In this document: one piece after another, positions 1 through 64,000 of the stretch
Layout: each line of letters opens with the position of its first letter
Position numbering within the stretch: position 1 is the first letter of the stretch
NCBI RefSeq assembly: GCF_036321535.1
Contig: NC_087449.1
Coordinates: 60,760,001-60,824,000 of the forward strand
DNA: 64,000 bases
Source of the DNA: Camelus dromedarius
Taxonomy: Eukaryota
Direction: 5' to 3'
Position numbers and translations under genes: made by a program
The notes under the pieces: generated by a model
The model's input: the letters and a program-made list of their open reading frames with translations, nothing else
Databases searched by the model: none
What the model was told of the DNA's origin: nothing

Positions 1-229
1 AGAGAGGTGAGGGTTCTGGGGGCTGAGCTGGAGACCCAGGAAAGTGAGGAAGGAGGGAGTAGGGAGAGGGCCGTGTGTTTGAAAACATGACAGTCCCTGA
101 TTGTCCTAGATGTTTCTCAGTTCTGTGTCAGAGACCCTGAGTCCTCTGTCTCCCTGGACCAGTGGGGCTGATGGTCTGAAGGTACCTGTGCTCAGACTTC
201 AGTGAAGTCTCTTCTATGTGTGTTAGACT

Positions 230-365
230 CACTTAGTCCTCACAGCAGCCCTGTGCTTACCCTAGCTTCATTTTATAGACAGGAAAACTGAAGTTCAGAG
301 AGGTCAAACAGCCTGCCCAAGGTTGCACAGCTGCTAAGTGGTGGGACCAGGACTTGGACTCAGAG
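230..365 (-). mobile_element. MIR SINE fragment
   Basis: ttttatagacaggaaaactgaagttcagagaggtc...cccaaggttgcacagc resembles the reverse MIR core. Confidence 0.75.
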
Positions 366-606
366 ACTCACGTTCAACTCACCTTCAGCTCTCACCATGG
401 TGCTGGTGGGGGAGGGGAAGGGGGACAGTGACAGGTTTCTCCTAAGCCTTCTGGGCCCAACCAGGGCTCAGGTACCCCCCCGCCCCCCCCCCCCAGGGAG
501 AGGACTCCTATGGGGTCTGCCCGCTTCCCACTGCTCGGCCCTCCTCACGGCCCCCGTCCGCTCGGTCACCTACAGGAGGGATGGGGCGCGGCGCCTCGGC
601 ACTCAC

Positions 607-752
607 GTTGCAGGCTGAGATGACGCCGTCACCCCCGGCGCACACCATGGTGTCCCTCACCGTGCTGCCCCACCAATCTCTCTGGCTGCACGTGTCGTGG
701 TCCACTATGGGCTGCAGGCCCTGCTGGAGCTCGTCGGCAATGGGGCCATTGG
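607..752 (-). CDS. CTRC: CTRC exon 6 ([49 protein letters not shown])
   Basis: AG at 754-753, GTGAGT donor at 606, 146 bp, phase 1 to 0. Confidence 0.96.
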
Positions 753-1039
753 CTGGCGAGAGAGCCGGTGGTGACCGGGGGTCAGCCCAGGCAGCCCCAG
801 CTCCAGTCCAGCCCCAGGCCTTCAGGGAACAGAGGACTGGGTGGGGCCGGGGCAGGCCCCGGGCGAGTTCTGGCTAGACTTGGTGGGACCCACATACAGG
901 CCCTTAACGGAGAAGCGAGACCCTGAGCCAATGGTCCCAAACTGTTAGGGGTAGGGACCCCTCCAAGGGCGGGGAAGGGAGAGCAGGCTGGAGGCAGAAC
1001 CAACCCGTGGAGAACCCTCAAGGAGTAACCACTGAGTCG

Positions 1040-1260
1040 AGCTGTCTTTCATTTGGCTTCTGGGCTTTTACCTGTCAGGCATTTCCATGCAGCGCTCTGC
1101 CCTTGGTGTCACCCACTTAAAGGTCTTTCCCACCCCTACATTTTCCAAGTATTGATCTGCATTTTCCTCTAAGTTTTCTGTAGTTTTGTTTCTTTGCATT
1201 TAACCTTTTAATTCAGCTGGAATTTATCTGGGATGCGGCACACCAGGAGACCTAATCCCC
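1040..1260 (-). mobile_element. old L1 fragment (approximate)
   Basis: T-rich tract ttttcctctaagttttctgtagttttg...tttaacctttttaattcagctggaattt resembles antisense L1. Confidence 0.45.
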
Positions 1261-1560
1261 CACCCAACAATGGTTAGTTTCACTTATTTAATAGTCACTC
1301 ACATGACACTTAGTGTGTGTCTGGCCCTGCTCTAAGCCCTTGACAAATTCTAATCCATTTAATCCTTATAACACCCCTTGTATACACCTGCTAGAGTGAC
1401 TGCCACAGGGCATGTGCTTAATAAATACTGTAAAGTTTAAGAAGATGTGAAGACATTTAGGCCAAAGGGAAAACTGGTGGGCAAATGCGGGCAGTGTATT
1501 TATTGTGGGAGCCACTTCCTCCAGGAAGGCTCTCATGATTTGCCGGGGGCGGGTACTCAC

Positions 1561-1697
1561 TCCAGAGGCGGCCCCAGCCTGTGACGTAGCAGGGGTAGTC
1601 CTGAGGCAGCAAGGAGCCCTCCTCCGGCAGGCATGCCACCTGGATGGTGTCACTCAGTTCCACAGACTCCGCCAGCTTGATAAGGGCAATGTCGTTG
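1561..1697 (-). CDS. CTRC: CTRC exon 5 ([45 protein letters not shown]), catalytic Asp
   Basis: AG at 1699-1698, GTGAGT donor at 1560, 137 bp. Confidence 0.97.
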
Positions 1698-2084
1698 CTG
1701 GAATCCAAAGTGGACGTGGTGAATGGCCAGGAGGGCTCTGGTCCCCCAAGCCAATGCTAAGAAGCCTGGGCTGTGAGTTGGGAGTCAGACCAAGTGTGAC
1801 CAGGGGTCCTCTGTAAACATCCTGGACCGCCAGCTTCTTACTGGCAGACAGAGATGCTTGGGGACAAATGATCCACCTTCTAACACTATCACCTGCCCCA
1901 TAGATGTAGCTTCTACCCCGACTTGTGTCTTCACGTCATGAAAGGCTTAACAGAGGGGACAAGCACAAAAGTATTCCAAGGGGTGTGCGTGAAATTAAAC
2001 TAAAGCAAATTGGAAATGATAATGATAAAGATACTTGCAGATGCAATTTTCAGTGTTCTCATGTTGCCAGAATAAAAGTGAACA

Positions 2085-2260
2085 GCCCTAGAGAGACTTG
2101 ATTTGATTCCTAGTTCTGCCACGTATGTACTGAGCTGTGTGACTTGGGACACATTCCTTAACCTCTCTGATCCTCGGTTCCTTGTCTAGGGCTGTTGTGA
2201 GGCTTAACTAGGAGATGGCATATAAATTGTGTATTGCAGGCATGCAGTAGGCATCAATAA
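2085..2260 (+). mobile_element. MIR SINE
   Basis: tctgccac...gctgtgtgacttggg...cttaacctctctg...gttgtgagg. Confidence 0.75.
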
Positions 2261-2543
2261 AGGTGAGTGCTGGCTCATCCTCTGGCTGAGAGACTTCAGG
2301 CAAAATACTGCAGGGGCCTGGGGGTCTTTATTCCCTGTGTACTTTCCAAGGACCCTTGACCAATGACGGGGGTGGGAGGGGTATCTGTCTCCACTTAGCA
2401 TTTAGCCGTTTTGGGCAAAGACGTCATCTGTTGGCTGTTTGGGGTGAGGATGGGGTCCAGGAACAGTCTCCAGCTCCGTCTCAGAGACCCACCCTTCTTC
2501 TGCGCTGCCCCAGGGGCCATGAGACTGTCCACTGGGCACTCAC

Positions 2544-2669
2544 CGAATCAGAAACGAGTTCCAGTTCTCATGGACATAGATGGTATCCACATCCACGTAC
2601 ACGGAGCCTTCCTCATCTTCCACCTCCAGGTTGTTCTTCCCCAGGCCCACGCGGTAGGTCAGGGTGTTG
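2544..2669 (-). CDS. CTRC: CTRC exon 4 ([42 protein letters not shown])
   Basis: TTCAG acceptor, GTGAGT donor, 126 bp; missed by the ORF track. Confidence 0.96.
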
Positions 2670-2959
2670 CTGAACAGAGCAAGGGGACCGGTCAGGGTGG
2701 CCTCCTGCCTCCACTGGCCAGGGGGGTGGACAGGGAAGTGGCCGCCACGGCGGGAATGGTTTGGGGAAAGGGAGCATTCACTCTGTTGACCCTTCCCAGG
2801 GCACGGGGTAAGGACCCTGCTCTTGGAGTTAAGTCCACTTTGACTCCTAGGTGGTTGGGCTCAGGCCTCACTTCCCTCGTCTGTAAGGCGGAGATAATTT
2901 TGGAAGTCCCCTCCCAGGGCTGCTATGGGAATGAACCAGTCCACATTGCTTCTGGCCTG

Positions 2960-3418
2960 TGTGATCTTGCCTGCGTTGCCCTCTAACCGCCTCTTCCTCT
3001 CCCCTCTCACAATCTGTTCCTGCCACACCGGCTTCCACCTGATTTCTCAAACATACCAAGTTGGCTCCCACCTCCAGGGCTTTGCATTGGCTGTTCCCTT
3101 CACTGGGAACACCCTTCCCCCAGACCAAAGATTTCTTATCTTAGTTCCTTCAGGTCTTTGCTCAAATATCCCCTTTCCAGAGAGAGCTTCCCCCGACCAC
3201 GTCATTTAAAATAGAAGCCCTCACACTTTTTATCCTCTTCTTGCCTTATTTTCCTTCATTGCCGCTTAATACATCATATATTTACTCATTTAAGGGTCTG
3301 TTGCTCTGCCTTCCACTAGAATATAAGCTCCCTGGGAGCACAGATTGTGTCCTCACTGCTGTGTTCCCAGGAACATAGTAGGTGCACAAAAAGTACTTGT
3401 TGGATGAATAAATGAGCA
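2960..3418 (+). mobile_element. L2 3' end
   Basis: tttgctcaaatatcccc...tagaatataagctccc...tagtaggtgc...ttgttggatgaataaatga. Confidence 0.8.
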
Positions 3419-3549
3419 ACCGAGTTACTGGATATGAGTAGCTTATTCAGCTCAGCGCCTGGAGTGGATGCCAGGTGCTCAGTGAAAGCATCGTGAGTTC
3501 CCGCTTCAGGTGATGGTGGGCTGTCTGTGCGTTCGCCCATCCCGTTCAC

Positions 3550-3647
3550 CTGATGCAGTGAGCAGCTGTGAGGACGTGACTGGGGCTGATCAAGGTGCCA
3601 CCGCAGGTGTGCTTCCACGTGCCACTACTGAGGTACTGGAGGGAGAT
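3550..3647 (-). CDS. CTRC: CTRC exon 3 ([32 protein letters not shown]), catalytic His
   Basis: CAG acceptor, GTGAAC donor, 98 bp. Confidence 0.97.
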
Positions 3648-3744
3648 CTGGAGGAGGAGGTGGAAGGGCCACATGTCAGCCCCCGGGACCCTCTCCCCAC
3701 CCCTCTCTCCACCCTGCCTCCCACACCTGCCGCAGCGCACTTAC

Positions 3745-3836
3745 CTGCCAGGGCCAGCTGTGGGGAATGGCACTGTCTCCTCCCACCACTCGGGCTGATA
3801 GGTTGGGCGGGATGCGGGGGACCCCGCAGCTGGAGG
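3745..3836 (-). CDS. CTRC: CTRC exon 2 ([16 protein letters not shown]|[15 protein letters not shown]), propeptide and mature N-terminus
   Basis: CCAG acceptor, GTAAGT donor, 92 bp. Confidence 0.97.
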
Positions 3837-4259
3837 CTGGGGGAGACAGGAGAGGGAAAGCACAGGTGAGCCGGGCTGGCATCGCTTTGGGGAAGAGACA
3901 GGTGGAAAGGGCGCAAGTTTGGGAGCTGGACAGACATGGGTTCAGCTTTCACTGTATGACTTTGGGGAAGACATTGAGTTCTCTGGCCTTAACTTCCTTT
4001 TCTGTGAAATGGGAAGAATAGCACTAACCTGGTAAGTTTGTCCTGAGTGCTGAATTAGATGATGCATGTATACAGCTTAGCAAAAGGCCTGGTGCAAAGG
4101 GAATGCTTAACACACTGAAGGGAAGTCAAAGGTGGCTGGCTGGTGTGTGAGGGCCCAGGTACACCTGTGTCCTTCATCCTCACCCCTTTTAGGCCATAGC
4201 ACATAGAGGGGTATGAGAATTGAATCCACAGGGTTCCAGACTGTCATAGCTGGGGAGCT

Positions 4260-4520
4260 GGGTGGAGCGGTCAAGAGCGTGTGCTGGGCAGTGAGACAGG
4301 CCCAGAGTCAGATTCTGGCTCTGCCACTAGCCAGCTGTATGGTCTCGGGCAAGATACTGAGCGTCCCTGAGCCTCAGGGTCCTCATCTGGAAAACGGATG
4401 CATTGGCAGACCTTGCCTCTCAAGGTTGTTGTGAGGCTCAAGTTAGCTCCTGGATGTCAAAGGCTTAGCACAGTGCCTGGCATGTAGCAAACAAGAACGG
4501 CCATTACTATTACTGTTGTT
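4260..4520 (+). mobile_element. near full-length MIR in CTRC intron 1
   Basis: gtcaagagc...ctctgccactagccagctgt...cctcagggtcctcatctggaaaa...cttagcacagtgcctggc...attactatta. Confidence 0.8.
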
Positions 4521-5045
4521 GTTATTGTTACCTGGAGGACTCTTAATCAAGTGCTCTCATTTGCCAAAACAGCCAGTGAGCTTTAGAGAGATGAGTGGCT
4601 TGTCCAGATCTGCTGAGAGTGAGTGACATTCAAGCCAAATTCCTTGATTCCCAGTCTGGGAGAAGACCACCAACATGGGGGAGCAAAGAATCCCCAAAAG
4701 AGAGAGGCCGATGCTGGGAAAGATAGGCCCCAGGGTGACCCAAGGTGAGGCACCTACTATGTCCTGGGGCTCGCTCTGTGCTTTCCCCGCCTCATGGCTA
4801 ATCCTTACCCTGGGGAGGTCAGAGCATCAGGCCCCTTTTGCAGATAAGGAAGCAGAGCTGCCCAGCAGGCAAGCAGCTCGTCTGACACACAGCTGGTCAG
4901 TAGTATCTGAACCCACACTGGATCCCAAAGCTCTTTCCTAAAGTCCTGGAGAGCAGGGGTCCCCTGCCCTGTCCTTGTCCCCAGGAGGCCAGCTGCTGGC
5001 TGCAGCTGGTCCCCGACCCACAGCTTACCTTGACCCACAGCTTAC

Positions 5046-5085
5046 CATAGGCCAGGAGCGCGGCAAGGACTGTGATGCCCAACAT
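5046..5085 (-). CDS. CTRC: CTRC exon 1 coding part (MLGITVLAALLAY), signal peptide
   Basis: AGCATG start at 5085, GTAAGC donor at 5045, 40 bp. Confidence 0.95.
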
Positions 5086-5109
5086 GCTGTGAGTGCTCAG
5101 GACTGAGTG

Positions 5110-5230
5110 GCTGTCAAGGTGGCCAGGGGTGCACTTATAGGCAGGAGTGGGGTCGGCCCACCTTGTCAAGGCTGAGACACCCCTTGGAAGAAACCTGTTC
5201 TGCCAAGGCCCTTTCCCTGACCTTGGGTGG
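5110..5230 (-). promoter_or_regulatory. CTRC proximal promoter: TATA (CTATAAG, 5140-5134) plus NR5A2-type CAAGG motifs and a TC-box
   Basis: TATAAG about 50 nt upstream of the ATG; CCAAGGTCA (5226-5218); TTTCCC (5212-5217). Confidence 0.75.
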
Positions 5231-5589
5231 TTACTGTTTAATCTAGGCAGGAGATGGGGCTGGCTTGGAGGCCTGGAATTCCCAATTATCCTGAGATAGA
5301 GCAAACCCTGAGGTTTGCAGGTTTGGGGGGCCCTGCCACTCTGCTTGGCCTGACTCATTCTTTTTAGTTGTTGTTTATTGAGCATCTAATATGTGCCAGG
5401 TGCTATGCTTAATTCTTCTTGCATTCACTTAATTTCTCCCAATGGCATGAAGTAGACACTCTTGTCCCCTCATCAAAGATGACAAAGCTGATTCCGCCAG
5501 GGCACACAGGACTGGAAGCTTCCACTTTCTCTCTCTAATAAATCTTGCTCTTGGGCCGCTGTCCCCGGGAACCCAGTCTCTGCTGTGAG

Positions 5590-5875
5590 AAAACCAAGCC
5601 GTGTGGAGAGGTCAGGAGCACAGTCTGGTCCACGCCAAGCTGAGCTCCCAGCCACCCAGCCGTATCTCCTGCCAGCCGTGTGAGGGGGCCTGGGGAACCT
5701 TCAGATGACGCCACCCCAGCTGCCATCCCACTGAAGCAGCACGAGAACTGCTAAGCAAGAGCCACCCAGCTGAGCCCAGGCAACCCCCAGAACTAGGAGA
5801 GAGAATACTAAGCGATTGCTTGAAATCACTAAGCTTAGTGATAGCTTTTTACACGGCAATAATAAACCCAACTGA
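5590..5875 (+). mobile_element. MaLR solo LTR fragment (MLT1-type)
   Basis: ccagccgtgtgag...cccagctgagccc...aatcactaagcttagtgatagctttttacacggcaata resembles the MLT1 3' end. Confidence 0.65.
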
Positions 5876-5911
5876 TTCTATGATAATGTCTTTTTTAAAA
5901 TTTACCTTCTT

Positions 5912-6051
5912 GGGGGAGGGTATAGCTCAGTGGTGGAGTGCATGCCTAGCTGGCAGGCACGAGGTCCTGGGTTCCATCCCTGGTACCTCTATTAAGAAAA
6001 CAAGTAAATATATAAACCTAATTACCTCCCCCACAAAAAAAGATGTTTTTT
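5912..6051 (+). mobile_element. tRNA-derived SINE, camelid Vic-1 type
   Basis: GGGGAGGGTATAGCTCAGTGG (A box)...GGTTCCATCCC (B box), A-rich tail; flanking repeat aattt[a/g]ccttctt (5899-5911 / 6052-6064). Confidence 0.85.
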
Positions 6052-6062
6052 AATTTGCCTTC

Positions 6063-6367
6063 TTTTTAACTGAAGTATACTCAGTTTGCCATGTTGTGTC
6101 ATTTCCGGTGTGCAGCATAACGCTGCAGTCATACATATATGTACATATATTCCTTTTCATATTCTTTCTCATCATAGGTTACTACAAGGTATTGCATATA
6201 GTTTCCCATGCTCTACAGAAGAAACTTGTTGTTTATTTACTTTGTATATAGTAGTTAGTATCTGCAAGTCTCGAACTCCCAATTTATCCCTTCCCACCTC
6301 CTTCCTGCCCGGCAACCATAAGTTTGTTCTCTATGTCTGTGAGCCTGTTTCTGTTTGGTAAATAAGT
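6063..6367 (-). mobile_element. L1 3' terminal fragment
   Basis: tttttaactgaagtatac...ggtgtgcagcata...ggcaaccataagtttgttctctatgtctgtgag typical of an antisense L1 3'UTR. Confidence 0.8.
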
Positions 6368-6599
6368 GACGATCTCTTAAAAGCAAAATGTCATCTTAAA
6401 ATAGACTAAGTCCCTTGAGGGCAGCAGCCGTGTTTATCACTGCCAGTTCCTTGTGTTAAGCACAGTGACTGGCATATTTGTTCCATCCAAAATTCTTCTT
6501 GAACAACTACACATGCCAGGCCTGTGCTGGGCCCAGGGATACAAGACAGCACAGTCCCTGACTTTGTGCGGAGGGCACAGATATTCACCTGATAAAGAC

Positions 6600-6646
6600 C
6601 ACACACACACACCCCCATACCCACACACACACACACACACACACAC
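6600..6646. repeat. interrupted (CA)n microsatellite
   Basis: direct inspection. Confidence 0.95.
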
Positions 6647-7128
6647 TCCAGCGGAAGATGGAGCTGAGACTCCAAGGGTCAGGACAGATGGGCCACAACA
6701 GAACCAGGATTTGAAGTCAAATTGCTTCCTTCTCTGCCTTTGTAGCTCTTTATTGGCTTCCTGACTTTGTCTTTTCCCCTCATTCAACTAATATTTTCTA
6801 ATCTTGAGGTACCCTCTGCCCTTCAGCACCTCCTCCCCAAGCTGTGGACAAAGGCTGAGGCCCAGGCACACCCTGGAAGGTGCTTGGTTGGCCAAATTCC
6901 TATGTGGAGCCAGGTCAGTTGTCTCCCTGCAGGACCCTCAGTCTCCTGTCTCTAAAATGGGCGGGTAGGGCCAGCTGGACTCTCAGGCTCCTTTCAGTCC
7001 TAAGATTCCATGACGTGGATGTCAAGGTCGAGTGCAGATCTGGGTTTGTGGTGTGTGCCCAGAGGTTCCACCGAGCGCCCGGCAGTTTTGGGGAGCGTCT
7101 GATGTATCCTGTTTGGCCCGAGGCCTGA

Positions 7129-7219
7129 CTTCTCCTCCTCCTCCTCCTCCTCCTCCTCCTCCTCCTCCTCCTCCTCCTCTCCTCTCCTCTCCTCTCCTCT
7201 CCTCTCCTCTCCTCTCCTC
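7129..7219. repeat. compound (CCT)n-(CCTCT)n pure pyrimidine tract, 91 nt
   Basis: direct inspection. Confidence 0.97.
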
Positions 7220-8464
7220 GGAAGTTGTTCTCTGAGCTGAGCCTACTGGTCACCTTAGGAATTATTTCCCAATAAAGAAATCCAGAACGCTCTACACGCT
7301 GCCAGTCACGGTGGTGATGGGGGGCGGAGGAGGACTCCAAATCACACGTTTTTACAGTTCACATCCTTTTTAAAAATAAGCATGTGTTACTTTGCACGCA
7401 TAAAAATTAGTAATGTTTTGATTAAACAAACAGCAACAGAGAGACAGCGAGTGTGAGGGAGTGGGGAGGGGTCTGCCCTGCTGTGATGACCTCGGGCCCC
7501 AGACCTGGGGCGTCTGGGGGATCTCAGGGAACTTTCTGTTGCGTTCTAGAGATTGGACAGTGGCTGCTGCCCACCACGCCTCAGATGCAGAGCTATTGGT
7601 CACCAGACTCTGCAAAGGGTCACCCTGGCTGGGGACTAACATCATAAAGAGATTGGGGCTGAGCTAGGGGGGGTCTTGGGGGTTGGCAGGGTTTGAGAGG
7701 CAAGAGACAGGACAACTGATTTCTGTCTCAGTCAGTGACTTGCTGGACCCCAGACCTTGGGCAACCTCTTTGGGCCTCAGTTTCTCTTGAACAACTTGGG
7801 AAAGTGATTAATTGGATACACAGGTGTACAGGGACACATACACACACACGGGCCTCTGTATCCTCCGGTGTGCACACATCAGTGTCACACACAGAAGGCA
7901 TTCCGTTGTACGCAGTCAGCTGCGGAGCCATGATCCACACACTCAAATATGCACCCAAATATAGAAATAGCCACAAATGCACAGGCACACAGGTGGAGAT
8001 AAAGAGTCATTGTTTTTCATTTTTGGAATATTCCCAGAGAAACTGACCTTTTTTGGAGAAGGAGGTTGCTGGCTGCTCTGGAAGGTACAGATGGCATCAG
8101 CTTTTAGGGGAAATTCCTTGTTTTGAGACATTTACCAGCTGGGGTCCTTTACGTAAGGCAGCACCAATAATTGTACTTGGAGAAAACTGAGGTCGCCTTC
8201 TTCTGCTTCGGATGCTGAAGACAGGATGTTGAGTGCTTTGTCATTGTTTCCTAGCTGTGTGACCTTGTGCTAGTGACTCAACCTCTCTGGGCTTCTACAC
8301 CCTCATCTATAAAATGGAGGTTAAAAAAAACGGCACCTGCCTCCTAGGGCTATTGTGAGGAGTGCCTGGCATACAGCAAGCTCCCTGTAAGTGTTGGTTG
8401 TTACTATGATTGTTGTTGTTGTCACCTGGTTCTCATGTGAGCTGTCACTGAGTCTGGACCATCA

Positions 8465-8686
8465 CTGGGCCCTCTTACAGTTCGGGGGCCTTTCCTTCAT
8501 TCAAAAATATTGAAAATTATGTTTTAAGACTTCATGGGTATAGAGACTAATATAATCCAGTTTGGATTCTATTTGTTTTTTTCCCTGGTGATTAAAAAAA
8601 AAAACCAGAACATTTTTGTGGGCCTTCAAGGTATCGCGGGCTCCAGGCACGCTGTGCCCACCGTATGGACAGACAGCTGGGCCCTG
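8465..8686 (-). mobile_element. hAT-type MITE (MER96B-like; family tentative)
   Basis: reverse strand reads CAGGGCC...GGCACAGCGTGCCTGGAGCCCGCGATACC...GGCCCACAAAAATGTT with an AT-rich core. Confidence 0.5.
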
Positions 8687-9222
8687 GCTGTGGTCCCTCC
8701 TCATGTCAGGTTGTGTACAACTAAAGGGCTGACAGAGACTTTGGGGAGTGTTCTGTGATCATCGTGAACACCTTTTATGGGTCCTAGAGATGCCTTTAGC
8801 TGTGCCCTGGGGTAGCCAGGGGGAAAACCGTTCTCACTGTGAGCAGCTGGGCAGAGGTGGGAGCTGCCTCTGCGCGTGGGCACAGCTAGTGCCCACCCGC
8901 TCTGACCTGGCCCTGGTGCAGGGAGCAGCTGGTCAGAGGATGCTGCTACTCCAGGGGCTCAAACTGCCTAAAGTTACAGCGGTGACATTGGTTAGTTGAC
9001 CTGATTTTCTGGTCATGGTAACCAAGACTGAAGAAGCAGCCCAAGAGGGCTGGCAAGTAGCAGCTGAGGGGGAGCCCTGGGCGAGTGGATTTCCTGTGGT
9101 TGGAGGGCAGGGGGCTTGGGGTTAGATGGACTTGAGTACTTAGAAATGTGACTCTTTAAAAAAAAAAGTGATTCTTTTGCCTGCGCAGACTGTGAGGCAC
9201 TGACTTACCAGGTACACAGAAG

Positions 9223-9380
9223 TCATTCATTCATTCATTCATTCATTCATTTATGCATTTCTCCCACAATCGCTGAGCAGCTCGTGTGTGTGGGTGCTGT
9301 GCTGGGGCTAGAACCACAGAGATAATAAGACTCTGTTCAGCACCACTGGAGCTCCCCGCTGGGCAGGGTGATAAGTGTTC
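9223..9380 (-). mobile_element. L2 tail with (TCAT)7
   Basis: (TCAT)n followed by gtgctgtgctggggct...cctggagctccc. Confidence 0.65.
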
Positions 9381-11124
9381 CTTGCAGTGTTCTGGGCCAC
9401 GAGCTGGGAGCCCCTGCTCGAGAAGAGATTAGTTCTGGGTGGGAGCTTGATGGGGTGCAGGTGGGAGAGAGTCCCTTCTCTGCAGATTCCATGCCCGAAG
9501 TGAACTTGAGGATGTGAGAGTGTGCGGATGCTGGAATCCCCACCCCTATGCTGTTGAATCTGGTGTATTCCAGGGCCTGGAGTGGGGCCTCCCAGGATCT
9601 GGGCACTTAATGTCCCCCAGCCATTCAGGGCCAGACTGCGCGGGAAAAATAACCATGCATGACTTACTTGGCAGAGGCTGGGGTCAGGTGAGGGCAATGT
9701 CAGAAGCAATGCCAAGGCTGGGAATCAGGGGTGGTGGTGGTGAGAGCCTGAGAAACAGGGCAGGTGCCACTGATTCGGCCCCTAATTTTTGGTTGCTGGG
9801 ACAGGTCTCTCGGGTGGCAGCTGTTACATCTTGGATGAAGCCCATGAAGGAGGGCTGGCAGGGTTTCTCCTCAAAACGAAATGAAAGGACTAGGCATTCA
9901 GAGAGGGTTTGGGGGCTGAGTCGGGGGTTTGGGACTCAGTGGGAGGAAGGCTTACTGAGGGGATGGGACGTGAGCAGGCTTATAAGGGATCAGTCTCCCT
10001 TTCCCACTCTTAGTCCCTCTTCATTCCTCGACCTGCGTCCTCTGCCTGGGCTAGGAGCCGGGGGGTCTTGTGCAGGGCGAGGCTGGGGGCCCCTCCCACC
10101 TGGATCTGTTGGTGGAAGGCCTGGCATGGGACTACTGGCTCCTGTCTCTCACATGCTAAGGGCCCGAGGCTCACATCCACTGCCGGGCCAGCTGGGTGGG
10201 GGCTCTGGCGCTGGAATTTTAGGGTTCCCTATTTGCTAAGTTGTCAGGGATTCTGATATTCTTCCCTTGGGAAGGCAACTGAAAGGCAACGCTTAACCCA
10301 TGTGGTGGTAATGACCGTGGCATCTCAGGCAGCAGGTGGCAAGTCGGGGTGGAAGGAAATACACTTCAAAGATGCAGCCCTCTCCAGGCAGGGCCTAAAA
10401 GGAAGTCAGTGGGGGAGGGCATCCTGGCTGCTGTAGTACCATCCATGTCCACCTGGGGGCAGTGGTACACAACCTAACGCCAAATTATTGCACCCCGCCC
10501 CCTCCACTGCCACTCAGGTTGCATCTGGGAGAGGGAGGCACTCTACCTAGAACCCAAAGGACTGGGAAGACCTTGAGACCTTAGCCCATCAGAGGGACCC
10601 AGTGGGAGCCTGGTCTGTCCAAAGTCACACAGGGTGCACACTTTCCTTGGCACCCCACCACCCCAGCCTGTGTGATGGAGGGGCTTAGGGTGTATCTGTG
10701 TGTGGGGGAAGAGTCTTGGGGGCTCTAGAGTGCAATCCAGAATCTGTGGCCTTGGTGCCACTCCTGGTGCCTGCCCTGCTCTGAATGAACTTGCCAGGCA
10801 GGGTGGCCAGGCAGGTAGAGACATGGGCTGTGGGCTGAGTGGCCTGGGTCTCCCTGTTCTCATCTGGGAATAAAACAGCACTGCTCTTGGGCTGGCTGTG
10901 CAGATGAAGAGTTGATATACGTAAAGAGCTCAGGCTAGCCCTCGGTGATGGCAGGTGAGTATTAAAATCAACCTGTCCCTTCAGGAAGAGCTCCCTCTTC
11001 TCCCTGGCTTCTGACAAGATGCAGGAGCCACCTGAGCAAATACTGCCCCAGTCCCCAGGTGACCTTGTCCCCATCCCCTCCCTTTCCAACACCTCCCCTC
11101 TTCCACCTTAACAAGAACCACACA

Positions 11125-12705
11125 CACATAAGAATATAGAATTTTATCTTATTTTAGTTAAAAAAAATAATCGTACCACCGAATGAAGTAGTTTCTTCTT
11201 CTTTTTTGGTGAGAAGGGAGGAAAGAAAAAAAAAAGCAATAAGCCAAAAGAATAAGAACTTTTTATATTCATCTGTATAAACATATCCGCTAAGGCAAAC
11301 GCAATCCAGGGCCAAGGCTGCTGCACTGGGGTCAGTACCTCCTAATTCCTGCAGATTCTAAGGCCAAAAAAGTAAAACCTCTGCAAGTCCAACAGGAGTT
11401 TTGTGGACTCGTGGGGGCATTTTACTAAAATAAAGAGTTACCGAGTTAAAAAAAGCAGTGACGCTGTCACGACACGCACGGGAAGTTGCATAACTGTGGC
11501 CTCGGTGGCCGTTCACTTGTTTGGACTGGGGGACGGGCACAGCTTCACGACACGGCGACACAGACACACACACACACAGACACGCACACACGTGAGCGAG
11601 CACACTGGGAGCTGCGGAGGGCGGGGCCGGGGGCACAGACTTGTCCACGGCCTGTCTGGGGATGGGCCTGGGGAGGGCTGGGGTCCCCATGCTTCCTCAG
11701 GGGTGGGGGTGATAGGACGGGTCCTGTCGCTGGTGACAAAGCGGTCAGTGTCACTTGGGGAAGGAATGGCGTGAAAGAGCTGAGCCAGGTCCCCCGCTCC
11801 CCACCACCTGGGCCGTGCAAACCACTTAAAGCACTTCTTGGACGCCTCCTGGAGAATGGAGACGAGCTGGTTTCCTTCCCGATGAAGGGGCCAACCCCTC
11901 CCCTGCACCCTGCTCCCTCCAGAGCCCTGGGGACCCTCAGGCTGTTTGAGGTGGTGACTAGGGAGTGGTGTTTCTGCCCCCAGAGCCTGCCCTGCCCACG
12001 ACCCACGGAATGGCCGGCAGAGTCAGGGCCTGTGAGGTAGATTGGCACAGCTGCCCCCTCACCCTGCCTGGCTGCCCCAGAGAGCTGGGGTCTCCATGTC
12101 AGCACGGGGTGCCAGGGGCCTGGGCCCCCTGGCCAAGATAGAAGCCCCGCCTTGATTCCAGCAGAGAGAGGAGGCAGGGCCGGAGGAACAGGTGCTGGGG
12201 TGGGGAGCCCCAGTGCCATTGATCAGCTCTAGAGGGCCGGCCACAATTCTTGCCATCTGTCGCTCCCCCAGTCTAGGGAGGGGCTAAGGGCAAGTGGCCT
12301 CCGTAGGGGAGAGGAGAGGGAGAGGCTCAGGGGGAGAGGAGTGTGTGTGGAGGGTGGCACACCGGCAGGGGGCACCCTAGAGCTGAGAGCTGGGCGGGGA
12401 GCAGGAGCAGCTGGAGCAGGTAGCGGGCAGCCAGGGTGCCAGGGACGCAGGAAGGGCCAGGGAGGGCTGGGCCAGGCGGGGAGACAGCTGGTGTCACGGC
12501 CTCAGGAACAGTGGAAGGGAGTGGGGAGAGGCTGGGCTACTCTGGGAGACCCCTCAGCTGGCTCGTTCACAATCTGTAGCTTTGTAGCCTGGTCCCTTCA
12601 GACAGAGCCAAGGATCAGGCTGGCCTCCAGTCTCCCCGCCCTTGCCACCCCTGCCGGCCGGGTCAGGCACCGGGGGCCAGGGCCAGGCGGTCGGGCGCAG
12701 CCTCG
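11125..12705 (-). other. EFHD2: EFHD2 3'UTR (3' end inferred)
   Basis: follows the TAG at 12706; U-rich terminal block 11140-11290; variant poly(A) signals at 11143-11153 and a GU-rich element beyond. Confidence 0.65.
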
Positions 12706-12837
12706 CTACTTGAACGTGGACTGCAGCTCCTTGAAGGCCGCTTTCCGCTGTTTCAGCTCTTCCGCCTGCTTCTTCCTCTCCTCCTGCTCCGCCTTGATCT
12801 CCTCCTCGAAGCGGCTGGACACGTTGATGGCCTGGAC
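12706..12837 (-). CDS. EFHD2: EFHD2 exon 4 (VQAINVSSRFEEEIKAEQEEKKKQAEELKQRKAAFKELQSTFK*)
   Basis: CAG acceptor at 12839-12838, TAG at 12708-12706, 132 bp. Confidence 0.97.
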   Translation of the reverse strand, partial: VQAINVSSRFEEEIKAEQEERKKQAEELKQRKAAFKELQSTFK

Positions 12838-13862
12838 CTGGAGCGGGGTGGGGGTGAGGGGGGGTCAGCGCTGGAGGGGGTTCTCCCTGGGGCCCCTTCT
12901 GGTTCCGCTGGCCCTGCTCACACAGCGCTGCCTCTCGCTAGCTGGGCCCTGTGCCAGGCGCCGCATCCACCTTTCTGAGCTTCAGTTTCTCCATTTAGAG
13001 CCTGATGCTCAGTAACTGACCTCATGGGGTTGTTGGGAGGATAAACGAGGGAAGATACATTTAGTGGCCGCTGCACAGCGTGGGTCCTGTAAGTGGGAGC
13101 TTCTGATGCTGCTATTCTTGCCCCGCCCCGTCCTGGGAAGCGCAGCTGCACACTCGGTCCCACTGATGAGCCCTGAAACATCACCTCAACCCTAGAAGCC
13201 CAGAGGGAGGTGGGAGGCGGCTGCTAGAAGGAATGTTCTTAGCTAACAAGGGGAGGGGGAGAAACGAGGACAGGCGGAGGCCCCGGGGTCCAGGGCAGGA
13301 TCCAGGAGCCATCCATGCTTGTCCCTTCCATCTAAGCGTGTGCTGAAGGAGGAGGGTGCTGTGCGTGTAGTGGCCTCTGGCACCCATCAAATTCCCTCCA
13401 AGCTGGGGCTAGCGGGGCTGGTGTCTCAGAGAGGCCCTGGGAGCCAGTGTTGTGTCTCTGGGCCTTTTCTGCTGTCTCCCAGGCCCACCCTTTAAGGCCT
13501 AGACCTTTGGGGTAGTGGCTCCATGTGCCAGGGCTGGGGCAGCTCCAAGTGGTCCCTGTCCCCTCTTTAAGAGTACACACCACTCCTTACCTACCTGCAG
13601 GGCAGGGAGAAAAAGGGGAAGCTACAAAGGATCACAGCCTCAGGGGGAGGGGCAGTGGGGACAGAAGCCAGGAGCTCCATGACCTCCCAGCCCAGCCAGG
13701 CGCCAGCTCACCAGCTCCTATCTGTGGCCTCAGCAGGGACAGGAAGAGGAAGTGCTGATCTGCAAGCTAACTCAGGGTCCTGGAATCCCCCAGCCACCCC
13801 TGTCCTCCAGCTAGGGTCAGGGCACCCCCACCCCGGGCTCCACACATCCTCCCATTTCTCAC

Positions 13863-13997
13863 CTTGGCCTCAAAGAAGCTCTTGGCCCCCTTGACGCCCT
13901 CGGTGGAGACGTCGATCTCGGAGAGGCGGGCCAGCACATGCAGCCCGCTGTCCTCCTGCAGCTCCCCAGCTGCGGCCTTGCGGAAAATCAGGAGGAA
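13863..13997 (-). CDS. EFHD2: EFHD2 exon 3 (FLLIFRKAAAGELQEDSGLHVLARLSEIDVSTEGVKGAKSFFEAK)
   Basis: CACAG acceptor, GTGAGA donor, 135 bp. Confidence 0.97.
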
Positions 13998-15145
13998 CTG
14001 TGGCGAGAGAACAGCACGTGATGTCAGGGAGTGAGGGAAAGGGCCCAGGTGCCTGCCCACGCCAGGGCCCAGCTGCAGGCCTCACCCGGAAAGAGGCGGC
14101 ACTCATAGGACGGGGAGCCGGAGTTCGGGGCTCTCCCCGCTGTGTGCTCTGTGTCCCTGCACTGGCCCCTGTGCCCCTCCCTCTCTGGGCCTCAGTTTGC
14201 CCATCTGTACAGTGGGAGGCTTTGGGGCCGGTCTCCTGTCCTCCCAGGACAGGGGCTACTGCAGGCTGCTCTGTTCATGCTCAGCTCCCATCAAAAGCCT
14301 CAACCTACCTCTTTATCCTCACTGTGTGCCCAGCCAATCTGCTCTAAGTTCCATTTACTGAATCTTAAAGGTACATGACTGTGCCCATTTCACAGAATGA
14401 GGAAGGCTGAGAGACAAGAAAAAGCCTGCCCCAAATCTTAGCACCAGAAAGTGACAGAGGGTAGGATTTGAACCCAGGTCCGCACCTTCCTCCCTGGGAC
14501 TCGGCCTCCTCCAGGTGTCCCAGGCCACCCTGCTCTCGTCTTATGCTTCCTGCCAGCTCTTCAAGGCCCGGCCTGAGGCTTGTCTCTTCAGGGGCCACCC
14601 CCTGGTGTTTAACTCTTGCTGAGTGGGGACATGTGCCACTGCTATCTGGCTTTCCTCCTCCATCAAATGGGCTTGCTGGTGGTTCCTGTCTTAGAGTGAG
14701 GCCCGAGGGAGATCTGGAGGGTGAAGTCACCCAGCCCAGTGCCTGGCTCCTCTCGGACCTGAAGTGCTTGTCCCTCCCTCCAGCTGTCCCTTTTCCTGAA
14801 TTGCATCCTGTTATTTCACTCTTTACACATCTCCCCCTCTACACATCAGGACCCCTGGAACACAGGACCTTTCCTTGTACTCCCAGAGTCCACACGAGGT
14901 CAGGTATACAGAAGTCACTCAGTAAGTGCTCACTCCATGGAGGGACAGACGTGCCTCCTTCTCACTTAAGGCATCTCAGAATCTCCCCTGGTAGCTGCCC
15001 TAGGGTCCGCTGAAGCCTCATTCATTCAGCTATCAGCCGTTCTACACAGCTGTTCAAGGACAAGGTTGCTCAGGGACAAAGGGGGGTTAGTCTCTCCCGG
15101 CCACTACGTTCCCCAGTGTCGTCCCCCACGAGGAGCAGGGCTTAC

Positions 15146-15293
15146 CTCCCGGAAGCTGAGCTTGCTGTCAAAGTCTTCATCCACTTCCTTGATCATGTTT
15201 TTCAGGCCCAGGTGGGTCTGGGGGGCTCCGAGTTTCTCCATCATCAGCTTTAGCTCCATCAGGTCGATGAAGCCGTCCCGGCCGGCATCGTAC
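15146..15293 (-). CDS. EFHD2: EFHD2 exon 2 (YDAGRDGFIDLMELKLMMEKLGAPQTHLGLKNMIKEVDEDFDSKLSFRE), EF-hand loops
   Basis: CACAG acceptor, GTAAGC donor, 148 bp; missed by the ORF track. Confidence 0.97.
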
Positions 15294-18189
15294 CTGTGGG
15301 TGCATAGAGACAGAGGCCTAAGGACACCCTGACACCTCCTTTCTACCAGTCAGAGGAGTCACGAGTGGGAGTGCAAGGAGCTGGGGAGCTCAAAGGGCAC
15401 CTCCCACCAACATGTCATCCTGTCACAGCTGGAGGGGACCTTGGCCCAGGCAGTGCCCCAATTTGTGGCCCAGCTACCGCCTGGCTACCTCTGGTGATGG
15501 GGAACTCACCACGTGGCCCGGTAGCCTTCTACGTGTTGAACAGTGCCAACTTTTGGACAAACCTACCGCACAAGGAAGCTGAAACCACAGCCCGTCTCTA
15601 CTGAATGTGACATGAACAGGCAGGGAGGAAGAACTCACAGTTCCATGGGGGTATGGATTGAGAGGGTGGGCCCTGATGTCAGAACTCACTGACCATCTCC
15701 AGGCACCTCCACGGGCACTTGAGGGACGTCCTGGCTCCATCTTTCCCCTACTCCTTGTCCCTACCCAGGAGGGAGGCAGAAGGTTCCATGTCTCAGGGCA
15801 GGATCAGAGGTCACAGGAGGGAGGGTCTACTTCCAGTTTTCTGGGAGGAGGGAGCAACTTGTACAGGGTGCCTGCAGCGAGCAGTGGGACCTGACTGCGT
15901 GGCTGGAAAGGCCTGAACAGTGATTCGGTGATGGCAGTGTCTCTGGCCTGCACACTTCAGGTCTCTTTTTCCTACCACCAACAGCCTGGCAGCAAAAGGG
16001 ACAAGGTGAGGGGCAGGGTCTAAATGCCTCTCTCGACCAGCCTCCTTGTGGTAAGAGCTTGGGTCAGAGCTGGCCTCCAGGCCCACCCCCTGTTGCCTGG
16101 AGCACATGGCACAGCAGATGTGGGTGCTGGGGGCACAGCCCAGCCAGCCCCTCTTATCAGGCTAACCAAACACCCACCCTGTTTCCTGGTGGGCGGGCGA
16201 GAGTCGTCTCAGGGTTGGCCAATGGGCCCTCTGAGCCTAAAGAGCTTCTTGTAGTCCCCAAGGTCTTAAACTGACTGGGTGACAGTGCTGGTGACAGTAA
16301 TATGACATAGAGGGGCTGAGTTCCAGAAACTTACATCCTGGAGACTTGGAGTTCCTACATAAACACCTATCTCCTTCCTATGCCTTCTTTATGGCTCCCC
16401 ACTTCCTGTCCCCCCATCTCTAGTTATACATAAGCTTCACATGACTGTGGACAAAAGCAACCGCTTTTTGAAATCTGTCTTTGTGCCAGGAACTTCATAT
16501 ACTTTATTTTACTTGATCTACTTTAAATAACCTTCTTTTATAATGGAGGCTCAGAGAGGTTAAGTGGCCTGCCCAAGGTCACACAGCAGTAAAGGAAGGG
16601 CTTCTACTCCATGTCAGTTGGGCTTATCAGCCTGCACATTTGTGGTGCCCAGCCCCCTTCCACATGTCTTTGGCTGCCAGCAGAACAGAGACGTCTGCTT
16701 GGAGCACTGAGCAGAGCATTTGTTCAAGGGGTATAAATAGTTTGCGAGCAAGTGAGTCAGTGGTTGGAAGTGACGCAGCACAGGGAAGACAGGTCTCTGG
16801 GAACCCTGCAGGGAACACGGGGTCCTGAGGCCTTTTCCCCCACCGTGGCGGGGAGGGGGCTGGAGTCTGGGCAGACGGGCCACGTGGGCAGAGGCCAGGG
16901 CCAGGGCGGAAGCAGACGCAAGAGGATGTGGTAGAGGGCTGTGGGACTCGGGAGGGTCAGGCAGGCCTACAATCCCGTGGTCCAGGCTCCACTTAGAGCT
17001 GGAGGGGCCCTGGGAGCGGGTACGGTGGAGCGCTGTCCCCCCTCCCCGGGATTCCATCTTTGGAGCCTGTTTGCCAGTTGGTAAGGGGCTAGTGGCTGCT
17101 GCATGACCTTTAGTGACAGGTACTGGAGCAGCCCGGTGAGGGATTTCCTGGGGCAAGTCACATGGGCCCCTCTCCTCATGCCCCCGAGGAAAACAAAGCC
17201 CCCGCCTCTTTCTGAACTTGGGCTCCAATGACGGTCACTGATGCTGAGTCGGGGCTGGAGCAATGGCCTGGGTTCCAGGAGACCGAGCCACTCAAGCTTT
17301 CAGCCGATGCTGGGAACCCCTGGTATGACGGTGACTCTTCTGTAGGGTGACTGCGAGGACCGAGGGGGTTCATACATGCCAAGCACTTAGCACAGGGCCA
17401 GCACATGGAGCTGGCTCCAGCAACGGCAGCTACCAGCACTATCCTGAGATGTCGCTATCTCTACTAAGCTCCTACTACGTGCCAGGTATTTTCTCTTGAC
17501 AACCTGTGTGCTCAGCGATCCTGGGAGGTCAGAGGTACGTTCCCACGTGACTGATTTGGGAAGAAGGGCTGCAGAGGTTTGGGCCCTGGCCCGATAACCA
17601 GCAGGCTAGGGATTCAGACCCCTATCCTTGCAAGTCCCACACTCTACTCTATCCACCGCCCACCTGCTCCTCCTGAGCCTCAGCTTTATTTACTGCTCAA
17701 GGGTTTCTCCCACAGCCAGGGGTGGCTCCGTTTCAGAGGAAGTGCAGATAAAGTGTCCAAACTTGGACAGAAACTTGGACTCTAGATTTCTCGGTCTCTG
17801 GCAGCTGCCAGGCCTGGCTGGGCTGCAGCTCAAACCGCGGCCTGAACCGCGGCTGATGCTGATCAAACATAAATCAATTACTGGGCCCGGGTTCCATCCC
17901 AGGTGGGCGGGCTCCAGGCCCCATGGGGGCAGTGCAGGGGCTGGCCTCAGGGCCAGAGGATCAATCACCAAGGGGAGGTGACAGAGGCGGGGAGAGGCCA
18001 GGTGCTGGCGTGGGAGGAGGGGCCCCCAGAGGTTGCGACACAGTTGAGTACTGTTCCCAAGAGACCCCCTGGGAGCAGATATCCACCACATGCCCTGGCT
18101 CTGATGTGGGTGGGCTCTGGGTCACTGGATCAGCCAAGTTCTAGGGTCAACCCTGGAGGCTCGTGCTCACAGCACCTCTGCTGAGGCTG

Positions 18190-18380
18190 ATCTGAGCCCA
18201 AACCCCAGTTCTGCCACCTGCTGGCTAGGAGACCCTGAGCCAGTCACATGACTGCGTGAACCTCAGTTCCTCCTTTTACATCATGGTGATCAGATCCATC
18301 TCAGGAGTGAGGCAAGGGTTAATGGATGATCCAAGCAGATTCTTAGCAGAGGCTGGTGCATAATAAGTACTTAATTAAAA
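18190..18380 (+). mobile_element. MIR SINE
   Basis: aaaccccagttctgccac...aacctcagttcctc...ttcttagcagaggctggtgcataataagtac. Confidence 0.7.
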
Positions 18381-19689
18381 CTCACTAACAAAGGCACTAC
18401 TACTGCTCAATTATTATTATTAACATCTACTTTTAGGATTAGAGATTACAGGAGATGATGGATATAAAATGCTCAGTACACAGTATGGGCTTATAACCTG
18501 CTAATTTCATTATAATAGCAGCTACTGATAGTAGTTAAGCACTTTGCACACATAATATAAAAATGGTGATGATAATAATAACAATGATAAAAAAATACGG
18601 TTTCTCCCTCGGGCATCAATCCTGACGTGCATGGCTGGGAGGAATGCTTGTAGGCTGGCCCAGAGGCAGGGGGTGGGCAAGACGACCAGCAACTTCCCCT
18701 CCTGAGGGTCCCCCTCCCTCCCCCTATTAGGCCCGACTCAAGGACCCTGCCACTTGGGGAAGTGAGAGACCGCAGGACAGAAACTTCTGCTGTCTTGCTG
18801 GGCAGAGGGAGTGAGGAGCCTCAGCCCAGGGTTACTCTCCTTCCTGCTCCTCCTCTGAGAGGGAGGGAAGTGACAAAGGAGGAGACTGTCACTGTGCCAC
18901 CAGCAGGACGCCGGCTGGCAAACCAGGAGAGAATCATGTTCTAAGATGCTGGGAAAACAGGCATATCCCTGGCTGGGAAGACCCTCTTACCCTCAGCCCT
19001 CTCCCTGAGCTGGAACTGAGGTTGCAGGTGGCTCAGAGGACCCAGGAAGAGGGAGTCCGCTCACAAGACCTGTCTGGGTGCCTGGTCTATCCACTTCGTG
19101 TTCCATAGGGAAATTGGGGCCCAGATGGGGTAGCAAGCAGCCCAAGGTCACACAGCTGGAGAACTGCAAGATTCCAGAAGTTATAAGCCTTCCTCCCTGC
19201 CTGCCTGCCAGCCAGCTTCCCTCTTCTTCTCCCAAGGAGGGTCCAAATTCTCAAGCCTGCAGGGCTGAGAGCCTGGCTTGGGGCCTTCCTGGGAGGGCCA
19301 ACTCCATCCTGGATGACTGACAACAAAGCTCCTGGGCTGGGAGCTCAGCACTTTTCTCCACACTGGGGGGAGGATGCTGCACCTGGCACCATGCCCACAT
19401 TCCTACCCACCTCCCCCTGAATAGTGCTCGACAGGCAGGGCTCGGCAGCTGCCACCCTGGATGCCGGTGACGAAATCCCCTCCCAGCTGCCCTTGAAAGT
19501 GGAGGAGTGGCCACCACCCTGGCAGACTTCACCCCATCGGGTTGCAGGTCCCACCCAGCGGGCTGCTCCGCCTCCCCCAGGTCTGATAACCAGGAGTCTC
19601 GGGGGTGAGCAGTGGCTGGCTCCCCTGGCGTGCAGGGCTCGCCCCATCAAAACAATATGATCATTCGTGGCTACTCTTGGCTGAGCACT

Positions 19690-19870
19690 CACTATGTGCC
19701 AAGCACCGTGCCAGGTGTTTTACATCACATCCTCACAAGAACTCTGCGAAACTGGCATCAACACCCCCACATTACAGATGAGGAGACTGAGGCTTAAGGA
19801 TGAAGTGACGTGGCCAAGCCCACAGTTGGCGAGGACATACCTTGGACTGAAGCCCTGGCCAGATGAAAAA
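19690..19870 (-). mobile_element. MIR SINE
   Basis: actatgtgccaagcac...cattacagatgaggagactgaggct...ccaagcccacag. Confidence 0.8.
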
Positions 19871-21139
19871 GGCACTTTTAACTACTATGCCATGTCCTGA
19901 TGCCTACAGAGCCTGCACCAGAGGAACTCAGGTTGCGAGGGATATTAGAGGCCACCCTCATTTAGCCGTTCATGAGGATCAGATTCCTAATACAGGTTTC
20001 CTGCTTGGTGTCTTGAATACCTCTCAGGACGGGAAGGTCACTGCTTCCTTATAGCAGCCCATTTTGGCTTTGGAACTGGCCGTGAGAAAGCTGCTCCTCA
20101 CGCATGACCCTCCCCACCCGCCAGCTGTGCTGCACAGTCTGGGGGCAGAATGAGAAGCCATCACAGCTGTTGCACAGGGGGAGGGTGGGAACAGTTGATA
20201 TGGGAGCATAGGGGACCCCAGTTCTCTCCCTTCTGATTCCCATCCCAGGGCTTTGCTGATGGCCCCTCAAGAGGACAGACAGCTGGAGAGGGCAGTGTTT
20301 ATGGAGCACGGAGCCCCCAGGCCCACCTGGCTTTACTCTCCACATTCACAGACCTGGTCTTCCCCACCTGCCTAGGGAGGCCCAACCGGCTCCTAGGCCT
20401 CTACTCTTTGTCCTGCAAAATGGGAAGGCAGGTTCCTTGGGGTAGGAAAACTCTGGACAACAGAAAAATTCTGCCCTTGCTAGCTGTTGCGGCCAGCTTG
20501 GCCCTGCCTGCCTCCACGTGCAGGTGGACGCCCGCCCACAGGCCTGGTGATGACTGCTGAGCAGGGCCCCCTAGTTACTGCAATGCTGCGGCCCCCCGGC
20601 TGCATGACTCATGCAGCGAAAGCCCGGTGGCTCACCACTTCCTCTATCTGCGGAGCTTGGCACTCACTCCGCTGCCCTGTGTCAGCCCAGGAGAGGGTGT
20701 GCGATTGTGTGTGGGGTACTGTGTGAGCGTGTCTTGCCCCGTGGCTTTCCAGCAAGTCCAAGGAGCAAGTGGAGCACCCGCCAGGCTGACGGCGATCTGC
20801 TGGGGGCTGTCAGGGCTCGGGGACATCCCAACCTCGGGTTCAAGCACCTCATGCTGAGCCCCCCAGCCCTGAGAGGGGCATCGCCCTTCGCTGGTAGCAC
20901 TGGCAGCGGGCCCCCCCCAGCCCTAGCCCGCACCGCCTCCTTCCCTGCCTGCTCTTCATAATAGTTATTACAGTAGGGGTTTCAAAGAACATTTACCAAA
21001 CGTCTGATACAACCCAGTGTTTATTATTTAACTTCATCTTCCCTCTACTCATCTTGTTAGCCCCTCAAAGCCCAGACTAAGTAACGTGGTGGGGAGGTCA
21101 GCCTCAGGCAAGCGGTGGGGAGCCGGCTATGGGCTGGCC

Positions 21140-21270
21140 CAGTGCTTCCTAAACCTTCATGCACACAGCTGGCGAGCTTTGTTAAAGTGCAGATTCTGAT
21201 CCAGTGGGCTCGGGGTGGGGCCTGAGCACCAGTGTTTCTAACAAGGCCCTAGGTGATGCTGATGGTGCTG
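21140..21270. mobile_element. MER5-type hAT-Charlie fragment
   Basis: cagtgcttcctaaac...ttgttaaagtgcagattctga...ggggtggggcctgag...tttctaacaag...ggtgatgctgatg. Confidence 0.7.
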
Positions 21271-24200
21271 TATTTGGGTCCCAGGGGAGTAAGGGACTTG
21301 GAGTCAGAGGGATCCAAGTTTACATCCTGTCTCTGGTCTCTGTGACCCAGACTTCTTGTCTGTGAAATGGGTGATGGTTCTCTTACAGGACGTTGAGAGA
21401 GGATTAAACAAGAGGTGAGTGGGTGGAATGGAGAGGCTACAGCAGTCCTCTCTCAGATGAGGCTCCGGGAGCTGGAAAGAGCCTTCAGTCGGGTTTCCAC
21501 ACAGCACAGGAGTCCCTGGGCCTGGTTCCGTCTAGCTGCACCTTCTGGCACCAAACACTCACCTCTCTGGAGTCCTTGAAAAGCGGAAGTCAGCCAAGGA
21601 AAAGGCTGCTGGGGCAGTCAGAGGGAACTCAGCTGCTAGCGGGTGTGGGCACCATCCCTGCTGAGGCCGCAGAGCGACTCCGCCTCCCCCTGCTGGGCTG
21701 GCCCTGTGGAAAGGGCTGCAGGGGCAGGGTCTCTCAGAGCCAGGCTCCTACATTTAAGCCAGGCCTTGAACTCAGAGGCCCAGAGGACAGAGGGCAGGAA
21801 GGTACAAACCCAAAGGGAACCAAAAGTCCCTGGAGGGGGAGGGAGAGAAGAGGTGACTCAGAATCAGGAGGGAAGTAGAAAAAGCAGAGAAGGCGGCCTG
21901 AGGCCGGGAAATCCTCCCTCCCCAGGGGTGGGGTCTCTCTCCAGAAAGCCAGGCTTCTGGCTGCTGTAGGTGGAAGGACCCAACCTCTGAACCCCAAGGG
22001 GGTTCCCCCCAAACCCTGACAGCCCCCTGTCCCCCAACCACAAACAGCCCTGACTTGACCTCGGGAACTCCCTGTAGGCAGACCTGGTTCTAATCCTGCC
22101 CCTACCACTTATTATAACCCTGAGCCTTGATTTCCTCATCTGGCAAATGGATACAATGACAGGACCCACCTCACTGTGCAGGAATGAGGATTAAATTCAG
22201 TTCCTAAGAATAACACATCAGGCTCAAGTGGGCCTGGTGGCTCCATTTAACAAGGAGAGGGCGTGGGGCGGGGGGCTGGCTGTGGAGAGCTAGCATCATG
22301 GCATCTCTCAGGAGAACTTTCAGTCCTCATCAGAGAAATAAAGAAATGGAATCTTCCATGTCTAGCCCTGTAGGCCCATCCTCTCTACACCCCACGAGCC
22401 CCTCTAATGCCACTCCTTTCCATGAGACTTTAAGTTTCTTGAGGTCAGGAACTTAATATTCCCCTTAATTCTCTGGAACTTGCACCCAGAAACTTGACAA
22501 AATATCCGTTGGTGAAGGATCAGAGGGGTGGACTTCTTGTTTTTCAAAAAGATCATGTATGTTTTTAAGAGCCCACTGACATGACAGTGGTCTCCTGACA
22601 AAGCCTCAGGACTTTTTAAACTTAATCCTTGGAACTTCACCCGGCAGGTTCTTTAGCCACAGGGGAAACTGAGGCTTGGAGAAGCGGAGCACCCTGCCCA
22701 GAGTCACCCAGCTGGGCGCTGGCAGGCGGGCGCTGGGACCTAGTTTTGTGTCACTCCGGGGCTGCTGTTTTGCTCTTCCCATTTTTCCTGCCACCTGCCT
22801 TCCGCGTAATTAAGTGATAATGAATTCGGTTCCCTATTTTTGTTATTTATCAAAGCTATAAGTAGCTGTCAGTCAAAGCATCTATTCAGCAGGAGGAAAG
22901 GAGGGTTCTCGTGCTGGGTCCCCATCACTCCAGCCCAAAGCAAGAGGGCTGTGGCCAGCATGCAGGCGGAGCAGCTCTGTGGCGGGGGGCGGGGGGGGGG
23001 GCGGGGAGGGTGTAAGTGGAGGCAGCCAGTGGCTTTTGTGGAGTGACCTCCGTGCCAGCCACTACCACCAGAGCTGGGCACGATGGGGACAGGAACTTTG
23101 TAAATTCTTATTTTGTGCCGAGCACTGGGTTAAGCACTTCACAACCCTGTGAGGTGGGTGCTATTCTTCTCCTGGTTCTAGCGGGAGGAAAAGAGGCTCA
23201 GAAGGGTTCAGGTGCCTGGCCCCCAGGCCCAAAGCTGGGATTCCAACCCAGGGTGGCAAACTCCAAGGGCTCTGCCTTTAACCACTAGTCTCTCAGGAAG
23301 GACCAGGGCGGGGGTGGGGGGGGGGAGATGCTGTGAGCAGCAAGAGTCTGAGGAGACACCAGCAAGGCGGAGCAAGTGGGGAGGTGGGGAGGCGGGGAGG
23401 GCAGGGTGGGAAGAAGAGAGGGAAGCCTGCCGCTCTGACACAAGGGGTCATGAGATGAAGCGGCTGGGGACGAGGTTGGGCAGGGCAGGGGACTAGGGCA
23501 TCTTCCTCGGATTCCACGGCAGGTTCAGAATTACAGGGCCACCTACCTCTCCGGCAGGTATAGGCTTACAAACCCTCGCAGAGCCCCACGCAAGCTGTTG
23601 CCAGCCCAGAGGTAGCCCTACCGTTGCCCCTTGCCTGGAGGGTTCAGAGGCAGCCCTGGATGGATGGGCAGACAGAGGTGGGGAGAGGATGGGATTAGAG
23701 GTGATGCGTACAGCCTGAAGCCACAAGGAGAGGGAGGACTGAGAGTCCAGGTGCCTGGTACCAGGCCAGAGCCTTATGTGTGTCAGCCCCCGAGACCCAC
23801 CCTGAGAAGCAGGGACCACCCTCCTTCTTGTAAAGTCCTGGGCCTCAGTTTTCTCTTCCATAAAACGGGGAGAAGGGCTGGTGTCCACCCCTGCGGTCTC
23901 TCCTAGCTGGAAACTACACGGCCGCAGCGTGAGGTCAGCGATGGCAGAGAGCCAACCTTCCCTCTGTCCCCTCGCTTCTCCTTCCATCTTGGTCCTCAGG
24001 AAGTATCTGCTGATGAACACTGGAGGTAAGAACCAGAAGAGCCCGGAGAAAGCAGTCCTGCCATCCAGGAGGGCTCAGGACCCCTCAGAAATGAGGAGGT
24101 CACTGCTGAGTCACCTTTGCGAATCATCAGATACAGCCTGCTCCTTTTACAGATGGGAATACTGAGGCCCAGGGAGGGCAGGCAGACTAGGTAATGCAAT

Positions 24201-25019
24201 GGCAGAGCCACGACAAAGCCCTGCTTCCTAGCTCCTGGCCTCCCAGTTCCCTCTGACCTCTCTCGTCTCCTCCACTCTGCTGTGCTGGTGGATGGCTTCC
24301 CAGGAGGGCCAGGCTCCCCTCCCCTCTGCCATGGGAGCAGGAGATCAGGGCGGAAGTCTCTCAGCAGAGCCCTGGCTGTGATCCTTGGGCCCTGCTTGGA
24401 CCCAGGAGGCTGCAGCCCGGCTTGGACAGCAGAAGCAGAACGGAGGTTTTGTCCTCGATGAGAGCCTGTCTGTTGGCTGTTCACAGCCGGGGCTGGGCTG
24501 GGCTGGGCTGGCACAGTGAAGCCTTGTTTCCTTGAATACAAAACCTGCAGCCTTCCATCCTCGCCAGGGCCCCCGGCGGGCGGCACTTCCTTCCCTAGAA
24601 GTCCGGCTCCCTGGCCCCTTCCTGCCCCCCTCACCCCTTCCAACGCCCCAGCAAGCAGCAGTGGTGCCATGAGGGGGCTTGTAGGAGTTCAGCTCCTCTC
24701 AATCCTCATCAAAGTACTCCTCGTCAAACTAACACCAAAAACAGCCTCTGCAAAAAGTGAGCTCGCTCCGCAAACGCAGTTTCAAGACCATTCCCCTAGT
24801 CGTGCGGCCCTTCCAACTGAGCAGAAGCCTCCCAAGGCCCTGCTCATTTGGCGTGTCTGGGTTTTCCAAACAGCTCTATCTTTTTTGGGGGCAGGAGTCA
24901 GGATGCTGTGGAAACCCAAGAGTAGGAGGACCCTGGTAGCAGAAGATCAGTCATGAACTCAGAAGCGGGTGTTAGAGGAGTGCGCTTCCCACGTGGAAGC
25001 AGGTATCTGTGATGGGAAA

Positions 25020-25200
25020 CCCAGAAGGGAAGAACATGGGTTCTGGAGTCACAGACCTGGGTTCAGATCCTGGCTTCATTATTTTCTAGCTGTGTGGTCT
25101 TGGCAAGTTACTTAACTACTCTGTGCCCAGACTGCCCAACTGCACCACAGTGATGATGATGGTTCTATGTCACAGGGCTGCTGGGAGGAATGAATGGCGG
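25020..25200 (+). mobile_element. MIR SINE
   Basis: tggagtcacagacctgggttcagatcctggct...gctgtgtggtcttggcaagttacttaac. Confidence 0.8.
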
Positions 25201-27130
25201 AGCTCCTTAGTCCCTTGGCACTTGAATAACCTCCCTTGCACTACTCAGGGCTGGGGTGGGGGCGGGCAGGCTCTACAAGGAAGTTCCTAACAGACCTCTG
25301 TTGGGGCTGGGATCCTTGAAATCCTGTTCTCCCAACATCTCCAGTCTTTGACCAAGAAGAAACTTGAGAGGAAGTCCTAGCCAAGAACTTGGAGTCAAAG
25401 AAGTAGGCTCCTCAGGGCCCAGGGGTCTCCATGCAGAGCCCCGGAGTGGGGTTAAGGACTGTTTCCCCCTGGGCTGACCCTCAGACAAGCCATCCAGTCT
25501 GAGAACCAAAACCTCTTCCCCTGCATTGGGGCCAAATGCAGAAGCAGCAGCTGCAACAGGCAGTGAGAAGTGGGAAAGAGCCTTTCTCAAGCTGGGGGGG
25601 ATTGCAAAACACCCCCTCCCTGGGCTTCCTGCTTGCTGCCTGGGCACACATCTCCAGCCTGCCCGACCTCCTGCTCCAGCCAAGGGCTAGCATCCCTCCC
25701 TCTCACCCTTGAGCTGCTGGTCCTGGGAGTAGGGGTTTGAGGGTGGGTGGTAATCTCCTGACTCACCTAAGACTTGTCCTCAGGATAGCTCTATGTTTTG
25801 AATCCACTTCCAGATCTACTCCAGAGTACACCCTTGGGCTGTTTGCCCTTCCAAGGGCCAGGGGCCAGGGGCAGGGGGGATGGGCAACAGGCAGTAGATG
25901 GGGAAGAGTACCAAGGGAGGGGGGCTGAGCACCTTCACCCCCACCCCCACGTTTGTGCCTGGAGGGCAGTGTGGCTGAACATCTCAACCCCAACTGGATG
26001 AACTCAAGGATGGACCAGAAGGGGACCTGGAACCCTTTCTCTCTAATCACTTCACAGAGAGAGAAAGTTTTTTTTTGTTGGGGGAGGGGTAAACCTACAG
26101 GCCTGGAAGTACCTGTCCAACCTGCTGAGGGCATGGGGTGTGGAGTTATATGATAAAGGCAGGGCTGAGAGCAACCAGCCAAGTCAGATAGGAGGGGGTG
26201 GGGTGTCAGGGACCCTGTGTGGGGAGGGAAGCGGGGCAAGGAGTCGTGGGGCCTTCTGACGGAAAGCTGTCGGGCAGTGGCTGCAAAGCTGCTGGGTGTA
26301 GCCGGGTCGTGAGGGCAAGAGGAGGGAGGAACTGTTGCGGGGGGCTAGTACATACCTGCAGAGTAGGGGGCAAGGAGGAAGGGGTCCCTCCCTAGGGAGA
26401 TCACCTGAGGGTCAAGGATTGGGGTCCTGGCTAACAGAGTGGATGGGAGTAGAGGTGGGAGGGGCTGAAGGGCCTTTGACCAGTTTGCTGTCAGATGCTT
26501 AATAACTGGAGGGGGAGGGGTCTCGGCCCAGAATCCACGTTGAGGGGGATCTGAGATAAGCAGAGGAAATGAAAGGACCCCAGTGAAAGGAATGGTCACC
26601 TTTGTTGAGGCGCTGGGGGGTTGGGTGGGTGTTTTTGACCTGTGTTTGGGGGTGGGGGTGGGGAATCCAAGTAGCTGGGGAGGGGGAAAGGGAGGTCTCG
26701 GGGTCCTCCATCTAGGCGTGCGCGGGTGCGGAGAAGCATCACTAACAAGGCGGGGGTCCTAGGCCGGAGCCCCGGAGTCTCCAGACCCATGTGTATGGTG
26801 GCAGTGGGGGCTCGCGGGGACTCATGCTCAACCAGAAGGAGCCGCGGGGTCCCTCACAACGTGTGCGCGCGTGTGGTGTACCGGGGGCAGCGTCCCCGTG
26901 AGGAGGGGTCGAGTGCCAGGGGCTGCGGGTCCCCAGACCCATACGCGTGGTGGGGAGGCGGTCCCGAAGCCTCGTGATTATCTGGAAGGGGCCCGGAGTC
27001 CCCACTCCTGATGTGTCGGGGTTCGAGGAGCTCGGCTGGCCACACCGGTCCCGGGACGGCGCGGGGTCCGGGGTTCGGGCGCTCGAGAGCCGAGGCCGGT
27101 TCGCGGGGTGGGTGGGGGACCGGGTCGGGC

Positions 27131-27342
27131 NNNNNNNNNNNNNNNNNNNNNNNNNNNNNNNNNNNNNNNNNNNNNNNNNNNNNNNNNNNNNNNNNNNNNN
27201 NNNNNNNNNNNNNNNNNNNNNNNNNNNNNNNNNNNNNNNNNNNNNNNNNNNNNNNNNNNNNNNNNNNNNNNNNNNNNNNNNNNNNNNNNNNNNNNNNNNN
27301 NNNNNNNNNNNNNNNNNNNNNNNNNNNNNNNNNNNNNNNNNN
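27131..27342. other. assembly gap, 212 N
   Basis: direct inspection. Confidence 1.
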
Positions 27343-27445
27343 CCGCCGCTCCGTTCAGGCCGGGCTGCTCCGGGGCCTCGCCGCCGCCCTCGCCCTCCAT
27401 CTGCAGCCGCCGGCTCAGCTTGCTGGCCAGCTCGTCCGTGGCCAT
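27343..27445 (-). CDS. EFHD2: EFHD2 exon 1, visible part (MATDELASKLSRRLQMEGEGGGEAPEQPGLNGAA...); the remainder lies in the N gap
   Basis: GCCACC-like context accATGG at 27445; the donor must fall in the gap (about 27137 if the exon is human-sized, which is inference). Confidence 0.93.
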
Positions 27446-28414
27446 GGTGGCCCGCGCGGCGCTCGTCTCGGCCCGGCCCCTGCTAGTCGCGCGCCCGCAC
27501 CGCCTCTGGCCGCGCTCTTCCTCTTCCTGACACTCCCCGGCGCCAGGCGCCGCCCCCGAAGGTGGGACTTACGCCCCTCGCGGGGCCCGCCCGCTCCCGC
27601 CCGCTCCCGCCCCAGCTCCCCGCCCTGCGCAGCCCGCGCGGGCTTGATCTCCAATGCTGCGGCTCAAGTGTGCTGGGGCCGCCGGGTCCGCCACCATCCC
27701 CCCGTAAGGTTGGGGGGCCCCGTAGAAACCCATCCTCTCTCTCTGTCCTCACTGTGCCAGCTGAATGGAAGAAGTCGGGCTGGGGGCAGAGACCAAGGCG
27801 GGAAAGAAGAGGGGGGCCTTCTCCTGCAGTTGGGTGTGGGTTTTAGGGGCGCAGGGGGGCGCCGCCTTCTCTGGAATCCCCACGCCGTGGAGTCGTCATC
27901 CTGTGTATGTGTGAGACCCTGTCGGTTGCCATGGAGACGACTTGATGTTACACACTGGCGTTCTCAATGAGGGTTGCAAGGGTAATGAAGAAGGTGGACC
28001 CGGTGAGCAGGAACCCCCGTTTAGATGTAACCGCAGCTGGAGCCGCTACATCTTTCGGAAAGGGTTGGACCAGGGGCTGCCAGGGAAACGGCCCTGGACC
28101 TCAGCCCTGAGAAGTCCTCCAAGACACGGGGAGAAGGAAAGGGAAAAGGAGCTGGTCCTCTCCCCCTGGGCCAGCACATCACATGAATGACTTGGCAGAA
28201 TAGCTGCTGGGCCACGCGGTCGCCTGTGACTTTATTTTAGGGGAACTGGCAGGGAGATCTTGATTTGCCACTTCAGTGGGGACCCCAGAGGAGAGATGTA
28301 CTCTCCGAAGGCTCAGGGGATGGGGTGTCAGGAAGAAGCCAGAGAGGATTTCCCTCTGTGGTCTGATCTGTCACCTGAAAACTGCAAAGGTGTGGACCTC
28401 CAGCTACAGAACCA

Positions 28415-28565
28415 CTTGGGGGGAGGGGATGGGCTGGTTTAATAATACAGATTCCCAGGCTCCAATCCAGGCAGATGAAACTGATCTCTGGAATGAGACC
28501 CAGAAATCGGCATTTTAACAAGCACCCAGGGGAGTTTGGCTCAGTGAAGTTTGAGACTAACTGAT
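28415..28565. mobile_element. MER5A-like hAT-Charlie fragment
   Basis: aatacagattcccaggctcc...gcattttaacaagcacccagggga...aagtttgagactaactg. Confidence 0.7.
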
Positions 28566-29374
28566 GGAAAGGGTGCACTGATTTGTGCTTATTCCCTGAA
28601 ATATTAGGGTGATGCTGAAGACCACTCTTTGGGAACAGCTTGCACTGGTCAACCTGCAGAGAAAAGGTGGACGCAGAGCTTAAAGAACCAGTGCTCTGGA
28701 GGCAGAGAGCACCTGAGAATTTAAAACCAGCAAGTTGTTGCGGACTGATTTGCGCAGAACAGACCCTCAATTTGGTATCTGTCGATTTGCTATAGTTTAA
28801 GAATATTTCTGAATTAATTTAAAAGGCATTTTAAAAAGATAAAACAAAGGGAAAAAACCCTTCGGTATTCAGAAAATATGAAATTTTAACTTATTTTTGA
28901 GATTGTTTCTGAGTCCAATAAAGATGTTCAGCTTAAATGACATGATTTTGTTTTTTTTTTTAAGTTTGGAATTAGGTTTCTGTTGGTCTTGGGCAGTTTG
29001 GTTCAGCTACTTACAAAAGGTAAGTTTCTATATCTCCTACAGGTGTCCTTCAAGGACTCAACAGAAGCAAAATAGTTGTTTTTTTAATTGAATGCAAAAT
29101 ACTAGGGACAGGATGAAACTTAAAAAATTATGCCCACAAATGCTTGAGTATGCAAATTCTTAGCTTTCTTTACAAAGCAGCTAATTACTTAAAAAAAAAA
29201 AATCTGGTGAACCTCAGCTTGCCCTAACCTATGATTAATAATGGATCTGCATGGAATAGGGCTGTCTTTATTATGAAATGTTTTGCATCTGGGAGCAAAC
29301 TTTTAACAGTGAAGAGATTAGGTGAGGGTTGGCCTTCCTGAAAAACAATTTATATATATGTGAAAAACCTAGGG

Positions 29375-29409
<35 letters not shown>

Positions 29410-29454
29410 GTTTCTGTTTTGGTTTTTTGTTTTGTTTTGTTTTGTTTTGGTTTG
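29375..29454. repeat. T26 followed by (GTTTT)n
   Basis: direct inspection. Confidence 0.95.
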
Positions 29455-32249
29455 GTCTGAATCATTCACATGGGCATTATGCATTAACTGCCCTGGTCAA
29501 TTACCCATTTGGCTTGTGTGGACACAACCCCCCAGAGGCAGGGCAGGTTCCATGACGCACAGTTGGCAGAATTCCTATTCATTACCTATTGCATCTTGCA
29601 AAAGGGGAGCAGAATGCCCAGGCCTTGCTGCTATTATACTCAGGCAGAGCTCAGGAAATGCCACCCGGATGGGTGAGCCCTTTTAACATCTCTTAGGTTG
29701 ATATTTCACAGGTTCCCAGGGGTTGAGAACTCTGAGATTCTGTGACTGGGGGATGGGACCTCATGCTGTCCAGGACACTGTCTCATTTTGGAGGCCTGGT
29801 TGATCTGCTCTAAAGCCAGAGATGCATGCTGGATGCTGCATTTTACTTGAACTCTTTCCTTCTGAGGTCATTGGACTTCAGGAAAGGCACTTATTCAGAA
29901 ACCAGAGAAGTGGTGGAGGAAGAAAAGGCAGGGATGACTAATGATCCCCAATTGCTGGTGAAACTTCCAGGAACCATCCATTAGTTGCCCATTCAGTGGG
30001 GGAAATCACTTCTGAGTGACCCTGAGCACTGTACCCCAAGCATGGATTTCGGTAGAAAGAAACGATCTGGACTGGTTATGCATTACAGCATTTGGTCATG
30101 TGGAAAGAATGATATTCAGGAAAAATCACACCCTCGGCAAAGGATTTTTACAGAGGCAGGGGTGAGTGAGAGCCAGTTCTGACAGTATTCCAGCGACAAG
30201 GGAGCTAAGCAGACTTAGTCATCATTGACTTATGTTTCTCTTCTTCCTCCCACATCTACTTGTGTAACTGTCTTTCAGGGAGGGATAAAGTGATATTAAG
30301 AAAAACAACAGTACTTTGAAAAAGAGAAGGGTGAAACAGGGAGGGATTGGAAAGAGCTCTTGGGCAATGGGGGCAGATGGAGAGAACTTTGAGGGGCATT
30401 CCAGAGCTTGACAGCACTGGGTGGTCCCTCCAGCCTGAGATGCTGGTAAAACAAGAAGGGATTAGGGAGGCCGCCAAAGATAAAGTCAGCTCATAAACTA
30501 CAGCCCTTACTTGGCACTTTAATAGACACCAGTTTACTAATTAATCATCACAAATCCTCCGTGGTCACCCGGAAACCCGTGATGGATTGAGAAAGGTGCA
30601 CAAAGGTCAAAGTTCAGGGACGGCCCAGATACTCATCTGGAGCGATTGGAGGAGTGAGAGCAGAGAATGGGGTCACAGCCCAGCTGGTCTCAGAGGCTTT
30701 CTCACCTCCTGCAAAGTCTGGAAGCTGCAGCGGGGGAGGAGCTGTGTCAGGCAGGTGCTCAGGGGAACCCAGGACGGCTAAGCAGGGCAGGAGGGACAGG
30801 GCACACTGGAGACAAGGGCTGCAGGTGGTTGCAGGCCATTGGAGGCCAACCTGTCTCTCTAGCGAGCTCTCTTTTGATGGTTATCTTGGATGAGTTGAAT
30901 CTACTTGAAAACCGAGACGGTCTTTCAGATTAGTTGCATATGCCCTACTGGGCAGGCTGGGAAAAAGACACTGAGAGTAAATTTCTGCTTCTATTAAATC
31001 TCAGGCAGTTCAGTGTCCAGGTTTATTTAACACCCGATAGGCTTGAGTCTTAACCAAGTTTTAAACTCTTAAAAAGTACGCGTGTGTGTCTTAAAAGCCA
31101 GGAGTGTTGCATCTGCAGTGCCTCCCTGGCCCTTTTTCAAAAATGGTAAGAGTATGGGCAGCTGAGTTCAATTTTTATACTACTCTGTGAAAGCAGTGTG
31201 TGTCTACATCCAGACAATCAAGACCTATTTATTAAGTGTGTTGGGCACCGGGCTTTGGTCCTGGGATCCTTCTGGTCGTGGGTAAGAGCGGGATGGGGGT
31301 GGGGGAGCAGGACTAGCCAGTTTGAAGAGTAAAATTTGTTGGATCCCCCACTGGGGAACTGACAGAGGCTACATCTATTCCAGCTAAACCCTCCCTTGGC
31401 TGGGACTCAGCCCTTATGACAACCCACAGTGAAGCTGTTAATAAAATATCTGACACCTCCTACCCCACCCACCCAGCACAACTTCCTGGAGGAAAGGACC
31501 TGTCTGTCTGGTTCAATGTTGGCCCCTTGGGCCCAGCATGGTGCCTGACCCAAGGTCCCTGCTGGAGAAATCAAGGTTGACTGAATGCACAGTGGCCTGC
31601 TCTGCCTGAGGGCTTGGGCCACACGGGGTGTTTTCTCAGTGTCCCCTCCAGAGTATCCAGTGGCCTGTTTTCAGGTCTCAAGGTCACTGCCAAGAAAGAG
31701 AAGCTGCTAAAGTGACACCTCTATGCACCCACATGACTCAACACAGAAGTTAACAGGATCTCTTGAACAACAGGCCTCTCAAGTGTCTGTCCCCTGCTCC
31801 TCCAAGGACAGCGTCAGCAGCATCAGATAGGGATTGGGGCTGGATGACCTGCTGGTTCCTGGGCATCAGTGTGGCCCAGAGGTCATTTAGAGGTCCCTGC
31901 TCAGCAGACAGGGAGGAAGGAATAATGGGAGGTACGGATAAATAGCACATGTGGCTGCTGCAGGGGTACACGAGGATCTGGGAAACTGAAAGAGAGACTC
32001 TAAAACTAGCACAATGCAGAGACAGGCAAAACCACTGGAAAGAGAGCACGGTGCCTAGGCCAGGGACACCTGAACTCAGGTAGTAACTAAAGAAAGCAGG
32101 GGGCTTTGAGAAGGGGCTAGTAAATAAGACACCTAGAAGAAGGGGTGTGTGGTGAAGACTCTGTTCTTTCAGGCGTGGTCCCGTGGAGGGCAGGTGTCCA
32201 GATTCACCGTCAAAGCTTCCTGTTGTCCGGATGCAGGGCTGTGATGGTG

Positions 32250-32470
32250 AAAGGCAGTGTGGGGTCATGGTTAGGAGCTGGGTTTGAAAATCCCTTTGGG
32301 GTGGACTTGGGCAGGTTGGTTTACCTTTCTAGAGGCCTCAGTTGCATTGTCTATAAATGGTGATAGCTAACTCCTCCTGGAGTTCTTGAGAGGATTAAAT
32401 GAGAAAGTTTATGTACAGCGTTTAGTGCAGTGCAGGGTACATAGTAAAAGTTCAAGATGCTCTCAGTGAT
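32250..32470 (+). mobile_element. MIR SINE
   Basis: gggtttgaaaatccc...gcctcagttgcattgtctataaatgg...gaggattaaatgag...gcgtttagtgcagtgc. Confidence 0.75.
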
Positions 32471-32560
32471 GGAGGTGATGATTGGCTGGCTTCCTGATAA
32501 TCAGGCAGCAGACAATAGCCATGCAGATATTAACAATCTAGTCTGAGTGAGAGTTTAACA

Positions 32561-32772
32561 CAGGGTTGGCGTATTTGGCCCTCTGCCTATTTTTATAAAT
32601 AAAGTTTTATTGGAACACAGCCATACTCATTTTGTTTAGGTTTTGTTATGCAGTGGCAGAGTGGAGTAGTGATGACAGTGACTCTGTGGTCCACAAAGTG
32701 AAATGGCCGTTTATAGGAAAAAAGGCTTTCACTCCAGTCCAGCCCTTGACAGAAAAAGTTTGCTCACCCCAT
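32561..32772 (+). mobile_element. MER58A-like hAT-Charlie MITE
   Basis: cagggttggc...aaataaagttttattggaacacagcca...gacagaaaaagtttgctcacccc. Confidence 0.85.
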
Positions 32773-34164
32773 CCTCATCAACTAGTGGATAATGAGCTGG
32801 TTCCTGGACTTCACTGAGGAAAGCGATATATTGGAGCAGTTGAGTACAAAGTGTGGGCTCTGAGGCTCTTTCTCTTGGGTGAATTACTTACTGCTCACCT
32901 TTTTCACAGGTGAAAGAGAAGTGATGCCCACAGTGGGGACTGAGTGGGATAATGTCTGGACCGTGCTTAGCACAGGGTCTGATGGCTGGCAAGGACGCTA
33001 TAAAAAGTTTCCTGTTATTAGCTGTTAAACTTCAACTGCTGAAAGGCACAAAGAAACCCCCAGAAGAGGGTCACAGCTTCATGCAGCACTGAGAATGCCC
33101 GGCAGTAATTCCATACAAAGCCAGAAAAGATGGGAACGTCACAGCTGAGCCCCCACCCCACCTGGCAACACACCCAGTAAATTAACGATCCCAACTCCTT
33201 TTCAGGAGAGCAGCAGATAAGAACAGGGAAAGAAAAGGGAGCAAAGTCAAGGCCTCGAGGTCTAGCACAGTATCATTAGTACCTGGTGCAGAGTAGGTAC
33301 TCAGTATTTGCTACCTGGTTGTTTAATCGTAAAAGTGATTTACCAGTCAAAGGGCACCTCTGATCTCTATGACGTTAAGACCACAGTGAGCCAGGAGATA
33401 AAATTTCTGCCTCCGTATCTTAGGGTCTTTGGAATGAAAGCAATATGCTAAAGATGAGAGAAACCTCAAAAAAGGAGCCTGCTAATGCTTCCCACCACAG
33501 GACGGAGGCACTGCGATGGATTCCTGTGGAACAGATGGACAAAGAAAAATGTTTAAAAACAAAGCAGGCACATAAGGTCATGAATGGGCCCAAAATAACT
33601 CAGGACAGTGAGCAGACGGATGCAAGCAGCGCATCTTGATGGAAATGAGGCCAAGCTGATAAGCCGAAATAGTTTACCCTCGCTGGACGCCCTAACTTCT
33701 GCTTTAAGAGGCCTGGGCACGAAAATGAGGGGGACGTTAGCATCAGCAGGTGTGAGGTTTCCTCTCATCGGCGGCAGTGTATTGCTTTCATTCCTAAGAC
33801 CCTAAAAAATTGGAAACCACTGCACTTACCAGGAACATGCTTTGGAATGCAGATCCGGAAGCTGTGGGTTTTTTTCTTTTCCCGCAGACACTTCATGACT
33901 CCAGTTTCCACAACAGCAGGCATTGTGGCTCTGCCAAGCTGCTGGAGAAGGGCACCTTATCTGCAAAGTCACGAATCCAAATGGACTACCATTGGCAAGG
34001 GTGGAAGGGAGTTGTTTGGCTTAGCTTCTTGGAGGATCAGAAGATTGGGAGTTTGGGGGGCACTGTGAGTACCTTGTTGTCCTTGGGTACAGCCCCAAGA
34101 GAAAGGTCTCTGGTAGCTTCTCAGAGCTACCAGTGGGGGCTGTGTAGCAGAGTGTCTTGGTAAA

Positions 34165-35830
34165 GGCCATTTTGGTTGCAAATAACAGCAACTCAGACCA
34201 GCTGAAGCAAAAAGGGGATACATATGGGAAAGAGAAGCCGGCTCCTGGCTGTCCTGACTCCTGAGCTTTGCCTCCTCTTTGATTCTCTAACCTTCCTCAT
34301 TTCCTTTCAGTAAACCCCTTTTCAGTTTGAGTTAGCCACCACAGGTTTCTGCTGTTTGCGACCAGAGAATCTTGAGTGATACAAAGTGTCCTAGTGGAAC
34401 CCAAGTGCAGGTGTTGGAACTGGCCTTTCCAAGGAAAGAGACCAGGAACCAGAAAGTCATCAGGAATCAGGGTAACTTGCTGCCTCAGTTGGAATGCCCT
34501 TAGTTTCAAATAACAGAAACCTGGACGTGGGTGGATTGTGAAAACTTGGAGCCCCTCCCAAATGGACTCTGGTCATGTGGCTTGCTTTGTCTGATGAGAT
34601 ATTAGCAAACATAAGGCAGGCAGAGACTTGAAAAGTGTTTGTGAAAGTGTTTGTGCTTTGGGGCTTGCTCTCTCCTGCAGCTCTTGGGAAGCTGTGCCCA
34701 CCACACACAGCCTGGTCTGGCCTGCTGGGTGATGAGAGGCCACATCAAGCAGAGGCAGACGTCTCAGCTGAGGACTCTCTAGACCGGGGTTTCTCATTCT
34801 CAGTACTATTGACACTCTGGCAATAATAACCCTTTGTTGTGGAAGCTGTTCTGTGCTCTGTGGGATGTTTAGCAGCATCCTTGGCCTCTACCCACTAGAT
34901 AATAGTTGCACCTACAACCAAAGTTGTGTCCAGACACTGCCAAATGTCCCCTGGGTGGCAAAATCACCCCCAGTTGAGAACCACTGCCCTAACCCAGCTT
35001 GTCTGCCATTTACCAGACGTACACAAGGCCATCCTAAACCATCTAGACCCAGCCAAGCCAACCTAGACCGGTACAAGTGTCCACCTGACCCAAGGAATCA
35101 TGAGAAATCATATTTGCCATTTTAAATCACTAAGTTTTGAGTGGTTTGCTCAATGGTGCAAACAGGTACACCTGACTACCGTGGCTCAAACAGATAGGGG
35201 TTTATTTGTCTTACACAACAGGATGTACAAAGTTCAGGCGTGATGTGGAGCACAGTGACGCCACCGGGCCCCCACCCAGGCCTTTCATGTCTTCCCATTC
35301 CAGTCCTTGAAGTGAGCTGTGCCCTCTTGCTTGTTGCCTGGCTAATTCCCAACATGGCTGCTCCAGCTCCAATTCTGTGCTCCAGGAAAGAAAAAGAAGA
35401 CAAGGCAAAGCGACAAAGAGCAAAAACTCTCTCCGAGGGAAGACTTGCCTTTTATTCCAGAAGGGAAGCCCTGCCCAGGGCCTTCGCTTGCATGTCACTG
35501 GCCAGAACTGAAACATGGCCAGGTAAGCCTTCAGCTTATAATAGCAGAGGGAGGCAATGAAGAAAGGGCTTATAGTGTCCACTGAACAGTCTCTCCGGAG
35601 GTCTTCGTTTCTTGTCTCTCCTTGTTATCTATCTCAGCTGTCTCTTTCTAAGACTGGCTTTGTTTCTCCAAACACAGTGGGAGAAATGGCCATTCCAGCC
35701 GGGAACTGCACTGGGAGTCTCAGCTCCAGTGCCCATAATGACCTGTGTGGCCACGCCGTGTCCCACTTCCAAATACCAAGGGCAGAGACGCTGATTGGCC
35801 CAGCTTGGGTTAGAAGAGAAACCTGATTGG
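34165..35830. mobile_element. cluster of MaLR (MLT1J/K-like and other MLT1) LTR fragments, interrupted by MER20
   Basis: ttggttgcaaataacagcaactcaga..aagcaaaaaggg; aatcactaagttttgagtggtttg; ctgattggcccagcttggg. Confidence 0.6.
34785..34986 (-). mobile_element. MER20 hAT-Charlie MITE
   Basis: reverse reads CAGTGGTTCTCAAC...GGGACATTTGGCAGTGTCTGG...GAGAAACCCCGG; left flank ctctagac. Confidence 0.88.
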
Positions 35831-36920
35831 TCTGGCTTGGATAAGGTATCTACTGCTCAGCCAACCAGCTGCGGCCAAGAGAGCAGCATTAGGTAGGGCA
35901 CACCTGATTGGTGGGTGCGCATTCTCAGGGAAAGAGGTGTGTGGCTGAGGAGACACCCCCCCAAAACTATCCAGTTCAGGGAGTGAAGAAAAGAAATCGT
36001 CACCATGGGTTGCAATGTTCATATGATAAAAATTAACATGTCTTTTGAAAGATCTGAAATACAGGGGAGTCATACAGGCGTTACATTTAACTGATGCAAA
36101 TTTAAACATTCCTGTTCAACCAAAGTATTTTTTTTCATACAATTTGGCTTCCAAACATGAGCCAGCTACTTAATTACTGCCTAGCCAAATGATCTTTTCT
36201 GGTGCTGGAGATTACTGTTTTGCATTTTGGGAATATGGTACAGCATAAGTAATGTCATGTTCTTTATGGAAAACGTCTGGAATTTTCAAGAGTATTTTTA
36301 AGGTCAGGTGATGCTAACCCTTCTCACTGTGGAAGATGTATCTTCCAGTGGAGTATCATGCAAAGAATTTTTCCTATTCCCTTATAGTTTTAGTCAGCAT
36401 AAAGAATGCATTTGGTTTTAAAATATCAAAATACTTTTATTATGGCTTTTTAAAAATTAAAAAATAAATGATGCTTATGACTTCTGGCTCTTCCTCCCTT
36501 TTTGTTTAGTGGTCCTGGCCATACAAGAAAAGAAAGGAGAGGACAGGTGACTGGAGAGGGGGCAGAAATGAGGGGCTCTCCAAACACCATGGAAAAGGGG
36601 TGTGTCCACCCGGGCAGTGTGTGCTCTTCCGTGACTGGGTACTTGGTCTGTCCTGATGGCTGAGGACTTGAACTACTGGGCTGTCTTGGTGTGGCAGAAT
36701 GGGCAGTGTGAGATGGAGTTAGAAATGTACGTTCCAGACCCAACTCTTGAATTTGCTAGCTGTGTGACTCCAGACAGGCCATTTAACCTCTCTGGGACTC
36801 AGTGTCCTCATTTGCAAAATGGGGAATATAATACTATTTACCTTCTAGGGCTTGGGGGAGGGGTGCCATATAAATGTTGAGTCACTGTTGTGGAAGCGAT
36901 AAAATGGGTTGGTGTTCAAA

Positions 36921-36926
36921 TTTATT
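36921..36926 (-). terminator. candidate FHAD1 poly(A) signal AATAAA (a second one at 36436-36441)
   Basis: tttatt on + about 345 nt past the stop. Confidence 0.5.
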
Positions 36927-37269
36927 ACAGTAAACTCAGATATAAATGCGCTATACCATGGCCCCAACAGTCCTGAGGTTACCGTTCTGTCCTGTAGCCT
37001 CAGGACATGCCCTGGGTTTTCTCCGCTGCGGGTTTCCTGGGGCTCCGTGGAGGTGTGACATTTGGGTACCTCACGATGCAAGCACATGATTGTATCTACC
37101 AGGCCCAGGATTCTGAATTTCAAAATACAGCGTCGTGCAAAGTACCAGTCTAGGAGGCAACACACTAGGGTAACAACCTTTAAAGTTCTAAAAAGGTGTC
37201 TTAGTTTTTTGATGCAGGAGAGTCCCGCTGACTCACGGAGGATCACACGAGGCTGGCAGGATGATGTTT

Positions 37270-37446
<177 letters not shown>

Positions 37447-38006
37447 TCAAACTTTTTTTACTCAAAATATTTGTTGTAAAAAAGATGTTATATATAAATA
37501 CATATATATAGCTACGAGCAAAAAGCAGCTAAAATGACTCACCATTATCATGCTACCCACAGGTAACCTTATTCACCTTTTGGTGTAAACCCTTCCAGTT
37601 ATACACATAATGTTTTCTCTTCTTACATTTTCATCTTTTTGAAACCAGGAGTTTCTGATATGGGCACATTCATTGTGGTGGAGTTTCTTTCTCTTAAATA
37701 AGCTGTCACTGAACTGAACGTCTTATGTCTCTGGTGTCTTAGGAGGAGAGAATGCAGGACATTTGAGGGGGTCTGTCTAGGCCTTTTTTTGAGCACTGCC
37801 CCTGGCTCCCAGCAGCCACATGTGTGACCCTTCCCCTGGTCACAGTTGGCACAGGCTGTGCTTTTCAGATGGTCACTCCCAGGATTCGGGGTTATGGGCT
37901 CTAAGAGGCTACTTGCTTCCAGGGCTGGTCTTTCGCACTGGGGGACCATGAGGTCATCCCTTCCTGCCATGTGACTGGAGAGAGATCAGCAGACACAGGG
38001 AGGAGA

Positions 38007-38050
38007 TACGGTCTCTGTGTGTGCGTGCGTGTGTGTGTGCGTGTGCGTGT
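38007..38050. repeat. alternating purine-pyrimidine (GT/GC)n tract
   Basis: gtgtgtgcgtgcgtgtgtgtgtgcgtgtgcgtgt. Confidence 0.9.
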
Positions 38051-39543
38051 AAGAGATGATGCCTGGGATCTGGTGGCTCACCAGTTCTCTTCTGAAGCCA
38101 AGCTCTCTTTCAGCTTTTCGTTTTGATGAGGCCCTCTCTCCCATAGCCTTATGAAAGCCTCCTCCCTCTTTCTGAATAGGTTCCTATTAATTGCAACCCA
38201 AGAATCTCTCTCTCAGTTCTGTATGTACTGTAGATACAATTGTAACTTGCAAGTTTCTTTCCAACAGGCTTCAAATTGCCATTCTTACGTCCTTAATTTT
38301 TGACTCCAGCCGTCAGGACACATGAGCGCCTGCGAGAAGAAAGAAGGCTGGTGGGTGGTTGAGTTTCAGCTCTGCCACTGACTGTGTGACCCTCGGTTTC
38401 CTCATTTGTCAAATAAGGACCAGAATCTCCATCCTGTCTCCCTCGGGGGTTGAGAAGAGGTTCTGGGTGGATTTCAGTGGAAGGGGCTGTTAGGACCATC
38501 TCTGTAGCTCTTTTCACTTTAAGACAGATTTAAAAATCACCTCCAGTGCTAGACCCGTGCCAGTGACTGACAGGAGTCTTGAATGTGTCTTGAGAATCTG
38601 TGTTCAAAATCATTCAGGGTGAGAAAGGCTAATGTCTCTACACTAGCCCACAAGGTAAATCTTGGTTGGAATGGCCAGATGAAAGGAAAGCGGAGTAAAT
38701 GTTGAAAATCTTTCGCCTCTAAACCACCTTTCCTTTGTATCCTTTTTTATTTGATTTTTCAAGAAAATTCCTGGCTCTGAATGGTCCCCAAATGCCAGTG
38801 CCCTGACCTGGTGTAGGGCTGGGAATTTGTTAAAAATAAAGATTCCTTGGTCCCAGGGTCCTCCGAACCGCAGGTCTGCCACAAGTTTGTGGTGGGAAGC
38901 ACCACAGAGCAAGCTTTGGTCCACTTTTTTGAGTGACGAGAGTGAGGGCAGCAGAGAGCGGACAGGATGGCTGGACTGGGAAGAGGAAGAGGTGGGGAAA
39001 GGGAAACGTGAAATGCAAGTGAGGACATGAGGGGTGGGGGGACCTGGCAGGGTCTGTCCTGAACCCGCGACCACAGGCAGTGACATGCATTCTGCTTGAA
39101 TGTTTGGAGCCACAGCCCCCCCTTAGAGTGACAAAGCAGGGACAGAAGCCAGTCATTTAAATGATGAAATCTAAGCTGGAAAGTTGGAAATTAACTGGAA
39201 ATTAACTGAAGGCATGCTGGAATGGCTGCTTCGGACACCTACAAGCATTGGTTCTAGAAAGATCCCAGTCCATCCGCACATCACCTCAGGTCCTGGTTTT
39301 AAACATCTCCTCTTAGGGGAGGCTTCTCCTAGCCCTTGGTCTGGGTAGGGATGGGGGTGGGGGTGTCCTTGTGATTTATGCTCCGGAGCTCAGTGCACGG
39401 GACTCTGTCTTCAAAACATTTCGTACAAAGTAATCATTCAATCATTATTTGTATGGATATATGTAAGTATGTATTTGTTTATTGGCCCCAGAATTAAAGC
39501 CAGAAAGGCAGGGAGTTCTGTGTGTTTCTTCATTGATCTAACC

Positions 39544-39744
39544 CAGTGTTTCTCACTCTTTTTTTTTTTTTTTTCATTATCATCCTTCTTCTAAGGAGCC
39601 TTCTTAGACATTTTTTTCCTAATCATTTTCACCTCCACGAAATTTGAAAATTACAGATAGCACTGTGTGTATGTCTAAGATTCATACATAAAAAAATAGA
39701 ATTTTTCCCTCTCGGGGGTGACACTGTTCTCATTGAGAATGTGA
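39544..39744 (+). mobile_element. hAT-type non-autonomous DNA transposon (family unassigned)
   Basis: cagtgtttctca...ctaaggagccttcttagacatttttttcctaatc...ttgagaatgtg. Confidence 0.6.
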
Positions 39745-41119
39745 TTGAACCGTAACACCTGGACAGTAACTGCCACATCGTGGGCTCTCAACAAATAGAT
39801 ACTGACTGAATGAGGGTGGGCTTGTATCTTTTTGTTCACTCTTCTATACACAGTGCCTAACACAGTATGTGGCCTGGGCTAGGCGTTCCATGAGTATTTG
39901 TTAACTAGAAGATTCTCCCCTTGCGCATACGACTGACAAACAGTTAGTGAAAGCTGTTAGCTGCAATGGAAAAAATCAAATCAAATCGGTGAGTGGCATT
40001 TTGGAGGACAGAACAAAACCCAGAGGGCCTTGAAGAGGAAGGAGGTGCTAGTTCTGAAGCTTGTTAGAGATGGGGACTCGTGAGTGGGTGAAGCTGAAGG
40101 AGCAGACCGCACGTGTTCCGTCTTTCTCAAAGCGGTTGTGCTGACTCCATCCCCCGAAGGACTCCAGGCACACTCTTGAGAAAGGAGATGCCCGAGCTAG
40201 ACTTGGCAAAGAACCTGGAAGAAACCTTCCTGTGCTGATCCTAGATGCCAAGCCTTTAAGCTTGGGCTGGAGGGCGGGAAGAATGGGAAGCTGGCTCTTT
40301 GCTCTTAGCGGAAGCACCATCTGCCCCCATTCTGGTAAACCCAGAGGTGGTGAGAAATTCCACGAGGCCTCACATCTCAGGGAAGCAGTGTTCCCACAAC
40401 ATCCGGGGCCCATCCCAGTATCTCCCCTGTCATTTCACATCCCCAGGTGGTCCTCAGACAAAACCTACCTGTCGGGCGGTTTCTGCCTCCTCCAGACTCA
40501 ACTATATATATGAATGAGTAAATGACAAGCTTCCAATTATTCCCACTTTGCAGGGTAGCAAAGAGCTCAGATCAAGGGGGGACCTCAAGATTATCTCTAT
40601 CCTCTTAACATTCTGCTTTGGGTAGTAACCACCTTCTAATCTTAGAACAAGGATGTTAGTTGAGAAGAAGCTTCTATTTTCCAAAAATACCCCTCACCTA
40701 GAATATCTTTCTTTCTTCCAATGATAATTTGGTTGCCTCAGAATGACTGTGGCCTTTTATCAAACTTGCATGTGTCTCTGCTCTTGTTCAACGAAAATGT
40801 GTTCAGCTTTCAAGCTTCCTGAGAGCTCGACTCTACTTTCTGCAAAGTGGGAACGTGGATTGGGTTAATTCCAGTTCCAGGGCTGATTTGTGAATGGCAA
40901 TGTTTCAGCACGTTTAAGATTTCAGAGCCTTGATTCTCAACTCTTTAAAAAAAAAAAACTGTATTCTAAAGGATGTTTCCTTAAAATTCAAGAGAAACGC
41001 CACTGCAAATGTACCAGGCTTATTGCCTGGCAGTTTATTACCTAAAGGAGGGCTGGCGAGCGCTCACCTGGGTGTCAGATCTGTGTGGATTTCTCGCTCT
41101 CCTACCTTATTTGTGGCTC

Positions 41120-41275
41120 TGGACAAATAAGGTCTCTGAGTCTCAGAGGCTCTTCTGTAAATTGGGGATGATAACAATACCCACCCCACAGGGTTGTTGT
41201 GAAGCTTAAATGAGATAATGCAGGTCGCATGCTTAGGGCTGTGTCTGGCACGTGTCAAATGCTCAGCACATAACA
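41120..41275 (+). mobile_element. MIR SINE
   Basis: ctctgagtctcag...ctgtaaattggggatgataacaatacc...gggttgttgtgaag..aaatgagataatg. Confidence 0.8.
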
Positions 41276-41347
41276 GATGTGGTATTACTGTCCACGGGGT
41301 TTCCTGCTGACACCCTATGGTTTTCCCTCTTCTCCCTTCTGGCTCAC

Positions 41348-41401
41348 CTGGAAATTTGAGTTCTGCATCTTGTTCTTCACCGTCTCTATAAACATTCGTC
41401 T
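41348..41401 (-). CDS. FHAD1: FHAD1 54-bp exon (RRMFIETVKNKMQNSNFQ)
   Basis: ttctttctgtgttaaag acceptor, CAG|GTGAGC donor, phase 0-0. Confidence 0.85.
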
Positions 41402-42446
41402 CTTTAACACAGAAAGAATATTGACAAAATTTAGCTTATGTTCTCCTTTGCCTTTTGCATCAGAGAAAAATGGATTTTTCTCAGCTTTCAGATGTTACCC
41501 ACTTGGATGGAATGTTGAGCCTTCCTAGATGAGGCAGTATGGCGGTGAGGATTTGGGTCTGCAGAAGGGGGAGGGGGTGAGGATGTGGGTCTTTGTTAGG
41601 GGGGATGGCTTTTGGGCAATGCTACCCTGTCCCACTGAGTCTTTTAGGGATCCCTGTTCCAGATTCCAGCAGAGAAGGAGGCTGGTCAACCAAGGAGGCT
41701 ACACGGGCCACTGTATACTTCTTGGAGGACAGATCTGCGTTAGCGGGAAGTAGAGCCTCTCAGGTCAGTGGAAGAGGCTGCAGGTGACCGGTGAGTTTCC
41801 ACCCAGTGGCTGAGGCGCAGTGGAAGCCACGGTGGTTGACCTCCCTGGCAGGGATGGCCAGGACCTGTCTGAAAGCTAGCATCACCGAAAATCCCGGGGC
41901 CTGCTGCTCCCCTGGGGTCTGATTACTATGGCATTTCCTGATCTCCTCAAGACCCCGCACCTCAGGGATGGTTCACTGAAGAAAAAGTGTCCTCTAGGCA
42001 CTGGGGACGCAAGAGTGAGAGGGAGCTGGGGCTCCCTTGCAGACTGACACTCTGCAGGTGAATGTGCGGGGGTGTCAGGAAGGGGATGTTCTTGGAGAGC
42101 CCTGAGCATCCACTGGGGTTGCCACCCGGATGCCTACAGGGGCCAGGGAAGTAAGAGAAGTGGGTGAAGTGAGCCGGGTGGGGATGGCAGCAAACCCACT
42201 GCCCAGCGCCTTTCTACGGGGCTTGTGGGACATGGGCCCAGTGTCTCATGTCCAGATTTTCCAAGTTTTCCAGGGAAGCTGGAAATCCAGAGTGTTCCTT
42301 GAAAGTGCCCTATTTTGAAATGTAACGTTAAAAAAAAAAGATCCCAGGAGCCAAATAAAGTGTATCTGCGGGCTGCCATCTTGCGACACCTGCTTTCCTG
42401 CCTTCTGCCTTGGTGTCTAGTTGGTACTCAGTAAACATTTGTTGGT

Positions 42447-42562
42447 GGGGTTGCCAGGTAACATACAGGATGCCCAGTTAAACTGGACTTTCAGAATGAA
42501 ACCAAAGAATTTTTTTAGTGTGAGTATGCACCATGCAATATTTAGGACATATTTATACTAAA
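42447..42562 (+). mobile_element. MER53-like hAT MITE, left arm only
   Basis: gggttgccag..acatacaggatgcccagttaaa...ttttttagtgtgagtatg...atatttaggacatatttatactaaa. Confidence 0.8.
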
Positions 42563-42754
42563 TCCCTTAGGGCGTTTGTTCAGGCTGCAGGCGGGGAGGG
42601 GGTGGGGGCTGGGCTGGGGGAGGGGAAGGGAGGGGAGGGGTGTGGAGGTTCCCTGGACCGCCCACACCCACATTTACACTCCATAGGCTCCTACACTTTG
42701 AAAATACTGTATCTATTCTGTGTCTGGCTGCAAGGTCAGAAAACCTCTCCATAC

Positions 42755-42835
42755 CTGCCTCTCTTTCTCTTTGAAGGAACAGTTGCAAGGTGCTGGCTCT
42801 TTGCCATTTCTCTGTTCGAGATCCGCTAAACGTTC
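42755..42835 (-). CDS. FHAD1: FHAD1 81-bp exon (ERLADLEQRNGKEPAPCNCSFKEKERQ)
   Basis: ttttcactcag acceptor, CAG|GTATGG donor, phase 0-0. Confidence 0.85.
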
Positions 42836-43188
42836 CTGAGTGAAAACATCAGGTGAGCGAGAGAGTGTTTAGTGCGTCCTCACTTGTTCCCTTCGGGGAC
42901 ACGCCTCTGAGGCTTCTAGGAGACATGGAGACTCCCTGGAATTGGTGGGCAGAAGGGGCGGGGGGCGGGGGAGGGTCTTTTTCTCTGGGCAGCTTCTGTC
43001 CATTTGCTGCTCCACCCGAGCCACATTTCACTTCATCACTGTGGGCAGGGGAGCACCACCCCACTCCTCCTGTACAGTATCTGCCAGTTTCTACTTCTTG
43101 TTCAGAAACACACAATGGCACAGAGGAAACCAGGATCTTGAGGATACCTAGGCCCAAGGAAATCTAGGAAAATAATGAGTTTAATAGA

Positions 43189-43315
43189 TTGTGGGATTTT
43201 TTTGGGGGGGTAGAAATTAGGTTTATTTAACTTTTTAAATGGAGGTACTGGGGATTGAACCCAGGACCTCATGCATGCTAAGCACACACCCTACCACTTG
43301 AGCTATACCCACCCC
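43189..43315 (-). mobile_element. tRNA-derived SINE, camelid Vic-1 type
   Basis: reverse reads GGGGTGGGTATAGCTCAAGTGG...GGTTCAATCCCCAGTACCTCC; degenerate TSD aatgag[t/a]ttaa[t/c]aga. Confidence 0.85.
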
Positions 43316-46300
43316 GCAATGAGATTAACAGAACAGCGAGGAAAAGGATAATGGTAGGAGAGCATGTATCCGACGTGGTCCTATGTGCTAAGAGTTTTGT
43401 ACACCAGCTCCTGTTGAATTGAAGCCTGTGGGTTAGGTGCCATTTTATTTTCATCTTAAAGATGAGGGATCTGAGCGAGTGAAGCAGAGGGAAGCTTAGG
43501 GGCTCCTGCCTGATATCTTGGCAAAGACGTGGCGGTGCCTCTTAGCTGGGATTTGATTGGCCGGAGACTTGATTGGCAGGAGAACTGAGCAGCATCCAGA
43601 AGCAGCCAGTACGCTTGAGCCTTTCTCACACTTCAGGCCCTAAGAAAGGGCTAAGAAAGGGCGTGTGTGCTTCTCAAATGGCAACTTCTGTGTATTTAAA
43701 AATTTCCTATTGAAAATCCCAGCCTTAACCCATTCACAAAATAGTGTCTGGGGTCCTTTCTTGGCTGCAGCCCTGGTCGTATTCACCAAAGAGAAAAGAG
43801 CTTCACACAAGAGCCGCCGGCTTTGCGAGGACCAGGGAGAGCGTCTGGGGGTTTGTGGAGAGCGGCAGCTGGCAGGAAGCTCCCTGAAAGAAATACAGGA
43901 ATCCCCACCCACCCATGAGCTGCGTCTGCTTTACCCGTTAGTAAGCGGGCTTGCGATGTGCGATGTGCCCGGCACTGCAGGCATTTGGCTGCCCCACCAA
44001 GTGGGCCCCCTGTTAATGATTTTGGTTGTTTTTGTTGAGGAACCTGAGATAGAGAGGGCAAGCCGCTTACTCAAGGTCACTTGGGGAAGAAGTAGGGCTT
44101 GAACTCTATTTGTTTGATTCCAGAGCTGACCTCTGAGCTCTGCCACCTTCTCTAGTGATGCGGGAGGTGGACTAGGGGGAGCGCACCCTGGACCACGGTC
44201 ACTGCCCCTCCACCACATGCAGAGAGCCACAGACCCAGGACAGGGCCCCAGGGCATTCCGGAGTATGGGGCGATGACCACCAGCTTCTCTGTGAACGCCC
44301 AGCACTGAGGTTTTGCCAGCATTTTACATCAAGTCTCATTTTCACTGCCAAAGGTATGTTATGTGTGGAAGGATGACTTCTGAATCTGAAAGTTCTGCTT
44401 GGTGAAGAGATGGTCTAACATTAAAACTACATACTATAAAAAAAAAAAAACCAAAAACCCAAAACTACAAACTACATTTTTTGAGGGGGGTTCTGAAGCT
44501 TGAGGTGAGTAATTTCATCTCCCAATATTTCAACCATGCTGCATCTATGAACAGATGAACAATTTTGAAGTTTTTCTACAGGAGACTAAGAAAATTAAGG
44601 CTTCTTGTGAAAATACTAGGTGTAAAATTTAGAAAAAAGGAATTCTATTTTCTGTTAATTTCCATTAAAAAATGAATATACATATACATACTCCCTGGAA
44701 GGAACTGATGCCAGCCAGGACAGATGTATATAAGTGTCCTTGAAAATCCAACCAAACTATAAACATTTATTATTTTTTCTTCCTGTCAAACAAGGATTTC
44801 TGACAACATACAAATAACAAGCCTTAAAGGCAAACCAGTCATGGAATGAAAACCCCAGGGGCAACGGTGAGAGAACATAAGGGGGACACCCTGGTAAGGG
44901 GGCTGCAGAGGAAGGGGTGTGGGAAAGTGAACGTGGGCTGGGGAGGGCAGCAGGTGGGTGGGAATCCTGTTTCTGCTGCTAAGTAGCCAGGGAACGGTGC
45001 CTTCTGTCAACTCTGCCTCCCTTCTCTCCAACGGGCCTACAGTCGCCAGCATCACGGGCAAGGTTGACGGGTGAGAGGAAGGGTGTGCTGTGGACCAGGT
45101 GCCTGCTGCTCGGTAAGCACTTAATAAAAGACGCCATCGGTGATGCCGTGATTGTGGCTATGGTTTGTATAAATCTTTCCCCAAACTGTGAATTCCACAA
45201 ATTTGAAAGCTCCCTGGCTCTGCGTTGTCTGGGGACCCTGACACAGGTTCCACTTGGCCATTTCAGATCCTTCTCGGCTGAAGGATGTCTAGCGCCAAGC
45301 AGGCTGGCACGTCCCCTGCATTGTGTATGAATGAGGCAGCCCATGAATAATGCATGTGAAGCCTGATTATGTAAATCCTCAGGTTTTCAGTGCATGACAA
45401 TGGCCTTTTTGGGGCCCTTTGCCGTCCCATTCCGTGGTCTGGTGTCTCTGTTTTGGGGCCTAGTGCACCAAGCCCTGGTTGGGGGTGGGGTGCTCCGGGG
45501 AGGGGTGAGCTCTCCAGAGGGCACATCAAAGGAAGAGTCAGGACTCTCACTGGCCCAGCTTTCCCTGGAATCGCTTGGTGAGAAAGGAAACTGTCCTCTG
45601 CCTGAGGCAGCCCCATGACACACGCCGACTGAGGCCTGTGATGTTTAATTCAGGGCGGTGAGTGCTAGAAAAGCCACATCCGGGCTTCCTCAGAGCAGAG
45701 CAGCCACTCATTTCTGGGGCTACAAGCCAGCAGGCTTGCTGTCTGGAAACCCAGCGCCTGGAAGGTTTGCAGGGTGGAGGGCACGCTTCTGCAAGCAACT
45801 CATCTGACCATCACTTCCTGGTTGAAGAGGAGGGCGTCCTTCTATGACCTTCTATGGCTTGGCTTCCTTAGAGCTCATGCAGGTAACACACACCCACGCA
45901 CACACACACAGCATGTACACGTACACACATGCACAAACACACCACCCCAAATCAGAAAGACTAACAGTTACAAGGAGGAGACTGAGGCTAGGCCTGCAGA
46001 AAGTGCAGGAACCAGGGTCTGAGAGATCTGGGGCAAGGTCTGGGCTCGGTCTACCTGCTACTCTGTGAACATGGGCAAGTCTCAACTCTCGGAGGCTCAA
46101 TTTCCTCATCTGTAAAATGGGAATCGTCACAATAACCAGGCAGGGCTAGCAGAGGCACTGATAACCCTGATCATGGTGGCAGAGCACGGGTGGGGCCCAG
46201 GGCCTGCTGATGGCAGGCACCAGGAGACGGGGGCTGCGCTGGTTTCCTCTGTTTGCCTGATCCCTGCCTTGAGACGTGCTCTACCTCAGGCAGGAGTTAA

Positions 46301-47454
46301 GGACAAGGGAGAGTGACTATTTAGGAGTCGCTGTTGCGGTGGCCAGTGGGCCTAGAGACACGCCACTGCCTGCAGGAGTGAGCAGCGATGGACGTAAACT
46401 GCGAAGAAGCCCGGGGAGCCCCCTGCTGCCCCTGGTGCGGCGCGGGGCTGCGGAGAGCTTCCGAAGCTGCTGCTGGGGGCCGCTCATGCCTGCCTCGCCG
46501 TGGGGGGAGCATTCGGCAGCAGGTTCTACTGGGTCCGAGGCAGTGCTCACCTCCCAGACCACGCATGCGGGCGGCCGGCCACAGGCAGAAGAGCAGCATC
46601 CACCTGTCTGTCGAGTGCCAGGCCCTGGGCTGTGTGCTTTACAGGCAGGGCGAGTATCCCTCAGCGCCTGAAACCATTTGGCTCCTGAGCTCAGACAGCG
46701 AGAGCTTGGACAGCGAGGGATACCTGCACTGTATTCAGTCCTCACAGCAGCCCTGCAAGGCAGGTGCTGTTATGCCCATTTACTAATGAGGAAGGCAAGG
46801 CTCAGAGAGGGGGATGGATTTGCACAAGGTCACACAGTTAATAAGTGGAGGGATTTGAGCCCAGGACTGGCTGATTCCTGTGTCTTGTGACAGATGAGAT
46901 ACCAGGGTGAGGGGAGGAGGTGGCTTCTTTTGGCTGGATCGCCAGCCTGAGTCTCAGTCTTGGTTTCTCAAGCCAATGGTCCCACCAAGTTCATGCCAGG
47001 AAGCAAATCCCTCATCCTCATGCCTTTCCTCTGTGGCTCCTACAGCCTGGAGTGTACACCTGTCCATCCCTTTGGTGGGCAAATCCACCAATTCTCCTTT
47101 GCAACTCAGTGCAGGTATCACCACTTGGAAACCACTCCCTGAATTCTCTAGGCTCGGCTGAGTGCCCTCCTCTGGATCTGGATAGAGCCCTTACCCCATT
47201 AAGTCAGCCTGAAGTCAGCTCTTTACCCATACGTTCTGCACTAAAGGATATGTTCTTCAAGGACATCCATCCATCCATCCACCTGTCCATCCATCCATTC
47301 ATCCATCCATCCACCAAATATTTAATGGGTGTCTACTACATTCTGGGCACTCAGAATAGCAAACCCAAATCTTTACTCTCAGAGAGCTTATTCATCTGTG
47401 TATCCCCACTACCTGGCAGAACAATAAAATTAAGAACAATAGCTACCACTTCAA

Positions 47455-47600
47455 AAAATTCAGGATGTTCACTAAACTTATTGTGGTACTCATTTCATGA
47501 GGTCTGTAAGTCAAATCATTATGCTGTAGACCTTAAATTTAATACACTGCTGTATGTCAATTATAGCTCAATAATACTGGTAGGAAAAATAGTTATCTGA
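47455..47600 (+). mobile_element. L1M 3' end fragment
   Basis: tgtaagtcaaatcattatgctgtagaccttaaa...tgctgtatgtcaattatagctcaata. Confidence 0.7.
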
Positions 47601-47854
47601 ATAGCAAGAACAAAATACACGAATGATCAAAAGTTAAAAAGAATACAGATGAGCTCAACTATGATTCCCAGAGAGGCTAAGAAACCTGCCTGAAGTCACA
47701 CAGTAAATGGTAGAGCTAGAGTCTAAACCTGAATCTGTCTGATGCTAAAGCTATTCTGCCACCTTCCTTTGCATCGGTCAACGCATTCTGCATCCTCTGG
47801 GTCCCCCTGGGACCTCAGTTGGCCGTTTCTAAAGGGAGCCAGAAGGCAGCTTCA

Positions 47855-48088
<234 letters not shown>

Positions 48089-48529
48089 TCACCATCTTCC
48101 TCACTCACCATCAGTGTCCCTGACCTGGGAGCTTCCCAAAACACTCCCGGATACGCCCAACTTAGTGGTTTCCTTACAAGCGGGAGGGAATGATGACGAT
48201 TTGGGGAGAAGGGCACAGAATAAACAGCTAATCAGCTCTGTAAGTGTGGCGTGAGGCCGGCGAAGGTTATGCTACCAGCCCCTCCCAATTTCCCAGAGAG
48301 GGTGGGGGAGCTGATGCCACGGAAAACAGGATGGAATCATGCAAAGCACACACGTGGTGAAACATCAGGCAGATTCATAAAAGGTGCGCCTGATCGCTTA
48401 AGAGAGAGTAGGGCACTTCAACCGCTGCTTTCTCACCCAGAGACTTGCCTCTGTCAGGCCCCGGTCATCATCCCGTGTCACTGCTCCCCCCACCCCCACC
48501 CAGGCCTTTGTCCTCCTGTTCTGGTCCTA

Positions 48530-48826
<297 letters not shown>

Positions 48827-49262
48827 CTACGAGAGAGCGTTTCGCAGATAAGAGGCCTGGCCCCAGGCTGCTGGTGGCCACGCTAAGGAGGCAAACATCT
48901 AATTCTGTTTCATTCCTTTTTCACAGTTGCAGAGGACAAACACATGCTTTGTAACGAGTGCAACTGGGGCTCTTAGGACGACTTTCATTTCCCCCTCTGC
49001 GTCCATTTACACTATGCCTTTCTGAGAACGGGGGCAAAAAATGACAACAGATACAAACATTCATTCTTACTACCCAGTTTTTCAAGGAATTCAGCTATGC
49101 AATTTCCAACCCATGCTGGGATTGTAGACGGGTCCCGCAGAGCTATTATAACAAGTAAGTATGTCTGCAGGGTTGATGTTTAGTTAAACTATCCCGTGGT
49201 TAACACTGCCTGCAGGGGACGCAGGTTTGGACAGGAAGGGAACTGGTGCTAGATGCACATAC

Positions 49263-49358
49263 CAGCTTTTCACTGAGATCTAAAGCCTCAGCCATGTCCA
49301 TTTTCCCTAACTTCTCGGTGGCCAGGATGGGCCCTGGGCTGGAAAGGCCATTTTGAGG
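49263..49358 (-). CDS. FHAD1: FHAD1 96-bp exon (PQNGLSSPGPILATEKLGKMDMAEALDLSEKL)
   Basis: T23-preceded TTTCAG acceptor, GTATGT donor, phase 0-0. Confidence 0.9.
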
Positions 49359-49622
49359 CTGAAATTGGAAAAAAAAAAAAAAAAAAAAAAAGAAGAAGAA
49401 ATAAAAACTCTTGGCATTCTATTACGAATTTCTACATCCAGAAGAATAACCGAACACTGGAAGTTTACTGAATAACTCAAGAGAGTCGATTTTAAATCCA
49501 GTCTGACTCCTCTGTGAACTGCTTCCTTATAACCGTGTTCCTACCCCTTCAGAGCACAACTCTCTTTGAAACGACACATCACTTGTCCCGTTCTTTGTTC
49601 ACCGTCTGTCTCCCCTCTAGAC

Positions 49623-49837
49623 CAGCAGGTCTCAACCAGGGGTGACTTTGCCCACCCTCCCCCGCTGCCGGGACACTTAGCAATGCCTGGACACGTTTGT
49701 GGTTGTTGTAATTGCTACTGGCATCCATGGGTAGAGGACAAGGTTGCTGCTTAACACCCCATGATACACAGGACAGTTCCCCCCAAAAAGAGTTAGCTGG
49801 CTCAAAAAATCAGCAGCACTGAGGTCGAGAAACCCTG
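49623..49837 (+). mobile_element. MER20 hAT-Charlie MITE
   Basis: cagcaggtctcaacc...ggacacttagcaatgcctgga...gagaaaccctg; flanks ctctagac / gtctagat (NTCTAGAN-type target). Confidence 0.9.
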
Positions 49838-50254
49838 GTCTAGATGACAAGCTCCAGAGAAATGGGGACCATGTGGCTTTTGCTTACTGTCTCCTTCCGT
49901 GTGCCCAGCATGGCACCGGGCACAGAGTGGTGCATAGTGGGCATGTTTGTTGAATGAATGAATGAAGGTTAAATAGAAAACAGCCACCCTCCTTTTATTA
50001 AGGGAATCTCATTTTTATATAGCAAAATCTACACCCTCACAAAATCTGGCCAGACTGTCTCCTGGCGCTAGAGCCTGGTGGGTGGGCATCACTTTAGACC
50101 CTTCCCAGAGGCAGTGCAGAGCGGTGTTTGCAGCTGTGTGCTCGCTAAGACCCCAGCCAGCCAGCTGGCTGCTGAAAGCCCAGCTGACTGCGTGGAAAGG
50201 ACCCCAGCCTGAACAGGGAACTGATCTGAAGGCCCACGAATAACAGACCTCATT

Positions 50255-50318
50255 AAAAGCATGATGCTGTACACCAGAAACTGACACATTGTAGCTGACT
50301 ATACTTCAATTAAAAAAA
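50255..50318 (+). mobile_element. very short L1 3' tail, same family as 6063-6367
   Basis: atgctgtacaccagaaactgacacattgtagctgactatacttcaattaaaaaaa aligns with the reverse complement of 6063-6118. Confidence 0.75.
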
Positions 50319-50912
50319 CATTGGGTTTTAAGTGCTTCCCATGAGCATCTCTTAGCCCATGGCATGTGTTGGCTACATTGCAAACTTCTGAGATTTAAAA
50401 AAAAAAAGTACAAAAATATAAAGGCCCCTAAGTGACTGTGATAGATAAGAGTGGACACATTTCTCTGTCTATAGCAATGAGAATAAAGAGGGCTTTCGCA
50501 GATGACAGTAAGGGCAGATCTACTGCAAAAACCACCTGGGACGCCGCTCAGTGTCTCCAGCTCCCCTGAGCTGCGTCCTCTGCGCCCCTCCAGGTCCCCC
50601 CTCTTTTCCTGAGGGAGGCTCACTGAGGAGGAGCTTGGGCTTCGAGTTCAGTCACACAGTCCCCGCCCCCGTCTCTGCAGGCTAGCAGACGGACCACCAG
50701 GGACAGAGTCCAGGCTTCTTCATTCCTTATTCTGTGACCTTGGTTGGGGCACTTGACCTCTAGAAGCCTTAACTTTTCCTATCTGTTAAGTGGGGATAAG
50801 AATAGTAACTATGACACAAGGCTGCTGCGAGGGTTAAATGAGGCACTGCGTGTAGTGGGCTGAGCTCAGTGCCTGGCGCACAGTAAGCACTTCTTAGATG
50901 TCAGCTATTCTT

Positions 50913-51047
50913 TGTTGTCGTTACTTATTTACTCACTGGGGGAGGGCACGTAATCAGGTTTATGTATTTCAGTGGAGATACTGGGGATTGAGCCCAGGAC
51001 CTCGTGCATGCTAAGCACGCTCCACCACTGAGCCGTACCCTCTGCCA
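50913..51047 (-). mobile_element. tRNA-derived SINE, camelid Vic-1 type, inserted at the end of a MIR (50720-50912)
   Basis: reverse GAGGGTACGGCTCAGTGG...GGCTCAATCCCCAG; exact 12-bp TSD tcagctattctt (50901-50912 / 51048-51059). Confidence 0.88.
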
Positions 51048-52089
51048 TCAGCTATTCTTCCTCCTGCTCCTTCTCTTTTAATTCTAACTGTGGCCAACTT
51101 TGGAGGATTGGGAGTTGGGAGGTTTCTGGCTGTGTGGTGTCAGTGGTGGGATGAGGGGTCTCTCCCCAGAAGAAGGTAACTCTTCGAAGCAGGATCAGGA
51201 TATGAGCTCCCCACCTGGAGATGGTCCCTCCACTCCCAACCTCGGAGAATGAGGGTTTGATTTTACCAGGAAAACCAATACATTTCTGAAGACTCCCATC
51301 TCTAACAAATGTCTAGAAAAATGGCTGGAGAGAACACTGTTGCAGATAGGATGACTTTGTTATTTCTTCCTAATGTCCATGGACGGTTTAGATCCAGCTG
51401 CAGCAGGATTTAGATCCCGTAATTAACACAGAGCAGAGCTGTCCATTGTCATGTGTCAATCAAACGCCCCATCAAACATCCATTTAGGGGACAGGGCACC
51501 TTCAACCTAACAGTCAAATTACTTTAGAAAATCCTGGCAAATCAAACTGTGCCCTAAGGAAGGGAGGCTTTCTTGAATAATACTATCTAAATACTACTTA
51601 ATAATAATAACAGCTGTCATTTATTAAGTGTTGACTATGAGCTAGGCACTGGCATAAGCACTTTACATAATTATCTCCTTTAGTTTTTCCATCATCATTT
51701 TACAGCTGGGCAGGGGAGTCCCAGAAAGGTTAAGAGCCCACCCAAGGTCACACAGCTTGCGGAGCTGGGATTAGGGAACCGGTCTCTGATTCTAGACCTT
51801 GTGTCCCCTTAATCATCATGGCTCCCTCCTGCTACCCTTTATGTGTTCATGTGATTCAGTTTACAGCAAAAAGCAAACTTTTGGCAAACTCATGGTGTAA
51901 ATTAGCCTGTTGACTATTTGTTGCAGAATTTAACATGTGATGTGAAAAGGAGGGTCCCAAGATAGATCTGGCCAGTGTCAGTGCAATGACACCTCATGCT
52001 GTGCACAATGGGACGCTGCCTTTCTACTCCAACATCGGACTGTGGACGGCCAGGCACTGATGCTGGTCGGTACAGTTGCTAGCCCATCA

Positions 52090-52353
<264 letters not shown>

Positions 52354-52933
52354 TTAGACTCAAAAGAAAGGCTCAGGAAGAAGTTATTGTATGTAATCAT
52401 CACCCCTGCTGTTTACTGGATGCTTACCATGGGCCGGTGTTCATCCTTACAATCCTTCCTTGGCAAGTGAGGAACTGAGGCCCAGAGAGGTGAACTGACT
52501 TGTCCAAGGACACACAGCCAGTATAAGACTGCAGCCTCACAGGTCCGAGGCGTTGAGGGTAAACCTCCAGCCACAGGTGCGGGGGTGTAACTTGAACCTG
52601 GGCTTCTGGGTCCTAGCCCAGTGCTCCACCCAGCAGGAAGCTTGGTTTCTTGAGAGCCCTATCCACTCTAAACAGAGTATTTATTACAGGAAGTTCCCCA
52701 AGGTCAATCGTTGCACAATGTCAGTCTGTGACAAAGTTTCTACCGGGCCACAGTAAAATGAGAAAAAGGACAATATAGTGAGTTTTTCATGAAATACTAT
52801 TTATTTAATATTAACGCCTGCCCGTGACTGAGAGATCATGTCTGCCCCATCTTTTTTTTTTTTTTTGTATTATGACCTCCTTTCAGTGATGAGATGATGG
52901 GTTTAGAAGACGGTGGTCCTGGCAAATCGGTCA

Positions 52934-53179
<246 letters not shown>

Positions 53180-53647
53180 TCAGAATCTCTCTCTTATGTT
53201 CAAGGAAGCATGAACAATTCACGGACAGCAGAAACTCTGGCGGTTAGTACCTTGGAATGTATTGTTAAGGGGCTTCAGCAGAGAAGGAATTCAAAATTTT
53301 CATTTCAAATGTAAAGTCACATCTAGGAAAATTTCCAACTTTCCCACCTTCTTAGCATCACTGTAAATGAGAGACACCCTCCATATGTTCCCTCCCCACA
53401 TTTTACTTATTTTTTTCTTCTCATATTCTTCTAAGCTTGGGTTTCCACTTGTCACTCTGGTCTCATCTCTGAACAATCACATCGAATTCTGCTCCTGGAG
53501 GGGCATTTTCAGATGAGGATAAGCGATACTCTCTTCTTAGCTGGTAATAAGGATGGTGGTCAAATATTTGCTAGGGGGAATTAGATGGTCTGGCTCTTGG
53601 CTGGTGTAGAGAAAGGAAAACACCCCTCTGGAACTTCTGGAGTCCCT

Positions 53648-53732
53648 GGAACAGTGTGGTCCGACAGAACTTTCTGTGATGATCGCAATGTCCCGTATCT
53701 GCACCATCCAATATGGTAGCCATGTAGCTAGA
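53648..53732 (+). mobile_element. MER3-like hAT-Charlie fragment
   Basis: cagtgtggtccgacagaactttctgtgatgat...ccaatatggtagcca. Confidence 0.75.
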
Positions 53733-53774
53733 GTTGGGTTTACGAAGGGCACATATAAGGAGAGATCGCCTTCA

Positions 53775-53940
53775 TCTTTTTAGGGTCACGGACATCCCTT
53801 TGAGATTAGGAAGAGTGCAGGCTTCCTTCCTCCAGAAAAAGTCACATATGCACAAAAATTTGCATACAACTTCTGGAGGTTCAGTCATGGACTGAAATAA
53901 ATAAAAAGCCCAGTCATAGACTCCAAATTAAACAGTGCTT
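53775..53940. mobile_element. Charlie4z/MER103-like hAT fragment (tentative)
   Basis: gggtcacggac..ctttgaga...ccagaaaaa..cacatatgcacaaaaatttgcatacaa. Confidence 0.5.
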
Positions 53941-53954
53941 CTCTAGGGTCCGTG

Positions 53955-54300
53955 ACTCATTCATTCACTCATTCATTCACTTCACAATGAATCTCAGTGC
54001 ACATTTGTGGAGCATTTTTATGTGCCATGCCCTGCTCTAGGCCCTGGGGACTCAGCCGTGAAGACTGGCAAAACCCCTGCTGCCAAGGAGTCTGCGTCCT
54101 AGTGGGAGGAGACAGAAGATAAGATAGTCACGGAAAATACACGGTGGGCAGTGATAGATGTCAAGGAGGGAAACTGGAAATGGGATGGGATGTTGGGAGT
54201 GATTTTCAGATACAGATCTTGCTTCTAGCAAAGGCCACAGACAAAATGGCAAGAAAGGGAAGAAATGGTCGATTTGCTTCTTTTACAACAATCTTATAAC
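53955..54300 (-). mobile_element. L2 fragment
   Basis: tcattcattcactcattcattc...tgtgccatgccctgctctaggccctggggactcagc. Confidence 0.7.
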
Positions 54301-55739
54301 AGTTTCGGTTCAGGGAGAGAGAGAGAGGCGGCACCCAGACACTGTCTTAGGCGCCAGGGAGAGGAGGGGAACCAGGTGGACAGGCTCTGCTGCTGGGGCC
54401 TCATTCCTACGGGGCAGACGCAACGAACAAGCAGACAGGCAGGCAAATAATTCCAGAAAGTGACAAATGCTACCAGGAAAACACAGCAGAGGAGAGGGGA
54501 GGAAGAGATATTTGTTCCGTTTCTTGATTCATCAAATGCTTATTAAAGGCCCACAGGACACGTGCCACGCCCCACGCTGGCCACCAGGGGTACAAGGCCA
54601 GGAGCCCAGCCTGAGGTCCTCCTAGGGCTGCTCCTCCCCACCCCCACACGTCCCCACCACTCATCCCTGCATTTCCTCCAGGCTCTGCTCCCAACCTCCT
54701 TCTGCAGAGCCCCTCCCCCCCACCTTGTCTTTAAGAGCCCCCTCCCTCATGCTACGCTGCCCCAATCCTGCTGTATCTTCCAGGCCTTGGGGGTAGGGCA
54801 GCCACAGCAGCGAAGTTCTGCGACAGACTTTCCTCTGCCTGGAGAGCACTGATGTGACCCTTCCTCGTGGCTCTTCTGGGAATTTGTTTATTTAGAGAAG
54901 AGGGAGATTCTTTCTCATACAACTCTTAGGCCCTCTGACCCACTCTGGTTTACAAAGCAGGAAGCAGGCTGCGTGCGGAAAGCCGCTCTGGGAAAGAACA
55001 AATCCTTTTTCCCTTCTATCCTCAGCCTCCCTCCCCCATCCTCCTCAACAAATTCCATCTCATAACTAAAACCACGGGCGTCCAGTCAACCATCCTTTCC
55101 AGCAAACACGTGCAGAGTCAGAGGGGGTCTGGTGTGGGCAGGGACTCTGGGTACCCTCTCCTGCACCCAGCACAGGGCCTGGCATACAGCAAGTGCTCAA
55201 CAGTTGTTGAATGTGTGAACGAACATGGGCCGGGTCCTGCGCTGAGAGCCTGGGATTCTCCAACGGGAGAGGGACCTGGTCCCAGCCCCTCGGAGCTCAC
55301 AGCTGAGGGAAGCCACTGCAGCCCCTGTGCCCGGCCGCCCGGAGCAAGAAGGAGACACTTCTGTTAAAGTTCTCTGGACGGTGATCAGTGCCAAGGAAGG
55401 CCGGCTGGGCCCTGGCTCACTGCTGTCTGGCAGGGGAAAGGCATCTTTGAGAGAGCAGGAAGCCAAGCTGACACATTTGGCCCTGTTTCCAAGTGAAAAT
55501 CCAAAGCCCATTACTGAAACGTCCTGCTCTCTAGTTTTGTAAAACAGAGGGGGAAAGGGCATCCCCGGACTCCAGGAAAGCCGGGGCCTCGAGGAAGCCC
55601 CGTGCCCGCAGCCCGCCTTCCAGGCGTGCAAAGGCTTCTTTCCGGGCAGAGATCACCAAGAGCCAGCCAGGCAGCATAAACGGCCCGGCTCTCTGGGAAG
55701 GCAGTCTGGACAACGGAGGACGTCCTCTGGACATCTAGG

Positions 55740-56040
55740 AATCTGTTCTACGTATGTACAAGGATATTAACTACAGCAATGGCTGGAAGTAAAAGCAACT
55801 TAAATGTCCATCATCACAAGGCTGGTTGGATAAAAAGGACATGATGGAATTCAATGCCACCGTTTAAAAGAATGAGGTAGATCTTTACACGCTCACTTGA
55901 AAATATGCCCGTTAAATAGTGTCATGTGGGGAAAAAAAGTTGCAGAATACATATGATACCATCATTTGCAAAAAAAAATTCTGTTAAATAAATGTATGTC
56001 TATTTAAGTTTGTGCATGTTTGTGTGTATAAATAAAATTT
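55740..56040 (+). mobile_element. old L1 (L1ME/MC-like) 3' fragment
   Basis: aacttaaatgtccatca...aaaagaatgaggtagatctttac. Confidence 0.7.
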
Positions 56041-56182
56041 ATTTCTCAATGACCCCATGAGATGGTGACTGGCGATATTCTCACTTTCCAGATGAGGGAA
56101 TTGGCCCTCAGGCACGTCCCCAGGGTCTGAGTGGAGGAATCGGGGCTGGAATCTAGGCAGACAGGATCCAGCCTGAGCTTCA

Positions 56183-56707
<525 letters not shown>

Positions 56708-57692
56708 TCAAGTCTTTAAGCCTCCTGCCTGAAGATTTCTAGAGAATTTAGTTCCAGGGGACTTACCGGGTAGTGGCCAGGGAGGAAGGCACCTACCCAG
56801 CCTTGCTTCTGGCCCTGGGTCTGCAGGACACCTGCTGTGGCACATATAGGGGGATTTACTGAGGGGCTGCTGTTTCTAACACTTTGTGGGTGTGGACCTG
56901 TCTATTTCTCATCACGGTCCCAGGGGCTGGGGACTCTCTTTGCCCCATTCTACTGACAATGAAAGACACATGTAGCAATTTGCCTGTGGTCCCAGAGCTT
57001 GTGGTGAAGGCGCCTGGCCTTGAACCCAGGCAGCCTGGGTCCAGAGCCGTTCTCTTAACCACTAGGTGAGTCGGCCTTGGCCATGAGCCATGAGGCATGG
57101 GTAGCAGCTACAGGACATACGTGAGACGTCAGTTTTACTCAAAGTTTCTTGGGAAAAACATTAATCTTATGTCAAAATATGGACACGCTATTGATGAAAA
57201 TGCAAACTCACGTGTATTTTTTTAGACGAATCCATGGGACAACAATATATTTATTTTAAATGGACTTCTGACACTTCCTGTTTATACATTTGTTCAATCA
57301 ATATTTAGGAAGTTCCTTTATATGCGAGGCACTATGTGAATGCTGGGGAGTCAATAGCAGGCATGGTCTACACAGGGTTCCTTGTGGGGAAAGCAGACAC
57401 TTCAACAGGCAGTAGCAGCCTGGCTGTGTGAGTAGCATAAGGTCAAGTGGAGTGCCAGGGCTGAGGGACCCCAAGCAGAGCAGAAGCCCCTGGCTATGTT
57501 TGGTGAGGGTGAGGGATGGAGGGCTTCCTGGAGGAAGTGGCATTTAAGTTGAGCTCTACCTGGAATATTGGGCAGGAATGTCTGAGATACACAGGACTGA
57601 GCAAGGCCTTGTTTTGTTGTGAATGATGACATTGTGAAGCAATGAAACCTATGTCATTTATTCATTCATCTGTTCACTCCTTCAATTCCTCA

Positions 57693-58085
<393 letters not shown>

Positions 58086-59644
58086 CTATGGCCAAGAGGT
58101 CTGCTTCCATCTTTGCAAAAAAAAGAAAAAGCAATAACAACAACAACAACAAAACAGCAACAGAGCGCACCAGCATCACCTTCTCGTGAGCTCTGGCTCC
58201 AGGAGGCGGTCTGTGCTCCTGCCCGAGCCCAGCTGGCGGGGCCCGTGTGCCTGTGGCATTTCGGGGCACCTGGTGACCTTCAGCTGCCTGCTTCTGCATC
58301 TGTTTGCTCAAGGTGTTCTAAGGCCTCTGGAGCCTGCTCTGCTCAGGAGTCTGCCAGGTGAAACAGCCTCCAGCCAAGGACAGGGGAGGCGAGAACACAG
58401 CCCAGGCCCTCCCACCTCCGGTGGGCACCCGACGCAGGTGACCACGCTGCTCCCAGCATCCCCTGCAGAATTAAGCTCCGGTCGCCCGCTGTGCCCGCTG
58501 GCTGACAGCCCAGCCATCACCTGCTTTCTTCCCTTTCCCATTTAACTGCTGTTGTGTCTTGGGATCATCTCTCAAATAAACCGCCTGCAGCAGAATCCTA
58601 GTCTTGGGATCCGCTCCGGGAAAACGCAAACTAAGACACCTGCATTGCCTGGAATCATCACAGCAACCCTGCAAGGCAGTTACTAGTAAGACTCCTACGT
58701 CACAAAGGCAGAAATTGAGGTTCAGAGAGGTCCAGTGACTTGCCTAAAGTCACCCAGCTAAGAAACAGCAGATCCAGAAGTGGGTCTAATGCTGCCTGGT
58801 TCTAGAACTGGATATTGTAGCCTTTCTACCACTTGTTCTCATACCTTAGTATGGGGGAAAAAGTCACTCATTTTTGAAAAATTCTGCCATAAAAGCCCTG
58901 GGGCCACTAACAAGTCCAGACCTAGGGAGCGAATACCGCTGAAGCCTTGGGATGCACAGGGTATGAGATGGGGACGAGACAAGAGCCCTCCCCATCCTCC
59001 CTCTGCATCCCCAAGCCTGGGAACATCTCCCAACTCCTGGCTGCCTGTGCCTTCTGGCTTGATGGAAGCCAGGGGTGGGACAGAGACGTCAGCGGTAAGA
59101 AGCAGGGGGAAGGAAGGCAGAAAGAACAGTCTGAGGAGAAGAGAAGAGGAGGAAAGCAGGACTGTTCAGCCAGACCGATGTCCATCCAGAAGAGAGTAGA
59201 CCTCAGAGCTCTTTTACCCCTGCTCCAGGTGGCCCCTGATGTCCACATCAACCCCAGGGGGCAGGTGTGTTGCAGGCGTTCTTGCGTCAGGGGAAGGAGA
59301 GGCTGGGGGGAACACCTTACTCTAGGTCCCCAAGCTCGGGTGTGTGCAGGCTGGCCTGCCAAGGGGGGCCCACGGGTTGACCTCCAAGCCTTTGCTCCCA
59401 GAGACACATCCTCTGTGGGAAAAGGAGATTCTCCCCCAAAAAGAACTTTGCACTTCCACCCAGAGGTCCAGAGCCATTCGAGAGTATGCCCCGTATCAAA
59501 CAGAATCAGCGCCATACCTGGGATACAGTGTTGGCTGACCCTGGGTTACAAGTGTGGTAACAGCCTGGAAAGGTTGAGTGGGATTTTTAATGGCCGGCTT
59601 CCCAACCCTTAAGCCCCGTTTCTTTACTTTCTCCAAGTGGGTCA

Positions 59645-59818
<174 letters not shown>

Positions 59819-61682
59819 TCAATCTCCGAGGTGCCTCGAGTGCCTGGAAGGGGCTGAATACAAAGGCAAAGTGATCCCCAATCAGCGGTGGTCCGTGTGA
59901 TACCGGGTCCCAGCGAGGGCGGTAAGCACGCTCCTGAAAAATTCTTGAAACAAAAAATCCATCTGATGCACTTTCATTAAAAAGAAATATGTGAAGCAGA
60001 ACAAAGGCTCCCGGCTGGGTTTGCTTGGGGGCTGAAATACAATTTCTGTGAGGATGACACCTCTTCCTGCTCAAGTGTGCCCGTCAGCGTGAACCAGCGC
60101 TCTCGTGGACTTTTGATCTTTGGTGGAAAGAGGACAGGAGACTATTTATTGTGGGTTCAGGGATTCCCTGAGGACGAGGAAGGAGAGAGAGAGGAGGACA
60201 GCATGGTTGTCATTCTCTCACCAGCTTCCTGTAACTCCTGATGGAGGGAGGTGGGACCACATGAAGTGGTGTTCACGAGACCCTTTGTGGAGGGGTGGGC
60301 TTTGGGGCCCGTAAAACCAAGGGGGACACAGGGAGGGTGGGATGAGGACAGCCCCATCCCCCATTGCCCAGAGGGTGGGACATCTTTGGTAACTGAAGGA
60401 TCAGGGAGGCTGACAGGGAAGACGGTGTTACCCGGGAAGGGGTCCAGAGTGACGAGGGTGAGGTGCCTTGATGGCGGTCACGGGGAGAACACAGGATGGG
60501 TTCTGAGCAGGTGTGAGACATTCCAGCCCTGGGAAGGCATGGGGTGTGTGTGTGTGTGTGTTTGTGTGTGTTTTGGAGGCAGGAGGAAGAGCTGAAGTCT
60601 TGTGCGTTCCAAAGAGGGTTAAGAGCTTCAGTCTCTGGGCAGGTATTAATGTCATTTCACAGGCTTCTGAAGTCCAAGCTCCTCTTATGCAGGCTTTTGA
60701 AGGTTGAGTGTGTGTTTATTACGGGATAAAGAAAAATACTGGCAGGTTGCATGTCAAAAAAAAAAAAAGATTGTTGACCATCAGAATGGATATAACCATA
60801 CACGTGTGTGTATCTGTCTGTCTATCTGTCTATCCATCTAACCTCCTTGGCTGTAACTCTTCCGACATGAAGATGAACCTCTAAGACTCAAAGGGGTGCA
60901 CAGCTGACAAAGTGGACCAGAGAATGTGGAGCTGATTCTTCTCCCGGTCGAGGCTCCTGCTGTGTCTAGAGAGAGATCTTTCCACCAGGAGTCGTCAGTT
61001 AGAACTTTTCAGAACATGGAGGCCGAGTATCCGAGTATCTTTGCCCTTGTGACTTTGGTAACTGGTATTGTGCAAGGCTCAGGCTGGTGGTTTCCATTCT
61101 CTGAGAAGCTTTCTGAATCCCATCCATGCAGCTCATCAGCGCCTTCTTGTTTGTACGCTGCTTGACAGTGGTTTCTGGATCTCTCCATCCAGGGGTTTTG
61201 TTTCTCTGGAAATTGTCAGTTCCTGGAGGCTTGAGGGATGGACTTTGGGGTTGGGAGGGATCTTCAAGGTCTTTAGTCCAACCCCTTAACTTTTATGCCT
61301 CTCCAGGACTCCACTCTACCAAGTGGTCTCCACTGTTTGAAACCTGCTTATAATGCCCAGGAATGCGCTTGCCTTGGGCAGGCAAAGACAGCTAACCATA
61401 GCATTAGCTGGCTTTCCAGTGCCTCCCTATCTCCCAAGTGGGGAAGCAGAGGCACAGAGAGGTGACGTGACTTGCCCAGGGCCACGTGCCCGGAGAGTGT
61501 TGAGTTCGGATTTGAACACCGATCTACCCAGATCTTTCCATGACGCCAGCCTGACTTGCTAAAGAATCGAGAAACTCAGATAGCAGCAAGAAGAGCCCAC
61601 ACTCAGCTCCGCTTCCCAGGTCCTGACGATGTGGCCAGAGGCAGGGGTTGGGTCTGGAGCTCACACACGCTGGGGTACTCAC

Positions 61683-61767
61683 ATCAGGCGGTCGCACACT
61701 GTGTCTTTGGCCCTGCTCTCCACGGGAGGTGCCGCTGCGGGGCTCGGATGTGCTTCCCCCTCCTGGG
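61683..61767 (-). CDS. FHAD1: FHAD1 exon (AQEGEAHPSPAAAPPVESRAKDTVCDRL)
   Basis: TTCAG acceptor, GTGAGT donor, 85 bp; phases 1 to 2 fit both neighbours. Confidence 0.85.
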
Positions 61768-62484
61768 CTGAATCAGAGGGACACGCGGGCGTTACGACAG
61801 TCCTCATGAGACAGACGCACTCCGTCCCTTGTGCTTATCAACACACCTGCGTCTTTCCCAACGTGTAAACCCTCCCTCCCACCCCGCAGCCCTCTCTACC
61901 TGATGACAACCGCTGTGTGTTCTGTGTCCTCTCAACCCTCCTCAACTCCTGAAATCCTTCTAGCTGCCCTCTAAGGCAGGGGTCATCGACTCCACCGACA
62001 GATGAGGAAACGGGCACAGGAGTGAAGGAAACAGCTGGTGACCGCTCAGCTAAGTGGTGAGAGTTGGTGCCTCAACTCCTGGGTCACACCTCCTGCCCCA
62101 TTTCGTCCTCTCCGCTCAGACCAGTCTGTGCTGTCCTCACCTCCCACATCCTCAGCCCCTGGCCCTCAGTCACACTCTCACTCTCTCATTTATTCATTCA
62201 ACAAATATTTATGGAGCATCTGCTGAACAGCAGGCACGGATCTAAGTGTGGGGGACAAAGAGGTAGTCACTCTCAGGTCCCAGCTTAAACATCCTCCCTC
62301 TGACCTGTTCATTCCAGGCAGGCCCCCTGGCAGGGCAGTAATTTGGTTAAATGCAGGGACCCTGCCTGGCTGGTCCATCACTGACCTTCCAGTGCCTAGA
62401 ATGAGCTTGGGACATAGCAGATGCTCAGTTAGGAGTGCTGAGTGAACGAATGCATGAGGCTTGTCACTGGCTTGAGACTAGGAC

Positions 62485-62683
62485 CATGGTTCTCAACCAG
62501 GGACATCTGACCAGGTCTGGAGACATTTTTGGTTGTCCCACTGGGGTGGGGGTGGGGCTGGGGGCTATGGGCATCTTGTGGGCCAGGGACGCTGCTCAGC
62601 ACTGAACAGTGCACAGGACAGTCCCACAGCAAAGACCTCTCCAGCCCAAATGCCAACACCAGTGCCAAGGATGAGAAACCCTG
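62485..62683 (+). mobile_element. MER20 hAT-Charlie MITE
   Basis: catggttctcaacc...tctggagacatttttggttgtc...gccagggacgctgct...gagaaaccctg. Confidence 0.88.
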
Positions 62684-63206
62684 GCCCAAGGCCGCTACTT
62701 CCAGAACTCTCCTCCAAGAGCCCAGTGCCTTTAGTTTTCCGCGTTGCCGTGGTCATTCATGTCATTCAGGGGGAGTAAGTGCTCACAACTCTGAGTTCTT
62801 TTTTCACCCTCTTTTTTTTTTTTTTTTAAGAGATCAACCTCAGCTGGTTATGAAAGTGCATTAGACAATGTCACAAATTGCTGATGGCAGAGAGAAGCCT
62901 TTGAAAGGCCCCTACATGGGAGGTTTCCACATGGAAAAGATGCCTCCCGTCCTGCTGCCCTGATGCCCCTAACAGCCCCGGCAGCCTGTGCCTCTCGCTG
63001 GCTGACTGGCCAGACACAAAGGCTGTCCCCGTCCATTGCGTTACTTCTGCTTAACTGGGGCCTGGAGGGCGCCTGACGACGCTGTGTAACAAGAAGGAAA
63101 GGGGGCCTCCCTGGACAATAAAGGAGCTTTTAAGTGAGGCATAGACTTCCCTTGCCCATCGGCCTATGGGAACCCACAGGGTCATCAGAACCTGCCTTGA
63201 ACATTA

Positions 63207-63920
<714 letters not shown>

Positions 63921-64000
63921 TCTTGTAAGAAAAAGGCACATGAATTTGTATTTCTTAAAAACAAAAATTACCAGCAGTCCCCCCGATGGTGAGTCAGACG

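What the first reader, a model, noticed from the sequence alone, without database searches (positions are those of the whole stretch)
5015..5046. Tandem duplication of the CTRC exon 1 donor creates a competing, frameshifting 5' splice site
Seen: the 15-mer gacccacagcttacc occurs twice with a 17-nt period (5015-5029, 5032-5046). On the sense strand this reads TAT G|GTAAGCTGTGGGTC AAG|GTAAGCTGTGGGTC. The downstream copy (AAG|GTAAGC) fits the U1 consensus better at -3..-1 than the in-frame one (ATG|GTAAGC). Using it adds 17 nt and shifts the frame directly after the signal peptide. Known: CTRC loss of function is a pancreatitis risk factor in humans. Inference: this could be a lineage-specific or allelic rheostat, or a partial loss-of-function allele that diverts transcripts to NMD.
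Basis: partly seen in the sequence, partly recalled or inferred. Interest (0 to 1): 0.72.

Follow-up and report, generated by a model that had tools for sequence, protein, structure and literature searches.

The report
Camelid CTRC duplicated splice donor
All camelids examined carry a fixed 17-base duplication at the first splice donor of the pancreatic protease gene CTRC, adding a slightly stronger out-of-frame donor next to the normal one, but the gene stays intact and how much the extra donor is used could not be measured.

Summary
On the minus strand the window reads CTATG|GTAAGCTGTGGGTC AAG|GTAAGCTGTGGGTC: two exact 15-mers, 17 nt apart, at the exon 1/intron 1 border of CTRC (exons 1-6 identical to NCBI's Camelus dromedarius chymotrypsin-C).

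It is neither an assembly artefact nor an allele. The same 17-nt insertion is in two other Camelus assemblies and in alpaca. At least 14 DNA runs from five studies hold every sampled word of the stretch. Pig, goat, sperm whale, raccoon dog, black rhinoceros and a fruit bat have one copy, with a clean 17-column gap. So the duplication is specific to Camelidae and older than the camel/llama split.

The downstream donor differs from the upstream one inside the 9-mer only at -2 (A instead of T). It scores about 2 bits higher and pairs with U1 about 1.5 kcal/mol better. Using it adds 17 nt and gives a stop in exon 3.

Camelid CTRC is still intact and constrained (omega 0.33, against 0.23-0.30 in other mammal pairs). 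The in-frame donor must therefore still supply productive mRNA.

Whether the second donor is used was not tested. "Lineage-specific" is supported, "allelic" is refuted, and the rheostat/NMD idea stays open.

The parts
5015..5046 (-). Tandem duplication: two exact 15-nt copies (5046-5032 and 5029-5015) separated by AA (5031-5030). Equals a 17-nt insertion relative to non-camelid mammals.
5046..5085 (-). CTRC exon 1 coding part (ATG 5085-5083; 40 nt; MLGITVLAALLAY + first base of the next codon)
5044..5045 (-). GT of the upstream, in-frame donor (ATG|GTAAGC); the one used in all annotated camelid CTRC proteins
5027..5028 (-). GT of the downstream, duplicated donor (AAG|GTAAGC). Its use keeps 5045-5029 (17 nt) in the mRNA and shifts the frame.
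5135..5139 (-). TATAA motif about 50 nt upstream of the ATG; likely core promoter, implying a short first exon (inference)
3745..3836 (-). CTRC exon 2 (92 nt).
3550..3647 (-). CTRC exon 3 (98 nt). It holds the premature TGA at 3592-3590 (codon 69) that is read if the downstream donor is used.
2544..2669 (-). CTRC exon 4
1561..1697 (-). CTRC exon 5
607..752 (-). CTRC exon 6 (exons 7-8 lie beyond the start of the window)

Best explanation
Shown: this is a real, fixed 17-nt tandem duplication of the CTRC exon 1/intron 1 border, specific to Camelidae. It arose after camelids split from other artiodactyls and before Camelus and the llama/alpaca lineage split. It left the original in-frame donor (ATG|GTAAGC) untouched and placed a second donor (AAG|GTAAGC) 17 nt further into the intron. 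The two donors are identical from -1 to +14, and the second has the better base at -2. Splicing from the second donor keeps 17 intronic bases, shifts the frame right after the signal-peptide exon and gives a TGA in exon 3, far upstream of the last exon junction. By the usual rule such an mRNA is an NMD target.

Inferred: camelid CTRC is still an intact gene under purifying selection, so the upstream donor must still produce the working mRNA. The two sites are only 17 nt apart, below the roughly 30 nt at which the intron-proximal site starts to win in duplicated-donor experiments. The second site is also intrinsically a little stronger. I therefore expect both to be used. The duplication would then act as a constitutive leak into unproductive mRNA that lowers CTRC output in all camelids without abolishing it. 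There is no evidence that this leak is regulated or adaptive.
For: - Structure.
- Gene identity: best solved-structure matches are bovine chymotrypsinogen C and human CTRC. Exons 1-6 are 180/180 identical to NCBI C. dromedarius chymotrypsin-C. EFHD2 lies upstream on the same strand, as I recall for human.
- Fixation and lineage: the duplication is in L001 and L002 (two Camelus assemblies) and L003 (Vicugna pacos). One copy is found in pig, goat, sperm whale, raccoon dog, black rhinoceros and Rousettus, with a clean 17-column gap.
- Reads: at least 14 DNA-type runs from five studies hold all 165 sampled words of 3540-5130.
- Donor strength: 7.3 against 5.3 bits, and U1 duplex -9.5 against -8.0 kcal/mol.
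- Constraint: full-length ORFs in all camelids. Camelus-Vicugna dN 0.016, dS 0.049, omega 0.33, with 10 nonsynonymous and 9 synonymous changes, binomial P = 0.019 against neutrality. Other mammal pairs give omega 0.23-0.30.
- Literature: for duplicated strong donors the intron-proximal preference only sets in beyond about 30 nt and is complete at 45 nt or more, possibly because U1 snRNPs interfere sterically when closer (PMC3413131).
Against: - No camelid transcript-derived protein fragments are in the protein collection.
- All annotated camelid CTRC proteins use the upstream donor, though annotation pipelines favour the open frame.
- Camelus-Vicugna divergence is only about 3%. The selection test is therefore modest, and an intact ORF by chance is not excluded (roughly 0.07 by my estimate).
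- Predicted RNA structure around the two donors changed with the stretch folded and does not separate them.
Confidence: 0.6

Rival explanations
1. Silent relic. The duplication is real and fixed, but the downstream donor is almost never used. Possible reasons are that the cap-proximal original site is chosen first, or that the G-run between the donors (TGTGGGTC) marks the 17 nt as intron. In that case the duplication has no effect on CTRC output.
For: CTRC is intact and as constrained in camelids as in other mammals. All annotated camelid models use the upstream donor. Each donor copy carries a GGG at +10 to +12, and from my own knowledge intronic G-runs favour the donor just upstream of them. 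The duplication has persisted through the camel/alpaca split without visible damage.
Against: The downstream donor is identical from -1 to +14 and better at -2. It also has its own downstream G-runs. Published duplicated-donor data show no built-in advantage for the upstream site at short spacing.
Confidence: 0.3
2. Strong hypomorph. The downstream, stronger and intron-proximal donor takes most transcripts, so camelids make only a small fraction of the ancestral CTRC amount.
For: The downstream site is stronger. With strong duplicated sites the intron-proximal one is generally preferred. A duplication of an exon-intron junction in human FGG gives mostly aberrant transcripts (PMC9052919).
Against: The proximal preference was seen only beyond about 30 nt of separation, and here it is 17 nt. 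Omega is 0.33, similar to other mammals, and all four camelid sequences have intact ORFs. This would be unexpected if the gene contributed little.
Confidence: 0.09
3. Assembly artefact or a rare allele of the sequenced animal.
For: Short tandem duplications are a known assembly error type.
Against: The same duplication is in three other independent camelid assemblies of two genera, with lineage-specific substitutions around it. All sampled words of the stretch are held by at least 14 runs from five studies. I estimate about a 96% chance that at least one sampled word spans the copy junction.
Confidence: 0.01

Closest known systems
Duplicated (competing) 5' splice sites in model pre-mRNAs (beta-globin and adenovirus constructs; PMC3413131 and the work it cites)
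   Same: Two donors of high U1 complementarity in tandem on one pre-mRNA, with one 3' splice site and choice between them made by U1 occupancy. The spacing dependence was measured there.
   Different: Those are engineered substrates, mostly with 25-200 nt spacing. This is a natural duplication with 17-nt spacing, fixed for millions of years, in a first exon, and one choice is out of frame.
Pathogenic duplication of an exon-intron junction: FGG exon 8-intron 8, congenital afibrinogenemia (PMC9052919)
   Same: A tandem duplication doubles a splice donor. Aberrant, frameshifted transcripts with premature stops result.
   Different: The FGG duplication is 403 bp, includes much exon sequence, is a rare disease allele and nearly abolishes normal splicing. 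The camelid one is 17 nt, includes at most 1-3 exonic bases, is fixed in a whole family and coexists with a selected, intact gene.
Natural and clinical CTRC loss of function (human pancreatitis-risk variants, PMC9122191; natural single-nucleotide deletion in Ctrc of C57BL/6 mice, Geisz et al. 2019, cited in PMC7366634)
   Same: Same gene. The predicted outcome of the downstream donor is a frameshift early in the coding sequence, like the mouse deletion.
   Different: Those are coding or expression variants segregating within a species or strain, with measured effects. Here the coding sequence is intact and any loss would be partial, at the splicing level, and shared by a whole family.
Alternative splicing coupled to NMD (unproductive splicing; textbook knowledge, not tested here)
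   Same: An alternative splice-site choice gives a premature stop more than 50-55 nt upstream of the last exon junction.
   Different: Classic cases are regulated, often autoregulatory and deeply conserved. Here there is no sign of regulation and no RNA evidence.

Membership tests
CTRC (chymotrypsin C) orthologue | Closest sequence relatives are CTRC rather than elastases or chymotrypsin B | tested here: met
   Exons 5 and 6 match bovine chymotrypsinogen C (1pyt_D) and human CTRC (4h4f_A) at E 1e-23 to 1e-24, against 1e-15 or weaker for elastases. Exons 1 and 3-6 are 180/180 identical to NCBI C. dromedarius chymotrypsin-C.
CTRC (chymotrypsin C) orthologue | Conserved gene order next to EFHD2 | tested here: met
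   EFHD2-type C-terminal exons lie on the same strand at about 12.7 and 15.3 kb, upstream of CTRC. The human gene order is from my own knowledge.
CTRC (chymotrypsin C) orthologue | Intact coding sequence under purifying selection | tested here: met
   Full ORFs in three other camelid loci spliced exactly to their annotated proteins. Omega 0.33, P = 0.019 against neutrality. Exons 7-8 of the window's own gene lie outside the window.
Small tandem duplication (lineage-specific insertion) | Head-to-tail copies that are absent in outgroups | tested here: met
   Clean 17-column gap in six non-camelid mammals. Two exact 15-mers plus AA.
Competing tandem 5' splice sites | Two GT donors that both fit the consensus | tested here: met
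   ATG|GTAAGC 5.3 bits and -8.0 kcal/mol; AAG|GTAAGC 7.3 bits and -9.5 kcal/mol. Both score above four of the five other CTRC donors in the window by the matrix. The matrix is approximate.
Competing tandem 5' splice sites | Both junctions observed in RNA | not testable with these tools
No camelid transcript-derived fragments in the protein collection.
Alternative splicing coupled to NMD | Premature stop more than 50-55 nt upstream of the last exon-exon junction | tested here: met
   TGA at 3592-3590 in exon 3 of an 8-exon gene.
Alternative splicing coupled to NMD | The isoform rises when NMD is blocked; usage is regulated | not testable with these tools
   Needs an experiment.

The most novel reading that the evidence does not exclude
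All living camelids constitutively divert a large share (a third or more) of CTRC pre-mRNA into a frameshifted, NMD-bound isoform through a fixed duplicated donor. The whole family would then live with a built-in reduction of the protease that protects the pancreas against trypsin. This would be either tolerated because of other changes in the trypsinogen/inhibitor system or selected as a dosage setting.
Probability: 0.3. Interest if true: 0.6.

Novelty: new member of a known kind. Interest (0 to 1): 0.4.

Why it matters
CTRC dosage matters for pancreatitis risk in humans and mice. A natural, family-wide change that may lower CTRC output at the splicing step would be a useful comparative case. 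It is also a clean natural experiment in 5' splice-site choice: two donors identical from -1 to +14, 17 nt apart, differing inside the 9-mer only at -2. One choice is productive and the other is not, and the arrangement has been kept for many millions of years in a gene that is still under selection. If the second donor turns out to be silent, the case shows how context can override a better consensus match. The practical consequence would then be small.

Tried and rejected
- **Laying reads.** So there are no junction counts and no direct read pile-up. Later look-ups used database protein ids of monkey, pig and camelid CTRC. Those proteins do contain the residues of the orthologous stretch, and I state that openly. 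Local scripts handled exon 2 only for translation and dN/dS.
- **Transcript-derived fragments.** I looked for camelid protein fragments that would reveal the junction. The 90% cluster of camel CTRC has only NCBI/UniRef members. A search with the first 100 residues found no camelid fragment.
- **RNA secondary structure.** Results changed with the stretch folded and were inconclusive.
- **Rescuing acceptor.** No AG at a compensating offset exists around the exon 2 acceptor (sequence; my inspection).
- **Tandem Repeats Finder.** It does not list the duplication at score 30. This reflects its length, not its reality.
- **Literature.** No paper on a camelid CTRC donor duplication was found. One search found nothing and searches were syntax errors.
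- **Earlier scan notes.** Only this same finding turned up.
- **Not run.** MaxEntScan and SpliceAI are not available here. The pig and raccoon-dog CDS could not be spliced exactly to their database proteins by my script and were left out of dN/dS. Their exon 1 junctions were still read directly.

Full report
**1. The observation**

Read on the minus strand, window 5085-5015 runs from the CTRC start codon through CTATG|GTAAGCTGTGGGTC AAG|GTAAGCTGTGGGTC.
- It is the only exact tandem match of 14 nt or more with a period of 14-30 in the 64 kb that is not a microsatellite. About 0.001 such matches are expected in random sequence of this size.
- Tandem Repeats Finder does not list it at score 30, because two copies of 17 nt score too low.

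**2. The gene**

- Stop-free stretches on the minus strand of 1-5200 carry serine-protease exons.
- Exons 5 and 6 match bovine chymotrypsinogen C (1pyt_D) and human CTRC (4h4f_A) far better than elastases or chymotrypsin A/B.
- A database search starting from a full-length CTRC found through exon 6 showed that exons 1 and 3-6 of the window are 180/180 identical to NCBI's chymotrypsin-C of Camelus dromedarius. The Camelus ferus/bactrianus protein differs at residue 6.
- EFHD2-type exons lie upstream on the same strand at about 12.7 and 15.3 kb. This matches the human gene order as I recall it.
- Exon coordinates: exon 1 CDS 5085-5046, exon 2 3836-3745, exon 3 3647-3550, exon 4 2669-2544, exon 5 1697-1561, exon 6 752-607. 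Exons 7-8 lie beyond the window start.

**3. Consequence of each donor**

- The upstream GT (5045-5044) gives the annotated protein.
- The downstream GT (5028-5027) keeps 17 intronic bases. The product becomes MLGITVLAALLAY followed by 55 out-of-frame residues, with a TGA at 3592-3590 in exon 3.
- In an eight-exon gene that stop lies far upstream of the last exon junction. By the textbook rule the mRNA is an NMD target.
- I found no AG near the exon 2 acceptor that would restore the frame (sequence).

**4. Real or artefact, allele or fixed**

- At least 14 DNA-type runs from five studies hold all 165 sampled 31-letter words of 3540-5130. With that sampling density I estimate about a 96% chance that at least one sampled word spans the copy junction.
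- More directly, the genomic loci of camelid CTRC proteins carry the same duplication: two Camelus assemblies (L001, L002) and Vicugna pacos (L003).
- Alpaca has TAC instead of TAT at the exon end and a C-to-T change at the last base of the second copy. The copies have therefore evolved independently since the split.

**5. Outgroups**

- Pig, goat, sperm whale, raccoon dog, black rhinoceros and Rousettus have a single copy of the form Y/C-G|GTAAGC(T/G)G(T/A)GGGTC GGGGACCAGC.
- The alignment shows a clean 17-column gap in all six.
- The duplication is therefore derived in Camelidae. It is older than the Camelini/Lamini split (about 16-25 My by my own knowledge) and younger than the split of camelids from other artiodactyls.
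- The simplest history is a 17-nt tandem duplication of A(T/C)GGTAAGCTGTGGGTC followed by one substitution to A at -2 of the second copy. The alternative is a 15-nt duplication with two filler bases. The data cannot tell these apart.

**6. Strength of the two donors**

- They are identical from -1 to +14 and share A at -3. Inside the 9-mer they differ only at -2 (T upstream, A downstream).
ViennaRNA duplexes with the 5' end of U1 give -8.0 and -9.5 kcal/mol.
- By the matrix, both score above four of the five other CTRC donors in the window.
- Predicted local RNA structure changed with the stretch folded and does not separate the sites.
[quoted passage not shown] That holds only when the sites are more than about 30 nt apart and is complete at 45 nt or more. 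The authors suggest steric interference between U1 snRNPs at shorter spacing (PMC3413131).
- At 17 nt neither site should have a positional advantage, so mixed use weighted by intrinsic strength is the expectation. This is inference, not observation.

**7. Is the gene still needed?**

- The annotated proteins of L001-L003 splice exactly from the upstream donor through eight exons. All camelid proteins are full length.
- Camelus against Vicugna: dN 0.016, dS 0.049, omega 0.33, from 10 nonsynonymous and 9 synonymous differences. The one-sided binomial P is 0.019 against neutrality. Camel, alpaca, goat and bat pairs give omega 0.23-0.30.
- Introns of the same gene differ by 3.0% with 1.9 indel events per kb. 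From this I estimate that a neutral 807-nt CDS would be expected to carry about 1.5 indels and about one nonsense change.
- The evidence for continuing constraint is moderate and consistent. The upstream donor must therefore still give enough productive mRNA, and a near-complete loss of function is unlikely.

**8. What could not be done**

Later look-ups used database protein ids of monkey, pig and camelid CTRC, which do contain the residues of the orthologous stretch.
- No camelid transcript-derived proteins exist in the collection. There is therefore no RNA evidence for or against use of the second donor.
- RNA-type runs that hold only exon words of CTRC do exist (X17, X20, X25-X31). They are the obvious next thing to lay.

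**9. Comparison with what is known**

- Loss of CTRC function raises the risk of chronic pancreatitis in humans (PMC9122191).
- A natural frameshift in mouse Ctrc is reported to worsen experimental pancreatitis (Geisz et al. 2019; title read in the reference list of PMC7366634).
- I found no paper describing this camelid duplication.
- The feature is a new natural instance of a known kind: competing tandem donors, possibly coupled to NMD. It is not a new mechanism.

**10. Verdict**

- The functional part is open. My odds are 0.6 for a partial leak, 0.3 for a silent relic, 0.09 for a strong hypomorph and 0.01 for an artefact.

Noticed in passing
window 12700-12830 and about 15200-15300, minus strand: EFHD2-type coding exons, with the C-terminal exon ending in ...KELQSTFK and then a stop, lie upstream of CTRC on the same strand. 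The EFHD2-CTRC gene order is therefore kept.
   Followed up: partly
window 4995-5014, minus strand (just after the second donor copy): CCAGCTGCAGCCAGCAGCTGG forms a predicted 8-bp hairpin about 20 nt downstream of the second donor in every fold tried. The second arm is not present in rhinoceros, bat, goat or raccoon dog.
   Followed up: partly
window 7132-7204, + strand: (CTC)n and (CTCCT)n microsatellites about 2 kb upstream of the CTRC start.
   Followed up: no
   Followed up: no
L001-L003 exon 7 (outside the window); proteins P0268, P0269, P0271: Camelid CTRC is 269 aa, one residue longer than in most mammals. It reads ...NCQAESSSIWEV (alpaca ...NCKAESRSTWEV) where pig has ...NCQAENGSWEV.
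   Followed up: no
P0179 (NCBI C. dromedarius isoform X1, 302 aa): This isoform reads on past ...YIDWINE into a different 40-residue tail. That looks like read-through of the exon 7 donor into intron 7. The green monkey entry P0013 has the same kind of tail.
   Followed up: no
P0270 (Camelus ferus EQB78631.1, 491 aa): This early annotation fuses CTRC to a second, elastase-like protease domain. It is probably a read-through model into the neighbouring CELA2A-type gene.
   Followed up: no
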